Below, one piece after another: positions 1 to 64,000 of a stretch of 64,000 bases of DNA; positions within the stretch are counted from its first letter, which is position 1; every line of letters begins with the position of its first letter. The stretch comes from Gammaproteobacteria bacterium (lineage in GTDB: Bacteria; Pseudomonadota; Gammaproteobacteria; Chromatiales; Chromatiaceae). The position numbers and the translations under genes were made by a program. The stretch is taken from NCBI GenBank assembly GCA_024227135.1, contig JAAELC010000373.1, positions 4,162 to 68,161 of the forward strand, written 5' to 3'. The notes below the pieces were generated by a model. It ran no database searches, was not told the DNA's origin, and saw nothing but the letters and a program-made list of their open reading frames with translations.

Positions 1-112
1 TTAGTCGAGTTCGTTAGGGCATCCGAATCGTTATGCGGAATCATATCTTCTCCCCGTTAGTCGAGTTCGATAGGGCATCCGAGTCGTTATGCGGAATCAT
101 GTCTTTTCCCTG
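1..112. repeat. Tandem direct repeat, 2 x 56 bp, starting at the window edge
   Basis: Copy 1 (1-56) is ttagtcgagttcgttagggcatccgaatcgttatgcggaatcatatcttctccccg. Copy 2 (57-112) is ttagtcgagttcgatagggcatccgagtcgttatgcggaatcatgtcttttccctg. There are 5 mismatches and no gaps. Copy 2 carries the stop codon and last 5 codons of the 97..543 CDS. Confidence 0.9.
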
Positions 113-543
113 TTGATCCAATCCGACAGGGTATCCGAACGCCTGTAGACGGTGCCGGTAAAAAAACCGACCAGCTTATCTTCCCCGGCTTTCACCTCGA
201 TATTATACAGACCGGTTCGACCCGTACGGCTCTGTTCCCTGGCCACGGCGGTCAGAATGTCTCCCACCCGGCTGGCAGCGGGGAAATTGATCTGTGCCGA
301 AAGGGCCACCGCCACTTTACCGTGGGAGTTGGACGCCACGGCGAAAGCAAAATCCGCCAGGCTGAAGGTGACCCCACCGTGGGTCATGCCCACGGCGTTG
401 AGCATATTTTCGGTAACTTCCATGGTTACCCGGCAAAACCCCGGTTCCACCGCTTCGAGCTGCATGCCGAGCAGGTTGGCAAACCGGTCTTCCCGCTGCA
501 TCCATTGACCGATTTCGGTTGCCTGTGAAGGATCGTCTGGCAT
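97..543 (-). CDS. PaaI / 4HBT-type hotdog-fold acyl-CoA thioesterase
   Basis: 148-aa ORF with the hotdog thioesterase core NAVGMTHGGVTFSLADFAFAVA. Only a 14-bp gap separates it from the upstream CBS gene. Confidence 0.8.
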   Translation of the reverse strand: MPDDPSQATEIGQWMQREDRFANLLGMQLEAVEPGFCRVTMEVTENMLNAVGMTHGGVTFSLADFAFAVASNSHGKVAVALSAQINFPAASRVGDILTAVAREQSRTGRTGLYNIEVKAGEDKLVGFFTGTVYRRSDTLSDWINREKT

Positions 544-557
544 GGTTCAGATTAAAA

Positions 558-1214
558 CTATTGTCCCGGAAGTTTCTCTGTGATCAGGTCGTAGCCCAGT
601 TCCTCGAGGTGATCATCCAGCTTTTCAGGGTTTTCGGCGCGGTAGCGGATGATAGCAATACGCATCCCGGTTTCATCGGGTGAAACCGGTGAAACCACGG
701 TGGCGATATACCCCCCGTATTCATTGATCTTTTTCATCAACTGGCTGAGGGCCCCGGTTTCGTCGGGCAAGTGGATCGCGATTCGAGTCGTATCGACCAG
801 GTTCGAGCCGGTAATCTCCAGCAGAAAATCCAGTATGTCATCCTCGGTGACGATACCCACCAGTTTTTTTTGCTCCAGAACCGGGAGAGCCCCTACCTTG
901 TGCTGGCGCATCATCTGCCCGGCTTCCTCCACCAGGGTGTCAGGAGAGCAGGTTACCGGGTGTTTCGCCATTACCTGATCGATAGTGATTCTGGAAGTGA
1001 GGTAGTTGACCTCTCCCACCGACAGGGTGGTGATATCGGAAGGTGCTGAACGTGCCAGTTCTTTATGACTGAAAAGCCCCAGCAGCTGGTTGTTCCCATC
1101 GACTACGGGAAGAAAGCGGCGTTTCTTTTCTGCCATCACCTTTGCGGCATGGGGGAGTTTCGTGGATGGGGTCGTCGTATCCACCGGGTGCGACATGATT
1201 TGGGAAACGTACAT
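558..1214 (-). CDS. CBS-pair protein with C-terminal ACT-like domain (AcuB-like)
   Basis: The track ORF 558..1397 would overlap livF. The internal ATG at 1214 (MYVSQIMSHPV) gives 218 aa. Two CBS motifs are present (PVVDGNNQLLGLFSHKEL and PVLEQKKLVGIVTEDDIL). Confidence 0.75.
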   Translation of the reverse strand: MYVSQIMSHPVDTTTPSTKLPHAAKVMAEKKRRFLPVVDGNNQLLGLFSHKELARSAPSDITTLSVGEVNYLTSRITIDQVMAKHPVTCSPDTLVEEAGQMMRQHKVGALPVLEQKKLVGIVTEDDILDFLLEITGSNLVDTTRIAIHLPDETGALSQLMKKINEYGGYIATVVSPVSPDETGMRIAIIRYRAENPEKLDDHLEELGYDLITEKLPGQ

Positions 1215-1269
1215 TTTGATATCCTGGTTTTCTTTGTCAGTGGCCAGCGTCAGGGGGTTGATTATAGCG

Positions 1270-1995
1270 TCAGTAGCCGAGGTAGGCTTTACGTACCGCT
1301 TCGTCCGCAAGCAACTCTTCTGCGCTGGCGGAGAGCACCACGCGGCCTGTTTCAAGCACGTATCCCCTATCGGCAATACCGAGGGCGGCCCGGGCATTCT
1401 GCTCTACCAGCAAAATGGTGACCCCCCTTTCGTTCAGTCCCTGGATCACTCGGAATATCTCTTCGACGAGTAGTGGGGCCAACCCCATCGAGGGCTCATC
1501 CAGCAGCAGCAGGCGGGGGCGTCCCAGCAGAGCGCGACCGATGGCCAGCATCTGTTGTTGTCCACCGGAAAGGGTCCCTGCGGTCTGTTTAGCTCTTTCC
1601 CGTAAAATCGGGAACAGTTCATAGATTTCGCCCAGGGTGGATTCCACCCACTCTTTTTCACCGCGGACAGCGTGAGCTCCCAGCCTGAGATTGTCATCCA
1701 CGCTCAAGGGGGGAAATACCTGTCGTCCTTCCGGAACGTGGCAGATACCGGCCCCAACGATACGGTGGGAGGCCATTCGGGTGATGGGCTGGCCATCAAA
1801 TGTAATTTCTCCACCGCTGGGAGGGAGTATTCCCGAAACCGTGTGAAGCAGTGTAGTCTTTCCTGCACCGTTGGCACCGACCATGGCCACCAGTTCTCCC
1901 TGGTTTACCTCCAGTGACACCTGATGCAGTGCCTGTATTGGTCCGTATCGGGTGGACAGGTTCTCTATGCTCAGCAGCGGTTCGTTACATGGCAT
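1270..1995 (-). CDS. livF: Branched-chain amino acid ABC transporter ATP-binding protein LivF
   Basis: Walker A GANGAGKTT, ABC signature LSGGQQQML, Walker B LLLLDEPSMGL. It is the last gene of the liv-type operon and overlaps livG by 11 bp. Confidence 0.9.
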   Translation of the reverse strand: MPCNEPLLSIENLSTRYGPIQALHQVSLEVNQGELVAMVGANGAGKTTLLHTVSGILPPSGGEITFDGQPITRMASHRIVGAGICHVPEGRQVFPPLSVDDNLRLGAHAVRGEKEWVESTLGEIYELFPILRERAKQTAGTLSGGQQQMLAIGRALLGRPRLLLLDEPSMGLAPLLVEEIFRVIQGLNERGVTILLVEQNARAALGIADRGYVLETGRVVLSASAEELLADEAVRKAYLGY

Positions 1996-2767
1996 ACTTC
2001 ACCTCACCGCCCAGGTAGGCTTCCACCACCTTTCGGTCTTTCTGAATTTCGGTGGGTGTTCCTTCTGCCAGACGGCTGCCGTAATCGAGTACCAGAATCC
2101 GGTCGGATACCTGCATCACCAGTCCCATGTTGTGTTCTACGAGCAGCACGGTGATACCCGCCTCGCAGATGCGCCGGATGAGGGCCTGCATTTCCATCGT
2201 CTCGGTGTCATTGAGGCCCGCCGCCGGTTCATCCATCAGCAGCAGTTTGGGTTGCACCGCCAGAGCGCGGGCAATTTCGAGACGTTTCAGTACGCCGTAA
2301 GGAAGCGAGCCGGCCTCGTGGCCTATGTATCGGTCCAGACTGCACATGGCCAGCGCCTGGCGTGCCCACTCCCGGGACTCCCGCTCTTCTCTTTTAACCC
2401 CCGGCAGCCGCAGCGCGGCACTCAGAAGTCCGGTACGGGTGCGTAAATGGCAACCCACCATGACGTTGTCCAGCACGCTCATGTTGAAAAACATCTGCAA
2501 ATTCTGAAAGGTACGTGAGACCCCCAGGGCAGCTACCTGATGGGGCTGGATACCGACAATATCGTTGCTCTGGAATCGGATGGCTCCTTCGTCCGGCTGG
2601 TAAATACCCGAGAGCATATTGAAAAGGGTGGTCTTACCGGCGCCATTGGGGCCGATGACCGAGTAGACGTTGCCGGGAGGCACATCGAAGCTGAGTCCGG
2701 CTATGGCGGTGACGCCACCGAATGACTTGGTCAACTCTTCGACTTCCAGTAGCTTCATGGTCGTCAT
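1985..2767 (-). CDS. livG: Branched-chain amino acid ABC transporter ATP-binding protein LivG
   Basis: The track ORF extends to 3268 but that part overlaps livM. The ATG at 2767 (MTTMKLLEVEELTKSFGG) overlaps the livM stop as ATGA. Walker A GPNGAGKTT and Walker B LLLMDEPAAGL are present. Confidence 0.9.
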   Translation of the reverse strand: MTTMKLLEVEELTKSFGGVTAIAGLSFDVPPGNVYSVIGPNGAGKTTLFNMLSGIYQPDEGAIRFQSNDIVGIQPHQVAALGVSRTFQNLQMFFNMSVLDNVMVGCHLRTRTGLLSAALRLPGVKREERESREWARQALAMCSLDRYIGHEAGSLPYGVLKRLEIARALAVQPKLLLMDEPAAGLNDTETMEMQALIRRICEAGITVLLVEHNMGLVMQVSDRILVLDYGSRLAEGTPTEIQKDRKVVEAYLGGEVKYAM

Positions 2768-3735
2768 TCGCCCGGGGTATCCGCGATCGGCGATTCCCGT
2801 CGGGTCAGCCGGCGCCGAAACGGCGTCTGCAGTCCGACAAATATGCCCTGGGGGAGAAAGATCATCATCAACATGAGGATTGCTCCGAATATCATCACTT
2901 CGAAGTCCTCGAATACCACCAGCAATTCCGGCAGGAAAGTGAGCACAACGGCTCCGAACACCGCGCCATAGGTTGAAGCCATACCGCCGAGCACGACCAT
3001 GGTCACCAGTTCGATAGAGAAGAAAAAGCTGAAGGAATCCGGGCTGATGAAGGACTGCTGGTGGGAGAAGAGACTGCCGGCCAGGGAAGCGGTCAACGCT
3101 GCCAGAACGAATACCCCGGTTTTGGTCGCGGTGGTATTGATCCCCATCATTTCTGCAGCCACTTCTGAACCGTGGAGTGCACGCAGGGCCCGTCCACTGC
3201 GGGAATCGATAATGTTGAGTGCTATCCAGACTGTTCCCAGCATGGTCGCTCCCATGACCCAGTACCATCGCAGGTCGGTATCCAGTGCCCAGCCGAAAAG
3301 AGACAGGGTCGGGATATCGCCGAGTCCGTCCGGTCCACCGGTAAAATCGCCGGCCTGCACCAGTACGATGTTGGCGATGATGCCCAGGCCGAGGGTCGCC
3401 ATGGCAAGATAATGTCCTTTCAGGCGCAGGATGGGACGTGAGACCAGAAATGCGATCGAGCCGGTCAAAGCGATGCCCACCACAATGGCAGCCCAGGGAT
3501 CCCAGCCATAGCGTGTGGTGAGAATGGCCGAAGTGTAGGCGCCGATACCGAAGAAGGCGGCGTGTCCAAGGGAGATCTGGCCCGCATAGCCCATCAGCAG
3601 ATTGAGCCCGACCGCCAGAATAGCGTGGAGCAGGGCTGTGACCCCGACCACGGTGACGTAGTAATTATCCGGGAAAATGATCGGAAGCAGCACGACCAGG
3701 GCCGCCAGCAGGTAGAATCCGGAAAGTCGTTTCAT
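2764..3735 (-). CDS. livM: Branched-chain amino acid ABC transporter permease LivM
   Basis: 323-aa polytopic membrane ORF (LLMGYAGQISLGHAAFFGIGAY) between livH and livG. It overlaps both neighbours by 4 bp. Confidence 0.88.
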   Translation of the reverse strand: MKRLSGFYLLAALVVLLPIIFPDNYYVTVVGVTALLHAILAVGLNLLMGYAGQISLGHAAFFGIGAYTSAILTTRYGWDPWAAIVVGIALTGSIAFLVSRPILRLKGHYLAMATLGLGIIANIVLVQAGDFTGGPDGLGDIPTLSLFGWALDTDLRWYWVMGATMLGTVWIALNIIDSRSGRALRALHGSEVAAEMMGINTTATKTGVFVLAALTASLAGSLFSHQQSFISPDSFSFFFSIELVTMVVLGGMASTYGAVFGAVVLTFLPELLVVFEDFEVMIFGAILMLMMIFLPQGIFVGLQTPFRRRLTRRESPIADTPGE

Positions 3736-4613
3736 ACCCGCTCCGCCGTGGCTTTACCAAACAGCCCGCTGGGACGGAAAAAAAGTACCAGCAGAAGGAT
3801 GATGAAGCCGATGGCATCTTTGTAGCCGGAAGATATCAATCCGGCTGACAGGGATTCGATCAATCCCAGAAGCACCCCGCCGGCAACAGCCCCCATGGGA
3901 TTGCCGAAACCACCGAGTATGGCGGCGGAAAACCCCTTGAGTCCCAGCATGACACCCGCATCATAGGAAGTGAACGTGATGGGAGTCACCAGAAGGCCGG
4001 CCATCGCCCCCAGAAATGCAGACAGCCCGTAGGCAATCATCATCATCTTACCCACGTTGATTCCCACCAGCTGGGCAGCGGTGCGATTGCAGGAGCAGGC
4101 CAGAATCGCCTTGCCCTGGTGGGTATGGTTAAAAAACCAGTGCACACCGATGACCAGCAGGGCAGCCCCCCCCATAACCCATAGATTCTGGGGCAGAAGC
4201 GTGGCATTACCAATATGAATGGGTTGTTCCCCTGAGAAATGGGGTAGCGCGAAGATATCTTTGCCCCACAGCAGCAGTGCCACACCCCGGAGAAAGATGG
4301 AGGCACCGATAGTGATGATGATGGTGGTCACCACCGAAGCGCCCTTCGCAGGCGCGATCGCAAATCGCTGCAGCATGATGCCCACCCCGATGGTCAACAG
4401 AATGGCCAGGGGCAGAGCGAGGAATGGGGACAGGCCGTTTTCCCCCGCGGACATCGCGATGGCACTCATTGCACCTATCATCACGAACTCACCCTGGGCG
4501 AAATTCACCACGTCCGAGGCGTTGTAAATGATGGAAAATCCCAGGGCGACCAGGGCATAGGTGGCGCCCACGGTTATCCCGGTGAGTACAAATTGAAGGA
4601 TCTGGTCCAACAT
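3732..4613 (-). CDS. livH: Branched-chain amino acid ABC transporter permease LivH
   Basis: 293-aa membrane ORF with a LivH-like N-terminus (LTGITVGATYALVALGFSIIYNASDVVNFAQGEF). Confidence 0.88.
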   Translation of the reverse strand: MLDQILQFVLTGITVGATYALVALGFSIIYNASDVVNFAQGEFVMIGAMSAIAMSAGENGLSPFLALPLAILLTIGVGIMLQRFAIAPAKGASVVTTIIITIGASIFLRGVALLLWGKDIFALPHFSGEQPIHIGNATLLPQNLWVMGGAALLVIGVHWFFNHTHQGKAILACSCNRTAAQLVGINVGKMMMIAYGLSAFLGAMAGLLVTPITFTSYDAGVMLGLKGFSAAILGGFGNPMGAVAGGVLLGLIESLSAGLISSGYKDAIGFIILLLVLFFRPSGLFGKATAERV

Positions 4614-4667
4614 GGGTTCGGTAGCCTCGTAGGAGCGGGATCCCCCGCTCCTGCGGTATGTGCCTGC

Positions 4668-5813
4668 TTACTGGACGATGGTCCAGTCACCGTTTTTGAT
4701 CTCAAGCATTTTGAATGCATCGAGGCTCAGCCCAAGGTGGTCCCGGGGGCTCATGTTGTAGACACCACCGGTTCCAATGAATCCCTGGGTTTTCTCGATC
4801 TGGTCCCGTACTTTCTCTTTGTCGGTCGAACCCGCACGGTCGATGGCTTCCAGGGCGATGTGCAGCCCGTCGTAGGCATGACCGCCGAAGGTGGAGACGG
4901 GGCCGAATTTTGCCTCGAATTTACGTTTGTAGTCGAGCAGTACCGGTTTCTGGGGATCCGTGTCCGGCAGCATCTCAGCCACCAGGAGAGCAGCGGCAGG
5001 CAGGCGCACGCCTTCTGCCGAATCACCCGCCAGATCGATGTATTTTTTGGAGGCCACCCCATGGGACTGATAGAGCGGAAGCGTGATGCCGAGTTGGCGT
5101 ACGTTCTTGGTTACGATGGCAGGACCGGTCCCGAATCCAAAGTTAAGGATTGCCTGGGCATCGGTATCCCGTATTTTGGTCAGCTGAGCGGTCATATCCG
5201 TATCTTTCTTACCGTAGGACTCGTCGGATACAATTTCGATGCCGTACTGGGGGGCCAGCGCCAGGCTCTGGGTCCGACCTGACTTACCAAAGCCGCCGCT
5301 GCCGCTGATGAGCGCTACCTTGGAGATACCGCGCCGTTTCATATCGCCGAATATCTTTGCGGCCGCCATGGCATCGGTGTGGGGCATCTTGAAGGTCCAG
5401 CGTTTGACCGGTTTGATGATTTTGACCGAGCCTGCCAGAGAGATGAAGGGCATGCCTGCCTTATCTACCAGGGGCATGACGGCCAGGGTGGAACCCGAGG
5501 TGGAGCCACCGATAATCAAGTCCACTTTATCCTTTTGGATCAATCGTTTGGCAAAGCTGACGGATTTCTTTGGGTTGCCGCCGGTATCGTAGTGGACCAG
5601 CTCTATCTGCTTTCCATTGACACCGCCGCCGGCATTGATCTCCCCAATGTACAGTTGCAGGGTCTTGAGTTCCGGATCTCCCAGGAAGGAGGCCCCTCCG
5701 GTGACCGCCAGAAAACTACCTATCTTGATGGAATCAGCTGCCACTGTCTGTCCGGCTGCCAGGCTAAGCAGAATGCCGGCAGCTATCGTGGACAAGGTTT
5801 TGCGAATGTTCAT
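4668..5813 (-). CDS. livK: Periplasmic branched-chain amino acid-binding protein (LivK/LivJ family, type I PBP)
   Basis: 381 aa with a signal peptide (LLSLAAGQTVAADS). It has the IKIGSFLAVTGGASFLGDPE start typical of Leu/Ile/Val-binding proteins and is the first gene of the liv cluster. Confidence 0.8.
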   Translation of the reverse strand: MNIRKTLSTIAAGILLSLAAGQTVAADSIKIGSFLAVTGGASFLGDPELKTLQLYIGEINAGGGVNGKQIELVHYDTGGNPKKSVSFAKRLIQKDKVDLIIGGSTSGSTLAVMPLVDKAGMPFISLAGSVKIIKPVKRWTFKMPHTDAMAAAKIFGDMKRRGISKVALISGSGGFGKSGRTQSLALAPQYGIEIVSDESYGKKDTDMTAQLTKIRDTDAQAILNFGFGTGPAIVTKNVRQLGITLPLYQSHGVASKKYIDLAGDSAEGVRLPAAALLVAEMLPDTDPQKPVLLDYKRKFEAKFGPVSTFGGHAYDGLHIALEAIDRAGSTDKEKVRDQIEKTQGFIGTGGVYNMSPRDHLGLSLDAFKMLEIKNGDWTIVQ

Positions 5814-6161
5814 GGGGTTATCCTCTCTTCTGTTTCAGCGAGTTATGTCTCGTTATTTTCTTGTATACCGCCGGCTTCATGACCGGCCTCGTGCCTGTTG
5901 ATAATCAGGCGTCAACCGGCATTCCCAACCGGCTTGAGCAGGGTTTTCGGGAAGGAAACTAATCTCTTTCCCAGTTGTCCTGCCAAAATAAAACAGGGAT
6001 TTTAAAGGGAATTGTGACCTGAGCAAAGCGATTATCCCAGAAAGCCCGGTTGTTTGACGTTGGAAGCGTAAGATTGACAGGGGTAACGGGCTCAATACCC
6101 GGCTGTTTCCCCCGCTGTTCCGGGCCGGTTTTCGTTCCAGGATCGGGGGTGCCCTGAAACA

Positions 6162-6188
6162 GGAAAAGCCCCGGAATACGGGGCCTTA
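6162..6188 (-). terminator. Intrinsic terminator downstream of rpoH
   Basis: Minus-sense sequence is GGCCCCG-uauuc-CGGGGC followed by UUUUCC, about 85 nt after the rpoH stop. Confidence 0.7.
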
Positions 6189-6273
6189 TTCTGTGTCAGG
6201 GTTTGTCTGTGCCTGAGAAACGCACGCTGCAACTGCGCGGTGCAGGTCCCTTGCTATTCCCTCGGGCCGGAGA

Positions 6274-7134
6274 TCATGCAGTGAGCATCAACTGGCTTTT
6301 TATTTTGTTCATCGCGGTTTTTTCCACCTGGCGGATACGTTCCGCCGATACGCCATACCGTTTTGCCAGCTCGTGAAGGGTGGCTTTTTTCTCCGACAGC
6401 CAGCGTGCTTCCAATATCGCCCGGCTGCGCTCATCCAGTCCTTCGAGAGCCGCGTAAAGCTGGCTTTTCTCACTTTCCTCGGTATCCTGCCTTTCCAGGC
6501 AGGTGGCCGGTTCCATCCGCATGTCAGGCAGATACGCGGAGGGTGCGGAGGGTGCCCTGTCACCACCGTCCGGGCCGGTTCCGGTATCGAAGCCAAGATC
6601 GTGATTGCCCAGGCGTGACTCCATCTCCACCACGGTTTCCGGTTTTACGCCCAGCGCTTCGGCCACATCTTCGACTTCCTGCCGGGTGAACCAGCCCAGG
6701 CGTTTCTTCGAGCTTCGCAGGTTAAAAAACAGTTTTCTCTGGGATTTCGTCGTGGCTACTTTGACAATACGCCAATTACGGAGCACGAATTCGTGGATTT
6801 CCGCCTTGATCCAGTGCACCGCGAAAGACACCAGCCTTACGCCGATATCCGGGTTGAACCGTTTGACCGCTTTCATCAGTCCCACGGTTCCCTCCTGGAT
6901 GAGGTCGGGCAATGCCAGTCCGTATCCTGAGTACCCGCGGGCAATCTTTACCACGAACCGGAGGTGGGACATCACCAGCTGGCGGGCGGCCTCCATATCA
7001 TTATCGTCACGCAGGCTGACGGCCAGATCGTGCTCTTCCTCAGCGGTGAGCATCGGTAGCTGGTAAATAGCACTGATGTATGACTCGATATTGCCTGTCG
7101 GCAGGTTATTTCTGATTGCAAGTTCGTTGCTCAT
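6274..7134 (-). CDS. rpoH: RNA polymerase heat-shock sigma factor sigma-32
   Basis: 286 aa containing the RpoH box QRKLFFNLR. Sigma-70 family regions 2 and 4 are present, and the gene lies downstream of ftsYEX as in other gammaproteobacteria. Confidence 0.95.
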
Positions 7135-7214
7135 TCATTAAATCCCACTAAATTACTCCGATATAATATTAGCACTCTCGATTGGTGAGTGCCAGTATTT
7201 TCAGCGGCCACACT

Positions 7215-7243
7215 CTGAGAGTCCTGAAGGGGCGGAAAGTTCC
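7215..7243 (-). promoter_or_regulatory. Candidate sigma-E (RpoE/AlgU)-type promoter for rpoH
   Basis: Minus-sense GGAACTT, a 16-nt spacer, then TCTCAG, roughly 80 nt upstream of the rpoH ATG. This fits the sigma-E pattern (GGAACTT-N16-TCNNA) known for rpoH P3 in E. coli. Confidence 0.45.
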
Positions 7244-7423
7244 GGGCCAGCGGGGTTTTTTCGGGTCTGAATTCAAACGGGGGATGTACCGGATGGAGCG
7301 GAGTTGACCCCCTCTCTTCCCATGCTCCCGGTTCGCACGGTACTTGCTGCCGTTGGTTTCAGGATGGCCGGGGCAGTTTGTCAGGGGAGTCCGGCTGAAA
7401 GACAGGGACGGGAAGGTCGCTGA

Positions 7424-8398
7424 TCATTGGGGTTCAATTTCGTGGAGGTGTCGGCCTACGGCGACCCAGGATCCTGCGAGACCCAGCAGCGTACTGCCTC
7501 CGATCAGGGCCACTACCGTGTGGAAATCCGGTCCGGAAAGCACAAAGGCGCTATTGTAGAGACCGGCCAGTTTGTCAACCGGCGAATCGAGCAAACCGAT
7601 TGCCAGGGTCACCAGAACCCAGGCCAGAACGCCGCCAAACAGGCCATACCAGATACCTGCATAAAGGAAGGGCCGGCGAATGAATGCGTTGGTTCCCCCA
7701 ATCAGTTTAATGATTTCGATTTCCGAGTGGCGATTCTGAATTTCCAGCCGAATGGTATTGACCACGATCAGCAACACCGCCAGGCTCAGCAGGGAGGCAA
7801 GCACCGCTACTGTGCGCCGTGCTATATCTGTGATGGCATGAAAACGCTGCACCCACTGTAGATCCAGTTGGGCCAGTGCCACCAGGGGCATGTTTTGCAG
7901 CTCTGTAAGAAGGGTCCGGGCCGCTTCGGGGGTATTTCGGTCGCTGGCGGGCTCCACCACGATGACCTCCGGAAGCGGATTTTCTCCCAGTGCCTCAAGG
8001 GCATCGGCAAAACCGCTCAGGCGCTGAAACTCCTGCAGTGCCTGGTTTTTGTCGATCAGGCTGACATGGGTGATTCCCGGTTTCAGGTTCAACTGCCGGG
8101 CCAGGCCCGCCGCTGCTTCGTGAGAGGCTTCCTGATGCAGAAAAAGTGAAATAGTAGCGGTTCCATCCCAGCTGCCACCCAGTTCCTGGATGTTTTCCAG
8201 CAGCAGATGCAGTCCGGTGGGCAAAGCGATGGCTATTCCAATCACCGCGGTTGTCATCAACGATGAGAGCGGCGCACGGACATATCGGCCCAGGCTGGAG
8301 AGCGCTACCTGAAGATGGCGCGCCAGCCAGGTGTGGAGCTGCACACGGTTTCTGCGGCTCATCTTGGCGGATTTTTTACGACGTCTCTCCAGGATCAT
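7424..8398 (-). CDS. ftsX: Cell division ABC transporter permease FtsX
   Basis: 324 aa with four TM segments and an FtsX-type periplasmic loop. It overlaps ftsE by 4 bp. Confidence 0.9.
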   Translation of the reverse strand: MILERRRKKSAKMSRRNRVQLHTWLARHLQVALSSLGRYVRAPLSSLMTTAVIGIAIALPTGLHLLLENIQELGGSWDGTATISLFLHQEASHEAAAGLARQLNLKPGITHVSLIDKNQALQEFQRLSGFADALEALGENPLPEVIVVEPASDRNTPEAARTLLTELQNMPLVALAQLDLQWVQRFHAITDIARRTVAVLASLLSLAVLLIVVNTIRLEIQNRHSEIEIIKLIGGTNAFIRRPFLYAGIWYGLFGGVLAWVLVTLAIGLLDSPVDKLAGLYNSAFVLSGPDFHTVVALIGGSTLLGLAGSWVAVGRHLHEIEPQ

Positions 8399-9066
8399 GA
8401 CGTGGCAGGCCTGTCCTGGCTCAGCTGTGCCTGGTCAAGGACCAGGGTGCGCTTGTTCAGCCGGCTGATCAATTCCAGGTCGTGGGTGGCGATCAGCAGG
8501 GTGACGCCGACCTGGTTGAACTGGCCGAACAGGTCGATGATTTCCCGGGAGAGTTCCGGATCCAGGTTTCCTGTGGGTTCGTCGGCGAGTACCACAGGGG
8601 GTTTGCTGACCACGGCACGGGCAATACCTACACGCTGTTGTTCGCCGCCGGACAGGGTCACCGGATAGGCCTTTTCCTTGCGCAGCAACCCTACCTTGTC
8701 CAGCGCGGCCCTGACCCTTCGGCTCGTTTCAGCATGCCCTAAACCTGCAACGATCATGGGCATGGCCACGTTGTCGAATACTGTTCTGTCATGCAGCAGT
8801 CTGTGGTCCTGGAAAATCATGCCGACTTCCCGGCGATGATAGGGTATTTCCCGTTTCTTCAGCCGGGTCAGATTTCTGCCGCCCACCCGTACCTGCCCCC
8901 GGCTGCTGCGCTCCAGTAACCCGATGAGTTTCAGGAGGGTACTCTTACCGGCACCCGAGTGACCGGTCAGAAACACCATCTCACCCGGCTCGATATGGAA
9001 GCTGACGTTGCTCAGTCCCTTGTGCCCGCCCGGATAGCTCTTGGAGACGTTATCGAATGAAATCAT
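8395..9066 (-). CDS. ftsE: Cell division ATP-binding protein FtsE
   Basis: 223 aa with Walker A GHSGAGKST, signature LSGGEQQRV and Walker B VVLADEPTGNLD. Confidence 0.92.
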   Translation of the reverse strand: MISFDNVSKSYPGGHKGLSNVSFHIEPGEMVFLTGHSGAGKSTLLKLIGLLERSSRGQVRVGGRNLTRLKKREIPYHRREVGMIFQDHRLLHDRTVFDNVAMPMIVAGLGHAETSRRVRAALDKVGLLRKEKAYPVTLSGGEQQRVGIARAVVSKPPVVLADEPTGNLDPELSREIIDLFGQFNQVGVTLLIATHDLELISRLNKRTLVLDQAQLSQDRPATS

Positions 9067-9095
9067 CTGTACTTGTCGGGAAATGTCCCCGATCC

Positions 9096-10160
9096 CTATT
9101 GTTCGAACAGTGCATCCACAAATTCTTCAGGGTAGAAAGGCCGCAGATCCTCAATTGCTTCTCCCACTCCAATGAAGCGGATGGGTATTCCCAGCCTGTG
9201 GGCGATGGCAAAAACGATTCCACCTTTGGCGGTGCCGTCCAGTTTGGTGAGGACGATGCCGGTAATTCCTACCGACTCGTGGAACTGCCGAGCCTGGTTC
9301 AGCGCGTTCTGCCCGGTGCTTGCATCGATCACGAGCATCACTTCATGGGGGGAATCCGGGTCAATTTTTTTCTGTACCCGGGATATTTTTGAGAGTTCGT
9401 CCATGAGGTTACTCTTGGTGTGAAGTCGCCCTGCCGTGTCGGCAATCAGTACATCCATATTCCGGGCGGTTGCTGCCTGCAGCGCATCGAATATAACCGA
9501 TGCCGAGTCGGCACCGCTTTGCTGGGCAATCACCGGAATGTCGTTGCGCTCACCCCATGTCTGCAGCTGTTCAACAGCGGCCGCACGAAATGTGTCCCCA
9601 GCCGCCAGCATGACGCTTTGGCCCTCTGCTTTGAGGCGTTTGGCCAGTTTTCCGATAGTTGTGGTCTTGCCTGCCCCGTTGACCCCCACCATCATGATGA
9701 CCTGGGGTTTTCCCTCTGCGGCCGGGCGTACCGGTTTTTCGCTGCGCTGCAGGATCTCCAGCAGTTGGGCTTTGAGAATCCGGATCAGTGCTTCCGGGTC
9801 AGACAGCTCTTTGCGTTTGACCATCCAGGCCAGAAGCTCGGTGATTCTGGAGGTGACATCCATGCCCACATCTGCGGTTACCAGCAGAGTCTCCAGATCC
9901 TCGAGCAAATCCTCATCGATGTTTTTCCTCCCAAGCATCAGGTTGGTGAGGCCACCCGAAAAGGTTTTGCGGGTTTTCTCCAGCCGCACTTTCAGGCGGG
10001 AATAAAACCCCTTCTTATCGGGTTGTTCTTCCGATGATGCCTCCCCGCTGCCAGGGTCTTTTTTCTGTTTTCCGAATCCGCGCATATGCGATAGTTCCAG
10101 GGCGCCATGGAACCCATGGGGCGCCGTCTTGTCTCTAGATCGAAGATTAACTTTAGACAT
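9096..10160 (-). CDS. ftsY: Signal recognition particle receptor FtsY
   Basis: SRP GTPase motifs GVNGAGKTTTIGKLA, DTAGR and TKLDGTAKGG, with an acidic N-terminal region. The start is uncertain. The ATG at 10085 (MRGFGKQKKD) is an alternative. Confidence 0.88.
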   Translation of the reverse strand: MSKVNLRSRDKTAPHGFHGALELSHMRGFGKQKKDPGSGEASSEEQPDKKGFYSRLKVRLEKTRKTFSGGLTNLMLGRKNIDEDLLEDLETLLVTADVGMDVTSRITELLAWMVKRKELSDPEALIRILKAQLLEILQRSEKPVRPAAEGKPQVIMMVGVNGAGKTTTIGKLAKRLKAEGQSVMLAAGDTFRAAAVEQLQTWGERNDIPVIAQQSGADSASVIFDALQAATARNMDVLIADTAGRLHTKSNLMDELSKISRVQKKIDPDSPHEVMLVIDASTGQNALNQARQFHESVGITGIVLTKLDGTAKGGIVFAIAHRLGIPIRFIGVGEAIEDLRPFYPEEFVDALFEQ

Positions 10161-10262
10161 GGGGGGCGGGGTCTGAAAGAATCGGCCCTCTCATGTCGAG
10201 CCGGAATCCTAACATTTTGCGCGGTTTCAACCTATCCCAACGGACGGATGCGGAGTAATTTA

Positions 10263-11630
10263 ATGATAAGAAGTATTTTGATGGTAGTACTGCCGGCTGT
10301 AGTGTTCTCAGCCTGGGCTGAGGGACCGGTGCATGAGTTCGCACTGGATAACAGATTGAAGGTCATCGTAAAAGAGGATCACCGGGCTCCGATCGTCGTC
10401 ACTCAGGTCTGGTATAAAGTGGGATCCTCTTACGAGCCTGCTGGCACCACCGGGGTATCCCACGTCCTGGAGCACATGATGTTCAAAGGTACACCGAACC
10501 ATCCTCCGGGTCAGTTTTCGCGGATAATCGCTGCCAACGGGGGGAGGGAAAATGCCTTCACCGGGCGTGATTACACGGCCTATTTCCAGACACTGTCCCG
10601 GGACAGGCTGGAGATTGCCTTCGAACTGGAAGCTGATCGTATGCGTCATTTGACGCTGCCTGAAGAGGAGTTCAGGAAAGAGATCGAGGTGGTCAAAGAG
10701 GAGCGGCGCATGCGCACCGAGGACAAGCCGACGTCCCTGACGTACGAGCAGTTGCTGGCCGTTGCTTATCGCAATCTACCCTATTCCCACCCCATTATCG
10801 GCTGGATGAGTGACCTGGAGAATATGTCGGTAGATGATCTGCGTCGCTGGTACCAGCTATGGTACGCCCCCAACAATGCAACGCTCGTTGTCGTGGGTGA
10901 CGTTGATCCGGCTGCTGTGTTGAAACTCGCTGAAAAGTACTTCGGTCCTCTCAAGCCGGAGAATATTCCCGCTCAGAAACCCCGGATCGAACCCCCTCAG
11001 CGGGGCGAAACCCGGGTCAGCGTCCGTGCTCCTGCCCGTGAACCCTATCTGATCATGGGCTACAAGACACCGGTGGTCGGACATGCAGATCAGGAGTGGG
11101 AGCCTTATGCGCTGGATATTCTGACCTCGATTCTGGATGGTGGCAGCAGCGCACGACTGACCCGTCGTCTGGTTAGAGGGGAGGAGATCGCAGTATCCGC
11201 CGGAGCCAGTTACAGTGCCTTTGCCCGTCTGCCCGGTATGTTGCTCATGGATGGGGCTCCGGCGCCGGGCCACGATATAGAGGAGGTGGAGCGGGCGTTG
11301 CGGGAGGAGGCTGACCGGCTCAAGAAGGAGCCGGTCAGTGCAGAGGAACTGAGCCGGGTGCGCGCCCAGGTGGTGGCGGGTAAAGTCTACGAGCTGGATT
11401 CGGTGTTTTATCAGGCGATGCAGATCGGTACCCTCGAGACCATCGGTCTGGACTGGCGTTTGATCGATGAATACGCGGAGCGCATCAAAAAGGTCACCCC
11501 GCAGCAGATAAGCCAGGTGGCGCAGAAATATCTGACCGAGGACAATCTGACAGTCGCGGTTCTCGATCCCCTTCCTCTGGATGGAAAAAAACCACTTGCC
11601 TCAAGAGGAGGTCACGATGGGACTCACTAG
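10263..11630 (+). CDS. M16 family zinc peptidase, catalytic-type subunit
   Basis: HxxEH zinc motif (GVSHVLEHMMFKGT). The signal peptide begins at MIRSILMVVLPAVVFSAWA, and GGAG lies 8 nt upstream of the ATG at 10263. The track ORF starts at 10107. Confidence 0.8.
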   Translation: MIRSILMVVLPAVVFSAWAEGPVHEFALDNRLKVIVKEDHRAPIVVTQVWYKVGSSYEPAGTTGVSHVLEHMMFKGTPNHPPGQFSRIIAANGGRENAFTGRDYTAYFQTLSRDRLEIAFELEADRMRHLTLPEEEFRKEIEVVKEERRMRTEDKPTSLTYEQLLAVAYRNLPYSHPIIGWMSDLENMSVDDLRRWYQLWYAPNNATLVVVGDVDPAAVLKLAEKYFGPLKPENIPAQKPRIEPPQRGETRVSVRAPAREPYLIMGYKTPVVGHADQEWEPYALDILTSILDGGSSARLTRRLVRGEEIAVSAGASYSAFARLPGMLLMDGAPAPGHDIEEVERALREEADRLKKEPVSAEELSRVRAQVVAGKVYELDSVFYQAMQIGTLETIGLDWRLIDEYAERIKKVTPQQISQVAQKYLTEDNLTVAVLDPLPLDGKKPLASRGGHDGTH

Positions 11631-12948
11631 AAAAAGCTGGTTTTTACTCGCTGTATTGATGGTTTTCGGGTTGCCTGGAGCCCAGTCATGGGCCGGACCT
11701 GAAATTCAGCAATGGACCACCGATAACGGTGCACGGGTGCTTTTCGTGGAAGCCCCCGGTTTACCAATGCTGGATATACGGGTGGTGTTCGACGCGGGAA
11801 GCGCCCGGGATGGTGACTCTGCGGGCCTGGCCAGTCTGACCAGCGGTCTGCTCGCTGACGGTGCGGCAGACTGGAATGCGGATCAGATCGCCGACCGCCT
11901 CGAGGCCGTCGGCGCCGAGCTGGATACCGGTTCGTTAAGAGATATGGCCTGGGTATCATTGCGAACGCTGACGGACCGGCAAGCCTACGAAAGGTCGGTG
12001 GAAACGATGAGAGCGGTACTTGTTTCCCCGACCTTCGAAACAGACGACCTGGAACGTAACCGCAAGGGAATGCTAACGGCGGTTCGAATAGGAGAGCAGA
12101 AGCCTGGCACCGTAGCCAGTAAAGCCTTCCACCGGGCGGTATTCGGGGATCATCCCTACGCCACTCCGCCGGGTGGTACCCGGGAATCTCTGGAGAGCAT
12201 TTCAAGGGATCAGGTGGTCGCCTTCTACAAGCAACACTACGTGGCGGAAAACGGAGTTGTGGCCATCGTCGGTGCACTCGACCGGCAGCAGGCCGAGCGT
12301 CTGGCTCAGGAGGTGGTTGGAGATTTACCCCGGGGGGTCAAGGCATCGCCTCTCCAACCGGTCAGTGAGCTAAAGCAGGCGCGGCGTATCCAAACCCAGT
12401 TCCCCTCCAGTCAGAGCCATATTCTGATGGGCCAGCCCGGACTCTATCGGGGAGATCCTGACTATTTCGAACTCTATGTAGGAAATCACATCCTGGGTGG
12501 AGGTGGCCTGGTTTCACTTCTGAATGAGGAGGTGAGGGAAAACCGGGGACTGTCGTACAGCGTATACAGCTATTTTTCTCCCATGCGCCGTAGTGGTCCG
12601 TTTGTCATGGGTGCACAAACCCAGAATGCCAAGGCTGATGAAGCGCTGAAGGTTATGGGCGATACCCTGATGCAATTTATCGAGCAAGGGCCTACCGAAG
12701 AACAGTTGACCGCGGCCCGGCAGAATATCACGGGCGGTTTTCCCCTGCGGATCTCCAGTAACAGCAAGATCGTGGAATATCTTTCAATGATTGGATTTTA
12801 CCAGTTGCCACTGGACTATCTGGATGCTTTTACCGGGCGGATAGATGCCGTTACCGTGAAGGGTATACATGATGCATTTCTTCGCCGGGTGCACCCCGAT
12901 CGTTTTGTGACCGTGGTGGTGGGTAATGGCCAGGCGTCGGGGGAGTGA
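11617..12948 (+). CDS. M16 family peptidase-like protein lacking the HxxEH motif (non-catalytic partner)
   Basis: M16 fold with no HxxEH. AGGAGG RBS precedes the ATG at 11617 (MGLTRKSWFLLAVLMVFGLPGA, a signal peptide). It overlaps the upstream peptidase gene by 14 bp. Confidence 0.75.
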   Translation: MGLTRKSWFLLAVLMVFGLPGAQSWAGPEIQQWTTDNGARVLFVEAPGLPMLDIRVVFDAGSARDGDSAGLASLTSGLLADGAADWNADQIADRLEAVGAELDTGSLRDMAWVSLRTLTDRQAYERSVETMRAVLVSPTFETDDLERNRKGMLTAVRIGEQKPGTVASKAFHRAVFGDHPYATPPGGTRESLESISRDQVVAFYKQHYVAENGVVAIVGALDRQQAERLAQEVVGDLPRGVKASPLQPVSELKQARRIQTQFPSSQSHILMGQPGLYRGDPDYFELYVGNHILGGGGLVSLLNEEVRENRGLSYSVYSYFSPMRRSGPFVMGAQTQNAKADEALKVMGDTLMQFIEQGPTEEQLTAARQNITGGFPLRISSNSKIVEYLSMIGFYQLPLDYLDAFTGRIDAVTVKGIHDAFLRRVHPDRFVTVVVGNGQASGE

Positions 12949-13522
12949 GGTTATCCGCGGAGCCGGTCAGACCAATCTGGTTCGGATCATCGGTGGGATA
13001 CACCGTGGGCGCAAACTCAGGTTTCCGCCGGTTCCGGGCCTGAGGCCCACTCCCGATGCGGTTCGAGAGACGCTGTTTAACTGGCTGCAGCCGATCATCC
13101 CCGGAGCGGTCTGCCTGGACCTGTTCGCAGGCAGTGGAGCCCTGGGGCTGGAAGCCGTCTCCCGGGGGGCATCCCGTGTAGTGTCGGTGGACCGCTCAAC
13201 CCAGGTGGTTCAACAGATTCGTGAGAACGCGGCGCTGTTGAGACTGGAACAGGTGGAAGTGGTGCGGGCGGAGGTGCTGGAATGGCTGGAAAATACCCCA
13301 CCCCGGCCATTCAATGTCGTATTTGCGGATCCTCCCTATGCCGATGACTCGCTGGATACCTGCTGTGCGTTGTTGGCGCAACGGGGGTGGCTGAGCCCGG
13401 AGGCAAGCATCTATCTCGAAGCAGGTTCTGACGCCGTATTGTCAAAGCCCCTGAAAATCTGGCAGCAGACCCATGTGAAACGTGCTGGTCGGGTCTGTTA
13501 TTCTCTGTTTTTCAACGGGTGA
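12926..13522 (+). CDS. rsmD: 16S rRNA (guanine966-N2)-methyltransferase RsmD
   Basis: RIIGGIHRGRKL N-terminus, SAM-binding motif LDLFAGSGALGLEA, and DPPY motif (VVFADPPY). Confidence 0.88.
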   Translation: MARRRGSEVIRGAGQTNLVRIIGGIHRGRKLRFPPVPGLRPTPDAVRETLFNWLQPIIPGAVCLDLFAGSGALGLEAVSRGASRVVSVDRSTQVVQQIRENAALLRLEQVEVVRAEVLEWLENTPPRPFNVVFADPPYADDSLDTCCALLAQRGWLSPEASIYLEAGSDAVLSKPLKIWQQTHVKRAGRVCYSLFFNG

Positions 13523-13613
13523 CCTGGTTGATTCTGGTCATTGAATGCGTTTTATCATTTGACTTGACCAGATCCGGTATTATCATCCCGCCAACCTGAA
13601 TCGGAACCACTAA

Positions 13614-14081
<468 letters not shown>

Positions 14082-14090
14082 TTCCATGAT

Positions 14091-14128
14091 GCGGCCTGTG
14101 TTCGGGTACAATGGCCGTAGTTTTTTTT
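14091..14128 (+). terminator. Possible intrinsic terminator after coaD
   Basis: GCGGCC (14091-96) pairs with GGCCGT (14113-18) and is followed by T8 (14121-28). The 16-nt loop is large, so this is only moderately convincing. Confidence 0.45.
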
Positions 14129-14138
14129 AGATATTTAA

Positions 14139-14429
<291 letters not shown>

Positions 14430-14476
14430 GTCTGGGTTGCGGCCCAGTCGGTCCAGACCGCTGATCGGGAGAAAAT

Positions 14477-14731
14477 ATGATGAAGTTCAATCCGTGTCGG
14501 GATGCCTGCACCCACGATGGAGCGTGCTGTCAGGGGTGTGGGCGAAGCCATGATGAAATAGCCCAGACCAAGGCACTGGTAGCGTCTGTGGTTCAGTTTA
14601 CTCTTGATAAGGGATTTGAAAACATAGACCAGTTCACTACCTATGTGGGTCTCAAAGCGGCGAATAAAGTGCGGGCTGCCCTTGCTGAACGGGTTGGCGG
14701 CGGAGTTGTCGGAAAATCTTCTGAGGAGTGA
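14477..14731 (+). CDS. Small cysteine-rich protein (DUF1289-like N-terminus)
   Basis: 84 aa. NPCRDACTHDGACCQGCGRSHDEI resembles the PCxxxC...CxGCxRxxxEI motif of DUF1289/YdhL-type proteins. The family assignment is tentative. Confidence 0.5.
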   Translation: MMKFNPCRDACTHDGACCQGCGRSHDEIAQTKALVASVVQFTLDKGFENIDQFTTYVGLKAANKVRAALAERVGGGVVGKSSEE

Positions 14732-14781
14732 AAACAGCGGTGTGGTTCCGGTTTCATGACCACTGAATGGAGTAGCGGGCT

Positions 14782-15609
14782 ATGCCTGAATTACCGGAGG
14801 TGGAGACCACCCGTCGGGGTATAGAACCCTATATTGCGGGCCGGATGGTTACCTCAGTCGAAGTGAGGAATCCCCGTTTCCGCTGGCCCGTATCCCCCAC
14901 ACTGCCCGGTTGTCTCGAGGGGCGGCGTATAACCTCGGTGGAACGTCGCGGTAAGTATCTGCTGTTCCGAACCGATAGCGCGACGACCATGATCGTGCAC
15001 CTGGGCATGTCGGGCAGCCTTTCTGTATTCAGCACGGGTTCTTCGAATTCAAGCCCTGGTGTGCACGACCACATCGATTGGTCCATGTCCGGAGGGATCT
15101 GTCTGCGGATGCGTGATCCACGACGCTTCGGGGCTGTGTTACTCACCGATGCGCCACCACTGGATCATCCTCTCTTGCGGGGTCTGGGGCCGGAACCTTT
15201 CGATTCCCTGTTCAGTGGGGAGTATCTGTATCGTATCGCCAGATCCCGGAAGGTGACGGTGAAGCAGTTCATCATGGATGGGCGGATCGTGGTCGGGGTA
15301 GGCAATATTTACGCCAGTGAAGCGCTGTTCAGGAGTGGGATTCGGCCTGGAGTCAGTTGTCGCCGAATTTCCAGGCCCCGTTATCTCAAGCTCAAAGGGG
15401 CGGTGGTCCAGGTCTTGGGCCAGGCGATCGAGCAGGGCGGCACCACTTTGCGGGATTTTGTCAGAGAGGATGGGCGGCCCGGTTACTTCAAGCAGCAGCT
15501 CAACGTCTATGGCCGCGAAGGATTGCCCTGTTTGAAATGTGATAGCCCGATTCGTCTGAGTAGAATCGGTCAGCGATCAAGCTTTTTCTGTCCTGACTGT
15601 CAGCATTGA
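14782..15609 (+). CDS. mutM: Formamidopyrimidine-DNA glycosylase
   Basis: MPELPEVETTRRGI N-terminus and a C-terminal zinc finger CLKCDSPI...FFCPDCQ. Confidence 0.95.
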   Translation: MPELPEVETTRRGIEPYIAGRMVTSVEVRNPRFRWPVSPTLPGCLEGRRITSVERRGKYLLFRTDSATTMIVHLGMSGSLSVFSTGSSNSSPGVHDHIDWSMSGGICLRMRDPRRFGAVLLTDAPPLDHPLLRGLGPEPFDSLFSGEYLYRIARSRKVTVKQFIMDGRIVVGVGNIYASEALFRSGIRPGVSCRRISRPRYLKLKGAVVQVLGQAIEQGGTTLRDFVREDGRPGYFKQQLNVYGREGLPCLKCDSPIRLSRIGQRSSFFCPDCQH

Positions 15610-15758
15610 CCCGTCTCGCGCCCCGGTGAAGGTCTGGGTGATCTGCAGCTGAGTTGGGGATAGGATTGGGTGGTCTCACCATTTATCGAAATTTTAACGC
15701 AAACTCGCCGTTTGCCTGATCCAGGAGTCGCCCGGTCTCTGGACCGGCGGAGCAGATT

Positions 15759-16139
15759 ATGAGAGTACCAGTCGTTGTCCTGTTGATGCTTCCCTTGGTT
15801 GTCACTGCCCAGAGCCATCAAGGGATGAGTGAAGAGGATATGCAGAAAATGATGCAGCAGATGCAGGGAATGAAGTCCTGTATGGAAAATATCGATCAGG
15901 AAGAGATGCAGAAACTTGAGCGGCGTTCCCGCAAGATGGAAGCCGAAATCAGATCCTTGTGTGCCAGGGGTGAACGTGACGAAGCCCAGAGTCAAGCAAT
16001 GAAATTTGGTCTGGAGATGTCAGGGGATCCTACCATCAAGGCTCTTGGAGCATGTGGTGAAATGATGAAGGGCATGATGCCCCAGATGCTTTTCAACGAT
16101 CGGCCGGAGGAGCCGGGCAGTTATCACGTTTGTGATTGA
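15759..16139 (+). CDS. Secreted methionine-rich small protein, function unknown
   Basis: Signal peptide MRVPVVVLLMLPLVVTAQS. By my count the mature part has 16 Met in about 107 residues (MQKMMQQMQGMKSCM, GEMMKGMMPQM) and 4 Cys. Confidence 0.6.
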   Translation: MRVPVVVLLMLPLVVTAQSHQGMSEEDMQKMMQQMQGMKSCMENIDQEEMQKLERRSRKMEAEIRSLCARGERDEAQSQAMKFGLEMSGDPTIKALGACGEMMKGMMPQMLFNDRPEEPGSYHVCD

Positions 16140-16540
16140 GGCCTGAGGAGTCTGCGGTCGTCCGGCTCATGGTAAAGAGGTGCTGCCTGTAATCCGCACT
16201 CCGTCCTTTCCCGGGATTCCACAGAATTCTTCCAGCCGGGTGACCGAATTTTCCCAGCGGGTCTTTCCGGCTTTCTTCTGTCGACCTTCGGCTTATTGCA
16301 CTCCCCGTTGACGGCACAGCAGGGTTTTCAGGTACTCAAGCATCTTTTCGTTCGTGAGATCCACGACCCCTTTTTCCCAATCAGACCCTGGTTCGGGAAA
16401 TCTCCCCGGTTATCGACCAGGTTTTCATCGCTGTCCCATCGGAGGTCTGCCTGAATTTGCCTGTGCTCTTATTGTGAGGTGCGGCAGGGTGCACGGGCGG
16501 ATGGTTTACGAGTAGATGCTGTAAATCAAACTATTAAGGA

Positions 16541-16603
16541 TAACAAATTAGTCATGACGATTATGTTACATTATTGTTACGTTAAGGTAACGGTTTTGTT
16601 ACA
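16541..16603. promoter_or_regulatory. Phased TGTTAC repeat array in an AT-rich island (putative operator or protein-binding array)
   Basis: Direct TGTTAC copies start at 16564, 16575 and 16597, giving 11- and 22-bp spacing. Inverted partial copies are GTAAC at 16587 and TAACA at 16541. The array is about 90-150 bp upstream of the J-domain ORF. Confidence 0.5.
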
Positions 16604-16691
16604 ATAAAATGACCAAAATTTGAAGCGTGCACGATGCATCAATCTTACAACGATAAATATCACAATAATTACGAGATGATTCAGTAAGTTA

Positions 16692-17054
16692 TTGCGGCCG
16701 CTTCTGTATCAGCCAGTCCCGGGGGATGAAACATTGAAGAACAACCAGGCACCATTGAAGGACTATTACGCAGCATTGGGGGTGGGCCAGAGTGCAACCC
16801 TGGGCGAAATCAGGGAAGCGTACCGCAAACAGGCCCGGGATCTGCACCCTGATCGGAACGCTTGTCTGGATGCAAAGGATCGGTTCCTGGAGATTGGGGA
16901 GGCTTATCAGGTCATGAAATCCCCCAGTCGAAGAAACGAGTATGACGCCAAGGTCATTGCTGATTATTGCGGCAGACTCGTTGGCAGTTTCGAGGAAGAC
17001 AAAGACAAAGAAAAAGCCCGCCACTCGGAGTTTTATCGCATTATGCGGAAATAG
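16692..17054 (+). CDS. Stand-alone J-domain (DnaJ-like) protein
   Basis: Canonical J domain DYYAALGVGQSATLGEIREAYRKQARDLHPDRN with the HPD motif. There is no in-frame ATG, so the start is probably a TTG (16692, 16734 or 16755). Confidence 0.75.
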   Translation: MRPLLYQPVPGDETLKNNQAPLKDYYAALGVGQSATLGEIREAYRKQARDLHPDRNACLDAKDRFLEIGEAYQVMKSPSRRNEYDAKVIADYCGRLVGSFEEDKDKEKARHSEFYRIMRK

Positions 17055-17199
17055 TTTCCTGTCCTCCCTTCCGTATTCACTACCGGCAATTCGGCAGCTA
17101 CGGGCCATCACTCTGCCGGCAAGGTTGTCGGTTCACGCTGATTCTCCTGTGGTGACATACCCGTGGATGCCTCTGAGTGTTCGGGCTGGCGTGATGATT

Positions 17200-17721
17200 T
17201 CACTGTTTGCCGGTGGTGTCGGAATCGTGGAATTCCAATGACCCAAACGCCTGCTCCGGGGACAGAAGGTAGAGCGCAAACCGGTCCTTTATCAGGTGCA
17301 GGGTATCCCCCGACAGGACGTAGCGACGATGATCGATAGGGTGCGTACCCCCGAAAAACAGTGAGTGTTCGTCAAGTCGCAGTGTGGCTGCCGGTGGTTC
17401 CAGGCCGAACTGATCCCTTTCTTCCTCCGGTACGGGAAACCGTTCGGTACTCCGGGTTGTGGCGATTTCCAGCAGACCGGCTATCTTTTTGTCTTCCATG
17501 ATTACCCGTCGGGGTTGGGTCATCCACCATCCGTCTTGCGCTTTGCGAAAGCCAAACAGTCTGCCATCAGGAGTCCTTAGCTCCATACGGCTGATCAAGG
17601 ATGGCTCGAGGAGGGTGAGTCGGGGTGGGGTCTCTTCCGGGGGAGGGGTGCCCAGCCAGATCAGTAGCCCCAGAAGGGTTGCCAGAATCAGTATCAGATT
17701 GCCAGTCAATCCCCGGGGCAT
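17200..17721 (-). CDS. DUF4340-like membrane-anchored protein
   Basis: 173 aa with an N-terminal TM segment (LILILATLLGLLIWL). It lies downstream of a GldG-like gene, which is the usual context for DUF4340. The assignment rests on context and composition. Confidence 0.55.
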   Translation of the reverse strand: MPRGLTGNLILILATLLGLLIWLGTPPPEETPPRLTLLEPSLISRMELRTPDGRLFGFRKAQDGWWMTQPRRVIMEDKKIAGLLEIATTRSTERFPVPEEERDQFGLEPPAATLRLDEHSLFFGGTHPIDHRRYVLSGDTLHLIKDRFALYLLSPEQAFGSLEFHDSDTTGKQ

Positions 17722-17814
17722 GGGTACTCCATCAACGTTAAAGACATAGTTGCGCTGTAACCCGAAAAGAGCAGTCGACCGCTCTTATACTGTGATTATG
17801 ACACTGAAGGATGA

Positions 17815-19869
17815 CTATAGTCTTCGTCGATACCACCAGATAAGAGCACCGGTCATCAGCAGGCTCAGGGGTAGTACAAGGAGGAAAATCAGACCAATGG
17901 TGGCTCCCCGGGAGGGTGACAGGTCAAGTTTCCGGTCATTGGCAACCCTGGGCGGGATATTGATCAGGTGCTCGTCCCGAACCAGCCATCTCACCAGATT
18001 CAGCCCCAGATCAAGGTTTCCACCGTTGCCCAGAAAACTGTTGGAGATAAAGTCACCATCACCGATAACCACTACCCGCTGCTGGCGATCCTCCCATTCC
18101 CGGGTGAACACCAGAGCGATGGACAAAGGTCCCCTGATTTCTCCTGCCTCCGGGTCACGGCTGACTTCACCAAAAACCGGCCCAGTCTCATTCCAACTGT
18201 TGGTCTGTGTGGTCAGCAATGGGGTAACTTTCCATTCCCCAGTCTCAATGGTGTCGAGAGCCATGGCCTGGGGATAGAGGGTTACCAGTTCGAACTGTGC
18301 GGTTGCCGGGTGCTTTGAATACTCGGTAACCAGCGCCAATGTGGGATCGTCCAGGCCCAGGGTGGCGGAATGGGTGTCCACAATCACACCGGGAAGAGTG
18401 AGCAGGCCCATGGCCATTGCGAGGGGTTCCAGTCTGTTGGATTCACCGGGATCCAATAACCAGAGCAGATTGCCACCTTGTTCAAGGTAATCCGACAGAA
18501 TCCGGGTTTCGTTCCGCAGATAGGCGTGCTGAGGACTGGCGATGGCGAGCAAGGAAGTGTTGGTGGGCAGTTGAGGGTTGGCGGAAAGATTGAGTGCCTG
18601 CACCTGATAACCCTTGCGTTTCAGATGATCACCAAACTGCCCCAGGTCATAGTTGGCCTTCCCATCGAGTTGCCGCTCCCCATGACCGGTCAGGTTGACG
18701 ATCCACCGGTCACCGCCAGCCAGCAAGCGTTGAATGGCATCTGCCAGGCTTTGTTCATCAATTTTTTGCAGCAGTTCACTGCGGCCCTGGTATTCAAGAC
18801 GTAGTTCACCAGACATCTTGATGCCCAGCTCCCTGATCAACGCGGGTTGTCGGGCGGGGTCGACGAACTCGAAAATGATATCGGGGCGGTTCCGGCGGTA
18901 ACGATCGATAATCACCCTAATCCGCTGCCTCATTCGGGTGTCGTCCGGCGTGAACGAGGTTATTTTCAATGGTGCTTCCAGTTTTTCCAGCAGTCGCAGG
19001 CTCGTCTGGGTCAGGCTGTTGCGGGCGGCATCTGACCAGTCCCAGACCTGGGTATGGCGGACATTTAGCATGCCGATTGAAATAACCGCGAACACCAGAA
19101 GTGGGTAAAACGACAATTTGATAAGGGTTGAAGGGGGGCTGGTACGCAGTGTTTCCAGACGTTTGATGGTCAGTGTCAGGAACAGTCCTGTGACCAGGAT
19201 AAAGTAGACCACATCACTGGTGACGATCAGTCCGCTGAACAGTCGATGGAGGTGATTCGATAATCCCAGGTGGGAAAGCCGGTCCCCCCCGGCTAGATCG
19301 ATGACCCATAACAACAACAATACGCCATAGCTGCTGACGGCCGCCACAGCGGGTTGCCGGGTGAGGCTGGAAAAGTAAAGACCAACCGCGGCGTAGAGGG
19401 CCACGGCCAGGAACAGTCCCAGTGTGCATGCTGCCAGGGTTCCCATATCTATCGATGATCCCATCGTCAGCACAGACAGGGGCATCAACAGAAACAATAA
19501 GAGCAGCAGTGACAGCAATGTCATCATCGCCAGGTATTTTCCCAGCACGATCCGGGCCGTGGAGACAGGTGCCGAGAGCAACAGACTGAAAGTGCCGTTG
19601 CTGAACTCGCGACTGAACAGGCCCATGCCGAGCAGTGGTACCAGCAGCATCAGTATGACCGCGGCGGTATCGAACTGAGGGACGACGATCAATGCCGTGA
19701 CCCCGGGGGCCTCGTGGAGTGCCGCAAGACGGGGCTGTAAGTTTAGGAAATCCTCTATCCGAAGCAGAAAAAGCCAGGCCAGCAGCAGCAGGGATACCGC
19801 CATGAGACACCAGGCAAAAGGTGATAGAAAAAGGTTTCTAAGTTCTTTTCCAGCAATGACCAGGGTCAT
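17815..19869 (-). CDS. Fused ABC-2 type permease (GldF-like) and GldG-like auxiliary domain
   Basis: 684 aa. The N-terminal ~240 aa form a polytopic ABC-2 permease (MTLVIAGKELRNLFLSPFAW). The C-terminal ~440 aa are GldG-like and end in a TM anchor. The start overlaps the ATPase stop as ATGA. Confidence 0.7.
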   Translation of the reverse strand: MTLVIAGKELRNLFLSPFAWCLMAVSLLLLAWLFLLRIEDFLNLQPRLAALHEAPGVTALIVVPQFDTAAVILMLLVPLLGMGLFSREFSNGTFSLLLSAPVSTARIVLGKYLAMMTLLSLLLLLFLLMPLSVLTMGSSIDMGTLAACTLGLFLAVALYAAVGLYFSSLTRQPAVAAVSSYGVLLLLWVIDLAGGDRLSHLGLSNHLHRLFSGLIVTSDVVYFILVTGLFLTLTIKRLETLRTSPPSTLIKLSFYPLLVFAVISIGMLNVRHTQVWDWSDAARNSLTQTSLRLLEKLEAPLKITSFTPDDTRMRQRIRVIIDRYRRNRPDIIFEFVDPARQPALIRELGIKMSGELRLEYQGRSELLQKIDEQSLADAIQRLLAGGDRWIVNLTGHGERQLDGKANYDLGQFGDHLKRKGYQVQALNLSANPQLPTNTSLLAIASPQHAYLRNETRILSDYLEQGGNLLWLLDPGESNRLEPLAMAMGLLTLPGVIVDTHSATLGLDDPTLALVTEYSKHPATAQFELVTLYPQAMALDTIETGEWKVTPLLTTQTNSWNETGPVFGEVSRDPEAGEIRGPLSIALVFTREWEDRQQRVVVIGDGDFISNSFLGNGGNLDLGLNLVRWLVRDEHLINIPPRVANDRKLDLSPSRGATIGLIFLLVLPLSLLMTGALIWWYRRRL

Positions 19870-20792
19870 GTGGAGGTGTCCCCCTGGGTTAATCGGATGA
19901 ACAGCTTCTCCAGGTCCGGCTGGCCCGAAACGAATTCTTCCAATCCCCAGCCATAGCCGATAATCTGCTCAGCGACAGCCCTTGTCTGAGTTGTTGGGTC
20001 AAGTGCAAGGTGGAAGCGGTTTTCACCCAGCGCCTGAACAGCGGTGACCCCGGGAAGTTTCTCCAGGTTCATGGTTGAAACCGGGTTTGACAGCTGAATG
20101 GTGAGCTGGCGATTTTCCGGTTGGGGTGGCGGGTTCAGGGGGATCATTGCGGCAAGCTGCCCCTCATTGAGTATCAGCACCCGGTCACAAATCGCTTTCA
20201 CTTCCTGCAGGATGTGAGTTGAAAGAATGATCCCCCGGTTTTGTCCCAACTCCCGGATCAACTCCCGAAACTCGAGTATCTGCTGGGGATCCAATCCATT
20301 GGTCGGTTCGTCCAGAATGATGGATGCAGGATCGTGAATGATGGCCTGGGCAATGCCCAGTCGCTGCCGATAGCCCTTGGACAGATTACCCGATAGTCGT
20401 TTTCCACAGCTGGCCAGACCACAGCGGGCTTTGGTTTTTTCCAGTGTTTTATGGAGTGCATGTTTTTCCACACCCCGGAGGCGGGCGCAAAATATCAGAT
20501 ACTCGTCCACGGTCATATCGAGATACAGGGGTGGGCGTTCCGGAAGGTAGCCCATTGACCGCTTTGCCTCCAGCGGTTGTTCACCCAGGTCGATTCCATT
20601 TAGTCGGATGCTGCCGCTACTCGGTACCAGGGTACCGCTGAGCATTCGCATCGTGGTGGATTTACCCGCGCCATTTGGTCCCAGCAACCCGAGGATTTCG
20701 CCACTTCGCAAAGTGCAATCGATACCGTTAACGGCGCAGTGCTCTCCGAAGTATCGATGAAGACTGACAGCTTCGATCAGTGGACGTGTCAT
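19866..20792 (-). CDS. ABC transporter ATP-binding protein (ABC-2 / GldA-like)
   Basis: Walker A GPNGAGKST, signature LSKGYRQRL and Walker B IILDEPTNGLD. Confidence 0.85.
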   Translation of the reverse strand: MTRPLIEAVSLHRYFGEHCAVNGIDCTLRSGEILGLLGPNGAGKSTTMRMLSGTLVPSSGSIRLNGIDLGEQPLEAKRSMGYLPERPPLYLDMTVDEYLIFCARLRGVEKHALHKTLEKTKARCGLASCGKRLSGNLSKGYRQRLGIAQAIIHDPASIILDEPTNGLDPQQILEFRELIRELGQNRGIILSTHILQEVKAICDRVLILNEGQLAAMIPLNPPPQPENRQLTIQLSNPVSTMNLEKLPGVTAVQALGENRFHLALDPTTQTRAVAEQIIGYGWGLEEFVSGQPDLEKLFIRLTQGDTST

Positions 20793-20831
20793 AGGGAACC
20801 CGTGCAGCTATTTTCCTGTTCAAATGCCCTT

Positions 20832-22598
20832 TCAGGATGACTGGGCAGGCCAGGAATTCCGGGTATGGGATATCCGGGAAAGCTCTACCGCGGTTTCAGC
20901 GTCATCGAGCCTGGATAAGAGGTGGGATACCTGGCCGGACAGTTTTTCCGAATCCAATGTGCGGATGGTTTTTTTAACTTCCAGCAGCGCGCCGGGCTGC
21001 ATACTGAATTCCCGCAGGCCCATTCCCAGTAACAGGGGCAGAAAGAGGGGGTCTCCTGCCATTTCGCCGCACATGCTGACTGGCACCTGATGACGCTCAC
21101 CGGCATCGAGTATCATTTTGATCAGGCGCAATACAGAGGGATGCAGAGGGTCGTAAAGATAGTTGACCTCGTCATCGACACGGTCGATAGCCAGTGTGTA
21201 CTGGATCAGGTCGTTAGTGCCGATGGAAATGAAATCCAGTTCCTTGGCGAATGCGCCAGCGGCCAGAGCGGCAGCGGGTACTTCGATCATGCCCCCGATA
21301 GGGACCGGCTCACCGATGGACACACCTTGGCGGGTCAGGGACATTCTGGCCTCTTCGATCATCGCCTTGAGTTGATAGACCTCCCATAGATTGCACAGCA
21401 TCGGGATCATGATGCGTACCGGACCATGAGCAGCCACCCGTAGGATGGCGCGTAACTGAGGGTAGAACAGCTCCGGTTTTTTAAGGCACAACCGGATTGC
21501 GCGCAGTCCCAGTGCGGGATTGCAGACCGAGCTTTCCGGGTTCAAATGGGAACTGTAGAATTGCTTGTCCGCTCCCAGGTCCAGTGTTCGTATCGTTACC
21601 GGAATCCCGTCAAGACCTTCGACAACTCGCAGATAAGCCTGATAGTGTTCCTCCTCGTCGGGAGGGCTGTTTCGGTTTACAAACAGGTACTCGGTTCGAT
21701 ACAGCCCGACCCCATCGGCACCGATTTCCCGGGTGGCATCGATATCTTCCGGCAGTTCGATATTGGCCATCAGGCAGATCGCCGTTCCGTCGATGGTAAC
21801 GGAAGGTTCGCCAATCAGTCGTTGCAGCGACCGGGCATGTTGCCGCTCGACTTCTATCCGATGTCGGTAGTGGCTCAGCGTGCCTTCGTCTGCTGCTACC
21901 AGTACCATGCCTTTTTCCCCATCGACGATCGTCAGTTCGCCATTGTGCAGATGACGGGTGGCATGGTGTACGCCGACGACTGCGGGTATACCCAGACTAC
22001 GAGCCAGGATGGCGGTGTGGGACATGGGGCCGCCGGATTCGGTGACAAACGCCGCGATACCCAGGTGGCGCATAAGAATAGTATCGGCGGGGGTCAGATC
22101 CTGGGCTAGTATGATTTTACCCTGGAGGTCTTCGTTTTCCTCCTCTTCCACTTCCTGGCGCAGGGCTTGTTGTATCTGGTTGACCGCATGATCAACGTCG
22201 TCCTTGCGGGTTCTCAGGTAAGTGTCCTCCATTTCATCGAACATCTGTACCAGCATATCTCTTTGCAACTGCAGCGCCCATTCGGCACCGCAACATTTTT
22301 CTTTTATGTGTTCAATGGGCATTTCCACCAGCGCGGCATCGTTGAGTATCAACATGTGGGTGTCGATGAAAGCCACGATATCCGAGTGGGTGTTATTGGG
22401 AATCTTGTTCCTAACGGAACGTAATTGACGCCTGGCGATGGAAACTGCCTGACAAAACCGATCGACCTCGTCAGGAATACTGGCTGCATCGATAAACCGG
22501 GGAGTGATCTCCACGCAACCCCGTTGCAGCAGATGCACTTCACCGATAGCGATGCCACGGGTTGTACCGATCGCGATGCCGGTACAGCAAATGGTCAC
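20832..22598 (-). CDS. ptsI: Phosphoenolpyruvate-protein phosphotransferase (PTS Enzyme I) without an N-terminal GAF domain
   Basis: 588 aa with phosphohistidine region SGGPMSHTAILARSLGIPAVVG, PEP-utilising C-terminal motifs (GIGTNDLIQY-like FISIGTNDLIQYT) and a catalytic CGEMAGDP. It overlaps the HPr gene as ATGA. Confidence 0.9.
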   Translation of the reverse strand: MTICCTGIAIGTTRGIAIGEVHLLQRGCVEITPRFIDAASIPDEVDRFCQAVSIARRQLRSVRNKIPNNTHSDIVAFIDTHMLILNDAALVEMPIEHIKEKCCGAEWALQLQRDMLVQMFDEMEDTYLRTRKDDVDHAVNQIQQALRQEVEEEENEDLQGKIILAQDLTPADTILMRHLGIAAFVTESGGPMSHTAILARSLGIPAVVGVHHATRHLHNGELTIVDGEKGMVLVAADEGTLSHYRHRIEVERQHARSLQRLIGEPSVTIDGTAICLMANIELPEDIDATREIGADGVGLYRTEYLFVNRNSPPDEEEHYQAYLRVVEGLDGIPVTIRTLDLGADKQFYSSHLNPESSVCNPALGLRAIRLCLKKPELFYPQLRAILRVAAHGPVRIMIPMLCNLWEVYQLKAMIEEARMSLTRQGVSIGEPVPIGGMIEVPAAALAAGAFAKELDFISIGTNDLIQYTLAIDRVDDEVNYLYDPLHPSVLRLIKMILDAGERHQVPVSMCGEMAGDPLFLPLLLGMGLREFSMQPGALLEVKKTIRTLDSEKLSGQVSHLLSRLDDAETAVELSRISHTRNSWPAQSS

Positions 22599-22864
22599 TC
22601 CTGTTCCCCAAATCGGGATTTAACCAGATCTTCCAGTGCCTCCAATGCGTCGGCTTCGTCCCCGCCGTCTGCGATCAACTCGAGGCTGGTTCCCTGGCCT
22701 ACGGCCAGCATCATTACGCTCATGATGCTTTTTCCGTTGACCTTTTGATCATTTCGAACCAGTTGTATGTCGCTTTCATAGCGACTGGCGAGGGTAACAA
22801 ATTTGGCGGCGGCCCTGGCATGAAGGCCAAGTTTGTTGATGATGTCGATTTCCCTGCTGATCAT
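22595..22864 (-). CDS. ptsO: HPr-family phosphocarrier protein (NPr)
   Basis: 89 aa with the active-site His in NKLGLHARAAAKF. It lies between rapZ and EI and overlaps both by 4 bp. Confidence 0.88.
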   Translation of the reverse strand: MISREIDIINKLGLHARAAAKFVTLASRYESDIQLVRNDQKVNGKSIMSVMMLAVGQGTSLELIADGGDEADALEALEDLVKSRFGEQE

Positions 22865-23730
22865 GTCAATTCACGGTGGCGGGATAGTATTTTAAGGCCG
22901 CTGGTACGAAAGTGGGCTGAAATTTCTTCTACCATGTAAACGGAACGGTGCTGCCCCCCGGTACATCCGATGGCTATCGTCAGATAGCTGCGTCCGTCAG
23001 CCTCGAAACAGGGTATCCAGCGTTCGAGAAACTCGATGACGTCGGCTTTGAATTGCCTTACGTTACTATCCTGTTCCAGAAATCGAGCTACCTCGGGGTC
23101 TCTTCCCGTGAGTGGTCTGAGTTCATTTTGCCAATGGGGGTTGGGCAGGCAGCGCACGTCGTACACAAAATCCGCGTCCCGGGGCATACCGTGTTTGAAA
23201 CCGAAGGATTGAAACTGGAGCGAAATCTCCGGTCCGGCCTGCTCGCTGACTTTAGAGCGGATTATGTCCCGCAGTTGATGCAGATTGGTGTGGGTCGTAT
23301 CGACCTGAAGCGTTGCCTTATCAAGAAAGGGTTTGAGGATTTTTCTCTCGAGTTCAATGGCTTCGGTCAAGGGGTGTTCATCGTCGGAGAGCGGGTGCTT
23401 GCGCCGGGTTTCGCTGAAGCGTTTGATCAGCGTGTCGTCTTTGGCATCGAGGAAAATAATTCGATAGTCGACTCCTTTTGACCGGAGCGTATCCAGCAAG
23501 TACGTGATGTCACCGAAATCAGAGGACCTATCTCTGGCGTCTATTCCTACTGCACTAAGTCTATAGCGTTGATCTCTGCTGGGTACCAGCGCTTCGGTAA
23601 AGGAAGCCAACAAGAACCCGGGAAGATTATCGATGCAGTAGTATCCGATATCCTCCAGCGTATTGAGGGCAACACTTTTACCTGATCCAGAGAGACCGGT
23701 GACGATGATGAGTTTTATTGGGTCTGCCAC
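22861..23730 (-). CDS. rapZ: RNase adapter protein RapZ (YhbJ)
   Basis: P-loop GLSGSGKSVALNTLEDIGYYCIDNLP and a C-terminal CTGGQHRSV motif. Confidence 0.92.
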   Translation of the reverse strand: MADPIKLIIVTGLSGSGKSVALNTLEDIGYYCIDNLPGFLLASFTEALVPSRDQRYRLSAVGIDARDRSSDFGDITYLLDTLRSKGVDYRIIFLDAKDDTLIKRFSETRRKHPLSDDEHPLTEAIELERKILKPFLDKATLQVDTTHTNLHQLRDIIRSKVSEQAGPEISLQFQSFGFKHGMPRDADFVYDVRCLPNPHWQNELRPLTGRDPEVARFLEQDSNVRQFKADVIEFLERWIPCFEADGRSYLTIAIGCTGGQHRSVYMVEEISAHFRTSGLKILSRHRELT

Positions 23731-23800
23731 CAGATTACCCGCTGTTGCCGATGATGGAGGGAGAGGTGGCGAGCATAGTTTTCATGGGTACATGAATGGG

Positions 23801-24253
23801 TTATCTGACACTCGTGAGTTGGGCGAGAATCAATTCTTCGCTCTTTATCTGCCTCAGCTTGTTACAGAAGGCCATGTTGCCGAACAGTGTTGCCAGTTTT
23901 GCCAGTAGATCCAGATGCTCCTGCGTCGCTTGTTCAGGGACGATGAGTCCAAAAGCAAGGTCTACCGGCTGGTTGTCGATGGCATCGAACTGAATCCCCT
24001 CCTGCAGTTGTATGAACGCACCCAGTGCATTGTCTATCCCGGGTATTCGGGCATGGGGCAGGGCGATTCCCTGTCCCAGTCCGGTGCTACCCAGTCGCTC
24101 TCTCTCGAGGAGCTTGTTAACTATTCTCTGGGCATCCATTTTTGGAATAGAAGAGGCGAGTAGTCCTCCCAGTTCTTCCAAAACCCGTTTTTTGCTGGCG
24201 GCTTTGCTCTGGCAGACTATGCGGCCGGCGATGAGAAAGTGCGCGGGAAACAT
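23801..24253 (-). CDS. ptsN: PTS-Ntr EIIA component PtsN
   Basis: The track ORF runs to 24451. The internal ATG at 24253 gives 150 aa. The PTS EIIA-2 phosphorylation site GIALPHARI is present. Confidence 0.88.
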   Translation of the reverse strand: MFPAHFLIAGRIVCQSKAASKKRVLEELGGLLASSIPKMDAQRIVNKLLERERLGSTGLGQGIALPHARIPGIDNALGAFIQLQEGIQFDAIDNQPVDLAFGLIVPEQATQEHLDLLAKLATLFGNMAFCNKLRQIKSEELILAQLTSVR

Positions 24254-24343
24254 TTTTTTTCCAGTGTATCTGTTTGTTACTGTACTGTTGCCATGTGTCA
24301 GATGCAGTGGACCAGGCAATTTATTGGGAGTTCCTGCCGGGAA

Positions 24344-24508
24344 CGAGCCAAGGGCTGCGAAAACAATGAACCGCCCGGCCCTGCTTGTCTCCTGGACCAG
24401 CTTCCGCGTTGTGGGAAAGGGTACACGGAACGGCTGTGCACCCCTTTCCACCCCTCGTATCTGAACCAGAATTCAACACAATTACCGGACATCCATTAAT
24501 TTCCGTGG
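24344..24508 (-). repeat. Intergenic structured repeat element, copy A (hpf-ptsN spacer)
   Basis: By eye the minus-strand sequence is roughly 75-80% identical over about 165 nt to 36659..36827 on the plus strand. Shared blocks are TGGTTCAGAT, GTGGAAAGGGG, CCACAACGCGGAA and TTTTC.GC.GCCCT. A central ~41-nt hairpin is GTGGAAAGGGGTGCAC...GTGTACCCTTTCCCAC. Confidence 0.8.
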
Positions 24509-24666
24509 CCCTAAATGGCAATCAATGACAGCAAGTTATCGAAGGTACGATGGGAAGTGGGGTGTTTCTCCCCGACCTGATTCCATAGTAGTTCGTTTCC
24601 AGCAGTTTTTCTTTCCATTTCTATCGACTATTGCGGCTTGATGAATGGTCCGCACTTAATACCCGA

Positions 24667-24996
24667 TTAGTTTTCCACGGTGTCCATGCCCTTGGGCAGG
24701 GCACCGCTGCGATGGTTGGTGTGTTTTTCCTTATGCTTTTTGACTTGCCGATCAATCTTGTCCACCAGTCCATCGATTGCGGCATACATATCCTCTTCTT
24801 CGCACTCGGCAAATACGTCAGTTCCGTTCAGATGAAGAGATGCCTCTGCCTTCTGACGCAGTTTTTCTACACTTAGAATGACGTGGACATTGGTCACATG
24901 GTCGAAATGACGCTCCAGGCGTTCGAACTTGGAATTCACGTAGCTTCTTAGTGCTTCGGTGATGTCCACATGGTGACCGGTAAGGCTGATTTGCAT
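24667..24996 (-). CDS. hpf: Ribosome hibernation promoting factor (short HPF/YhbH type)
   Basis: 109 aa starting MQISLTGHHVDITEALRSYVNSKFERLERHFD. It lies 23 bp after the rpoN stop. Confidence 0.92.
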   Translation of the reverse strand: MQISLTGHHVDITEALRSYVNSKFERLERHFDHVTNVHVILSVEKLRQKAEASLHLNGTDVFAECEEEDMYAAIDGLVDKIDRQVKKHKEKHTNHRSGALPKGMDTVEN

Positions 24997-25019
24997 GGTA
25001 TGCTCCTTTTGGCTGGCCT

Positions 25020-26516
25020 CTAGATGAGGCGCTTTCGCTCATTAGATGGCGGAATCGCCATCGATTCGCGGTACTTTGCTACTGTTCTGCGCGCCACTTT
25101 GATTCCCTGGTCGGCGAGTATTCCTGCCAGTTTGTTGTCACTTAACGGTTTCTCCGGTTTTTCCGCTGCAATCAGTTTCTTTATCAGTGCACGGATTGCA
25201 ATGGCAGAGCACTCTCCGCCGGTCGTGGTCCCAACGTGGCTGGAGAAAAAATATTTGAATTCGAACGTGCCACGAGGAGTGTGCATGTACTTTTGAGTGG
25301 TGACGCGGGAGATCGTCGACTCATGCATGTCGAGGGCTTCCGCGATATCTCTCAGTACCAGTGGTCGCATTGCTTCCGGTCCGTGCTCGAAGAATCCGCG
25401 TTGGAATTCGGTAATTTTAGTGGCCACTCTGAGCAGTGTCACGTTACGGCTGATCAGGCTTTTGATGAACCACCGGGCTTCCTGCATGTGGTTCTTGAGG
25501 TAGTTGTTATCGTTGCTGTTGTCTGCACGTCTTATCAGGCTTGCATATTCCGGGTTGATTCGCAGACGGGGGGTGGAGTCCGGATTCAGGTCCACATGCC
25601 AGTTTCCTTCGCGCTTGGTGACGAAGACATCCGGCACGATGTATTCCGGTTCTGATTCCGCGACCAGTGATCCAGGACGCGGAGCCATTGAGCGGATAAG
25701 TTTCGTGACTTCCGCCAGTTTGGTATCGTTGATTTTGAGGCGCCGCTTGATCTGGACATGATCCTGCTGGGCAAGCAGCTCGAAATGGTCGCCTACCAAC
25801 TTGATCGCCAGCTCCAGGGCGGGCTGGGGCCGGCATTGCTTGAGCTGCAGTAACAGGCATTCCCGTGGGTCCCGGGCACCCACACCCGGAGGTTCGAATT
25901 GCTGGATTCTGTGCAGAACCGCCTCGACCTCCTCTACGCCCAGGTTTTCCTCATCCAATCCGTGGAGGATATCTTCAAGACTGGCTTTCAGGTAGCCATC
26001 CTCATCGATACCGTCGATGATCGCTGTTGCGATCAGGTGGTCGGAATCACCGAATGGCGTGAGATTAAGTTGCCAGACCAGGTAATCGTAGAGGGACCTT
26101 GTGGTGCGTCGTTGGGTTAGAAAATCGTTGTCGGGCCGGTCGTTGCTGCTGGCGCCGGAGCTTGGGGGCAATGTGCTGTCGTAAACATCATCCCACCCGC
26201 TGTCCACGCCTAGTTCTTCCGGGATGGTGTTCGGCTCGGCAGCCAGTTCAGTTTCGTTGTTGGTGTCGTTTTGAGGACTTACGGCTTCATTATCCCCGGA
26301 ATTGCCTGACTCCTGGGTCGATTGCTGATTGGCACCATTGAGCTCTTCCCTGGTGTTTCCCTCCTCTTCCGTCTCCAGCATCGTGTTGGAGTCCAGCGCC
26401 TCCTGAATTTCATTTTTCAACTCCAGAGTGGACAGCTGCAGCAGACGTATCGCCTGCTGCAGCTGCGGAGTCATTGTCAGGTGTTGCCCGAGGCGAAGCT
26501 GTAGTGACTGCTTCAT
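25020..26516 (-). CDS. rpoN: RNA polymerase sigma-54 factor
   Basis: 498 aa with N-terminus LQLRLGQHLTMTPQLQQAIRLLQLS. The C-terminal region contains the RpoN box ARRTVAKYR. Confidence 0.96.
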   Translation of the reverse strand: MKQSLQLRLGQHLTMTPQLQQAIRLLQLSTLELKNEIQEALDSNTMLETEEEGNTREELNGANQQSTQESGNSGDNEAVSPQNDTNNETELAAEPNTIPEELGVDSGWDDVYDSTLPPSSGASSNDRPDNDFLTQRRTTRSLYDYLVWQLNLTPFGDSDHLIATAIIDGIDEDGYLKASLEDILHGLDEENLGVEEVEAVLHRIQQFEPPGVGARDPRECLLLQLKQCRPQPALELAIKLVGDHFELLAQQDHVQIKRRLKINDTKLAEVTKLIRSMAPRPGSLVAESEPEYIVPDVFVTKREGNWHVDLNPDSTPRLRINPEYASLIRRADNSNDNNYLKNHMQEARWFIKSLISRNVTLLRVATKITEFQRGFFEHGPEAMRPLVLRDIAEALDMHESTISRVTTQKYMHTPRGTFEFKYFFSSHVGTTTGGECSAIAIRALIKKLIAAEKPEKPLSDNKLAGILADQGIKVARRTVAKYRESMAIPPSNERKRLI

Positions 26517-26661
26517 GCAGGATTAACGGTCGATTGCCAATAGGTCATAGTGTCTATCATTTTACTTTATTAACTATTTTAGCTGAATTTCCAGCTTGGG
26601 TATAGAAATTGCATCGCGAATAGATTTACTATTTTGAGCCAGGGCAACCGGAAGCAGATCA

Positions 26662-27387
26662 TTACAGACTGAATCCCTGGCCGAGGTAGACCGAACGGAC
26701 TTCCTGATTACCGAGTATCTCATCCGGATCGCCTTCGGTCAGAACACGCCCTTCATGGATAATATAGGCGCGACTGCAGATTCCCAGAGTCTCCCGTACA
26801 TTGTGGTCGGTAATCAATACGCCGATTTTCCGGGAACTCAATTCCCGAATGATATTCTGGATATCATGTACCGAAATCGGATCGATTCCGGCAAAAGGTT
26901 CATCCAGCAGGATAAATCGGGGCTCAAGTGCCAGGGATCGGGCAATTTCCAACCTCCTTCGTTCCCCACCGGATAGTGCCATGGCAAGATTGTCCCGCAA
27001 ATGGGTAAGCCCGAAGTCGTGCAGCAGTGTTTCGCAGATTTCGGATTGCTGTTGGCTGGTCAGCGCGCTTTGGGTTTCAAGAATAGCCAGAACGTTATCG
27101 CGGACACTCAGTTTGCGGAATACAGAGGGTTCCTGGGCAAGATACCCCATTCCCAGGCGAGCCCGGGTGTGCATGGGCAGGGCGGTGATATCTTTGTCAT
27201 CTATGCTGATTCCACCTTTCTCGGATGGAATCAGCCCGGCTATCATGTAAAAACAGGTAGTCTTACCTGCACCATTGGGTCCCAGCAGTCCCACTACTTC
27301 ACCGCTGTTGACTTCCAGTGATACGCCGTTGACCACTGCTCTGCCGCGGTAGTGTTTTTCCAGTTTCTGGGCACTGAGAATACTCAT
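26662..27387 (-). CDS. lptB: LPS export ABC transporter ATP-binding protein LptB
   Basis: 241 aa with Walker A GPNGAGKTT, signature LSGGERRRL and Walker B ILLDEPFAGIDP. It sits in the lptCAB context. Confidence 0.93.
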   Translation of the reverse strand: MSILSAQKLEKHYRGRAVVNGVSLEVNSGEVVGLLGPNGAGKTTCFYMIAGLIPSEKGGISIDDKDITALPMHTRARLGMGYLAQEPSVFRKLSVRDNVLAILETQSALTSQQQSEICETLLHDFGLTHLRDNLAMALSGGERRRLEIARSLALEPRFILLDEPFAGIDPISVHDIQNIIRELSSRKIGVLITDHNVRETLGICSRAYIIHEGRVLTEGDPDEILGNQEVRSVYLGQGFSL

Positions 27388-27423
27388 ATTGGTTCCTGCT
27401 GATCCGGTAGTACCGACCTTTTC

Positions 27424-27939
27424 TCACTCGAAGGCTTTCTGGCTCTTCTTAGACTGGATGGAAATTTTTACCCGCTCTTTTCCCTTCGCACTGGTGCCCG
27501 CACGCACGAGTGACTTGGAACGGTCATAGCTGATACGGTCGCTTTTGAAGCTGTCTTTTCCCTGGAGCAGTACGGCGTTTCCAATCATGTGCAGTATTTC
27601 ACTTTCTGTATCGTACTCGGCAATTCTTGCGCTACCCTCAATGGGCTTTTTCTGATCCTCCATATTTTGCTTGAAAGTCACCGGATTGCCTTCTGCTCGA
27701 ATGTGATTTGCATTTCCAGGTCTCTGGGTGACGGTGACTTTGTCGGCCGTCAAATGAATACTTCCCTGAGTCACATCCACGTTACCCTGGTAGACACTGA
27801 TCCCGGTACCATCATTGATTTCTACACTGTCCGCCTCGATATAGACCGGCTGATTCTTGTCGGACTCCAGGGCTTGCAGCGGCAGCGAAATCAGCAGTAG
27901 AAGGAACAGCGGCAGTGCATTGATTCTATTCGGCTTCAT
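27424..27939 (-). CDS. lptA: LPS transport periplasmic protein LptA
   Basis: 171 aa with a signal peptide and the OstA-like N-terminal motif QPVYIEADSVEINDGTGISVYQGNV. Confidence 0.88.
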   Translation of the reverse strand: MKPNRINALPLFLLLLISLPLQALESDKNQPVYIEADSVEINDGTGISVYQGNVDVTQGSIHLTADKVTVTQRPGNANHIRAEGNPVTFKQNMEDQKKPIEGSARIAEYDTESEILHMIGNAVLLQGKDSFKSDRISYDRSKSLVRAGTSAKGKERVKISIQSKKSQKAFE

Positions 27940-28489
27940 AGCGTCCTCTCACGTCAGCGAGCAGTTTGATTCGCACCGGCTTCTTGAACCAGGTTTGCAT
28001 TCCCGTGGATTCAGCCCAGCTGTTGCGGCTCTCAAGGTACACGTACTCTTCTGTTTCGGCATAATTCTGCTCAGGGTGTATCGTCAGATTTGTCGTCGTT
28101 AAATGCAACGGTTTGATGTCAGGGGCTTCCTCGCGATCAATCTGCACTTTTCCATTGAGCAGGACGATTTCCCTGTCACCCGAGATCCATCCTGTGTCAG
28201 AGGTAATTCTCCAGGGGGGATTTTTTTCTTCGAAGACCGTCATTCTGGGTTTTATCAGTTCGGTGCTGTCGTCATCGGGATAGTGGCGCATTTCTTCCGC
28301 TGACAGGCGCTTGTCCGGCAGCCCATTCAAGCCCATGGTGGTCGCTGTGAACTGCTCCAGAATGAAGTCCGGACTGTGGGGCAGGGGGCTGTACGAAGGT
28401 TCCTCGGTGTTGTACTGCAGCAGCCACCAGCTGCCAGCGGCCAGCAATCCTGCCCCCGCTATGGAGAGGTATCTGGGTGGCAGTGTCAA
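27926..28489 (-). CDS. lptC: LPS export system protein LptC
   Basis: 187 aa with a single N-terminal TM segment. It lies between kdsC and lptA and overlaps both. Confidence 0.8.
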   Translation of the reverse strand: MTLPPRYLSIAGAGLLAAGSWWLLQYNTEEPSYSPLPHSPDFILEQFTATTMGLNGLPDKRLSAEEMRHYPDDDSTELIKPRMTVFEEKNPPWRITSDTGWISGDREIVLLNGKVQIDREEAPDIKPLHLTTTNLTIHPEQNYAETEEYVYLESRNSWAESTGMQTWFKKPVRIKLLADVRGRYEAE

Positions 28490-29007
28490 AGATAGGACTC
28501 CAATGTCGATTTCAGGGTACCCTGGGCCTCCATCAACAGCTCACAAACCTCCCGCGCGGCACCCCGTCCACCGGATGAGGTGGTTATCCAGTGGGCGTGA
28601 CGGTTCACGAACTTATGCCCGTCACTCACACCCACAGCAAGTCCTACCTGGCCCATGATTGGTAAATCCACCACATCGTCACCTACATAGGCGATTTGCT
28701 CGTTTGGCAGCCCTATTTTATCCTTTAAATCTTCGAATGCCGATAGTTTATTCGATTTTCCCTGGTAGATATGCTCAATCCCCAGACTCTTCATTCGTCG
28801 ACTGACCAGCTGGGAGTTGCGTGCTGTAATTATACCGATGGCAACACCCGTAGCCTGGACCATTTTCATGCCCAGGCCATCCTTGGAGTTGAATGCCTTG
28901 AATTCCTCCCCGTCATTTCCCAGGTAGAGGCTGCCGTCTGTCAACACGCCGTCGACATCGAAGATAAGCAGTTTGATCCCGGCTGCTCTTTTCAATATTT
29001 CCTGCAT
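28486..29007 (-). CDS. kdsC: 3-deoxy-D-manno-octulosonate 8-phosphate phosphatase
   Basis: HAD motif LLIFDVDGVLTDG and GDDVVDLP, 173 aa. Confidence 0.9.
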   Translation of the reverse strand: MQEILKRAAGIKLLIFDVDGVLTDGSLYLGNDGEEFKAFNSKDGLGMKMVQATGVAIGIITARNSQLVSRRMKSLGIEHIYQGKSNKLSAFEDLKDKIGLPNEQIAYVGDDVVDLPIMGQVGLAVGVSDGHKFVNRHAHWITTSSGGRGAAREVCELLMEAQGTLKSTLESYL

Positions 29008-29429
29008 GGTAAATCCTCTTTAGTCATCCGCACCGGAACAGCAGCGGCATCCGTGGATTCTCCGAAGCGGCTGATCTCCGCCAGAGAAACTGCGCAAAGA
29101 GATATCTGACTCAGGGGCGGTGACAGACCCGGATTCTGTGTATTTCGGTCCATAGCGATGGCGGGACAGGTGATGTAGCAGAAAGAATGATAACAAATCA
29201 ATGATCATCCAGGTTTCCAGGATCCGAGAAATTGCTGCCTGGCAGGGTCGGAGGAGATCGCTGTGTGCCGGTCAGGGTGGTAAAAAACTTTGCTGATCCC
29301 CGGCCTTTGCAGTTCATTCAGGTATCCCATGCTCACCCTCTATCGGGACTGGCAGCAGGCGGCTTTCGTACCGATTCAGGCATGAGTAGTTGATCTGGAG
29401 GGCTTCAGTCGACGTCATACTGCCTGATT

Positions 29430-30497
29430 TCAGACGACGCCTGCACGCAGCATGTCATGCATATTCAGGGCGCCGACGAGGCGTTTATCCGAATCCACGA
29501 CCAGCAGGGCATTGATCTTGTCGTCCTGCATGATTCTCAATCCCTCAGCAGCCAGAATATGAGACTCCACTGTCCTGCATCCACGGGTAATCACTTCGGA
29601 AATACTGCAGCGGTGAAAATCCACCTCACGGTCCAGGGTACGGCGCAGGTCCCCGTCAGTAAATATTCCAGTCAGTCGTCCATCGTCGTCCACGATGGCT
29701 GTCATGCCCAGCCCTTTATTCGTCATCTCGATCAGCGCCTCCCGAAGCGCAGCAGATTCACTGACCACGGGAATTTTATCCCCTGAGTGCATAATATCCC
29801 CGATATGGAGCAGCAGGCGCCTTCCCAGACTACCTCCGGGGTGGGAACGGGCGAAATCGAGTTCTGTAAAGCCTCTGGCTTCGAGCAGTGCGACCGCAAG
29901 CGCATCCCCCATAGCCAGTGTGGCTGTGGTGCTCGAGGTAGGCGCCAGGTTAAGAGGGCATGCTTCCTGAGCCACGCTCACGTTGATATGCACATCGGCT
30001 TCCCGGGCCAGGTTGGACTCCGGAGCGCCGGTCATGGCAATCAGGGGCGCCCCCAGGCGCTTGATAATGGGGATGATCGTCAACAGCTCTTTGGTTTCCC
30101 CGGAGTTGGAGAGCGCGAGGACCACATCCTCGGCCAGAATCATCCCGAGATCCCCATGGCTGGCCTCCCCGGGGTGAACGAAAAAGGAGGGTGATCCCGT
30201 GCTGGCCAGAGTGGCGGCTATTTTGTTGCCGATGTGCCCGGATTTTCCCATTCCGGTCACCACGATACGGCCTTTGCAGGCAAGCATGAAAAAGCAGGCC
30301 CGGGAAAAGTCCTCTGATATGCTTTCTGTCAGCGCCAGGACAGCGGCCGCTTCGTTCTTGATGACGGCCAGCCCCAGGGCCTGAAGCCGCCTGGACTCCT
30401 CGTTGTCATATTCGGCGGTCAATAGCTCCGTCTCCGATGGAAGAGGGGCGGTTGATTCATGTCCACAGTATGGCTTGTTTGTCGATGAAGTCTGCAC
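29430..30497 (-). CDS. kdsD: Arabinose-5-phosphate isomerase (SIS plus 2x CBS)
   Basis: SIS motif VVTGMGKSGHIGNKIAATLASTGSPSFFVHPGEASHGDLG and C-terminal CBS pair. The N-terminus is about 30 aa longer than usual, so the start is uncertain. Confidence 0.88.
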   Translation of the reverse strand: MQTSSTNKPYCGHESTAPLPSETELLTAEYDNEESRRLQALGLAVIKNEAAAVLALTESISEDFSRACFFMLACKGRIVVTGMGKSGHIGNKIAATLASTGSPSFFVHPGEASHGDLGMILAEDVVLALSNSGETKELLTIIPIIKRLGAPLIAMTGAPESNLAREADVHINVSVAQEACPLNLAPTSSTTATLAMGDALAVALLEARGFTELDFARSHPGGSLGRRLLLHIGDIMHSGDKIPVVSESAALREALIEMTNKGLGMTAIVDDDGRLTGIFTDGDLRRTLDREVDFHRCSISEVITRGCRTVESHILAAEGLRIMQDDKINALLVVDSDKRLVGALNMHDMLRAGVV

Positions 30498-30500
30498 GAC

Positions 30501-30941
30501 TCAGTCAATGAAGAACTGTTGGCTCAGTGCCGCCCTGATTGTGTTGTCAGTGCCTTCCGGAATTACCTCCATCCGAAAGGTCAGTGTCTCCCGGTTGATG
30601 ATCGGAAACTCACCAATGTAATAGATGGCCTCTTCCTCTTTGATCTCCCGCATCGCTATGGTGCGGGACTGGTCGAGTAGATTGGTGGCCACCACCTTTA
30701 CCTGGCCCTTTACAGGTTGTCCCGTGGTCCCTTCCAACGTTCTGATTATGCTGACGTTGAGTAACCCCCGGTATTTACTGCGAATGATGCTGTAGCTGCT
30801 GGCAATGGCAGGTGTCAGCATCGCGGTGGGTATGGCGTTGTGGTGAACAGTGTATCCAGGTGCCCGGGTGCTGTTCTCTGCGGATGCGAACAACGGAAGC
30901 AATAAAAGCGCTACCAGAAGCGTCGATATGTGTCTCATCAT
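30501..30941 (-). CDS. Secreted DUF4426-like protein
   Basis: 146 aa with signal peptide LLVALLLLPLFASA. Its pattern (YTVHHNAIPTAMLTPAIASSY) resembles DUF4426 proteins. It ends 3 bp before the kdsD start. Confidence 0.55.
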   Translation of the reverse strand: MMRHISTLLVALLLLPLFASAENSTRAPGYTVHHNAIPTAMLTPAIASSYSIIRSKYRGLLNVSIIRTLEGTTGQPVKGQVKVVATNLLDQSRTIAMREIKEEEAIYYIGEFPIINRETLTFRMEVIPEGTDNTIRAALSQQFFID

Positions 30942-31009
30942 TTGCCATTCTCCAGGCAGTGACTGGTTTGGGAAGGGCTACTATACCTTACCCGGCAAAA
31001 TAATGGGCC

Positions 31010-32986
31010 TCAGGAGGTGGCGGGTGCGGCGGCAGGTTTTCCTTGGACTGGTTTGTTGACCGGCGTGGGGAAGGCCTGCCCGGCTTTATGGAGCAGGTAA
31101 CGCAGAAAGACCTGCTGTTTCCCGTTGGATTCTTTCTGATGCCTCAATTCGTTGATTCTATCCTTCAAGGTATCCCGTGACTGGCTGATTCTCTGTAAAT
31201 CCCTCAGTTGGTTCTCGATTCGTTCCCGATGAGCATGCATGTGCCCAACCAGCGGGTCGAGCACGAAATTCAGCCAGTCTTCGACCTCGGTGCGGACTCT
31301 ATCGAAGATTGTTCTTGCCCGCTCCACCAGTGCCAGAAAGAATTTCTTGATAACGAAGTGCTTCTCCGTTGCCGCGGTTCTGGGGCTGTTGCGGTAAATC
31401 TCGGCTTCCTGATACAGCAGTTCCAGTTCCACCCGGTAGCGCATGATGGAGAACATCTTGGGATGCAGGCGAAAATCCTGCTCAGCCTGGAATCGGTGAT
31501 AAATGCCACGCACCATTCGCCGGGTCTGTTCGCTTTCTTTGACGGCTTGCTGCATATCTCTGCGCATCTGGTCGAACAGCCCCCGCATGTTGTGCTGCAA
31601 TCCCCGGGTGGTCCAGTTCCCTGACATTTTCTGGCGGGTTTCCTCGATGGTTTGTTCCAGTTGTCGGGTATTGAGAAGTTGGCGCAGTTTCTGGGAGTGG
31701 ACCTCCAGCATTCGGCGGCTGATTTTAAAATCCCCCAGGTTTTTCTTGTAGTTTTGGTGTTGTTCCTGGGTGTCTTGGGACATCTGCTCGACCGCTTTCC
31801 AGCTGCTGCCGCTGAGGCTGCCCAGTTGGGCAAGCTGGTGTTCGATACCATCGTGTCTGTTTTCAATCAGACCGAGGCTGTTTTCCAGCATTTCGGCTAG
31901 ATCGGCAGTGACCGTTTCCCTGGCGATGTCGCCACGAATTCGAAGCAGATGCCGGGACAGGTAGTTTTCCAGGGAGTCGAGGGCACTTTGTTGCTGCAGC
32001 TCCCGATTACCGCTGACTTTTGCCAGCAGTCCTTTTTGTGCAGAGACCGGGAAGACCAGCTGGCTGGAGATGCCCAGGGTCCGGGCACTTTCCTCCCGCT
32101 GCCGGTCAATGGTTTCGAGAATGGCCTTTTCGTCCCGCAATTCATCCCACAGGGTATCGATCTTGTTCATCACAACCATCAGACGCTGCCGGCTGCGTTG
32201 ACTGAATCCCTTGAGGTACTTGGTCCATATCTCCAGGTCGCTGCGGGTGACTCCCGTATCCGCGGCAAGGACGAACAGAATGACCTGGGCGGAAGGCAGC
32301 ATGTTGAGGGTGAGTTCGGGTTCGGTGCCCAGTGCATTCAGACCGGGCGTATCGAATATGGTCAATCCTTGCTTGAGCAGAGGATGGGGAAAGGAAATCA
32401 ACGCGTGTCGCCACCGCGGAATTTCCACTATGTCTGGTATTCTGCCTCGCAGGTAGTCCTGTCCGAGGTCATGCAGTCCCAGGGAAATTGCCTTATCCTT
32501 GGTGACGCGCTGCATCCTGATCACTTCATGCAGGCAACGCTGGATCTGATCCGGGGAACCGAGGTCCAGAAATCTGGTATCCCAGGCATCCGGGCTTTTT
32601 TTAAGTTGTTCCAGGCTGACATCCTGGAATCGGGTTTCAATGGGCAAGAGCCTGATATAGGGCCGGTTTACCTGATGGTCATAGAAGATTTCGGTCGGAC
32701 ACATGGTTGTGCGCCCGGCCCCCGATGGGAGCAGACGCTGGCCGCAATCAGAAAAGAATAGCGCATTGATCAACTCGCTTTTGCCCCGGGAGAACTCGGC
32801 TACGAAGGCGATGTTGAGTCGATCGTTGTCGAGAGATTCCCGGCATTTTTCCAGCCTTGTTTCATCTTCAGAGTCTCCGAGTCCGTATTCCCGCAACCAC
32901 TCCCGGTATTCATCCATGACCCCGGTGAGGGATGTCTTCCGGTTTTCGAAGTTCTGAAACTGCAATTTCAGGTTAGCGTTTTCCAT
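31010..32986 (-). CDS. Bacterial dynamin-like GTPase
   Basis: G1 AEFSRGKSELINALF, G3 IFDTPGLNALG and G4 VMNKID, followed by a long helical C-terminal region. GAGG precedes the ATG at 32986 (MENANLKLQ). The track ORF extends to 33064. Confidence 0.8.
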   Translation of the reverse strand: MENANLKLQFQNFENRKTSLTGVMDEYREWLREYGLGDSEDETRLEKCRESLDNDRLNIAFVAEFSRGKSELINALFFSDCGQRLLPSGAGRTTMCPTEIFYDHQVNRPYIRLLPIETRFQDVSLEQLKKSPDAWDTRFLDLGSPDQIQRCLHEVIRMQRVTKDKAISLGLHDLGQDYLRGRIPDIVEIPRWRHALISFPHPLLKQGLTIFDTPGLNALGTEPELTLNMLPSAQVILFVLAADTGVTRSDLEIWTKYLKGFSQRSRQRLMVVMNKIDTLWDELRDEKAILETIDRQREESARTLGISSQLVFPVSAQKGLLAKVSGNRELQQQSALDSLENYLSRHLLRIRGDIARETVTADLAEMLENSLGLIENRHDGIEHQLAQLGSLSGSSWKAVEQMSQDTQEQHQNYKKNLGDFKISRRMLEVHSQKLRQLLNTRQLEQTIEETRQKMSGNWTTRGLQHNMRGLFDQMRRDMQQAVKESEQTRRMVRGIYHRFQAEQDFRLHPKMFSIMRYRVELELLYQEAEIYRNSPRTAATEKHFVIKKFFLALVERARTIFDRVRTEVEDWLNFVLDPLVGHMHAHRERIENQLRDLQRISQSRDTLKDRINELRHQKESNGKQQVFLRYLLHKAGQAFPTPVNKPVQGKPAAAPATS

Positions 32987-33207
32987 TGACCTCGTTACAT
33001 ACCTCTTCTTCCCCGTCGGGAGACGATGGAAATGGTCTGTAAAGTTGTTGCACTGGCACCGCACCGGTCATGGTATCAGAGCCAGCCACTGTTTCTCGAA
33101 GCGGCGGTCCAGCTGATTTCTTGAGTAGCGATGCTGTGGGTTAGTGTCCCCGGTGTATGAATGAGATCATTATCCACCCAGCGATACCAGCGTTTCCTCA
33201 ACGGGTG

Positions 33208-33786
33208 TCACCGAAAGGGGGTCGCGACCAGTAATTGAATGGGAGGAAGCAGCAGCATCTTGAGGAGCACCAGGCCGATCATCACCAGCATCGGGGACAG
33301 ATCCAGTCCCCCCATGGCCGGCAGCATTCTTCTCGCCGGTCCCAGCAGGGGTTCGGTCAGGCTGTGCAGTAATCCAATCAGAGGGTTGTAGTTGCCTGGG
33401 TTGATCCAGCTGATGATGACCTGGATCAGAATAGCGTAAAGGAACACATTGATCAGCAGGGATATCAGTTCTGGAATAGACCATGCCAGCGCTGAGATTG
33501 GGCTGGCGTCGACGTTGCTGAGTACGATGATCAGGCCCAGTTCCAGGCTTTTCAGCAGCCACATCAACACGACAGAAGCGATATCCAGGCCCGCAATCCC
33601 GGGAATAATCCGGCGTAGCGGGAGCAATGCCGGTGTGGTGACCTTCACGATGAACTGGGACGCAGGATTATAGAAATCCGCTTGTACCCACTGAAGCAGG
33701 AACCTCAACATCACCACCAGGATGTAGGCTCCAAAAACGACCTGGATGAGAAATATGATTGGATTGGTAACGTAAGAGCCACCCAT
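33208..33786 (-). CDS. yggT: YggT family membrane protein
   Basis: 192 aa with duplicated YggT repeats (LRFLLQWVQADFYNP and PLRRIIP). Confidence 0.85.
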   Translation of the reverse strand: MGGSYVTNPIIFLIQVVFGAYILVVMLRFLLQWVQADFYNPASQFIVKVTTPALLPLRRIIPGIAGLDIASVVLMWLLKSLELGLIIVLSNVDASPISALAWSIPELISLLINVFLYAILIQVIISWINPGNYNPLIGLLHSLTEPLLGPARRMLPAMGGLDLSPMLVMIGLVLLKMLLLPPIQLLVATPFR

Positions 33787-34613
33787 TATTGTTCTCCCAG
33801 CAAACTGGACAGTTCGACAGAACGGTCCCGGGCCTGAAACAGAGCTTTTTGAAAAAGGCCGCGTAGATCTTCGTCTTCGAATACCGCCAGGGCTTTTTCT
33901 GTGGTACCTCCGGGAGAGGTCACCCGCTCCCGGAGAACTCCCGGACCATCGCTGCTTTCCATGGCCATTCGGGCTGCTCCCAGGGCAGTTTGAAGGGTCA
34001 GCAACCGAGCGGTATCTTTAGACAACCCCATGTCGAGGCCAGCCTGCTCCATTGCCTCCATGACCAGAAAAAAGTAAGCCGGGCCGCTGCCGGAAAGGGC
34101 AGTCACCGCATCCATCTGGTCTTCGTTCTTTACCCACCGGGTCAGGCCCACGGCTCGCAGAATTGATTCAGCCAGGTTTTTTTGTTCTTCCGTCACCCCC
34201 GGGCCTGCGTGGAGTACAGTGGCGCCAGCCTGGAGCATGGCCGGTGTATTGGGCATACTTCGGATCAAGGCAACGCCGCCGCCCAGCCATGATTGGAGAT
34301 CTTTCTCCCGGACCCCTGCTGCGATGGAAATGACCAGAGGTTTCCTGGCTTGTATCTGCTCAGATATGTCGGCCGCCACAGTCTTGAGCATCTGGGGCTT
34401 AACCGCAAGAACGACGATATCCGATTCTCCGATGGCATCCTGATTACTGGCTGCCGAGCGAATCCCCACCATGGCCGCAAGGCCGGCAAGTTTTTCTCCG
34501 TCCGGGTCGCTGGCGATGATTCTATGGGGATCATAGTGGTCAGACACCAGCCCGTTGATCAGGCTGGCTGCCATGTTTCCACCACCGATAAACGCGATGG
34601 TCCTGCTGCTCAT
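33786..34613 (-). CDS. proC: Pyrroline-5-carboxylate reductase
   Basis: IAFIGGGNMAASLINGL Rossmann motif and C-terminal SPGGTTEKAL. The ATG at 34613 is preferred because the track start at 34646 is a TTG. Confidence 0.9.
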   Translation of the reverse strand: MSSRTIAFIGGGNMAASLINGLVSDHYDPHRIIASDPDGEKLAGLAAMVGIRSAASNQDAIGESDIVVLAVKPQMLKTVAADISEQIQARKPLVISIAAGVREKDLQSWLGGGVALIRSMPNTPAMLQAGATVLHAGPGVTEEQKNLAESILRAVGLTRWVKNEDQMDAVTALSGSGPAYFFLVMEAMEQAGLDMGLSKDTARLLTLQTALGAARMAMESSDGPGVLRERVTSPGGTTEKALAVFEDEDLRGLFQKALFQARDRSVELSSLLGEQ

Positions 34614-34712
34614 GTCCGGAAGCCTTCCGGTCTGTTGGTCGTTCAAAGCTCAAGTTCCTCAATGATATTGCATTGATAATAATGGTTGTTATGCCGAAGA
34701 AATTGACAGTTG

Positions 34713-35423
34713 TCAGGTAGGGTCCGGCTGTTTTCCGGCTGCTGGCTGGCGTGGGCCGAATATCGCTGTTCCTACCCGGATCATAGTGGCGCCTTCGGCT
34801 ATTGCTGCTTCCAGGTCTGCCGACATGCCCATGGAAAGCGTTTCCAGAGGGACCGCGGTAGTTGCGAGTCTATCCCGTAACAGGCGCAACAGCCGGAATG
34901 GGCGGCGCTGAGATTCAATGTCCGGTGTCGGCGCCGGAATTGCCATCAGGCCGCGAATTCGCAGATTCGGAAACATCCCGGCTTTTGCAACGAGTTCTGC
35001 CGCCCCCTCCCCGGTCAGGCCACCCTTGCTCTCTTCCTGGTCCAGGTTGATCTGGAGACAGACATTGAGGGGCGAAAGATGCTCGGGGCGTTGGTCACCG
35101 AGGCGTCGCAGTAGTTTCAACTTATCGACACTGTGCACCCAATCGAAGTTCTCGGCGATTGGCCGGGTCTTATTACTCTGAATTCGGCCTATATAATGCC
35201 ATTTTGCAGGGGTTTCGGCGAGTTGGTCAATTTTCTCCAGGGCATCCTGGAGGTAGTTTTCACCAAATGCGGTCTGCCCTGCGTCCAACGCCTGGTGGAT
35301 ATCGGAGGCGGGTCGGGTCTTGCTCACAGCCATTAATTCCACTGAACCAGCCGGACGACCATAAAGCTGCTCTGCTCGGGTAATACGTTCGCGCACGGCT
35401 TCCATTCGCCTGACGATGGACAT
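34713..35423 (-). CDS. yggS: PLP-binding protein YggS
   Basis: LMAVSKTRPASDI (PLP-binding Lys) and GENYLQDA motifs. Alternative starts lie at 35453 and 35480. The ATG at 35423 gives a typical length of about 236 aa. Confidence 0.85.
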   Translation of the reverse strand: MSIVRRMEAVRERITRAEQLYGRPAGSVELMAVSKTRPASDIHQALDAGQTAFGENYLQDALEKIDQLAETPAKWHYIGRIQSNKTRPIAENFDWVHSVDKLKLLRRLGDQRPEHLSPLNVCLQINLDQEESKGGLTGEGAAELVAKAGMFPNLRIRGLMAIPAPTPDIESQRRPFRLLRLLRDRLATTAVPLETLSMGMSADLEAAIAEGATMIRVGTAIFGPRQPAAGKQPDPT

Positions 35424-35616
35424 CCTGGGGACCGTTTGGGCAATATGATTCATGGTGCGCTTACCATTGGACTGTCTCATTGGCCATTATTAAAGCAAAA
35501 AGTGGCGGTTGCCGTTACGGAATTTTGATTTTGTCACTATTGTGGTGCACTGTAGCCATGAATTGCAAAATCGGTTGAGTATTCCACTAAATTGAATTTG
35601 CATGGGGATGAATTGA

Positions 35617-36654
35617 ATGGACATCGCTGAACTACTCGCTTTCAGTGTTAAACACGAAGCTTCAGATTTACATCTGTCTTCCGGGTTGCCACCCATGATC
35701 CGGGTGGATGGGGATATCCGACGGATCAACGTTCCGGCTCTGGAGCACAAAACGGTCCACGAGCTTGTCTACGACATCATGAACGACAAGCAGCGCAAGG
35801 ATTATGAAGAGTTTCTCGAAACGGACTTTTCCTTCGAAATCCCGGGGCTGGCGCGATTTCGTGTCAACGCTTTCAACCAGGACCGGGGGGCGGCTGCGGT
35901 CTTTCGAACCATTCCATCCAAGGTACTGACGCTGGAAGATCTGGGATGTCCGGATACCTTTCGCGACATCGTCAACGTACCCCGGGGGCTGGTTCTGGTA
36001 ACAGGCCCGACCGGATCCGGTAAGTCTACGACGCTGGCGGCTATGGTGGACTACAAGAACGACAACGATTATGCCCACATTCTGACCATCGAAGATCCCA
36101 TTGAGTTTGTGCATGTCAGCAAAAAGAGTCTCATAAACCAGCGAGAGGTGCATAGGGATACCCTGGGCTTTGCGGAGGCGCTTCGTTCAGCACTGCGTGA
36201 AGACCCTGATATCATCCTGGTCGGTGAGCTGCGGGATCTTGAGACCATTCGCCTGGCATTGACCGCTGCGGAGACCGGACATCTGGTCTTCGGTACCTTG
36301 CACACCAGTTCGGCCGCCAAGACGATCGACCGTATTATCGACGTTTTCCCGGCAGCGGAGAAGGGCATGGTGCGCTCCATGCTTTCGGAGTCGCTGCGGT
36401 CGGTGATTGCTCAATCGCTGCTGAAGAAGATTGGCGGGGGACGGACTGCCGCCTGGGAAATCATGGTGGGAACTCCGGCAATCCGAAACCTGATTCGTGA
36501 AGACAAAGTGGCTCAGATGTACTCATCGATTCAAACCGGTCAGGCCCATGGTATGCAGACGCTGGACCAGCACCTGCTGGAACTGGTAAAAAAGGGTATG
36601 ATTAGTCGACTGGATGCCCAATCGAAGGCGGCAAACAAAGATGTTTTCAACTAA
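35617..36654 (+). CDS. pilT: Type IV pilus retraction ATPase PilT
   Basis: 345 aa with ASDLHLSSGLPPMIRVDGD, Walker A GPTGSGKST and the PilT signature AHGMQTLDQ. Confidence 0.95.
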   Translation: MDIAELLAFSVKHEASDLHLSSGLPPMIRVDGDIRRINVPALEHKTVHELVYDIMNDKQRKDYEEFLETDFSFEIPGLARFRVNAFNQDRGAAAVFRTIPSKVLTLEDLGCPDTFRDIVNVPRGLVLVTGPTGSGKSTTLAAMVDYKNDNDYAHILTIEDPIEFVHVSKKSLINQREVHRDTLGFAEALRSALREDPDIILVGELRDLETIRLALTAAETGHLVFGTLHTSSAAKTIDRIIDVFPAAEKGMVRSMLSESLRSVIAQSLLKKIGGGRTAAWEIMVGTPAIRNLIREDKVAQMYSSIQTGQAHGMQTLDQHLLELVKKGMISRLDAQSKAANKDVFN

Positions 36655-36658
36655 GGGT

Positions 36659-36827
36659 CGCGGAAATCAATAAATGTCCAGAAATTGCGCTGGATTTTGG
36701 TTCAGATTCAAGGCGTGGAAAGGGGCGCATAGTTGTTCTATGCAACCTTTTCCACAACGCGGAAACTGGGCCAAAAGACCAGCAAGACTGGATAACTATT
36801 TTTTTTCCGCGGCCCTAAGCCTGCTCG
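36659..36827 (+). repeat. Intergenic structured repeat element, copy B (fills the pilT-pilU spacer)
   Basis: Homologous to 24344..24508 on the minus strand. The central hairpin at 36715-36755 is GTGGAAAGG-ggc-GCATAG-ttgtt-CTATGC-aa-CCTTTTCCAC. CGCGGAAA at 36659 and 36758 can each pair with TTTCCGCG at about 36805. Confidence 0.8.
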
Positions 36828-36857
36828 AAGTCGAGTGATGGGAAAAGGGGGGTAGTC

Positions 36858-37982
36858 GTGGATTTTGAACTGCTACTGAAACTTGTAGCTGAGAAAAGGG
36901 CTTCGGACCTTTTTATCACGGTGGGAATGCCCCCTTGCATCAAGCTTGATGGTCGTCTCATGCCGATTTCCAAGAAGCGGCTGGACGAAGAACAGACCAG
37001 GGACATGGTGCTGGGGACCATGTCTCCTGCCCAGCAAGAGGAGTTTGCCCAGACCAAGGAGTGCAATTTCGCCATCAGCTCCGCTGGTGGGGGGCGGTTC
37101 AGGGTAAGCGCATTCGTGCAGCGGAATTCGGTAGGGATGGTGTTACGTCGCATCGAGGGAATAATCCCCGAACTCGACGAACTGAAGCTGCCCCCGTTGC
37201 TGAAGGACCTTGCCATGACGAAGCGTGGTCTGGTGATCTTTGTCGGTGCCACGGGAACAGGAAAATCCACCTCGCTGGCCGCATTGATCGGCTTTCGAAA
37301 TCACAATAGCACCGGTCACATCGTTACCATCGAGGACCCGATCGAATTTACCCATCAGCACGCGGGTTGCATCGTCACCCAGAGAGAGGTGGGAATAGAT
37401 ACCGAATCCTATAATATTGCGCTCCAGAATACCCTGCGCCAGGCCCCGGATGTCATACTGATCGGAGAGATTCGCAGTCGGGATACCATGGATTATGCCA
37501 TTGCTTTTGCAGAAACCGGTCACCTGTGTCTTTCCACGCTTCATGCCAATAATGCCAACCAGGCGCTGGACCGTATCATCAATTTTTTCCCCGAAGAACG
37601 GCGGGACCAGTTATTCATGGACCTGTCATTGAATCTGAGGGCTATCGTTGCCCAGCAGCTGGTGCGGCGTACCGATGGGGATGGGCGGTTGGCGGCGGTT
37701 GAAATTCTGGTTAACACCCCCCTGGCTTCAGATCTGATAAGAAAGGGGGAGGTCCACAAGCTTAAAGACCTGATGAAGCGATCCACCGAGCAAGGCATGA
37801 TTACCTTCGATCAGGCGCTCTACACGCTCTACAAACAGGGTGAAATCAGTTACGAAGACGCCATTCTTTGCGCCGACAGCGCCAACGAGGTCCGTTTGAT
37901 GGTCAAGCTGGGCAGTGGGGAAGTGGATAAGTACCCCTCCAAGCTGGGATCGGTATCATTGCTGGACGATCAGGACTACTGA
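36858..37982 (+). CDS. pilU: PilT-family ATPase PilU
   Basis: 374 aa with a GTG start after a G-rich RBS. Motifs are ASDLFITVGMPPCIKLDG and Walker A GATGTGKST. It lies downstream of pilT. Confidence 0.9.
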   Translation: MDFELLLKLVAEKRASDLFITVGMPPCIKLDGRLMPISKKRLDEEQTRDMVLGTMSPAQQEEFAQTKECNFAISSAGGGRFRVSAFVQRNSVGMVLRRIEGIIPELDELKLPPLLKDLAMTKRGLVIFVGATGTGKSTSLAALIGFRNHNSTGHIVTIEDPIEFTHQHAGCIVTQREVGIDTESYNIALQNTLRQAPDVILIGEIRSRDTMDYAIAFAETGHLCLSTLHANNANQALDRIINFFPEERRDQLFMDLSLNLRAIVAQQLVRRTDGDGRLAAVEILVNTPLASDLIRKGEVHKLKDLMKRSTEQGMITFDQALYTLYKQGEISYEDAILCADSANEVRLMVKLGSGEVDKYPSKLGSVSLLDDQDY

Positions 37983-38038
37983 GCTGTACCCCCCGGGGTC
38001 GGCCCCCAGCAGGACGGTTATCCCCAAGCCCCCCGGAT

Positions 38039-38914
38039 TCAACCAAAAACTTCTCCGGCATCGAACACCGGTCCGTCTACGCACACCCGTTTCATTGCTT
38101 TGCCCTCATTCGTATTGAGTGGTACCACGCAACCGGCACATCCCCCCACACCACAGGCCATGTACTCCTCCAGGGATACCTGACAGGGCAGATCGAACTC
38201 TCTTGCCAGCTGCGCCACCGATTCCAGCATGATGTGGGGGCCGCAGGAAAGAATCTCCACTTCTGCCAGCACATTACTATCCAGTGTCTGCAGCCAGTGC
38301 CGTGCCAGGTCGGTGACGTACCCCTGGTGGCAACCAGCGAACCCCTGAAGGCTTGCCAGCCGGTTGGGAATACCCCAATCCTCCAGCAGAGGCATGCAGG
38401 CAATGACATCACCGGGTATGGAGGGTATCAGCATCCGGGATGGCTGGGGATGGAAAGGAAAGGGCACTTCCGAACCCAGGATGACCAGGGGGTGAAACCG
38501 TTCATCGCCGGCAAGCTGTTGGGAAAGAAAAATCATTGGAGGCATGCCGACACCGCCACCAATGAGCAGTGGGCGGGGACGTTGGTCGTGCAGTTGAAAG
38601 GGATTGCCAATGGGAGCCAGCATGCTCAGTGTCGACCCCTTTTTTTGTGTCGCGAGCAGTCGTGTGCCCGTTCCGACCACTTTATAAAGAAACTCTACCC
38701 ACCCCTCCCCGGGAGAGGTACGCATAATGGAAACGGGTCGGCGCATGAGCCTGGCGGGGTCTACCTGGATATGGGCGAAACTGCCCGGCCTGGCCGTTTC
38801 TGCACATTTGGGTGCCTGTACCTTGAGAACATACTGTTCGCCCTCGAATGGCTGATGCTCAAGAATTTCCGCTTGTTCGGGAAAGATGGTGTTTCGGTGG
38901 GTGCTAGATTTCAT
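38039..38914 (-). CDS. PyrK-like flavin reductase / 2Fe-2S electron-transfer subunit
   Basis: FAD/NAD(P)-binding fold (RPVSIM, LLIGGGVGMPP) and C-terminal cluster motif MACGVGGCAGCVV...VCVDGPVF. The start is uncertain, with 38980 and 39040 as alternatives. Confidence 0.7.
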   Translation of the reverse strand: MKSSTHRNTIFPEQAEILEHQPFEGEQYVLKVQAPKCAETARPGSFAHIQVDPARLMRRPVSIMRTSPGEGWVEFLYKVVGTGTRLLATQKKGSTLSMLAPIGNPFQLHDQRPRPLLIGGGVGMPPMIFLSQQLAGDERFHPLVILGSEVPFPFHPQPSRMLIPSIPGDVIACMPLLEDWGIPNRLASLQGFAGCHQGYVTDLARHWLQTLDSNVLAEVEILSCGPHIMLESVAQLAREFDLPCQVSLEEYMACGVGGCAGCVVPLNTNEGKAMKRVCVDGPVFDAGEVFG

Positions 38915-39057
38915 GTCGACTATCCGGGGTGAAAATTCTGGGACAATGGGGTGAGGCCACCGCTGGCGCGGAATGCCCATATCCAATGTCTCTGTGCCTG
39001 TCGTCCGAGTGGAGAAAAATCCAGTTTCGGCCGTTTTCATGATGGAGAGACTAACCG

Positions 39058-40347
39058 TCAGCCAGCATCATAAACGATTCTTCCCTCGAGTAGTGTGTGA
39101 GTAACGCGGCCGGTGAACTCCCAGCCAAGAAATGGGGTGTTATGGCCGGCGCTGACCAGATCCCGGGCGGTCAGTTGCCAGTTTGCTTCAGGGTCAAAAA
39201 TGCAGATATCGGCACTGGAGCCGATGCTAAGCCGCCCGTAGGGCAGTCCAAGAATGTCAGCGGGCCCACAGGTGAGTCTGGCGATGGCCTGAGAAAGGGT
39301 CAGTATTCTCTCTTCGACCAGCTTGAGGGTCAGCGGCAGTAGCGTCTCCAGAGCCGAGATACCGGGTTGAGTCGAGGGGAAGGGAGCCTCCTTTGAATCC
39401 GGTTCATGAGGTTGGTGGTCCGAGCAGATCGCGCCTATCACCCCTTGAGATACACCGTGACGAAGGGTATCCCGGTCCAGCAGGCTGCGTAACGGCGGGT
39501 TTACATGACATTGACTGTTGAAGCCCTCGATATCCATTTCTGTCAGGTGCAGCTGATGGGCTGCCACATCGGCGGAAACCGGCAGTCGCTGAGTGTGGGC
39601 CTGGGTCAGCATGGGTACTGAGGTGGCAGTGGAAAGGCCCCGGAAATGGATTCTGCAGCCGGTATACTCGGCAAGTGCCAGATCCCGGGCTACTGCCACG
39701 GTTTCCGCTGCTCCCGGAATTCCCGGCAGGCCGAGCCGGCTGCCGATCGGGCCCTCGTGCACGCAACCGTTATTCCGCAGGTGGTGATCTTCCGGTCGCA
39801 GCATGACCGTCATACCCAAGGTGGAGGCATACTCCAGGACACCACGCTCTACCCTTGTGTTTGCTAATGGATATTCTCCGTTGCTCAAAGCCACGCAACC
39901 TGCCTGCTGCAGTGCAGCCAGTTCACTCAGCCGGTTGCCTTCCAGGCCCTGGGTCAGAGCGCCCAGTGGAAGTAATCTTGCCAGCCCGATTCCGTCGGTA
40001 CGTTCCCTTACCAGCATCGCCATGGCCGGTGTATCTATTACCGGATCGGTGTCGGGCGGGCAGCAGAAAGTGGTGATACCCCCTTTGGCTGCTGCCCGGC
40101 TCTCGCTGCGCAGTGTCCCCTTATGTTCCAGGCCAGGTTCCCTGGGGCGGGCGCTTAGATCGACCAGTCCCGGGCAGACAATCCGTTCTTCTGCATTGAT
40201 AGTCAGGTCTGGCTTGAATCCCGCGTGAGGTTCGCCGACGGCGTGTATCCGGCCATCGGTCACGTAGAGGTCACAGGTTTCGTCGATTCCGTTCGCCGGA
40301 TCTATCAATCGACCATTGGCGATGCGCAGATTTCGTGGTGTGGTCAT
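39058..40347 (-). CDS. pyrC: Dihydroorotase-like protein (PyrC' type, ATCase-associated)
   Basis: 429-aa amidohydrolase-fold ORF overlapping pyrB by 4 bp, as for the non-catalytic PyrC' of Pseudomonas. Catalytic status cannot be judged from the sequence here. Confidence 0.8.
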
Positions 40348-41315
40348 TTTCCGGTCACCTGCTGCGTCTCTATGGTCATTGACATGATTGCCATTCGTAT
40401 CGCAATGCCGAAACTCACCTGTTGAGGAATGACTGAGCGGGGGCCGTCTGCCACCTTTGAATCCAGCTCCACACCTCGGTTCATCGGGCCGGGGTGCAAT
40501 ATGATCACGTTCTGCTTTGCGGCCTGCAAACGTTCCCCGGTGAGTCCGTAAAGACGAAAATACTCCTGTCCGCCTGGCAGAAGGGCACTATTCATCCGCT
40601 CTTTCTGCAATCGCAACAGGATAATGACGTCCGCATCATCGATACCTTCTTCCAGGTCATGGAAAACGTGCACCCCCAGTGTTCTGGTATCGGTCGGCAG
40701 TAATGTGGGCGGGCCGATTACCCGTACTTCGGAGGTACCCAGGGTGTTCAGGGCCAGAATCTGGGAACGGGCCACACCTGAGTGGAGTACGTCCCCGATG
40801 ATGGCCACCCGAAGACCAACGAATTCCTCTTTGTACCGACGAATCGTAAACATATCGAGCATCGCCTGGGTGGGATGGGCATGATGTCCGTCCCCTGCAT
40901 TGATCACACTGACATGGGGTGCCACATGGCGGGCAATGAAGTGGGCGGCTCCACTGTCCGGGTGGCGCACCACGAACAGGTCAACGTGCATCGCCTCCAG
41001 GTTGCGCAGGGTGTCCAGCAGCGTCTCATCCCCGGAAGTGGCGGGGATATTGATATCCAGGTTCAGCACGTCGGCAGACAGGCGTTTCGCCGCCACCTCA
41101 AAACTGGCCTGTAGTCGGGGGCTGGTATCAAAAAAAAGATTACAGATCACAGTACCAGTCAGCAGTGGTAACTTTTTTACCGTTCGTTGTGATTCTTCGG
41201 TGAAGGGCTCCGCAGCATCGAGAATCCGGGTCAGCACCTCTCGCTTGAGACCGTCGATAGTCAGGAAGTGCTTGAGTTTGTCTTCCCCGTTGAGCTGTAG
41301 GTTTGCGCTGTGCAT
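40344..41315 (-). CDS. pyrB: Aspartate carbamoyltransferase catalytic subunit
   Basis: 323 aa with STRT-like motif ([13 protein letters not shown] region), HPTQ ([10 protein letters not shown]) and HPGP ([10 protein letters not shown]). Confidence 0.92.
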
Positions 41316-41348
41316 GTTAGTCCGAAAGTCGGTACCCGGCGTGGGGGT

Positions 41349-41585
41349 TCATTCAGGTGTGGGTGAAGTTGTCCCGGTGGCAGGTGATATCCGGGATGCC
41401 CGACGTTTCAGCCAGGCCGGGGGGGCGTGCAGGTGCATGGCACTCCCTACCCCTCCGGTGGGTGGAGCGGGCAAGGTCGGATTCGAGGGGCCGCTGGATT
41501 CGAGCAGGATACCGATGACATCAGACATTCTGACGATATCGCAGTCGATTCTGGTCGCTCCCATGATAAAGCCGTTACTGTTCAC
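41349..41585 (-). pseudogene. pyrR: Probable truncated remnant of pyrR
   Basis: The 78-aa ORF occupies the slot where pyrR sits in Pseudomonas (ruvX-pyrR-pyrB). RM-x22-TGG spacing matches the remembered PyrR N-terminus. The ruvX-pyrB spacer is only 259 bp, and the PRPP-binding motif is absent. Confidence 0.4.
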
Positions 41586-41973
41586 TGAGCCAGGTTTCCA
41601 GAATCAGCTTTGCCGCGATAGCATCCAGCTGCTCGATGTGCTTTAGCTGGTTTCCTGCCCGGTTTCGGGCTTCTCTGGAAGTGAGTCGTTCATCAACCAG
41701 GTGCACCTGCAGGTGGAAGCGTCCGTTCAGTTGCCGGGAAAAACGTTTAACCCGGCCTGCGATCTCCGCCTCTTCATCATTCAACTCGAAGGGCAGCCCC
41801 ACCACAAGTGCCTCCGGCTGCCAGGTTTCAATCAGTTGTCCTATGCGCTCCCAGTCCGGCTGATTCTTTACTGTTCTCAGGGTTTGCAGGGGCGAGGCGG
41901 TTCCGGTCAGTGTCTGGCCGACTGCAATACCGATCTTGGCCGTTCCGTAGTCAAAACCAAGCAAAGTCCCCAT
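41575..41973 (-). CDS. ruvX: Holliday junction resolvase-like / pre-16S rRNA nuclease RuvX (YqgF)
   Basis: 132 aa starting LLGFDYGTAKIGIAVG, with a C-terminal DERLTS motif. Confidence 0.9.
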   Translation of the reverse strand: MGTLLGFDYGTAKIGIAVGQTLTGTASPLQTLRTVKNQPDWERIGQLIETWQPEALVVGLPFELNDEEAEIAGRVKRFSRQLNGRFHLQVHLVDERLTSREARNRAGNQLKHIEQLDAIAAKLILETWLSEQ

Positions 41974-41979
41974 CAGCCC

Positions 41980-42546
41980 TTACGCATGGCCTGTCTCGCC
42001 GGAGAGCAGATTCAGGTCGATACCAAGCAAACCCGCGGCAGCTTCCCAGCGTTTCTCATCAGGCAGTTCGAAAATAATGGCTTCGTCAGCTGGCCCGTTG
42101 AGCCACGCATTGGTACCGAGCTCCTCTTCGAGTTGTCCCCCCGTCCAGCCCGCATAACCAAGTGCAATCAGTGTATTACGAGGGCCTTCACCGGCAATGA
42201 TCGAGCGCAGTATATCTCGTGATGTGGTGACGCTGATCTCCTGAGTGATGTTCAGCGTGGATTCCCACTGCCTTCCATCGTTGGTGTGCAGGACGAAACC
42301 CCGGTCGGTTTGCACCGGACCACCCAGGTAAATGAACTGCTCACCGTATGGGCTTTCTTTCTGATCGATTTCGAGTTGATCAAGAATTTCGTTCAGTTTC
42401 ATATCCGTCGGCCGGTTGATGACGATACCCATGGCACCTTCTTCATTGTGCTCGCAGATATAGGTAGCGGTATGAAAAAAATTCGCATCGCTCAGCCCGG
42501 GTATGGCGATCAGAAAATGATTGGTAAGGTCCACGCGTTCGTTCAT
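41980..42546 (-). CDS. yqgE: YqgE/AlgH family protein (UPF0301)
   Basis: LTNHFLIAIPGLSDANFFHTATYICEHNEEGAMGIVINRP. The ATG at 42546 gives 188 aa, whereas the track start is 42600. Confidence 0.88.
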   Translation of the reverse strand: MNERVDLTNHFLIAIPGLSDANFFHTATYICEHNEEGAMGIVINRPTDMKLNEILDQLEIDQKESPYGEQFIYLGGPVQTDRGFVLHTNDGRQWESTLNITQEISVTTSRDILRSIIAGEGPRNTLIALGYAGWTGGQLEEELGTNAWLNGPADEAIIFELPDEKRWEAAAGLLGIDLNLLSGETGHA

Positions 42547-42663
42547 CGGACAATTGTAACAGGTGAATTCCGAACAGCCAGCATGTTGGGGAATATCCAT
42601 CCTGCTGTACCACAGCGCTCGAAAACAAAACCGGGCGGGACAGCGTGTCGATTGACGCTTTTG

Positions 42664-42691
42664 GATATAAACAATCTCAGATTATGTTCAA
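42664..42691 (-). promoter_or_regulatory. Candidate sigma-70 promoter for the yqgE-ruvX-pyrB unit
   Basis: Minus-sense TTGAAC, a 16-nt spacer, then TATATC. It is embedded in an 8-bp inverted repeat TCGATTGA...TCAATCGA. Confidence 0.4.
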
Positions 42692-42752
42692 TCGATACAC
42701 TGTTTTGAGTATCCAGTCCCCCCGGCGATACACGCGGGTTAGATGGACGGCC

Positions 42753-43640
42753 TCAGTTAAAAGTATTGTTACTGCGGAACTGCCAGGTACGGATGATATC
42801 GATGACGTCGGTTTCCTCCCGGATTTCCGGTGGGAAAGGTGCAAATGGAGCAGAAAGCCTTACGATCCGAACTGCCGCATCGTCCAGCAGTTTGTGACCG
42901 GAGGATTTCTTGATATTGATGTCTCTGACGGAGCCATCCGCAAACAGGGCGACATGCAGAACCAGGTTGCCGTAGAGACGACGCCGTTTTGCCTCATCCG
43001 GGTAGTTCAGGTTACCGATGTTCTCCACCTTGCGTCGCCATGCTTCGAGATAGCTGGCGTATTTGTACTCCTGGGTGCTGGCGGTCACTCTCTTGTGCCG
43101 CAGACGCTTGGAATAGGCCCGGGTCTTTCGGTCCAGCTCGGTTGTCAGTCGGGATATTTCCCGATTGGTGCTGGCAATAAGCTGCTGGGCCGATAGTCGC
43201 TTCTTCTTACGGGGAGGAGATACCTTTTCCGGGGTTGAAGGGGATTTTCTGGGTGCCTCTTTTTTCTGTGTCAGTACCCGTTTCGGTGGTGGGGGTTCTA
43301 TGGGTTCCGCCGGGATATCCGCGGGCATTTCAACAGGCGTCTCTACCGGGATGTCCCGTGCCTGGACCGGCGATGGGGCGACTGTGGGTTTCTTCTTGCT
43401 GAGGATGGCGCCATCACCCTCCTGGCTGGTCGGGGCGAGAAAGTCCGGTTTCACGGTCTTTTCCGGTTTGACAGGCTGCGGTATGACGATAATTTTGAGT
43501 GTACGATCGGGATTTGGCGGAGGTTTGGGTTTTTCCATGGTAAAACCGACACCCAGGATTACAGCGGCATGAACGATCAGTGCCAGAAACAGCGTCAGAC
43601 CAAGTCTGTCGGTCTGGTGGATGGTGACCGCGGCACTCAT
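42753..43640 (-). CDS. TonB family energy transducer
   Basis: N-terminal TM segment, a Pro/Lys-rich spacer, and a C-terminal TonB domain (YPDEAKRRRLYGNLVLHVALFADGSV...SSGHKLLDDAAVRIV). Confidence 0.8.
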   Translation of the reverse strand: MSAAVTIHQTDRLGLTLFLALIVHAAVILGVGFTMEKPKPPPNPDRTLKIIVIPQPVKPEKTVKPDFLAPTSQEGDGAILSKKKPTVAPSPVQARDIPVETPVEMPADIPAEPIEPPPPKRVLTQKKEAPRKSPSTPEKVSPPRKKKRLSAQQLIASTNREISRLTTELDRKTRAYSKRLRHKRVTASTQEYKYASYLEAWRRKVENIGNLNYPDEAKRRRLYGNLVLHVALFADGSVRDINIKKSSGHKLLDDAAVRIVRLSAPFAPFPPEIREETDVIDIIRTWQFRSNNTFN

Positions 43641-44710
43641 GAGCCCCGGTTATTTCCCTTGGTATTTACGGCGGTCAATGGAGGGCTGATGACCAGGTCT
43701 CTGTAGGCGTCCAGCAGCACCAGCCGCTCCCGCATGGCCGGGTTCATGTGAAGTCTATCCTGGGTGTCTACCAGAAGCACAAATTCAATACCCATTTCCA
43801 TAGCGATGGTGTGCCATTTCTCCGGCCCCGCAATAAAGAGGGCAGTGGCCGCCGCATCCGCAGTGATAGCATCGTCATGAAGGACCGTTACCGATTTCGT
43901 TCCAACGGAGGGATAGCCGGTTCGTGGGTCGATTATATGGTGGTAATCCTTCCCTTTCCACGAGTAACGCCGTTCGTAGTTACCGGAAGTGAATACGCTC
44001 TCATCCCCCGATACTGAGATAGTACCCACTACCCCGGCACCGTTGGAACGTCGTATGGCGATATTCCAGGGTATACCCCTTCGGGAACCGATTGCCCGCA
44101 GATCACCCCCCGCGTTTACGATGGCATTTCTGATGCCCATCTCTTTCAGCCGGGTAACGGCCAGATCAATGCCATAACCTTTTCCGAAGGCCCCAAAGTC
44201 GAGTTTGACAGCAGGATTGGTGCTGTAGATCTCCGAGCCTTCGATTTCTATGTCAGTCATGCGGGGTGCGTTTTCCACCAGATCTTTGATCAGGCTGTCT
44301 GGGGGAGGGGAGTGGCCTTCCGGGTCGTCCTGGTGAAACCCCCAGGCATCTATCAACCGGCCTATGGCCGGGTTGAAAAGGTGCTGACTTTTCCCGGATA
44401 ACCGCTGACCCGATCTGATCAGCGGGAGCACCAGCGGGGGGGCTGTAAAGCGTTCACCTCTGGCGAACCCTTCGTTGACTCTTCCCAGTGGGCCGGGGTC
44501 CCAGGCATGCCATGCCTGGTGAAGTTCGAGGAACTCCTTCTCGATGGCCCTGGCTGCTGATTCCGCTTCCTGCTTTGTTGCTCCCACGATAGTGAGATCT
44601 ATCAGCGTACCAAAAGCAAGAAACCGGTCAGTAAATACCGGGCGTTCCGGATAACAGCCCGTGAGCAGCACCAGAAGCAGAGGGAGGTACTTTATCGCCG
44701 GAGAGCTCAT
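43637..44710 (-). CDS. apbE: FAD:protein FMN transferase (ApbE family lipoprotein)
   Basis: Lipobox LLVLLTGC plus ApbE motifs (FNPAIGRLIDAWGF, AFGKGYGIDLA, HHIIDPRTGYP). Confidence 0.85.
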   Translation of the reverse strand: MSSPAIKYLPLLLVLLTGCYPERPVFTDRFLAFGTLIDLTIVGATKQEAESAARAIEKEFLELHQAWHAWDPGPLGRVNEGFARGERFTAPPLVLPLIRSGQRLSGKSQHLFNPAIGRLIDAWGFHQDDPEGHSPPPDSLIKDLVENAPRMTDIEIEGSEIYSTNPAVKLDFGAFGKGYGIDLAVTRLKEMGIRNAIVNAGGDLRAIGSRRGIPWNIAIRRSNGAGVVGTISVSGDESVFTSGNYERRYSWKGKDYHHIIDPRTGYPSVGTKSVTVLHDDAITADAAATALFIAGPEKWHTIAMEMGIEFVLLVDTQDRLHMNPAMRERLVLLDAYRDLVISPPLTAVNTKGNNRGS

Positions 44711-44713
44711 GAC

Positions 44714-45664
44714 TCAGTCTTTCAGTCTGTCCTGGATCACATCCATCAGTCCAGCGGCAATATTGAGGTCGAACTGTTTGTCCAACTCTCTTATGCAGGT
44801 AGGACTGGTGACGTTGATTTCTGTCAGATAGTCACCGATAACATCCAGCCCGGCAAACAGGATACCCTTTTCTCTCAGTATCGGTGCTACTTCGGAGGCA
44901 ATCCAGAGGTCTCTTTCCGACAGCGGTATGCCAACCCCTTGTCCTCCGGTTGCCAGGTTGCCTCTGGTTTCCCCTGGTTTGGGGATTCTTGCCAGTGCAT
45001 AAGGTACCGGTGATCCATCGATCAGAAGGATGCGTTTATCCCCCGCGGTGATTTCCGGTATGAAACGCTGGAACATGGCATATCGGCGGCCATGGTCGGT
45101 CAGCGTTTCGATGATGACATTGAGATTGGGGTCCTGGTTGCGAATTCGGAATATGGAGGCTCCGCCCATGCCTCCCAGGGGCTTGACGATTACATCGGCG
45201 TGTTCTTCGATGAAATCAGCGGCCAGGCCATGTTGTCGCGTCACCAGTTGCGGAGGACAGCACTGGGGAAACCAGGTTGTGAAGAGTTTCTCGTTGCAGT
45301 CCCGCAGGCTGGATGGTCGGTTGATGACCAGGGTGCCCCTTACTTCTGCCCGTTCCAGCAGATAGGTGGAGTAGACATACTCCATGTCGAATGGCGGATC
45401 CTTCCGCATCAGCACGACATCCAGTTCGTCCAATGGTGCGATACACTCTTCTGCGACACTGTACCAGTCCTGGTTGCGGTCGATCAGGTTCAGTCGACGC
45501 ATGCGGGCGTTGCAGTGGTCGTTGAGCAGAAAAAGGTCTTCCGGCTGCATGTACCAGGAGTGCCAGCCCCGGGACTGAGCCTCAAGCAACATGGCAAAAG
45601 TGCTGTCCTTGTATACGGTGATGGATTCTATGGGGTCCATCACAACACCGAGCTCTATGGTCAT
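44714..45664 (-). CDS. gshB: Glutathione synthetase
   Basis: 316-aa ATP-grasp GshB (VLMRKDPPFDMEY, KPLGGMGGASIFR, RILLIDGSPV). Confidence 0.93.
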   Translation of the reverse strand: MTIELGVVMDPIESITVYKDSTFAMLLEAQSRGWHSWYMQPEDLFLLNDHCNARMRRLNLIDRNQDWYSVAEECIAPLDELDVVLMRKDPPFDMEYVYSTYLLERAEVRGTLVINRPSSLRDCNEKLFTTWFPQCCPPQLVTRQHGLAADFIEEHADVIVKPLGGMGGASIFRIRNQDPNLNVIIETLTDHGRRYAMFQRFIPEITAGDKRILLIDGSPVPYALARIPKPGETRGNLATGGQGVGIPLSERDLWIASEVAPILREKGILFAGLDVIGDYLTEINVTSPTCIRELDKQFDLNIAAGLMDVIQDRLKD

Positions 45665-46249
45665 GCTTCAATAATACCTTAATCGTGATTGATACGGATA
45701 CAGCAGTCCCGGGACCTCAGGAAAACCCTCGACAAGAGTGCGATCATCCCGGAAAAACCAGATTTTGCCATGAGTACCGGCAGATCGATTGAACTGACAG
45801 CAATTCCTTATGCTGGAGTAATCGGCCTGTTGTCGGGCATTCCTGCCCGGGAAGGCCAGTTGCTGCCAGTCAAGGCCATTTCATGTGAGGAACTGACTTC
45901 CTTATTGCGGTAACCTGCCTTGCTTGATAATGTTCCCCTAAAGTGTAGGCAGCAACCGGTCGATTACAGGTAAGTAGACGGTTGACATTAGCTGTTTCCT
46001 GGGATTTGCCCGTTCGGGTCGTATGGTGTCGAGGTAGCACAGGCTCCGGTTCTGAGGCGGAAACGCTTCTATTGTTGGGTTCTCTCATACAGTATCAGGC
46101 AGTGGGAAGACTGGATGGCTTTTGGTGAAGTTATCTCCTTCCAGTTTAGGGGAGAGCAGTATATATGGCCGAATGGCCCGATTCTTCCCCATGTCGGATA
46201 ACACCGATCAGTCACGGGATGTTCAAACGAAAGGAGGAGTGCATGACTT

Positions 46250-46651
46250 ATGAACGATGAGCAGCATGAGGACGTAGCCGGTCTCAAGGTAATGGTTATC
46301 GATGACAGCAAAACCATCCGCAGGACTGCTGAAATCCTCCTGAAAAAAGCAGGATGTCAGGTTTTTACTGCCACCGATGGTTTCGAGGCATTGGCGCTGA
46401 TTGCGGACAATCACCCCGACCTGATTTTTGTTGACATTATGATGCCAAGGCTGGATGGCTATCAGACCTGCGCGCTGATCAAGAACAACGAAGCATTCAA
46501 GCGGACTCCCGTTATCATGCTGTCGTCAAAAGATGGTCTGTTCGATCGTGCAAAAGGACGGATCGTGGGGTCGGAACAGTACCTCACAAAACCATTCACC
46601 AAGAAGGAATTGCTGGGTGCGATCAGACGCCACGCAAAAGCGGCGGCCTGA
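46250..46651 (+). CDS. pilG: Twitching-motility CheY-like response regulator PilG
   Basis: 133 aa with LKVMVIDDSKTIRRTAE...VDIMMPRLDGYQTCALIKNN...YLTKPF. AGGAGG lies 12 nt upstream. Confidence 0.9.
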   Translation: MNDEQHEDVAGLKVMVIDDSKTIRRTAEILLKKAGCQVFTATDGFEALALIADNHPDLIFVDIMMPRLDGYQTCALIKNNEAFKRTPVIMLSSKDGLFDRAKGRIVGSEQYLTKPFTKKELLGAIRRHAKAAA

Positions 46652-46835
46652 GCGGGCCGGGGTGATCAAGGTGGGTACTTCTCTCCAGTCACCTCCAGCT
46701 GGACTCCTGCCGGATGCCGGTTGTCGTTTGTACCAGATGATCAGCCTGGCAGCTGACAGGACAGATTTTTTTTACTTTTGTGAACCCTTACCACTAATAG
46801 TCCGGTACCAGACCGGGACTGAGTGATAACATCGA

Positions 46836-47282
46836 ATGAAACGTTTTTTCAATAGAAACAGGTCAGAGTCGTCAGAGTCGTCAGGGGAGGGACAACTGGA
46901 TGTTGCCAGTGTCAACCAGGAGACCGTACTGATCGTGGAAGACTCACCTACCGAAGCCCACGTGCTCAAGGGAATTCTTAAGCAAGGTGGCTACGGGGTA
47001 TTGACCGCGGTTGATGGTGAAAGCGGGGTTGCTGAGGCCCAACACTCCAAACCTGACCTGATCTTGATGGATGTGGTGATGCCTGGGCTGAACGGTTTTC
47101 AAGCGACCCGGCAGTTGAGTCGTAACCCCGAGACATCCTCCATCCCCATCATCATGGTGACGACCAAGAACCAGGATACCGATCGGGCCTGGGCTTTGAG
47201 ACAGGGTGCCAGAGAGTACGTGGTGAAACCTGTAAAAGCTGACGAGTTACTGAAAAAAATAAGATTTGTTCTCAATGCTTGA
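46836..47282 (+). CDS. pilH: CheY-like response regulator PilH with an N-terminal Ser/Glu-rich extension
   Basis: The receiver domain starts at VLIVEDSPTEAHVL (DVVMPGLNGFQATR, VVKPV). It is preceded by about 27 extra residues containing SESSESSGEG. Confidence 0.85.
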   Translation: MKRFFNRNRSESSESSGEGQLDVASVNQETVLIVEDSPTEAHVLKGILKQGGYGVLTAVDGESGVAEAQHSKPDLILMDVVMPGLNGFQATRQLSRNPETSSIPIIMVTTKNQDTDRAWALRQGAREYVVKPVKADELLKKIRFVLNA

Positions 47283-47841
47283 TAAAGAATTGGATAACTC
47301 ATCGAGTGTGTCCCGGGAGCTTATGCTTCTGCTCAAAGATATGGAGCAGCGCAGCAGGCAGCATGCCGGAGATCTGCCAGATCAGGAAGAGGCACATTGG
47401 CTGTGGGAAGGCATGCTCTTTTACATCACGGGTAGCCCTGTTCTAGCCACTCTCAAAGAGATCAAAGAAATTCTGAACTTTCCCTCGGTCCTGACGATTA
47501 TTCCGGGCACCCGGAAATGGGTCCTGGGTATCGCTAATATTCGTGGCAACCTGCTGCCCGTTATCGACCTGCAGGGCTTCCTGGGAGGTAAAGCGCTCGT
47601 AACGGGTAAACGCAGCCGGGTATTGGTGATAGAGCACAACGGGATTCGGGCCGGCTTGCTGGTTGGTGATGTCAGAGGTATTCGTCACTTCAGCGAGGAA
47701 CAGCGCATCGGGGCTCAGGAATCCAGTGGTCCGCTAAAGGATTTTATCGTGGATGCATTTCAGTCTGACGAGCGAGCGCTGCCAGTGTTCAGCATGGCCA
47801 AACTGACTGAAAGTGCCGAATTTCAGAAAGCATCATTATAA
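47275..47841 (+). CDS. pilI: CheW-like coupling protein PilI
   Basis: CheW domain (GIANIRGNLLPVIDLQGFLGG). The ATG at 47275 overlaps the pilH stop by 8 bp, whereas the track start at 47266 is a TTG. Confidence 0.85.
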   Translation: MLDKELDNSSSVSRELMLLLKDMEQRSRQHAGDLPDQEEAHWLWEGMLFYITGSPVLATLKEIKEILNFPSVLTIIPGTRKWVLGIANIRGNLLPVIDLQGFLGGKALVTGKRSRVLVIEHNGIRAGLLVGDVRGIRHFSEEQRIGAQESSGPLKDFIVDAFQSDERALPVFSMAKLTESAEFQKASL

Positions 47842-47897
47842 CCGCCGGGACAGCATATCCCGTATCCAGACTCAATTTTTTCTAGGGAATTACTTAA

Positions 47898-49925
47898 ATG
47901 AATACACAGCCCGCGGGCAGCAGGACCGCATCCAATCTACTTGTGGCACTGTTGTCGGCAGGATTGATAATAGTATTGTCGCTGGGAGTTCTGTCCATCG
48001 TGTACCTGGTGCGGTGGGATTCGAATGATGAACAGTACTTGATGCGTGCGCAACGCCTGATGGTGGGTACCGAAGAAATAGTGAAGTACTCCAGGCAGGC
48101 TTTGTCATTCGATGCCGATGCTCTGCAGCGACTCCAGAAAACCAGAGATACCATGGATCGGGCGGTTAATGAACTGAAACGTGGAACAGGAAAAGATCTT
48201 CCGGCTGCCCCTGCCGCAGTGAGCACTCAGTTACAGGCATTGGACAGTGTCTGGCCCAAATTGCGGGAGAAAGCCGGGGAGGTACTCGACAGCCAGCAGG
48301 CGATTCAGACCGTTGAGCAGTTTGCGGGTACCATTGAGGATGAAATTCCGCCCCTTCAGAAACTTTCCGGCCAATTGATGGATGTTTTCCTTGAGTCTGG
48401 TATGGAGCCTGCCTGGATTTCCGCTGCAGCTGAGCTGCGCCTGCTTCTGGAGCGCATGGATAAAAGCCTGGCCGGAATATCCATCGGTGGTGACCGTGCG
48501 GAACTGTCCGTTGCGCAACTCAGCGCTGCAGTAGAGCAGTTTTCCCAGAATCTCGAGTTGATGCTCGCTGGAGACGAGGCCCTGGGTATGATGACCACGG
48601 AGAACCCGGATCTGGCAGGGCAGCTTGGTGTTTTGGCGGAATCGTTTGGTGCCGTAACAGACAATACAGCGCGGTTGGTCGATGCGATGCCCACCAATCT
48701 TCCCGGTATCGGCGATATCGATTCCGAATCGGAGAAGGTGGGTGCTGCCGCATCCAGTCTGGTTGAGGTATACCGTCAATCGCCGAGTCGCATCAGTATT
48801 GCCGGGGTTAAAGTGGGTCCCTACACACTGATTTTACTGGGTTTGCTGGCGGCTCTGTTTCTGCTTCTGCTGGTTTATGTGCTGATTTTCAATTCCAGGC
48901 GCCGGGAAGAGGCGAGTCGGTTGCAGAATGAACGAAACCAACAGGCGATTCTCAGGCTTCTGGACGAAATGGGTGACCTGGCGGATGGTGATCTGACCGT
49001 AACCGCAACGGTGACAGAGGATGTAACGGGTGCGATAGCCGATTCCATCAACTACGCCATCGAGGCGCTGCGCAGCCTGGTTACCACTATCAATGAAACA
49101 TCGGCACAGGTATCGAGTTCAGCTCAGGAAACTCGTGCAACCGCCATGCATCTGGCTGAGTCCAGTGAGCATCAGGCCGAACAGATTTCATCAACCACCC
49201 AATCGATTAAAGACATGACGCTCGCTATTGATCAGATATCCCAGGATGCGACCGGTTCCGCTGATATCGCTCAGCACGCAGTGAAAATCGCAGCGAATGG
49301 TGCGGATTCCGTGCGGCATACGATTCATGGAATGGATACGATTCGCGAGCAGATTCAGGAAACCTCCAAGCGGATCAAGCGGCTGGGTGAAAGCTCCCAG
49401 GAAATTGGTGATATCGTTGAGTTGATCGATGACATTGCCGATCAGACCAACATCCTGGCGCTGAATGCGGCCATGCAGGCGGCGATGGCCGGTGAGGCAG
49501 GTCGTGGGTTTGCCGTGGTGGCGGACGAAGTGCAGCGCCTGGCCGAGCGGTCCAGTAACGCTACCAAACAGATAGAGGCATTGGTGAAAACCATCCAGGC
49601 TGATACCAATGAAGCGGTTTCCTCCATGGAAGCGACAACGACAGGAGTGGTGGCCGGTGCGAAACTGTCCGAGGGTGCAGGTGAGGCACTGAAAGAGATT
49701 GAGAATGTATCCCAATCCATATCCGAGCGTATCACCTCGGTGGCTGCTTCGGCCCGCATACAGTCGGCGGCTTCAGATAATATCAATGACACCATGAACG
49801 TGATCCAGGAGATCACAACCCAGACGTCCGATGGAACGGGCCAGACCGCGGCCTCAGTAGGAAATCTCGCTGATCTGGCAGATGATCTGCAACGTTCAGT
49901 ATCCGGTTTTCGCCTGCCGGACTGA
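47898..49925 (+). CDS. pilJ: Methyl-accepting chemotaxis protein PilJ
   Basis: 675 aa with two TM segments flanking a large periplasmic domain. HAMP is present and the highly conserved MCP signalling hairpin is [41 protein letters not shown]. Confidence 0.92.
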
Positions 49926-50093
49926 TGCGATCCAGCAACACAATTGGTATGCGCTGTTGCCGGTACTCCCTGGATCTTGCAGAGACGGGATGCCGGGTAC
50001 CGACAATACGGCGAGTAGCATGGAATGGCTGTCAGACAATCTGGGTATAACGGTTATGTTCATTAGATTCTCAACAGGGGCGAGTGACAGGGT

Positions 50094-53000
50094 ATGAGGG
50101 AAGCTCAAGACCACAGTGCGCTTAAATGGGTGAGGGAGGAACTCGAGAAGCTGATCGAACAAGCGCGTCACGCCCTTGAAACCTACGTGGATGTCCCGGA
50201 CGACAGGCAATCCATCGAGCAATGCATCACCGCTCTGCACCAGACCCGCGGCACTTTGCAGATGATGCAGCTCGAAGGAGCTGTCATGCTGGCCGAAGAG
50301 ATGGAACGGGTGGCGGTTGCCATGCGGGACAACACGACCAAGCGTGCCAGTGAATCCGCCGAAGCATTGATGCTGGGAATGGTTCAGTTGCCGGAGTACC
50401 TGGAGAAACTCGAAGGGGGGGCTCGGGATATCCCCTTACTGATGATGCCCATGCTCAACGAGCTGCGGGCAACCCGGGGAGAAGCCCAATTATCCGAGCT
50501 GGCACTCTTCGCCCCCGGGCTGGATGAAAGACTGGCTTCGGAGAAGGTTCAGGGCAAGGCCAATCCTGCACTGGAAACCCTCGCTCGACGCAACCGGTTT
50601 CGCTACCACAGCTCTCTGCTGGAATGGTATCAGGGGAACGACGTCAATGGTGGTTTGCTGGGTATAGGTGAGTTGCTGCAGGACCTGGAGCTGGCATCTG
50701 GAACACTGCAACTGAAACGGCTGTTCAGGGTTGGCCGGGCTGCAATCGAACTGCTGCGTGAGAGTGGCGTTAAACCGGGTGTCGCTGCCAAGGAGCTGTT
50801 TGGTCGGCTGGACCGGGAAATCAAAAGAATTATCGATTGCGGGGAGCAGGAAGTTGCCCAAAAGCCCCCTAACGATCTGTTGAAGGACTTTCTTTTCTTC
50901 GTCGTCTATGACGAATCCGGTAATCCGTTGATCGAGGAAGTCAAACGGGAGTTCGGGCTGGAGAATACGATCCTGTCCAAGACGGAGATAGATCGTGAAC
51001 GGCAGGGACTGCATGCGCCAGGGCGGGATCTGATGCAGTCGGTGAAAGGGGCTATCGGTCCTGAACTGACAGCAATCAAAGACGGGGTCGATCTCTATAT
51101 CCGGGACGGAACATCGGATACCAAGCGGCTCGATGTGCTTGAGCAACCCATGCGCCGAATCGCCGATACACTGGGCATGATCGGTCAGGGTGCGCTTCGT
51201 GAGCGGTTGACGCGCCAGGCGGACAGTATCGCTGAATACCGGGGATCGGGTGAGCCGCCTGATGAGCAGGCCCTCATGGCCATGGCCGGCGACATACTCT
51301 ACATTGAAACCTCCCTTGAGAATCTAGCCAGTTCCCGCCACCAGTCGCTGATGCTGGACTCGAGTTCGTTGATGCTGGATTCGGAGGAATCCGGTGCGGC
51401 TCAGCTGCCCCAAGGCGAGTTCGCCCGGCTGGTCGATATGGTGATGCGTGAAGCCGAAGTCGATATGGCCCGAAACAAAGACGCCATTGTCAGCTTTATC
51501 GAAACACCGACAGATAAATCCCTGTTGGCCGAAGTACCCAAGCGCTTCATCTCTATTGCAGGCGCTTTCAAGATCATGGAGCTTTCCCATGCCGCCGGCT
51601 TGTTGGAGGGGTTGTCAGCCTATGTAGAGAGCAGTTTTCTATCCAGTGATATGCCGGAGACTGAGGATCTCAATCTCTTTGCCGATGCGCTCACTGCTGT
51701 CGAGTACTACATGCAGGCCATCTCCGAGGGGCGTGGAATCCAGGAGGAGGTACTGCTTGTTGCCGAGGAAGCGCTCAGCCAGTTGATGGGTGAACCGCTG
51801 GAGATTCCTCCGGTTGAGGTTCTGGGACCGGTGAACCAGGTCCCTGAGTCACCTGATCAAACCGCGGTGTCTGTGGATGAGAGCCCGGAACCGCTGGAAC
51901 AGCCGGAGGTTATTACCGGTTCCGACGAAGAGTCGGCTGGCGAAGAGATCGATGATGAGATCCTGGAAATATTCATCGAGGAAGCACGATCGGAGATCGA
52001 GAGCATCGATGAAAATCTGCTCCGCTGGGTCATGAATCAGGATGACCGGGAGGCGATGGCGACATTGCGCCGGTCATTTCATACCCTTAAAGGAAGCGGA
52101 CGATTGGTGGGTGCGTTGACCATCGGTGAATTCTGCTGGTCGATCGAAAATCTTCTCAATCGGGTTATCGATGGTACAGCATCCGTTTCACCGGAAATGC
52201 TGGAACTGCTGGAGCAGACCAGGAAAGCTCTGCCAGGACTCGTGGATGCTCAGGAAGCTGGTCGTTCCCATGATGTGGATCTGAACCCCCTGATGGAGAA
52301 GGCATTCGCTCTGTCTGTTCAGGAGACACCCTCCTCGACTATGGGAGCAGGGGATGGTGAAGATATTCCGGAGACTGAACCGGAAGCAGCAGAGGACACT
52401 CGCTCTGCCGGTTCCTCATCTCCAGGAGACGTTGTAGTGCCGTTTCCCGGAAGGATCGATGCTGTTGAAGTACCGGATGTACCCGGTTTCGATCCCGCTG
52501 CTCCCGATGTCGGGTCGGAACCGGACCTGCCACCACCCATCGAACTGGATGCGGAGCTGTTGTCGATATTCGATAAAGAGACGAAAGGACATCTGGACAC
52601 CTTGCGGCGGTTTCTCGATGAGTGTCGCCGGAACCCCGATTCCTGTGACATTGGTACCAGTGATGTGGAGCGGGCATTGCACACACTCCATGGGAGTGCG
52701 GACATGGCCGGCGTGGAGGCCATTGCCGAGATCAGCGGGGGACTGGAGTCCTGGGTCAAGGAGATGAAACCTGTCACCACAGCGGTGGATGAACGGGTTC
52801 TGGATCTTGTGGACCGCTGTACGGTATCCATGGCAGCGGTTCTTGGGGTCATCAACGTTCCCGGTGGTGAGTTGCCGGATTGGCAGGCACTGACTGTTGA
52901 GATAGAGCAGGCCCGGGATTCCCTGAGTCAGGAGCAGGAAGTACAGGAAATACAGAAAGTACAGGAACAGCAGTTGGAGGCCACCGGGGCATCGGTGAGC

Positions 53001-55547
53001 CACGACAAACAACCCGAGCCACTCTCCACTGTTGCTGGTTCGGCGTACGAGTTTGAGAATCTGGACGGAGATGCAGAGCTCACCGAGATATTTCTCGAAG
53101 AAGCGAAGGAGTTGCTCGAATCCGTAGAGGGTTCTTTGAGTCATTGGGAGCAGGAACCTGATTCGGCTGAACCCGTTGCTGATCTTAAAAGAACGCTCCA
53201 CACGCTCAAGGGCGGGTCCCGGCTGGCTGGAGCCATGCCGGTGGGCGAACTGAGTCATACCTTCGAATCGTTGCTGAGTGAAATCGATCAGGCGCGCATG
53301 ACAGCGACACCTGAGGTCCTTGGTCTTTCAAGGGAGGTGACTGATCGACTTGCAGAACAGATAGAAGATATCGAGCAGAGCCCGAGGGTGCGCAAATGCG
53401 ATGACCTCATCGTTCGGCTGGAGCGGTTGATCGCCGGAGAAAAGGAGCCGCCCAAAGCAGAGAAGCAGGAAGTACCTGATGTTGCTGAGTCGGATTTGGA
53501 CGTCCAACAGGATCAGGTTGCTGAAACCGGGGCGGAAGGGGATACCGTTGCTGAGAAAGGTGCAGTTGAAGCAGCAACAGCAAAGGATGCTGCTGATAAG
53601 CCCAAGAAAAAGAAGAGTGAGCAGATAGAGCAATGGCAGTCGCCAGCGGCCACTCTTGAGCACAAACAACCGGCCAGCACTGCGCCGGAGCCCCGATCCA
53701 CTCGAGCTCTCCGGTCCCGGGATATTATCCGGGTGCCAGCGGATGACCTCGATCGGTTGGTCAACAACGCTGGTGAAGTCAGTATCTTCCGCGCTCGACT
53801 GGAGCAGCAGAACACCGCCCTGGGCTTTAATCTCTCGGAGTTGGAGCAGACGGTGGTACGCCTGCGCGCCCAGCTGCGGAAACTGGAGATCGAAACTGAG
53901 ACCCAGATTCTCTTCCGTTACGAAAGAGACAAGCAGGAAGACAGACTGGAAGAGGCCTTTGATCCGCTGGAGCTGGATCGGTTCTCTAACATGCAGCAGC
54001 TGTCTCGTGGACTGTTGGAAACGGTAAACGATCTTGCCAATATCAATGGCTTTCTGGATGAGCTGCGAAAGGAAACTGACACGCTGTTATTGCAACAGTC
54101 CCGAGTGTCGACTGATTTACAGGATGGGTTGCTGCGTACACGAATGGTTCCATTCGCACAGCTTGTTCCCCGGTTGCAGCGGGTTGTGCGCCAGACTGCC
54201 GCAACCTTGGGTAAGAAAGTCGATATGCAGGTGAACCGGGCCGAAGGGGAGCTCGATCGTGGCATATTGGATCGAATAATCGGTCCCCTCGAGCACATTC
54301 TTCGAAACGCGGTATCTCACGGCATAGAAATGCCGAAAGAGCGAAAAAGCGCGGGTAAGAAGGAGACTGGCCGGATTCTTCTGGATCTGAATCGGGAAGG
54401 TAACGATGTCATTCTGACCATCTCCGATGATGGCAAAGGCATCAATATTGAGTCCATTCGCAAGCACGCGATCAAGATGGGACTGCTGGATCCCAAAGCC
54501 GATGTCCCGGAAAGCGATATTCTGCAATTTGTGCTGGAGCATGGTTTCAGTACCCAGCAGGAGGTCAATCAGATATCGGGTCGTGGCGTCGGGCTTGATG
54601 TTGTTGTGAAGGAAGTCAAGCAGCTGGGTGGGGCGCTGGAGATCAAGTCGTCCCTGGGTCAGGGGACCGGATTTATTCTGCGACTCCCATTGACACTTGC
54701 CATTACTGATGCATTGGTGGTGGAAATGGGTGATGAAATCTACGCTATTCCCCATTCCAGTATCGAAGGTGTCGTACGCTTGAGCAGAAAGCAGTTGCTC
54801 GACAGTTACGAGGGCCGGATGGATCGTTACAACTACGCAGAGCATGATTACCAGGTGCGCTACCTGGGCGGTCTGCTGAATGCCAGTCCTCCCAGTCTGC
54901 CTGATTCACGAAAGTGGTTCCCATTGTTGCTGGTCAGAGCAGGCGAACACCGTGTTGCGTTGCAGGTGGACAATATTCTAGGGAACCGTCAGATTGTCGT
55001 AAAATCAGTAGGCCCCCAGATCAGTACGGTGCGCTGGATTTCCGGAGGAACCATACTGGCAGATGGACGGGTCGCGCTGATTCTTGATGTGACCGCTCTG
55101 GTGCGCATGGACGCGGCACAGAAAGTGCTCACCCGAGCCGAGGATGCAGGACAGCCAGGGCAGGCCGCGGAAGAGAAGCTGGTCATGGTTGTGGATGACT
55201 CCATCACGGTCCGTAAAGTGACTGGTCGAATTCTGGAAAGACACGGGATGCGTGTGGTCACGGCCAAGGATGGTGTGGATGCGGTGACTGCACTGCAGGA
55301 ATATCATCCTGATTTGATGCTGTTGGATATTGAAATGCCGCGGATGGATGGTTACGAACTTGCGCGGCATATGCGCCACACCAGGGAGTTGGAAGATATT
55401 CCGATTATCATGATCACTTCCCGGACCGGTGAAAAACACCGAAGACTGGCCATGGAGGTCGGTGTGACGCGTTATCTGGGTAAACCCTACCAGGAGATTG
55501 AGCTTCTGGAAAATATCAACGATGTGCTTTCCGGAGCGGATGAGTGA
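50094..55547 (+). CDS. chpA: ChpA/PilL hybrid CheA-type histidine kinase (multi-Hpt, HATPase, CheW, receiver)
   Basis: 1817 aa with several Hpt-like modules (LHQTRGTL, FHTLKGSGRL, LHTLHGSADM, LHTLKGGSRL). Further domains are a CheA dimerisation/HATPase region (HILRNAVSHGIE, DDGKGI, GRGVGLDVV), a CheW domain and a C-terminal REC (VVDDSITVRK...LLDIEMPRMDG). Confidence 0.93.
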   Translation: MREAQDHSALKWVREELEKLIEQARHALETYVDVPDDRQSIEQCITALHQTRGTLQMMQLEGAVMLAEEMERVAVAMRDNTTKRASESAEALMLGMVQLPEYLEKLEGGARDIPLLMMPMLNELRATRGEAQLSELALFAPGLDERLASEKVQGKANPALETLARRNRFRYHSSLLEWYQGNDVNGGLLGIGELLQDLELASGTLQLKRLFRVGRAAIELLRESGVKPGVAAKELFGRLDREIKRIIDCGEQEVAQKPPNDLLKDFLFFVVYDESGNPLIEEVKREFGLENTILSKTEIDRERQGLHAPGRDLMQSVKGAIGPELTAIKDGVDLYIRDGTSDTKRLDVLEQPMRRIADTLGMIGQGALRERLTRQADSIAEYRGSGEPPDEQALMAMAGDILYIETSLENLASSRHQSLMLDSSSLMLDSEESGAAQLPQGEFARLVDMVMREAEVDMARNKDAIVSFIETPTDKSLLAEVPKRFISIAGAFKIMELSHAAGLLEGLSAYVESSFLSSDMPETEDLNLFADALTAVEYYMQAISEGRGIQEEVLLVAEEALSQLMGEPLEIPPVEVLGPVNQVPESPDQTAVSVDESPEPLEQPEVITGSDEESAGEEIDDEILEIFIEEARSEIESIDENLLRWVMNQDDREAMATLRRSFHTLKGSGRLVGALTIGEFCWSIENLLNRVIDGTASVSPEMLELLEQTRKALPGLVDAQEAGRSHDVDLNPLMEKAFALSVQETPSSTMGAGDGEDIPETEPEAAEDTRSAGSSSPGDVVVPFPGRIDAVEVPDVPGFDPAAPDVGSEPDLPPPIELDAELLSIFDKETKGHLDTLRRFLDECRRNPDSCDIGTSDVERALHTLHGSADMAGVEAIAEISGGLESWVKEMKPVTTAVDERVLDLVDRCTVSMAAVLGVINVPGGELPDWQALTVEIEQARDSLSQEQEVQEIQKVQEQQLEATGASVSHDKQPEPLSTVAGSAYEFENLDGDAELTEIFLEEAKELLESVEGSLSHWEQEPDSAEPVADLKRTLHTLKGGSRLAGAMPVGELSHTFESLLSEIDQARMTATPEVLGLSREVTDRLAEQIEDIEQSPRVRKCDDLIVRLERLIAGEKEPPKAEKQEVPDVAESDLDVQQDQVAETGAEGDTVAEKGAVEAATAKDAADKPKKKKSEQIEQWQSPAATLEHKQPASTAPEPRSTRALRSRDIIRVPADDLDRLVNNAGEVSIFRARLEQQNTALGFNLSELEQTVVRLRAQLRKLEIETETQILFRYERDKQEDRLEEAFDPLELDRFSNMQQLSRGLLETVNDLANINGFLDELRKETDTLLLQQSRVSTDLQDGLLRTRMVPFAQLVPRLQRVVRQTAATLGKKVDMQVNRAEGELDRGILDRIIGPLEHILRNAVSHGIEMPKERKSAGKKETGRILLDLNREGNDVILTISDDGKGINIESIRKHAIKMGLLDPKADVPESDILQFVLEHGFSTQQEVNQISGRGVGLDVVVKEVKQLGGALEIKSSLGQGTGFILRLPLTLAITDALVVEMGDEIYAIPHSSIEGVVRLSRKQLLDSYEGRMDRYNYAEHDYQVRYLGGLLNASPPSLPDSRKWFPLLLVRAGEHRVALQVDNILGNRQIVVKSVGPQISTVRWISGGTILADGRVALILDVTALVRMDAAQKVLTRAEDAGQPGQAAEEKLVMVVDDSITVRKVTGRILERHGMRVVTAKDGVDAVTALQEYHPDLMLLDIEMPRMDGYELARHMRHTRELEDIPIIMITSRTGEKHRRLAMEVGVTRYLGKPYQEIELLENINDVLSGADE

Positions 55548-56014
55548 GTAAGGATCTGTCCCCATTAGAGGTGCGAGGTGTGCTGTTACCCCTGCGCGCC
55601 GGACAATTGCTGATTCCAAATGCCAGCCTCTGTGAAGTGGTGGGGTATCAGCACCCGGAGGACATTGACGGAAAGTCACCGGATTGGCTGCTGGGTACGG
55701 TGCATTGGCGTCAACGTAACGTTCCCCTGGTCTCATTCGAGTCGTTGACCGGGGCATCGGTAAAACCGGTAGGGCAGCGGGCACGGATAGCGATGTGCTA
55801 CACCCTCAACGGGAATTCTGATCGACCCTTTATCGGGATTTTGTTGCGCTCCATTCCACATCTGGTGAGGGTCATGGAATCGGTGATCAAACCACTGGGT
55901 GATCCTGAAGAGTTTGGCCCCATGGTGGCCGGGCACTTACAGATTGGTGGGCAGGAAGCCTGGATTCCTGATATGGATGTTCTGGAGAGCGCTCTGGAAG
56001 ATATTCTGGACTGA
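55544..56014 (+). CDS. chpC: CheW-like protein ChpC
   Basis: 156 aa with a CheW-like fold (LLPLRAGQLLIPNASLCEVV). It overlaps the chpA stop by 4 bp. Confidence 0.75.
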   Translation: MSKDLSPLEVRGVLLPLRAGQLLIPNASLCEVVGYQHPEDIDGKSPDWLLGTVHWRQRNVPLVSFESLTGASVKPVGQRARIAMCYTLNGNSDRPFIGILLRSIPHLVRVMESVIKPLGDPEEFGPMVAGHLQIGGQEAWIPDMDVLESALEDILD

Positions 56015-56078
56015 TACGTCTGTCAGATAGGCTTCGCTGGAAGTTTGGCACGGGCTTTTATAACCTCGGCAGCATGGG

Positions 56079-56810
56079 TCAGCGAAAATCTCCCCACAGC
56101 ATCTGTATGGCAGCGATTGCGGCCAGGGGCGCAGTTTCAGTACGCAATACCCGGGGACCCAGGCGTGTGCCTGTATATCCGGTGTTTTCGGCAAGCTGCC
56201 TTTCGGTGTCCGACAGACCACCTTCAGGACCTACCAGTAGATCGACACCCTTTTCGGGTGCCTCCAGGCGGTTCAGCGTGTTCACTGAGCGATGATCGAG
56301 TAGCAGCCCCATACGGCTTCGCGGACGTTCCAGCCACTCTTCAAATGGGAGGGCATGTTCCAGTTCTGGTATCCGGTTTCTTCCTGACTGGCCGCATGCC
56401 GCGATGATAACCCCGCGCCAGTGTTCGAGGCGTTTTGTCCGACGTTCCGGGGGAAGTCTGACCACACAGCGATCGGTGATCAGTGGGGTGATGCAGGTGA
56501 CACCGAGTTCCACCGATTTCTGTACCACCGTATCCATGCGGTCCCCTTTTGATATGCCGATGGCAAGGTGGATGGGCAGCGAAGGCACCGGTTCCATTTC
56601 TGACTGGACCAGGGTCTCGGCCGTGGCAGATCCTCTTCCCAGGGTTGTCAACCGCGCACTGTACTCCCTCCCATCTCCGTTAAAGAGGGAGATCAGGTCG
56701 CCAGCTTCGAGTCTCAACACCTTCGTCAGGTGATGCGCCGGGCCTCTCTCCAGTTTTAGGAGGGTCCCGGCCGTCAATGATTCCTGGACGAATATCCTGG
56801 GCAGGCGCAT
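56079..56810 (-). CDS. rsmE: 16S rRNA (uracil1498-N3)-methyltransferase RsmE
   Basis: MRLPRIFV N-terminus and the C-terminal SPOUT motif LLVGPEGGLSDTE...LGPRVLRTETAPLAA. Confidence 0.9.
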   Translation of the reverse strand: MRLPRIFVQESLTAGTLLKLERGPAHHLTKVLRLEAGDLISLFNGDGREYSARLTTLGRGSATAETLVQSEMEPVPSLPIHLAIGISKGDRMDTVVQKSVELGVTCITPLITDRCVVRLPPERRTKRLEHWRGVIIAACGQSGRNRIPELEHALPFEEWLERPRSRMGLLLDHRSVNTLNRLEAPEKGVDLLVGPEGGLSDTERQLAENTGYTGTRLGPRVLRTETAPLAAIAAIQMLWGDFR

Positions 56811-56863
56811 ATCAAAGCATCGTTTGTTGATTCAGGAGGATACAGTGATGCTCTTTGGTCCGG

Positions 56864-57718
56864 TTATCGGGCAGACAGACCCAGGTTTTTCCAAATGGTC
56901 TGGCTGGGCCCGGATTGATTCATGGTGTAAAAATGGAGCCCCGGTGCACCTTGATCCAGTAGTTTTTGACAGAGTTCGGTTACGACATCGATGCCAAATG
57001 CCCTTATGCTCTCGATGTCATCGGCAAAGCCCTGTAAGCGTCTGCGAATCCAGCGCGGAATCTCAGCCCCGCAGGCGTCTGAAAAGCGTCCCAGTTGGGT
57101 ATAGTTGTTGATAGGCATTATCCCCGGAACGATGGGAATCTCCAGATTCAGCTGTTCGCAGCTGTCCACGAAACGGTAGTAGCCGTCGGGGTTGTAGAAG
57201 TACTGGGTGATCGCACCATTGGCGCCAGCGTCGATCTTTCGTTTGAAGTTTACCAGATCGGCCATGGCATCCGGTGCCTGGGGGTGAAATTCCGGGTAAG
57301 CGGCCACCTCGATGTGGAAATGATCTCCGGTGACCGAGCGGATAAAGTCCACCAGCTCGTTGGCATAGCGAAAGTCTCCTCCCCCGCCCATCCCGGAAGG
57401 CATATCACCCCGTAAAGCCACGATGCGTTTGATGCCCTCCTGCTGATAGCGCTCCAGCAGTTCCCGGATGTGTTCCCGGGAAGAGCCAATGCAGGAGATG
57501 TGGGGGGCTGTGTCCAGTTGCTGGGCACGCAACCAGGTCACCGTATCCAGTGTTTTATCCCGGGTAGACCCCCCCGCACCGTAGGTGACCGAGAAAAAGC
57601 GGGGGTTCAGCGTCGACAACCTGCGGACGGTGGATTTCATTTTCTCCATCCCGGTTTCGGTTTTGGGAGGGAACAGTTCAAAACTGAAAGTGGGTTGGTA
57701 TTTTTTCTGTGATTCCAC
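56864..57718 (-). CDS. metF: Methylenetetrahydrofolate reductase
   Basis: FSFELFPPKT and SVTYGAGGSTR motifs, 284 aa, with an apparent GTG start. Confidence 0.92.
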   Translation of the reverse strand: MESQKKYQPTFSFELFPPKTETGMEKMKSTVRRLSTLNPRFFSVTYGAGGSTRDKTLDTVTWLRAQQLDTAPHISCIGSSREHIRELLERYQQEGIKRIVALRGDMPSGMGGGGDFRYANELVDFIRSVTGDHFHIEVAAYPEFHPQAPDAMADLVNFKRKIDAGANGAITQYFYNPDGYYRFVDSCEQLNLEIPIVPGIMPINNYTQLGRFSDACGAEIPRWIRRRLQGFADDIESIRAFGIDVVTELCQKLLDQGAPGLHFYTMNQSGPSQTIWKNLGLSAR

Positions 57719-58087
57719 AGTATGTTTGCTCCAGTATACTGCTGAGATTTCAGTCCGTGCCCCGACCCTGAGAGGCCTGTGAGATTGCTGAAAACCCGCA
57801 TAGTTCGACTATTCCGTGCCCCCGTGCCGTGGCCGCCATAGCATCTCAAACAGAAACCGATCTGCTGCCGTGTCGTTTCGGGGGGTACGCAATGAACTCA
57901 GAAAAGGTGATGGTCTCCATCGCTGCCGTTTTCCGGTCAGCCGGGGTTGTCATTTGGGGCCAGGGTTGACCCGGAACTACAGGGTGATCTGCACAATGTG
58001 TCTGCTCCGGTTCAACACAGGCCGCTTGCTCACGACACCACTCCCAGCGTCGTTCGCTGAAATGGACGATGACCTGTGGAGATCGGG

Positions 58088-59512
58088 TCAGTATCGGTAG
58101 TGATCCGGTTTGTAGGGTCCTTCCATGGGTACACCTATATAGTCGGCCTGATGCTCACTCAGTTTTGAAAGGTTGGCTCCAATCTTACTGAGATGCAGTC
58201 TGGCGACCTCTTCGTCGAGTTTCTTGGGTAGCGTATAGACCTTGTTTTCGTACCGGTCACCATTGCTCCACAATTCTATCTGAGCCAGTGTCTGGTTGGT
58301 GAAGGAATTGGACATGACGAAGCTCGGGTGGCCGGTTGCACAACCCAGATTTACCAGGCGTCCCTCCGCCAGCAGAATGATGCGTTTGCCATCAGGAAAT
58401 ATGACGTGATCCACTTGTGGTTTGATGTTTTCCCACTGATATTGCTCGAGGCTTGCACAGTCAATTTCATTGTCGAAATGACCGATATTGCAGACGATGG
58501 CCTGGTCTTTCATCTCAGTGAGGTGGTCGTGAGTGATCACATGATAGTTGCCAGTGGCAGTAACGAAAATATCTGCCTGACTGCAGGCTGTATCCATTTC
58601 CACCACACGATATCCCTCCATTGCGGCCTGGAGCGCGCATATGGGGTCGATCTCCGTCACCCAGACTGTTGCACCAAGTCCTTTAAGAGACTGGGCGCAT
58701 CCTTTTCCCACATCGCCGTAACCGAGCACCAGGGCTATTTTTCCAGCGATCATGACATCGGTGGCGCGCTTTATGCCGTCTACCAGGGATTCCCGACAGC
58801 CATAGAGATTGTCAAATTTGGATTTGGTGACCGAGTCATTGACGTTGATTGCAGGGAATGGCAGGTCGTTACGTTCCTGCATCTGGTACAGCCGGTGTAC
58901 GCCGGTGGTGGTCTCTTCGGTCACACCCTGTATGTTCTTGAGAATGTTAGAGTACCAGCCGGGTTGCGCCGCCACTCTTTTGCGGATGGCAGCATATAGT
59001 ACCCGTTCTTCTTCGCTGGTTGGATGGTCCAATACGGAGTCATCCTGTTCCGCTTTGGCTCCCAGATGGATGAGCAGGGTGGCGTCTCCCCCGTCATCCA
59101 GAATCATGTTGGGTGTTCCACCGTCATCCCATTCGAAAATTCTATGGGTGAAATTCCAGTACTCTTCCAGACTTTCGCCCTTGAAGGCAAATACCGGGAT
59201 GTTCCGCGCAGCGATGGCGGCGGCGGCATGATCCTGGGTAGAGAATATGTTGCAGGAAGCCCAGCGTACTTCTGCGCCCAATGCGATGAGCGTTTCGATC
59301 AACGCCGCTGTCTGGATGGTCATATGCAGGCTGCCGGCAATGCGGGCACCCTTCAAAGGCTGGGAGTCGGCGTATTTTGCCCTGGTGGCCATCAGGCCGG
59401 GCATTTCGGTTTCCGCGATGCTTAATTCCTTGCGACCCCAGTCGGCAAGGGACATATCCGCTACATGGTAGTTGTCAGAAATTCCACTCATAGTCTGAGT
59501 ATTGGCGTTCAT
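58088..59512 (-). CDS. ahcY: Adenosylhomocysteinase
   Basis: The internal ATG at 59512 ([29 protein letters not shown]) follows a GGAGA RBS. The NAD-binding motif is [14 protein letters not shown]. The protein is 474 aa. Confidence 0.95.
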
Positions 59513-59535
59513 GTTTTCGGTTCTCCGTAGAAAAA

Positions 59536-59610
59536 CGTAAGCGCCGTTGTTGTTGCTCCCCTCCGAGCCTGGCAGAGACTGCGGTCTCTGTTGCAACGCT
59601 TCTCGGAGGG
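59536..59610 (-). promoter_or_regulatory. SAH riboswitch (S-adenosylhomocysteine-sensing, ahcY leader)
   Basis: Minus-sense sequence is CCUCCGAGAAGCGUUGCAACAGAGACCGCAGUCUCUGCCAGGCUCGGAGGGGAGCAACAACAACGGCGCUUAC. P1 is CUCCGAG/CUCGGAG and the hairpin is AGAGAC/GUCUCU. The pseudoknot is AAGCG/CGCUU. The hallmark GCCAGGCUCGG and AACGGCGCU blocks are present. Confidence 0.85.
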
Positions 59611-59626
59611 GTGGGTAAGTTGGGTG

Positions 59627-60790
59627 TCAGATGCCTGCGTCTTCCCTCAGCGCGTCGGCTTTGTCGGTACGCTCCCAGGTGAAACCGTCTTCAGTGCGCC
59701 CAAAATGGCCGTAGGACGCAGTCTGGCGATAGATCGGCCTCAGCAGGTTGAGCGCGTTAATCAATCCCTTGGGGCGCAGATCGAAGTGCTTGCGTACCAA
59801 CTCCACCAGTTTCTGGTCGTCCAGTCTGCCGGAACCAAAGGTGTCGATACTGATCGAAGTGGGCTCAGCCACACCTATAGCGTAGGAAATCTGTAGTTCG
59901 CAGCGGTCGGCCAGACCTGCTGCGACGATATTTTTGGCAACATAACGGGCGGCATAGGCTGCAGACCGGTCCACTTTCGAGGGGTCTTTACCGGAGAAGG
60001 CCCCACCACCGTGGCGCGCCATGCCCCCATAGGTATCCACGATTATTTTACGACCGGTCAGACCGCAATCACCCAGAGGGCCGCCGATCACGAATCGCCC
60101 AGTAGGGTTGATGTGGATCTGTTCAGCTTTGCACTGATCCAGCCATTTCGCGGGCAGGACCGGCTTGATGATTTCGTCCATCACCGCTTCATACAATGCC
60201 TTGTCGCTGATCTCCGGGGCATGCTGGGTCGACAGGACCACCGCATCGATACCCACGGGTTTGTGGTTTTCGTATCGGAAAGTGAGCTGACTTTTTGCGT
60301 CGGGGCGCAGCCAGGGCAGGGCGCCGCTCTTGCGGACTTCGGATTGACGTTTCACCAGTTCGTGAGCATAGGTGATAGGCGCAGGCATGAGAACGTCGGT
60401 CTCGTTGCAGGCATATCCGAACATCAATCCCTGGTCGCCGGCCCCCTGCTCATGAGTGCCGGTTTCGTCCACACCCATGGCAATGTCCCCGGACTGCTTG
60501 CCAATGGCGGAGACGACAGAGCAGGTTCCTGCGTCAAATCCGGTGTCACAGTGGTTGTAACCGATGTCATTCACTACCTCCCGGACCAATCCTTCCAGAT
60601 CCACCCAGCTTCTGGTAGTGATCTCCCCCGCGATGATGACCATGCCCGTTTTAACCATGGTCTCGCAGGCGACCCGTGAACTGGGGTCATCCGCCAGCAT
60701 GGCATCGACAATGGCATCGGAGATCTGATCGGCTACTTTATCCGGATGCCCCTCGGAGACCGACTCTGAAGTAAAAAGGTAGTTGCTCAT
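59627..60790 (-). CDS. metK: S-adenosylmethionine synthetase
   Basis: The internal ATG at 60790 gives [44 protein letters not shown] is also present. The protein is 387 aa. Confidence 0.96.
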
Positions 60791-60811
60791 GTCTATCTGA
60801 CGTCCTGATTT

Positions 60812-60851
60812 AAAAATGAAAAAACCCATCGGCTGGTAGCTTGGACGGGTT
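60812..60851 (-). terminator. Terminator-like hairpin inside the metK 5' leader (possible attenuator or expression platform)
   Basis: Minus-sense AACCCGUC, a 13-nt loop, then GAUGGGUU followed by UUUUUCAUUUUU. It ends about 25 nt before the metK ATG. Confidence 0.5.
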
Positions 60852-60928
60852 CAGATAGACTGCTGAATTTCCTCGCTTTAGCCGCATTTATAAAGCGCCC
60901 GCAATCTGATTCAAATCGGCGCACCGAC

Positions 60929-60957
60929 ATTATTCTCCCACGTTGTTACTTTGTCAA
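60929..60957 (-). promoter_or_regulatory. Candidate sigma-70 promoter of metK
   Basis: Minus-sense TTGACA, a 17-nt spacer, then AATAAT. This implies a leader of about 130 nt. Confidence 0.55.
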
Positions 60958-61104
60958 CGCTCGGATGTATCGCTTGAGTTTCATATTTCTTTAAGAATTA
61001 TGGGAGAGAATAGGAATCGTGAAAAAAATGAACCGCTATGGCCGTTTATCACGGCCTGGAGCAATCAACCGGGATCGTCTGATCCCTCTCTTTTTTCCGG
61101 GGTT

Positions 61105-61187
61105 GGATCGGTGATTATGAGCACTCCCCCATTGTTACTTACGGCTCTGTGTCTAAGGGATCGAATCGGCGATATGAGTACTCCCCC
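61105..61187 (+). repeat. Two copies of a ~26-bp direct repeat, 58 bp apart
   Basis: 61105-61130 is GGATCGGTGATTATGAGCACTCCCCC and 61163-61187 is GAATCGGCGATATGAGTACTCCCCC, with 22 of 26 positions matching. The sequence between them is unrelated. Confidence 0.7.
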
Positions 61188-61316
61188 TCGCACCGATGAC
61201 TTTCTACCAGGATTTAAATGGGCTCCCCTGCTAATACAGAGGCATTTGATTCGACCTTGGGGTAAACTTCGGTCTGGATTTAACAGAATTCCATAATATT
61301 GTGGAGGAATAAGAGA

Positions 61317-61871
61317 ATGGTCTCTCTGGAAACACCGGTTTGTGACTTTGGCAAGGCCGCCTTGGATTTCAGCCTTCCAGGGGTTGATGGGCGCACCTGG
61401 ACGTTACAGGAGTGTCGTGGTGGGAACGGACTGCTGGTCATGTTCATCTGCAATCACTGTCCTTACGTCAAGGCGATCCAGCAACGTTTGATTCGCGACA
61501 CCTCGGAACTCAAGGCGCTGGGGGTCAACAGTGTCGCCATCATGTCAAATGATCCTGCGGACTATCCCGAGGATTCTTTTGACAACATGAAAAAGGTTTC
61601 CGATGAGTTGGGTTATCCTTTTCCTTACCTGCTGGATGAAACCCAGGAGGTGGCCAGGCGCTACGGCGCAGTCTGCACCCCGGATTTCTTTGGATACGAT
61701 GCCGGTCTTACTCTCCAGTACCGGGGACGACTCGATGATAGTCGGAAAGATACGGCAGCAGCCGGAGTCAGGAGGGATCTGTTTGAGGCGATGAAGCAGG
61801 TTGCTGAGACCGGCAGTGGGCCTCTGGAGCAAATACCCAGTATGGGGTGTTCAATCAAATGGCGTGACTAG
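61317..61871 (+). CDS. Thioredoxin-fold (AhpC/TSA-like) thiol-disulfide oxidoreductase
   Basis: GGAGGA lies 8 nt upstream of the ATG at 61317. A CxxC-type motif is present in LVMFICNHCPYV. Confidence 0.75.
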   Translation: MVSLETPVCDFGKAALDFSLPGVDGRTWTLQECRGGNGLLVMFICNHCPYVKAIQQRLIRDTSELKALGVNSVAIMSNDPADYPEDSFDNMKKVSDELGYPFPYLLDETQEVARRYGAVCTPDFFGYDAGLTLQYRGRLDDSRKDTAAAGVRRDLFEAMKQVAETGSGPLEQIPSMGCSIKWRD

Positions 61872-62222
61872 ATCAAGGCGCTCTTGTGCGATGCAACATG
61901 CTCATATATCAGGTTTTTTTTGGGCTTGCATAAAAGCCTCTGAGTTGATCCGAGTTTGATTATAGGTTAAAAATATTATTCTGTTCTGATAAAGCGTTTG
62001 ATTTCATGCTGCCTTCGTCGATGTTCGGGACCACATGAAGGGGAGAGGACTCTGATCTGGTGTCGATGGTTCAGAGGGGGCCTGACACAGGGCTGCTGAT
62101 AGTCCCTCCTGGAACAGTAGCGAGTTTTTTCCACGAGTCTCCGAATGCTCAGAGTCACTATCGGGCAAACGGTCGGGACCGGGATAAAACAAATTTCAAC
62201 AAGCCTATGTAAGGAAGGATTG

Positions 62223-64000
62223 ATGTCTTCACGTAGAAACTTAGCCAATGCCGTTCGTGCGCTCAGCATGGACGCAGTTCAAAAAGCCAAATCCGGTCAC
62301 CCCGGTGCACCCATGGGAATGGCAGACATTGCCGAGGTATTGTGGAACGACTATCTGAAACACAATCCTTCGAATCCTGATTGGGCAGACCGGGACCGTT
62401 TCGTATTGTCGAACGGGCACGGATCCATGCTCATCTACTCGCTGTTGCACTTGAGCGGGTATGCGTTGAGTATCGACGACCTGAAGGCCTTTCGGCAGCT
62501 TCATTCCAAGACCCCAGGTCATCCCGAGTACGGATATGCTCCCGGGGTGGAGACCACCACGGGTCCCCTGGGTCAGGGCATAAGCAACGGTGTCGGCATG
62601 GCGCTGGCGGAAAAAGTGCTAGCCGGGCAGTTCAACAGGCCGGGGCACGACATCGTCGACCACCACACCTATGTGTTTCTGGGGGACGGCTGTCTGATGG
62701 AGGGTATTTCCCACGAAGCCTGTTCACTGGCCGGTGCGCTGGGTCTGGGGAAGCTGATCGCTTTCTATGACGACAATAACATTTCCATTGATGGCGAGGT
62801 CAGGGGACATGGCGATATACCGGCTTGGTTCCTCGACGATACCCCGAAACGTTTTGAGGCGTATGACTGGCACGTCATTCCGAAGGTTGATGGACACGAC
62901 CCGGAAGCGATTAAAGCTGCGATTGAGGAAGCGCGGTCGGTGACCGACAAACCCTCAATCATCTGTTGCCAGACGGTCATTGGCTGGGGTTCCCCCAACA
63001 AACAGGGTAAAGAAGACTGCCACGGAGCCCCCCTGGGTGATGATGAAATTGTATTGACACGCGAGAATATCGGGTGGGATCACGGGCCCTTTGAAGTACC
63101 TGAGAGCGTTTATGCCGGCTGGAGCGCGACCGCTAAGGGTGAGCAGCACGAATCAGGATGGAGCAAGCGCTTCGCAGCGTACGCAGCGGCCTATCCGGAA
63201 GAAGCAGCGGAATTCCAGCGTCGAATGGCTGGGGATCTTCCGGGCAACTGGGCGGAACAGGCGGATGCTTTCATCGCTTCTGTGGTAGAGAAGGGGGACA
63301 GCATTGCTTCGCGCAAAGCCTCCCTGAATGCGCTCAACGGCTTTGGACCTTTGTTACCGGAGTTCCTCGGTGGCTCCGCGGACCTCGCCGGGTCGAACCT
63401 GACGATCTGGAAAGGTTGCAAGGGTATCAGCAGGCAGGATGCTTCCGGTAATTATGTCTACTATGGAGTGCGTGAGTTTGGCATGTCGGCGGTAATGAAT
63501 GGTGTGGCCCTGCACCATGGTTTCATGCCCTACGGCGCTACCTTTCTGATGTTCTCAGAATATGCCAGAAACGCTTTGCGCATGGCGGCTTTGATGCGAC
63601 TCCGATCGATATTCGTCTATACTCACGACTCCATTGGCCTGGGAGAGGATGGTCCGACCCATCAGCCGGTTGAACAGATACCCACGTTGCGAATGATCCC
63701 TAATATGAGTGTCTGGCGACCCTGCGATGCGGTGGAGTCCGCCGTGTCCTGGCGGGTTGCAGCGGAACGTAGTGACGGGCCCAGCTGTCTGATCTTTTCC
63801 CGTCAGAACCTGGCCCACATGGAGCGAAGCGATGCTCAGGTAGCTGATATCTCCCGTGGTGGATATATTCTTCGGGATTGCGAAGGAAGCCCGGACGCCA
63901 TCATTATCGCCACGGGTTCTGAAGTTGAACTGGCTGTCAAGGCAGCCGAAGCTATGAGTGATAAATCCATTCGCGTCGTTTCAATGCCTTCGACCGATGT
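62223..64000 (+). CDS. tkt: Transketolase (5' part; runs off the window end, so absent from the ORF track)
   Basis: My own translation from the ATG at 62223 (after AGGAAGGA) gives [80 protein letters not shown]. The frame is open to position 64000. Confidence 0.93.

What the first reader, a model, noticed from the sequence alone, without database searches (positions are those of the whole stretch)
24254..24666. 413-bp spacer splits hpf from ptsN and contains copy A of a ~165-nt structured repeat
hpf and ptsN are normally almost contiguous, yet here 413 bp with no credible ORF separate them. Positions 24344-24508 (minus strand, the sense of the operon) align by eye at roughly 75-80% identity with the pilT-pilU spacer. 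The alignment has only 1-3-nt gaps. Shared blocks are C.CGGAAAT, ATGTCC, TGGTTCAGAT, GTGGAAAGGGG.GCA.AG, CCACAACGCGGAA.CTGG.CCA, AGCA and TTTTC.GC.GCCCT. The centre folds into a ~41-nt hairpin. Relative to copy B, one stem pair is T-A in one copy and C-G in the other, and one G-C becomes G-U. That pattern argues that the structure is under selection. Each copy holds 5-6 GGA triplets (for example AAUGGAUGU), so CsrA/RsmA binding is one speculative idea. The flanking 158 nt and 90 nt of the spacer remain unexplained.
Basis: seen in the sequence. Interest (0 to 1): 0.7.

Follow-up and report, generated by a model that had tools for sequence, protein, structure and literature searches.

The report
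Palindromic MITE-like repeat inside two operons
The 165-nt repeat is real, but it looks like two old, decaying copies of a small hairpin-shaped mobile-type DNA insertion sitting between genes of two unrelated operons, which is an ordinary kind of bacterial repeat rather than a new regulatory RNA.

Summary
A ~160-nt segment of that spacer recurs between pilT and pilU (78.6% identity over 131 nt, E 4e-20; 73.5% end to end).

The interpretation needs revising. The element is not a 41-nt hairpin with flanks. Each copy is a full-length imperfect palindrome: one ~160-nt hairpin with terminal inverted repeats GGGYCRCGGAAAT...TTTYCGCRGCCC. Short direct repeats flank it (TAA/TAA at B, TTA/TTG at A). 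Both sites are empty in every relative examined. Removing copy B restores a normal 39-nt pilT-pilU spacer. Copy B sits at the pilT stop codon, and PilT is one residue shorter than in relatives.

GGA triplets are not enriched and are mostly base-paired. There is no Rfam match and no promoter or terminator consensus.

I found no further copy in the window, relatives' loci, species-representative genomes, metagenomes, plasmids or E. coli genomes. The public scans had low sensitivity and the source genome (a metagenome-assembled genome, MAG) could not be searched.

Best reading: a lineage-specific, decayed MITE/ERIC-like repeat that is co-transcribed as an mRNA hairpin. About 250 nt of the hpf-ptsN spacer remain unexplained.

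The parts
24352..24511 (-). Copy A core (GGG...CCC), 160 nt. It is a full-length imperfect palindrome in the sense orientation of the rpoN-hpf-ptsN operon.
   Evidence: MFE -79.0 kcal/mol. On the longer segment 24335-24515, MFE -81.1 and z = -4.3.
24499..24511 (-). Copy A 5' terminal inverted repeat, GGGCCACGGAAAT
   Evidence: It pairs with the 3' arm in the MFE structure.
24352..24363 (-). Copy A 3' terminal inverted repeat, TTTTCGCAGCCC
24411..24451 (-). Copy A central 41-nt hairpin, GTGGAAAGGGGTGCAC...GTGTACCCTTTCCCAC. This is the tip of the long hairpin.
24512..24514 (-). TTA directly 5' of copy A. It is a possible target-site duplication partner of the TTG at 24349-24351.
   Evidence: Sequence read. 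The match is 2 of 3, so this is only suggestive.
24349..24351 (-). TTG directly 3' of copy A
24512..24666 (-). 5' remainder of the hpf-ptsN spacer, 155 nt. Unexplained: no unusual structure, no repeat, no promoter consensus.
   Evidence: z = -0.33. No similarity elsewhere in the window. Promoter scans negative.
24254..24351 (-). 3' remainder of the hpf-ptsN spacer, 98 nt. Unexplained.
   Evidence: z = -0.26..
36655..36815 (+). Copy B core (GGG...CCC), 161 nt. It is a full-length imperfect palindrome in the sense orientation of pilT-pilU.
   Evidence: MFE -85.2 kcal/mol. On the longer segment 36651-36830, MFE -85.3 and z = -8.45.
36655..36667 (+). Copy B 5' terminal inverted repeat, GGGTCGCGGAAAT
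   Evidence: pair I10
36804..36815 (+). Copy B 3' terminal inverted repeat, TTTCCGCGGCCC
36715..36755 (+). Copy B central 41-nt hairpin
36652..36654 (+). TAA directly 5' of copy B. It is the pilT stop codon and a direct repeat of the TAA at 36816-36818.
36816..36818 (+). TAA directly 3' of copy B. It is either a putative target-site duplication or part of the element end.
36819..36823 (+). GCCTG immediately after copy B. It matches the last codon plus stop (GCC TGA) of pilT in five relatives and is probably the displaced old gene end.
   Evidence: The reading is an inference.
24667..24996 (-). hpf, the gene upstream of copy A
23801..24253 (-). ptsN, the gene downstream of copy A
35617..36654 (+). 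pilT, the gene upstream of copy B. It encodes 345 aa here and 345-347 aa in relatives (346 aa in the five whose gene ends were read).
36858..37982 (+). pilU, the gene downstream of copy B

Best explanation
Copies A and B are two old, diverged insertions of a small non-coding palindromic repeat of the MITE / ERIC / Correia type. The family appears specific to the lineage of this MAG, a Sedimenticola-related gammaproteobacterium.

Shown: each copy is ~160 nt with 12-13-nt terminal inverted repeats and palindromy over its whole length. Each sits at a place that is a short (24-41 nt) spacer in all relatives examined.

Inferred: the element was once mobilised in trans by a transposase encoded elsewhere. 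It landed in T(A/T)A sites, possibly with a 3-bp duplication. At pilT it landed one codon before the old stop, so that a TAA at its edge now ends the gene. It has since decayed neutrally.

Also inferred: because both copies lie inside operons in the sense orientation, with no promoter or terminator consensus, they are probably transcribed as part of the polycistronic mRNA. There they would form a long imperfect double-stranded hairpin. The most likely consequence, if any, is incidental: a processing or stability site (RNase III or RNase E type) that partly uncouples upstream and downstream cistrons, as described for Correia and ERIC elements. It is unlikely to be a dedicated regulatory RNA.

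The remaining ~250 nt of the hpf-ptsN spacer are not part of the element and are unexplained. They fit a general tendency of this genome to carry inflated intra-operon spacers.
For: 1. Two copies lie at unrelated loci: 78.6% identity over 131 nt, E = 3.6e-20. Both score as full-length matches to the covariance model at 195-205 bits.
2. They are full-length palindromes with terminal inverted repeats.
3. They have no coding capacity: no Pfam match, and the six-frame translation finds nothing among 5.8 billion proteins.
4. The sites are empty in relatives. hpf-ptsN is 24-26 nt in L002-L008. pilT-pilU is 24-41 nt in L011, L012 and L015. The window's 203 nt minus the element and one TAA leaves 39 nt.
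5. Direct trinucleotides flank the cores: TAA/TAA at B and TTA/TTG at A.
6. The pilT end is altered exactly at the junction, with a GCCTG remnant just after the element.
7. The substitution pattern fits neutral decay of a palindrome.
8. There is no Rfam family and no sigma-70, sigma-54 or terminator consensus.
9. Published definitions and precedents match: MITEs are <500 bp with TIRs of 4-30 bp, flanking direct repeats that fade with age, and stable stem-loop transcripts. Correia elements are cleaved by RNase III, and ERIC elements unmask an RNase E site (PMC10969869, PMC3184786).
Against: Only two copies are known, and the rest of the source genome could not be searched. No autonomous IS with the same ends was found in the window.

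The duplication is ambiguous. At B, the alignment with relatives fits insertion without duplication slightly better, because TTC AAC | GCC TGC lines up with TTC GCT GCC TGA. At A the direct repeat is only 2 of 3.

The element is not AT-rich (47-55% GC against 55% for the window), unlike typical MITEs.

74-79% identity is low for a recently amplified family.

The sense strand folds 16-25 kcal/mol better than the antisense strand in both copies. The neutral simulation has sd ~12, giving one-sided P ~0.01-0.04 for A and ~0.1 for B. This is a modest hint of constraint at the RNA level.

No transcription data exist.
Confidence: 0.6

Rival explanations
1. The element is a functional structured RNA module kept by selection. 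It would be an intra-operon processing or insulator hairpin, or the precursor of a small RNA, and it may have arisen from a mobile repeat that was then domesticated.
For: Both copies are in the sense orientation. The sense strand folds much better than the antisense strand (A -79.0 vs -53.7, B -85.2 vs -69.3 kcal/mol), which is beyond most neutral simulations. The identical blocks of 10, 11 and 13 nt all lie in the central half of the element, and two of them run into predicted internal loops. Pair retention is slightly above random (51-52 vs 46 expected, P = 0.02-0.06).
Against: Compensatory changes occur at chance level. G-U-creating and A-C-creating changes are balanced. A 13-nt identical run is expected by chance at 78% identity over 160 nt (about 1.4 expected; my own arithmetic). 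The pair-retention and stem-depletion tests are biased, because the structure was derived from one of the two sequences. The gene contexts are unrelated. The element is absent from all relatives and from Rfam. It has no promoter or terminator of its own.
Confidence: 0.15
2. The element is a palindromic repeat mobilised without target duplication. It would be REPIN-like, moved as a single-stranded hairpin by a RAYT / IS200-IS605-type tyrosine transposase, or spread by another mechanism that does not depend on terminal inverted repeats.
For: The whole element, not only its ends, is a hairpin. At pilT the alignment with relatives fits insertion of TAAGGG...CCCTAA between two codons with no duplicated target.
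Against: Read directly from the sequences printed, neither copy has a GTAG or CTAC head motif. From my own knowledge, 160 nt is longer than typical REPINs. The direct trinucleotides fit better as direct repeats than as inverted repeats in both copies (3/3 and 2/3 direct, against 2/3 and 1/3 inverted). No RAYT gene could be looked for outside the window.
Confidence: 0.12
3. The element is a transcription attenuator or terminator that separates hpf from ptsN and pilT from pilU.
For: It forms a very stable hairpin. A run of T lies near the 3' end of each copy (TTGTTTT in A, TTTTTTTT in B). The scan flags a weak terminator-like site inside A.
Against: The T run lies inside the 3' arm and pairs with the 5' arm, instead of following a compact GC-rich stem. 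The flagged sites have 5-bp stems and are no more frequent than in shuffles. The downstream genes ptsN-rapZ-npr and pilU have no detectable promoter of their own in the spacers, so strong termination would silence them.
Confidence: 0.05
4. The element is a CsrA/RsmA-binding sponge or site.
For: Each copy has five GGA triplets, including AUGGAU in A.
Against: The count is not above expectation (3.0-3.7 expected, P = 0.15-0.29; window average 3.35 per 166 nt). 9 of the 10 GGA have at least two of their three bases paired in the predicted long stem instead of lying in hairpin loops. They arise as the complements of TCC in a palindrome. There is no Rfam match to the CsrB/RsmY/RsmZ families.
Confidence: 0.02

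Closest known systems
ERIC (enterobacterial repetitive intergenic consensus) elements, ~127 bp MITE-like imperfect palindromes
   Same: Small and non-coding. They are imperfect palindromes over most of their length and lie in transcribed intergenic regions within or after operons. They are co-transcribed, and the hairpin can alter mRNA decay through RNase E (PMC3184786, PMC10969869).
   Different: No sequence similarity: a distant-mode blastn of copy B against 5,426 E. coli genomes, which carry ERIC copies, finds nothing. ERIC elements have a TA motif at both ends, whereas here the flanks are TAA/TAA and TTA/TTG. The element is 160 nt, not 127. The host is an unrelated Sedimenticola-like lineage.
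Correia repeat-enclosed elements (Neisseria MITEs, ~104-157 bp)
   Same: Similar size, terminal inverted repeats and insertion next to or inside operons. The transcript hairpin is cleaved by RNase III at the paired inverted repeats (PMC10969869). That is the mechanism I infer here as the most likely consequence.
   Different: From my own knowledge, Correia elements duplicate TA and carry an IHF site and promoter hexamers. No promoter consensus was found here. Only the ends of Correia elements pair, whereas here the entire element is palindromic. Sequence relatedness was not tested against Neisseria.
IS5-family-derived MITEs / PIF-Harbinger 'Tourist' MITEs with a 3-bp TWA duplication
   Same: The flanking trinucleotides TAA and TTA fit the TWA target that I recall for IS5-family subgroups and for Tourist elements. 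The ends start with GG.
   Different: This is a lead from memory, not a test. No transposase or full-length IS with these ends was available, and the duplication itself is unproven.
REP / REPIN elements mobilised by RAYT transposases
   Same: Extragenic, hairpin-forming and non-coding, and possibly inserted without a target duplication.
   Different: No GTAG head motif. The element is about twice the usual REPIN length. No RAYT gene could be examined.

Membership tests
MITE (prokaryotic miniature inverted-repeat transposable element) | Short (<500 bp) and without coding capacity | tested here: met
   160-161 nt. The overlapping ORFs have no Pfam match. The six-frame translation has no relative among 5.8 billion proteins.
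MITE (prokaryotic miniature inverted-repeat transposable element) | Terminal inverted repeats of ~4-30 bp | tested here: met
   GGGYCRCGGAAAT / TTTYCGCRGCCC in both copies. The palindromy extends through the whole element.
MITE (prokaryotic miniature inverted-repeat transposable element) | Flanking direct repeats from target-site duplication | tested here: inconclusive
   B has TAA/TAA (3 of 3) and A has TTA/TTG (2 of 3). At B, however, comparison with relatives fits an insertion without duplication equally well or better.
MITE (prokaryotic miniature inverted-repeat transposable element) | Multiple dispersed copies in the genome | tested here: inconclusive
   There are two copies 12 kb apart in 64 kb. 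Pattern scans of species-representative genomes and metagenomes gave only chance hits. My estimate of their sensitivity is only ~8-12% per diverged copy.
MITE (prokaryotic miniature inverted-repeat transposable element) | Presence/absence between related genomes (empty sites) | tested here: met
   Both sites are short spacers without the element in all relatives fetched. The covariance model finds no copy in 79 kb of their DNA. The relatives are distant (pilT 81% nt, PtsN 69% aa), so the timing is unresolved.
MITE (prokaryotic miniature inverted-repeat transposable element) | A cognate autonomous IS with the same ends that supplies the transposase | not testable with these tools
   No further match to the end sequence in the window. 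Nothing was found in plasmids. ISfinder and the remainder of the genome were not available.
ERIC | Sequence similarity to the ERIC consensus | tested here: not met
   No blastn (distant mode) match in 5,426 complete E. coli genomes.
REP/REPIN | Conserved GTAG head and an associated RAYT gene | tested here: not met
   Neither copy contains GTAG or CTAC (sequences printed). The RAYT gene is not testable.
Curated structured RNA families (Rfam 15, including GlmY/GlmZ, CsrB/RsmY/RsmZ, riboswitches, ribozymes) | Match to a covariance model | tested here: not met
   Nothing reaches the gathering score. At E <= 10 there are only chance-level hairpin matches.
CsrA/RsmA-binding RNA | Several GGA motifs exposed in loops, more than expected | tested here: not met
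   5 per copy against 3.0-3.7 expected (P = 0.15-0.29). 9 of the 10 have at least two of their three bases paired.
Intrinsic terminator | Compact GC-rich stem immediately followed by an unpaired U tract | tested here: not met
   Only 5-bp stems at background frequency. The T run is part of the 3' arm.

The most novel reading that the evidence does not exclude
The element could be a lineage-specific domesticated RNA module: a palindromic repeat retained in the sense orientation inside operons because its long G-U-rich mRNA hairpin serves as a processing or insulation site. It would set the relative expression of hpf versus ptsN-rapZ-npr and of pilT versus pilU. In the pilT case it also supplies the stop codon. 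The 16-25 kcal/mol advantage of the sense-strand fold in both copies is the only observation that points this way.
Probability: 0.12. Interest if true: 0.5.

Novelty: new member of a known kind. Interest (0 to 1): 0.25.

Why it matters
If the reading is right, this is a previously undescribed family of small palindromic repeats in an uncultured Sedimenticola-related lineage. Its value is practical.

- It explains abnormal spacers in two conserved operons.
- It warns against annotating a 216-aa PtsN that starts inside the element.
- It shows a repeat insertion that replaced the end of pilT and supplied its stop codon.
- It offers a natural case for testing how a 160-nt mRNA hairpin affects expression within the rpoN-hpf-ptsN-rapZ operon.

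It does not open a new class of system. Co-transcribed MITE hairpins that modulate mRNA fate are already documented for Correia and ERIC elements.

Tried and rejected
1. More copies in the window. blastn with word size 7, nhmmer --max and the covariance model with filters off find only A and B. The only other significant matches are on the opposite strands of A and B, because the element is a palindrome.
2. Copies elsewhere.
- Two exact-pattern scans of 185,579 species-representative genomes gave 0 hits and 2 chance hits in coding DNA of a Rubripirellula and a Zixibacteria MAG.
- One metagenome scan gave 1 chance hit, inside an ORF I recognised as glmU.
- Two viral-contig scans gave chance hits only.
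- Plasmids and E. coli genomes gave nothing.
- A chimeric query of all six reading frames of both copies against 5.8 billion proteins, meant to catch spurious ORFs called on other copies, gave nothing.
3. Retrieving the source MAG by exact protein look-up failed: the proteins are not on record. Only the protein accessions MCP3868946.1 and MCP3868959.1 were obtained.
4. Nested-element idea. Joining the two flanks of copy A gives no palindrome or inverted ends. Neither flank shows unusual folding or similarity elsewhere in the window.
5. GlmY/GlmZ analogy. I considered it because rapZ lies downstream. There is no Rfam match and no sigma-54 promoter, so I rejected it.
6. Strand-specific selection judged by G-U versus A-C changes: the counts are balanced, so I rejected it.
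7. Replication skew as the cause of copy A's G-rich sense strand. The plus strand of the window has positive GC skew, so this does not explain it.

Full report
**What is at the coordinates**

On the minus strand the window carries lptC-lptA-lptB-rpoN(25020-26516)-hpf(24667-24996)-ptsN(23801-24253)-rapZ-npr-ptsP. Pfam confirms Hpf, PtsN, RapZ, PilT and PilU. The hpf stop and the ptsN start are 413 nt apart (24254-24666). The PtsN N-terminus (MFPA.FL...) aligns with relatives from residue 1, so the start is right and the gap is truly intergenic. ORFs overlapping the spacer have no Pfam match.

**The repeat is real**

- The repeat finder pairs 24375-24524 with 36642-36791 (150 nt, 76%).
- blastn gives 78.6% over 131 nt, E = 3.6e-20.
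- A global alignment gives 122 of 166 identical positions and one 1-nt gap.

Copy B lies between pilT (ends 36654) and pilU (starts 36858) on the plus strand. Both copies therefore have the same orientation relative to their operons.

**Anatomy**

In fact each copy folds end to end into one imperfect hairpin of about 60 pairs. Over the exact elements the energies are -79.0 kcal/mol (A) and -85.2 kcal/mol (B). On slightly longer segments the z-scores are -4.3 and -8.5, and no shuffle of 200 folds as well.

The ends are inverted repeats:
- A: GGGCCACGGAAAT ... TTTTCGCAGCCC
- B: GGGTCGCGGAAAT ... TTTCCGCGGCCC

The cores run from GGG to CCC: 24511->24352 (160 nt) and 36655-36815 (161 nt). Immediately outside are TTA and TTG at A, and TAA and TAA at B. 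The 5' TAA of B is the pilT stop codon. These trinucleotides match better as direct repeats (2/3 and 3/3) than as inverted repeats (1/3 and 2/3).

**Source and relatives**

PtsN and PilT are 100% identical to proteins of one NCBI MAG named 'Gammaproteobacteria bacterium' (MCP3868946.1 and MCP3868959.1, on a 73.6-kb contig). The next PtsN relatives are only 69% identical. PilT relatives are 94-96% identical at the protein level and 81% at the DNA level. Named relatives are Sedimenticola and related symbionts. The source contig itself is not retrievable.

**Empty sites**

In seven loci from relatives the operon order is the same, and hpf-ptsN is 24-26 nt. In syntenic loci L011, L012 and L015 the pilT-pilU spacer is 30, 41 and 24 nt. 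The window's 203 nt minus the 161-nt core and one TAA leaves 39 nt. Copy B alone therefore accounts for that spacer.

All five relatives end pilT with ...TTC GCT GCC TGA. The window reads ...TTC AAC TAA [element] TAA GCC TGC.... PilT here is 345 aa (...KDVFN), against 346 aa in those five relatives (...KDTFAA) and 345-347 aa among the 120 listed relatives. The GCCTG right after the element looks like the displaced last codon and stop. I infer that the element landed one codon before the old stop and that a TAA at its edge now terminates pilT.

This alignment also weakens the 3-bp duplication reading at B, because TTC AAC | GCC TGC lines up with relatives without any extra TAA. Whether the target was duplicated is therefore unresolved.

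At hpf-ptsN the element explains only 160-166 of the 413 nt.

**Is the structure under selection?**

Of the 44 differences, 34 are transitions. Two transitions on the two sides of a pair always restore a Watson-Crick pair.

| Measure | Observed | Expected by chance | Source |
|---|---|---|---|
| Compensated pairs | 3-4 | 2.1-2.4 (P = 0.14-0.43) | |
| Tool's shuffle control | 3 pairs changed on both sides | 58 of 500 shuffles reach the observed values | |
| G-U-creating vs A-C-creating changes, copy A | 8 vs 6 | balanced | |
| G-U-creating vs A-C-creating changes, copy B | 2 vs 4 | balanced | |

The pair-level data therefore fit neutral decay of an ancestral palindrome. Pair retention (51-52 vs 46, P = 0.02-0.06) and depletion of changes in stems are slightly non-random. 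Both tests are biased, because the structure comes from one of the two sequences.

One asymmetry remains. The sense strand folds better than the antisense strand by 25.3 kcal/mol (A) and 15.9 kcal/mol (B). Simulated neutral decay gives sd ~12, with one-sided fractions of 0.01-0.04 and ~0.1. Replication skew does not explain it. I treat this as a modest hint that keeps a functional-RNA reading alive, not as evidence for it.

**Other functional ideas**

- GGA triplets: 5 per copy against 3.0-3.7 expected (P = 0.15-0.29). Nine of the ten have at least two of their three bases paired. The CsrA idea is not supported.
- Rfam: nothing at gathering thresholds, and only chance-level hairpin matches at E <= 10.
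- Promoters: no sigma-70 promoter consensus in either spacer and no sigma-54 consensus.
- Terminators: terminator-like hits are 5-bp stems at background frequency, and the T run lies inside the 3' arm.

**Search for further copies**

None in the window by blastn, nhmmer or the covariance model with filters off. None in 79 kb of relatives' DNA.

Exact-pattern scans of species-representative genomes, metagenomes and viral contigs returned only chance hits in coding DNA. Plasmids and E. coli genomes gave nothing. The six-frame translation found no spurious ORFs among 5.8 billion proteins.

These scans need 18-22 exact positions. By my estimate they would catch only about one diverged copy in ten, and the MAG itself may not be in the collections. 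The copy number in the source genome remains unknown.

**Conclusion**

The features match the published description of prokaryotic MITEs:
- <500 bp;
- TIRs of 4-30 bp;
- direct repeats that fade with age;
- stable stem-loop transcripts;
- insertion in intergenic regions (PMC10969869).

The closest functional precedents are ERIC and Correia elements. Both are co-transcribed, and their hairpins create RNase E or RNase III sites (PMC10969869, PMC3184786). There is no sequence relation to ERIC.

I file the element as a new, apparently lineage-specific member of that known kind, with confidence 0.6. The mobilising enzyme, the duplication and the copy number are untested.

The 155-nt and 98-nt flanks of copy A show no structure (z = -0.3 for each), no repeat and no signal. 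They stay unexplained. A second inflated spacer in the same gene cluster (kdsD-kdsC, 422 nt against 35 nt in L011) suggests that this genome tolerates extra intra-operon DNA in general.

Noticed in passing
window 29008-29429 (minus strand): The spacer between kdsD (29430-30497) and kdsC (28486-29007) is 422 nt, against 35 nt in the syntenic relative L011. It has no credible ORF, no unusual folding (z = +1.1) and no similarity to the hpf-ptsN flanks. It is a second unexplained inflated spacer in the same gene cluster.
   Followed up: partly
window 36640-36654 and 36816-36823: PilT ends ...KDVFN* (345 aa) here, against ...KDTFAA* (346 aa) in five relatives. GCCTG directly after copy B matches the relatives' last codon plus TGA stop. 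The insertion therefore seems to have replaced the gene's end and supplied its stop codon.
   Followed up: yes
window 23801-24451 (minus strand): A GTG-initiated ORF runs in frame from inside copy A through the 3' flank into ptsN (216 aa). Automatic annotation could call a falsely long PtsN. The conserved start is the ATG at 24253.
   Followed up: partly
window 24511-24618 (minus strand): A 35-codon ATG ORF in the 5' flank of copy A ends with a TAG that spans the element boundary. I saw no Shine-Dalgarno sequence, so it is probably chance.
   Followed up: no
window 1-139: A 56-nt unit is repeated 2.5 times in tandem (84% matches) and is cut by the window edge. Its 7-mer TTAGGGC also occurs at the element's end, which is expected by chance in 64 kb.
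   Followed up: no
window 59532-59610 (minus strand): An SAH riboswitch (RF01057, 66 bits, full length) lies at the 5' end of a 502-aa minus-strand ORF (58088-59596). I did not identify that ORF.
   Followed up: no
window 50094-55547 (plus strand): An 1817-aa ORF, not examined.
   Followed up: no

What the first reader, a model, noticed from the sequence alone, without database searches (positions are those of the whole stretch)
36655..36857. Copy B of the structured repeat fills the entire pilT-pilU spacer
The element starts 5 nt after the pilT stop and ends about 30 nt before the pilU GTG. It therefore occupies essentially all of the spacer and has the same orientation as the genes. The same is true of copy A relative to hpf and ptsN. 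The central hairpin (36715-36755) is GTGGAAAGG/CCTTTTCCAC plus GCATAG/CTATGC. Three CGCGGAAA / TTTCCGCG segments (36659, 36758, ~36805) offer mutually exclusive long-range pairings. A T8 run precedes the last arm. An element transcribed within two unrelated operons, just upstream of the downstream gene's RBS, suggests an RNA-level role such as processing, stability, translation control or protein titration. It looks less like a DNA site.
Basis: seen in the sequence. Interest (0 to 1): 0.65.

Follow-up and report, generated by a model that had tools for sequence, protein, structure and literature searches.

The report
Palindromic mobile repeat between pilT and pilU
The structured sequence between pilT and pilU is a copy of a small mobile DNA repeat (a MITE). 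It inserted exactly at the pilT stop codon and belongs to an unnamed, widespread family, so it is not a regulator that evolved for this operon.

Summary
The repeat is real. Window 36655-36815 is a 161-nt imperfect palindrome (RNA fold z = -8.1). A 74-76% identical copy lies at 24352-24511 on the minus strand.

It does not fill the whole spacer. The last 39-42 nt correspond to the native pilT-pilU spacer and its ribosome-binding site.

The closest relatives are Sedimenticola-like gammaproteobacteria with identical gene order. Their pilT-pilU spacers are 30-40 nt and their hpf-ptsN spacers 24-26 nt, with no element. Both window copies are therefore lineage-specific insertions.

Eleven further clear copies were found elsewhere. 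Eight of them, plus about four weak or variant matches, lie in 38 kb of one MAG. Copies occur in either orientation to neighbouring genes.

Eleven of 15 copies are flanked by identical TAA or TTA trinucleotides, i.e. a 3-bp TWA target-site duplication next to GGGYCGCGGAAA inverted termini. In the window the left duplicate is the pilT stop codon.

No match was found in Rfam, E. coli genomes (so not ERIC), plasmids, phages or the literature.

Verdict: a new family of a known kind, a Tourist/IS5-like MITE. It is probably co-transcribed as a long hairpin, which may affect the mRNA as ERIC and Correia elements do.

One observation is unexplained. All 12 full copies fold better on the same strand, with compensatory substitutions. 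The proposed alternative pairing has probability of about 0.

The parts
36652..36654 (+). TAA. It is both the pilT stop codon and the left copy of the 3-bp target-site duplication.
   Evidence: The identical TAA follows the element at 36816-36818.
36655..36815 (+). Copy B of the repeat: a 161-nt imperfect palindrome, GGGTCGCGGAAA...TTTCCGCGGCCC, with its canonical strand on +.
   Evidence: Fold -93.8 kcal/mol, z = -8.1. Covariance model R1 scores 199.6 bits. The element is absent from orthologous spacers.
36655..36667 (+). Left terminal inverted repeat (GGGTCGCGGAAAT).
   Evidence: Conserved as GGGYCGCGGAAA in 12 copies.
36715..36755 (+). Apical hairpin of the palindrome (GTGGAAAGGGGCGCATAG / CTATGCAACCTTTTCCAC).
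   Evidence: Helix 5 of the model shows 5 pairs with double changes.
36803..36815 (+). Right terminal inverted repeat (TTTTCCGCGGCCC), preceded by the T-run at 36799-36806.
36816..36818 (+). TAA, the right copy of the target-site duplication.
36819..36857 (+). Residual native pilT-pilU spacer. It holds a small hairpin (CTCGAAGTCGAG) and the pilU ribosome-binding run AAGGGGGG (36845-36852). It is not part of the repeat.
   Evidence: Relatives have 30-40 nt spacers ending in a GGGGG run before the start codon.
24352..24511 (-). Copy A of the repeat (GGGCCACGGAAA...TTTTCGCAGCCC). It lies inside the 413-nt hpf-ptsN spacer and is flanked by TTA / TTG.
   Evidence: R1 scores 181.7 bits. Orthologous spacers are 24-26 nt.

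Best explanation
Window 36655-36815 is a non-autonomous transposable element, a MITE. It is about 160 nt, has no coding capacity, and is palindromic over its whole length. Its inverted termini are GGGYCGCGGAAA, and it integrates at TWA trinucleotides, which it duplicates.

Copy B inserted exactly at the TAA stop codon of pilT. The left duplicate still terminates pilT, and the native 39-nt spacer with the pilU ribosome-binding site follows the right duplicate. Copy A is an older, more decayed insertion of the same family between hpf and ptsN.

Shown here:
- the insertion status of both copies;
- the termini and the target duplication;
- multi-copy dispersal in other genomes, in either orientation;
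- conservation of the hairpin through compensatory changes.

Inferred:
- Mobilisation in trans by a DDE transposase of the IS5 / PIF-Harbinger type. These are the groups known for TWA or TNA 3-bp duplications.
- Co-transcription with pilT-pilU into a hairpin of about 62 bp and about -85 kcal/mol.
- By analogy with Correia and ERIC elements, that hairpin could be cut by RNase III or E, or could block 3' exonucleases. Either would shift the pilT:pilU expression ratio as a by-product of the insertion, not as its purpose.
For: 1. Empty sites. Contigs of the closest relatives have identical gene order. Their pilT-pilU spacers are 30-40 nt and their hpf-ptsN spacers 24-26 nt, against 203 and 413 nt in the window. 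Removing 36655-36818 leaves a 39-nt spacer.

2. Dispersed copies. R1 finds full-length copies in:
- L001, a MAG labelled Gammaproteobacteria bacterium Cca_20;
- L019;
- L042;
- 38 kb of MAG GCA_947259325.1, with 8 strong and about 4 weak or variant copies.
A translated frame of the element also hits 48 clusters of spurious ORFs among 1.84 billion representative proteins.

3. Target duplication. Identical TAA or TTA lies on both sides in 11 of 15 copies. This includes two divergent subfamilies with other termini, L045:9245-9435 and L046:10145-10313. The palindromic alternative, TTA...TAA, is seen once. A 2-bp TA model gives inconsistent element ends.

4. Orientation is mixed relative to genes.

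5. Some copies disrupt or extend genes: PCuAC in L042, ackA in L045 and an M23 peptidase in L001.

6. Literature. TWA duplications characterise PIF/Harbinger, which is related to bacterial IS5 (PMC4482050). MITEs at gene 3' ends are co-transcribed and processed by RNase III (Correia) or RNase E (ERIC) (PMC10969869, PMC3184786).
Against: - No autonomous partner with the same termini was found. No transposase occurs in the window or in the roughly 120 kb of copy-bearing loci, apart from an unrelated rve gene in L042 and a RAYT-like gene in L046.
- The window has only two copies in 64 kb, so recent activity in this genome is not shown.
- Four of 15 copies have imperfect flanking repeats.
- All 12 full copies fold better on the same strand by a mean of 16.5 kcal/mol, with 63 G.U against 8 A.C cells in the model pairs. 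A plain cut-and-paste double-stranded DNA element does not predict this.
- No expression data exist, so co-transcription and any RNase processing are untested.
Confidence: 0.85

Rival explanations
1. A dedicated cis-regulatory RNA (processing, stability or translation control, or a protein-titration site) that evolved for the pilT-pilU and hpf-ptsN operons.
For: - Both window copies are sense to their operons and lie upstream of the downstream gene's ribosome-binding site.
- The fold is strong.
- Compensatory changes keep the hairpin.
Against: - The element is absent from the orthologous spacers of all close relatives examined.
- The same element occurs at unrelated loci, in both orientations, in convergent and divergent intergenic regions and inside genes.
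- It has a target-site duplication.
- It matches no Rfam family.
- The proposed alternative pairing has probability about 0, and its inner segment is not conserved.
Confidence: 0.04
2. A REPIN-like element mobilised as single-stranded DNA by a REP-associated tyrosine (Y1/HUH) transposase.
For: - All copies fold better on the same strand, as expected if one DNA strand's hairpin is the substrate.
- One divergent copy (L046:10145-10313) lies 22 nt upstream of a RAYT-like gene. That gene scores 58 bits against NCBIfam REP_Tyr_transpos (cut-off 80) and 38 bits against Pfam Y1_Tnp (cut-off 23).
Against: - A 3-bp TWA duplication flanks most copies. Y1 transposases are not known to make such duplications (established knowledge of IS200/IS605 and RAYTs).
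- The termini lack the GTAG or CGTC tags of REPs (PMC3733652), and the element is not built from two short REP hairpins.
- The L046 RAYT-like gene has its own, different flanking inverted repeats (GGGGACAGGcGAT), and the element sits between these and the gene. The adjacency therefore looks like a chance insertion.
Confidence: 0.06
3. A dispersed small-RNA gene, or a mobile structured RNA, expressed from the canonical strand of each copy.
For: - The canonical strand is more stable in 12 of 12 copies, whatever the orientation of neighbouring genes.
- G.U cells outnumber A.C cells 63 to 8.
- Eleven pairs show double changes, and 0 of 500 shuffles reach the observed covariation score.
Against: - No recurrent sigma-70-like promoter or intrinsic terminator is found in or next to copies.
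- It matches no Rfam family.
- The copies are related by descent and the alignment was fitted to the model, so the covariation statistics are inflated.
- An unbiased arm-to-arm comparison of four copies gave only 25 G.U-type against 17 A.C-type mismatches.
Confidence: 0.05

Closest known systems
Tourist-like MITEs of the PIF/Harbinger - IS5 superfamily (in bacteria, IS5-family groups with 3-bp TNA duplications)
   Same: - A short non-coding element with inverted termini that begin with G residues.
- A 3-bp TWA (TAA or TTA) target-site duplication (PMC4482050).
- Many dispersed copies.
   Different: - No cognate transposase was found.
- PIF/Harbinger and Tourist are eukaryotic names.
- The assignment to a bacterial IS5 subgroup rests on my memory of the ISfinder tables, not on a test.
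- The element is palindromic over its whole length, not only at the termini.
ERIC (enterobacterial repetitive intergenic consensus)
   Same: - An imperfect palindrome of 127-160 nt in intergenic regions, often inside operons at gene 3' ends and in either orientation.
- It is co-transcribed, and its RNA hairpin can change mRNA decay (PMC10969869, PMC3184786).
   Different: - There is no sequence similarity: no blastn match in 5,426 E. coli genomes, which carry ERIC.
- ERIC-type elements are reported with TA flanks, whereas this family has TWA.
- The host clade is different.
Correia / CREE / NEMIS elements of Neisseria
   Same: A MITE of about 100-160 bp found next to genes and co-transcribed. 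Its inverted repeats form a hairpin that RNase III cuts (PMC10969869). It can supply gene ends.
   Different: Correia elements duplicate TA and carry promoters and an IHF site. None of these features was found here. There is no sequence relation (recalled, not tested against Neisseria DNA).
bcr1 repeats of the Bacillus cereus group
   Same: A mobile repeat of about 155 bp with short direct repeats. It is transcribed, and base-pair compensatory changes keep its structure at the RNA level (PMC3184786).
   Different: bcr1 has a 5-bp duplication, a different sequence and Gram-positive hosts.
REP / REPIN elements with RAYT transposases
   Same: Intergenic palindromic repeats in high copy number that fold as a hairpin on one strand.
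   Different: REPs carry GTAG or CGTC tags and have no target duplication (PMC3733652). This family has TWA duplications and no such tag.

Membership tests
Prokaryotic MITE (non-autonomous DDE-type element) | Small size (about 50-500 bp) and no transposase gene | tested here: met
   The element is 160-162 nt. Its ORFs of 35-64 aa are not conserved between copies: the frame is broken in L001 and frameshifted in L019.
Prokaryotic MITE (non-autonomous DDE-type element) | Terminal inverted repeats | tested here: met
   GGGYCGCGGAAA / TTTCCGCGRCCC are found in 12 copies. Helix 1 has 97.4% of cells paired.
Prokaryotic MITE (non-autonomous DDE-type element) | Target-site duplication flanking the termini | tested here: met
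   Identical TAA or TTA lies on both sides in 11 of 15 copies. The other 4 differ by one base.
Prokaryotic MITE (non-autonomous DDE-type element) | Multiple dispersed copies at unrelated loci | tested here: met
   There are 2 copies in the window, 8 strong and about 4 weak or variant copies in 38 kb of GCA_947259325.1, and copies in L001, L019, L042 and L046. 48 ORF clusters derive from the element.
Prokaryotic MITE (non-autonomous DDE-type element) | Presence/absence at orthologous sites (empty sites) | tested here: met
   The element is absent from pilT-pilU in L003, L004, L008 and L009 and from hpf-ptsN in L010-L018. The relatives are only 82-84% (PilU) and 69% (PtsN) identical, so the empty sites come from other species, not other strains.
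Prokaryotic MITE (non-autonomous DDE-type element) | A cognate autonomous IS with the same termini | not tested
None was seen in the loci held.
IS5 / PIF-Harbinger-type (Tourist-like) MITE | 3-bp TWA (TNA) target duplication | tested here: met
   The criterion comes from PMC4482050.
IS5 / PIF-Harbinger-type (Tourist-like) MITE | Mobilised by a DDE transposase of that superfamily | not testable with these tools
   No partner element is available, and a transposition assay would be needed.
ERIC | Sequence similarity to the ERIC consensus present in E. coli | tested here: not met
   No blastn match (word 11, E <= 0.01) in 20,395 E. coli records.
REP / REPIN (RAYT-mobilised) | GTAG or CGTC tag at the end of a short G+C-rich palindrome, and no target duplication | tested here: not met
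   The termini are GGGYCGCGG preceded by TWA, and a duplication is present. The criterion comes from PMC3733652.
REP / REPIN (RAYT-mobilised) | RAYT gene flanked by the repeat on both sides | tested here: not met
   The one adjacent RAYT-like gene (L046) has a copy on one side only. It has its own, different flanking repeats.
Described structured RNA family (Rfam 15) | Match to a covariance model at or near its gathering score | tested here: not met
   The only match above gathering score in the window is the SAH riboswitch, elsewhere. Within 36600-36900 only chance-level matches appear, at 14 bits against cut-offs of 50-100.

The most novel reading that the evidence does not exclude
The family is more than a decaying MITE. 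Its full-length hairpin is kept foldable on one particular strand across diverged subfamilies and hosts, through G.U intermediates and compensatory changes. This happens regardless of the direction of neighbouring genes.

That would mean a single-stranded form of the element is functional. It could be an RNA made from the element itself, or a single-stranded DNA stage of a TWA-duplicating transposition pathway. Either way, the element would be a mobile structured-nucleic-acid module of a type not yet described in bacteria.
Probability: 0.12. Interest if true: 0.65.

Novelty: new member of a known kind. Interest (0 to 1): 0.3.

Why it matters
- For this locus: the long pilT-pilU and hpf-ptsN spacers are scars of transposition. 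They should not be read as conserved regulatory RNAs. The pilT stop codon is one half of a target-site duplication.

- More broadly: the work defines an apparently unnamed MITE superfamily in marine, Sedimenticola-like and other bacteria. Its features are a length of about 160 nt, a TWA duplication and a conserved core hairpin.
  - In one MAG it reaches about one copy per 4-5 kb in the 38 kb sampled. That sample was chosen because it held copies.
  - Its ends read TWA-GGG on both strands, so it offers TAA or TAG stops and is tolerated right at gene ends.
  - It breaks assemblies: a contig of L044 starts inside a copy.
  - It has seeded at least 48 clusters of spurious 'hypothetical proteins' and chimeric gene ends in public protein sets.

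- If the hairpin is processed in mRNA, such insertions would be a ready source of changes in operon stoichiometry.

Tried and rejected
Searches that found nothing useful:
- An exact-pattern scan of the core (GGTTCAGATNNNNGGNGTGGAAAGG) in genome contigs found only L001. In metagenome contigs it found one chance hit, L002. In viral contigs it found none.
- A terminus 15-mer in viral contigs gave 22 hits. All were chance, with no covariance-model match.
- blastn found no match in plasmids, phages or E. coli genomes.
- Exact look-ups of the window's PilT and HPr are not on record.
- A word-indexed protein search with the plus-frame ORF gave one hit, P0241, which led to L019. The unindexed profile search with the minus frame was far more productive.
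- Literature searches by assembly accession and by terminus or core sequence strings gave nothing relevant.

Ideas rejected:
- A real small protein encoded by the ATG ORFs at 36674-36838 and 24298-24492. The frame is broken in L001 and shifted in L019, and matched segments sit at arbitrary positions in unrelated 'proteins'.
- An integron attC site. The element has no RYYYAAC/GTTRRRY cores.
- An intrinsic terminator. The T-run lies inside the 3' arm, 4-5 nt from the inner stem, and becomes an A-run in antisense copies.
- A riboswitch-like toggle between the CGCGGAAA segments.
- A 2-bp TA duplication, which gives inconsistent element ends.
- The L003 match at 25.7 bits. It belongs to a different, 270-nt palindromic insertion.

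Full report
**Observation**

pilT (35617-36654) ends with TAA at 36652-36654, and pilU starts with GTG at 36858.

The motifs belong to one object: a 161-nt imperfect palindrome at 36655-36815, running from GGGTCGCGGAAA to TTTCCGCGGCCC. As RNA, the region 36650-36860 folds at -93.8 kcal/mol, against -59 for shuffled sequence. That gives z = -8.1, and none of 200 shuffles does as well.

A repeat search over the whole window pairs 36642-36791 with 24375-24524 as an inverted match of 76%. Copy A therefore lies on the minus strand (24352-24511). It sits between hpf (24667-24996, minus) and ptsN (ATG at 24253, minus), and is sense to those genes.

A covariance model (R1) run with its filters off finds only these two copies in the 64 kb. 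Rfam has nothing for either copy.

**Is it conserved at the locus?**

It is not. The best PilU relatives are 82-84% identical, and the named hits are Sedimenticola and related gammaproteobacterial MAGs.

Their contigs have the same gene order over about 20 kb, but pilT and pilU are only 30-40 nt apart. Their hpf and ptsN are 24-26 nt apart, against 413 nt in the window.

If 36655-36818 is removed, 39 nt remain between the pilT stop and the pilU GTG. These end in the same G-run ribosome-binding site as in the relatives. The element therefore occupies 161 of the 203 spacer bases, and the rest is the native spacer.

**Is it a dispersed repeat?**

My first pattern scans were too strict. They returned one true copy (L001, a MAG labelled Gammaproteobacteria bacterium Cca_20) and one chance hit.

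Searching protein collections with translated frames of the element worked better, because gene callers often call ORFs on it.
- One frame gave P0241, which led to L019.
- The other frame gave 48 representative 'proteins' at E <= 0.001. The matched segment sits at arbitrary positions in them, or is fused to truncated real genes.

Fetching a few of these contigs gave:
- L042;
- L043 and L045 (both from GCA_947259325.1), and L044 (GCA_945787615.1), which repeats the L043 copy;
- L046.

R1 finds 8 strong copies (125-175 bits) and about 4 weak or variant ones in the 38 kb of L043 plus L045. That is roughly one copy per 4-5 kb. The loci were chosen for holding a copy, so this density is biased upward.

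**Anatomy across copies**

- Termini are GGGYCGCGGAAA / TTTCCGCGRCCC. Two divergent subfamilies have other termini: GGGCTCGCGAAAAAA in L045:9245-9435 and GGATCGGGGACGAAA in L046.
- Immediately outside the termini, 11 of 15 copies have the same trinucleotide on both sides. It is TAA in six copies and TTA in five. The other four differ by one base.
- If these bases belonged to the palindrome, the flanks would read TTA...TAA. That is seen once.
- The flanks are therefore a 3-bp TWA target-site duplication. This is the signature of PIF/Harbinger and related IS5-type DDE transposons (PMC4482050).
- In the window, the left duplicate is the pilT stop codon.
- Both ends read T-W-A-G-G-G when entered from outside, so the element offers an upstream ORF a TAA or TAG stop. 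In L019, and in L045 (the patatin-like gene and pta), the gene's stop is made this way.
- In L001 the peptidase ORF runs 19 nt into the element. In L042 and L045 copies interrupt genes (PCuAC and ackA).

**Orientation**

Among copies lying between co-directional genes:
- window B, window A and L043:12022 are sense;
- L001, L019, L043:10027 and L043:14570 are antisense.

Other copies lie between convergent or divergent genes.

**Structure**

On the 12-copy model alignment A8:
- 96.6% of cells in the 49 pairs are standard pairs;
- 11 pairs show changes on both sides;
- the covariation score is 0.247, against 0.170 for shuffles, and none of 500 shuffles reaches it;
- sliding the 3' partners drops pairing to 39-50%.

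The copies are related by descent and the alignment was fitted to the model, so these figures are generous.

All 12 copies fold better on the canonical strand than on its complement, by 5.5-25 kcal/mol and 16.5 on average. This holds whatever the direction of neighbouring genes. The paired cells comprise 498 Watson-Crick, 63 G.U, 8 A.C and 12 others. An unbiased arm-to-arm comparison of four copies was less lopsided, at 25 against 17.

No promoter-like or terminator-like site recurs in the copies. I leave the asymmetry unexplained. It is the only feature that goes beyond an ordinary MITE. Base-pair compensatory changes that maintain an RNA-level structure have been reported for another mobile repeat, bcr1 (PMC3184786).

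**The alternative-pairing idea**

The inner CGCGGAAA (36758) pairs with TTTCCGCG (36804) with probability about 0. The best structure containing that helix is 21 kcal/mol worse than the optimum. The inner segment also varies between copies and is deleted in L001.

**Rivals**

- A dedicated cis-regulator is contradicted by the empty orthologous sites, the target duplication and the unrelated insertion contexts.
- A REPIN/RAYT origin is suggested by the strand asymmetry and by a RAYT-like gene next to the L046 copy. That gene has its own, different flanking repeats. The element lacks the GTAG or CGTC tags of REPs (PMC3733652). Y1 transposases are not known to duplicate targets.
- A small-RNA gene lacks promoter or terminator support.

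**Comparison with known elements**

The element behaves like ERIC and Correia: an intergenic, operon-embedded palindrome that folds into an RNA hairpin and could be processed (PMC10969869, PMC3184786).

It is not ERIC, since there is no match in 5,426 E. coli genomes. Its TWA duplication sets it apart from the elements reported with TA flanks.

It meets every structural criterion of a MITE tested here. The cognate transposase was not found. No paper in the library contains its terminus or core strings in a relevant context.

**Verdict**

This is a real feature that has been given the wrong meaning. It is a copy of a new, unnamed family of a known kind, a Tourist/IS5-like MITE, inserted at the pilT stop codon. 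Any effect on pilU expression is a plausible but untested by-product.

Confidence is 0.85 and interest is 0.3. There is a 0.12 chance that the one-strand structural constraint reflects a functional single-stranded form, which would be considerably more interesting.

Noticed in passing
window 24254-24351 and 24512-24666 (minus-strand spacer between hpf and ptsN): The hpf-ptsN spacer is 413 nt, against 24-26 nt in relatives. Only 160 nt of it is repeat copy A. The other roughly 250 nt match nothing found here. An imperfect 19-nt direct repeat (74%) lies at the two borders of the spacer (24252-24270 and 24666-24684). It may be chance.
   Followed up: partly
window 59532-59610 (-): SAH riboswitch aptamer, 66.1 bits against a gathering score of 37.
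   Followed up: no
window 1-112: Two tandem 56-nt units, 91% identical, at the very start of the window.
   Followed up: no
window 36674-36838 (+) and 24298-24492 (-): ATG-started ORFs of 54 and 64 aa inside the two repeat copies, 50% identical to each other. They are not conserved in other copies. The family has produced at least 48 clusters of spurious or chimeric 'proteins' in public collections.
   Followed up: yes
L003 16338-16607 versus L004 ~12655-12670: A different 270-nt, very stable palindromic insertion (fold -169 kcal/mol, z = -13.8). Its ends are TAGGGCCTGCTAAC.../...GTTAACAGGCCCTA. It separates apbE and tonB in one contig and is absent from a near-identical contig. It supplies the apbE stop codon.
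   Followed up: partly
L012 7411-7584 versus L010 ~7411: A 174-nt palindromic insertion that is absent in L010. It has outer inverted repeats GGCTCTTCCCCTGAT... Inside is an inverted pair of GTAG-tagged small palindromes (GTAGGGTCGAATTCATTCGACC), which looks like a REPIN nested in another element.
   Followed up: no
L046 10335-11252, with repeats at 9884, 9976, 11554, 11607 and 11663: A RAYT-like Y1 transposase gene (Pfam Y1_Tnp 38 bits; NCBIfam REP_Tyr_transpos 58 bits, below its cut-off). It is flanked by its own inverted GGGGACAGGcGAT repeats and by a 56-nt tandem repeat (11580-11691). A divergent copy of the studied MITE is inserted 22 nt upstream of its start.
   Followed up: partly
L045 10001-10640, and L044 1-96: ackA is split into two short fragments around a repeat copy. 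One contig begins inside a copy, which suggests the repeat breaks metagenome assemblies.
   Followed up: no
window 36640-36654 compared with L003, L004, L008 and L009: PilT ends ...KDVFN* (345 aa) in the window and ...KETFAA* (346 aa, TGA stop) in relatives. The C-terminus and the stop codon therefore differ right at the insertion point.
   Followed up: partly
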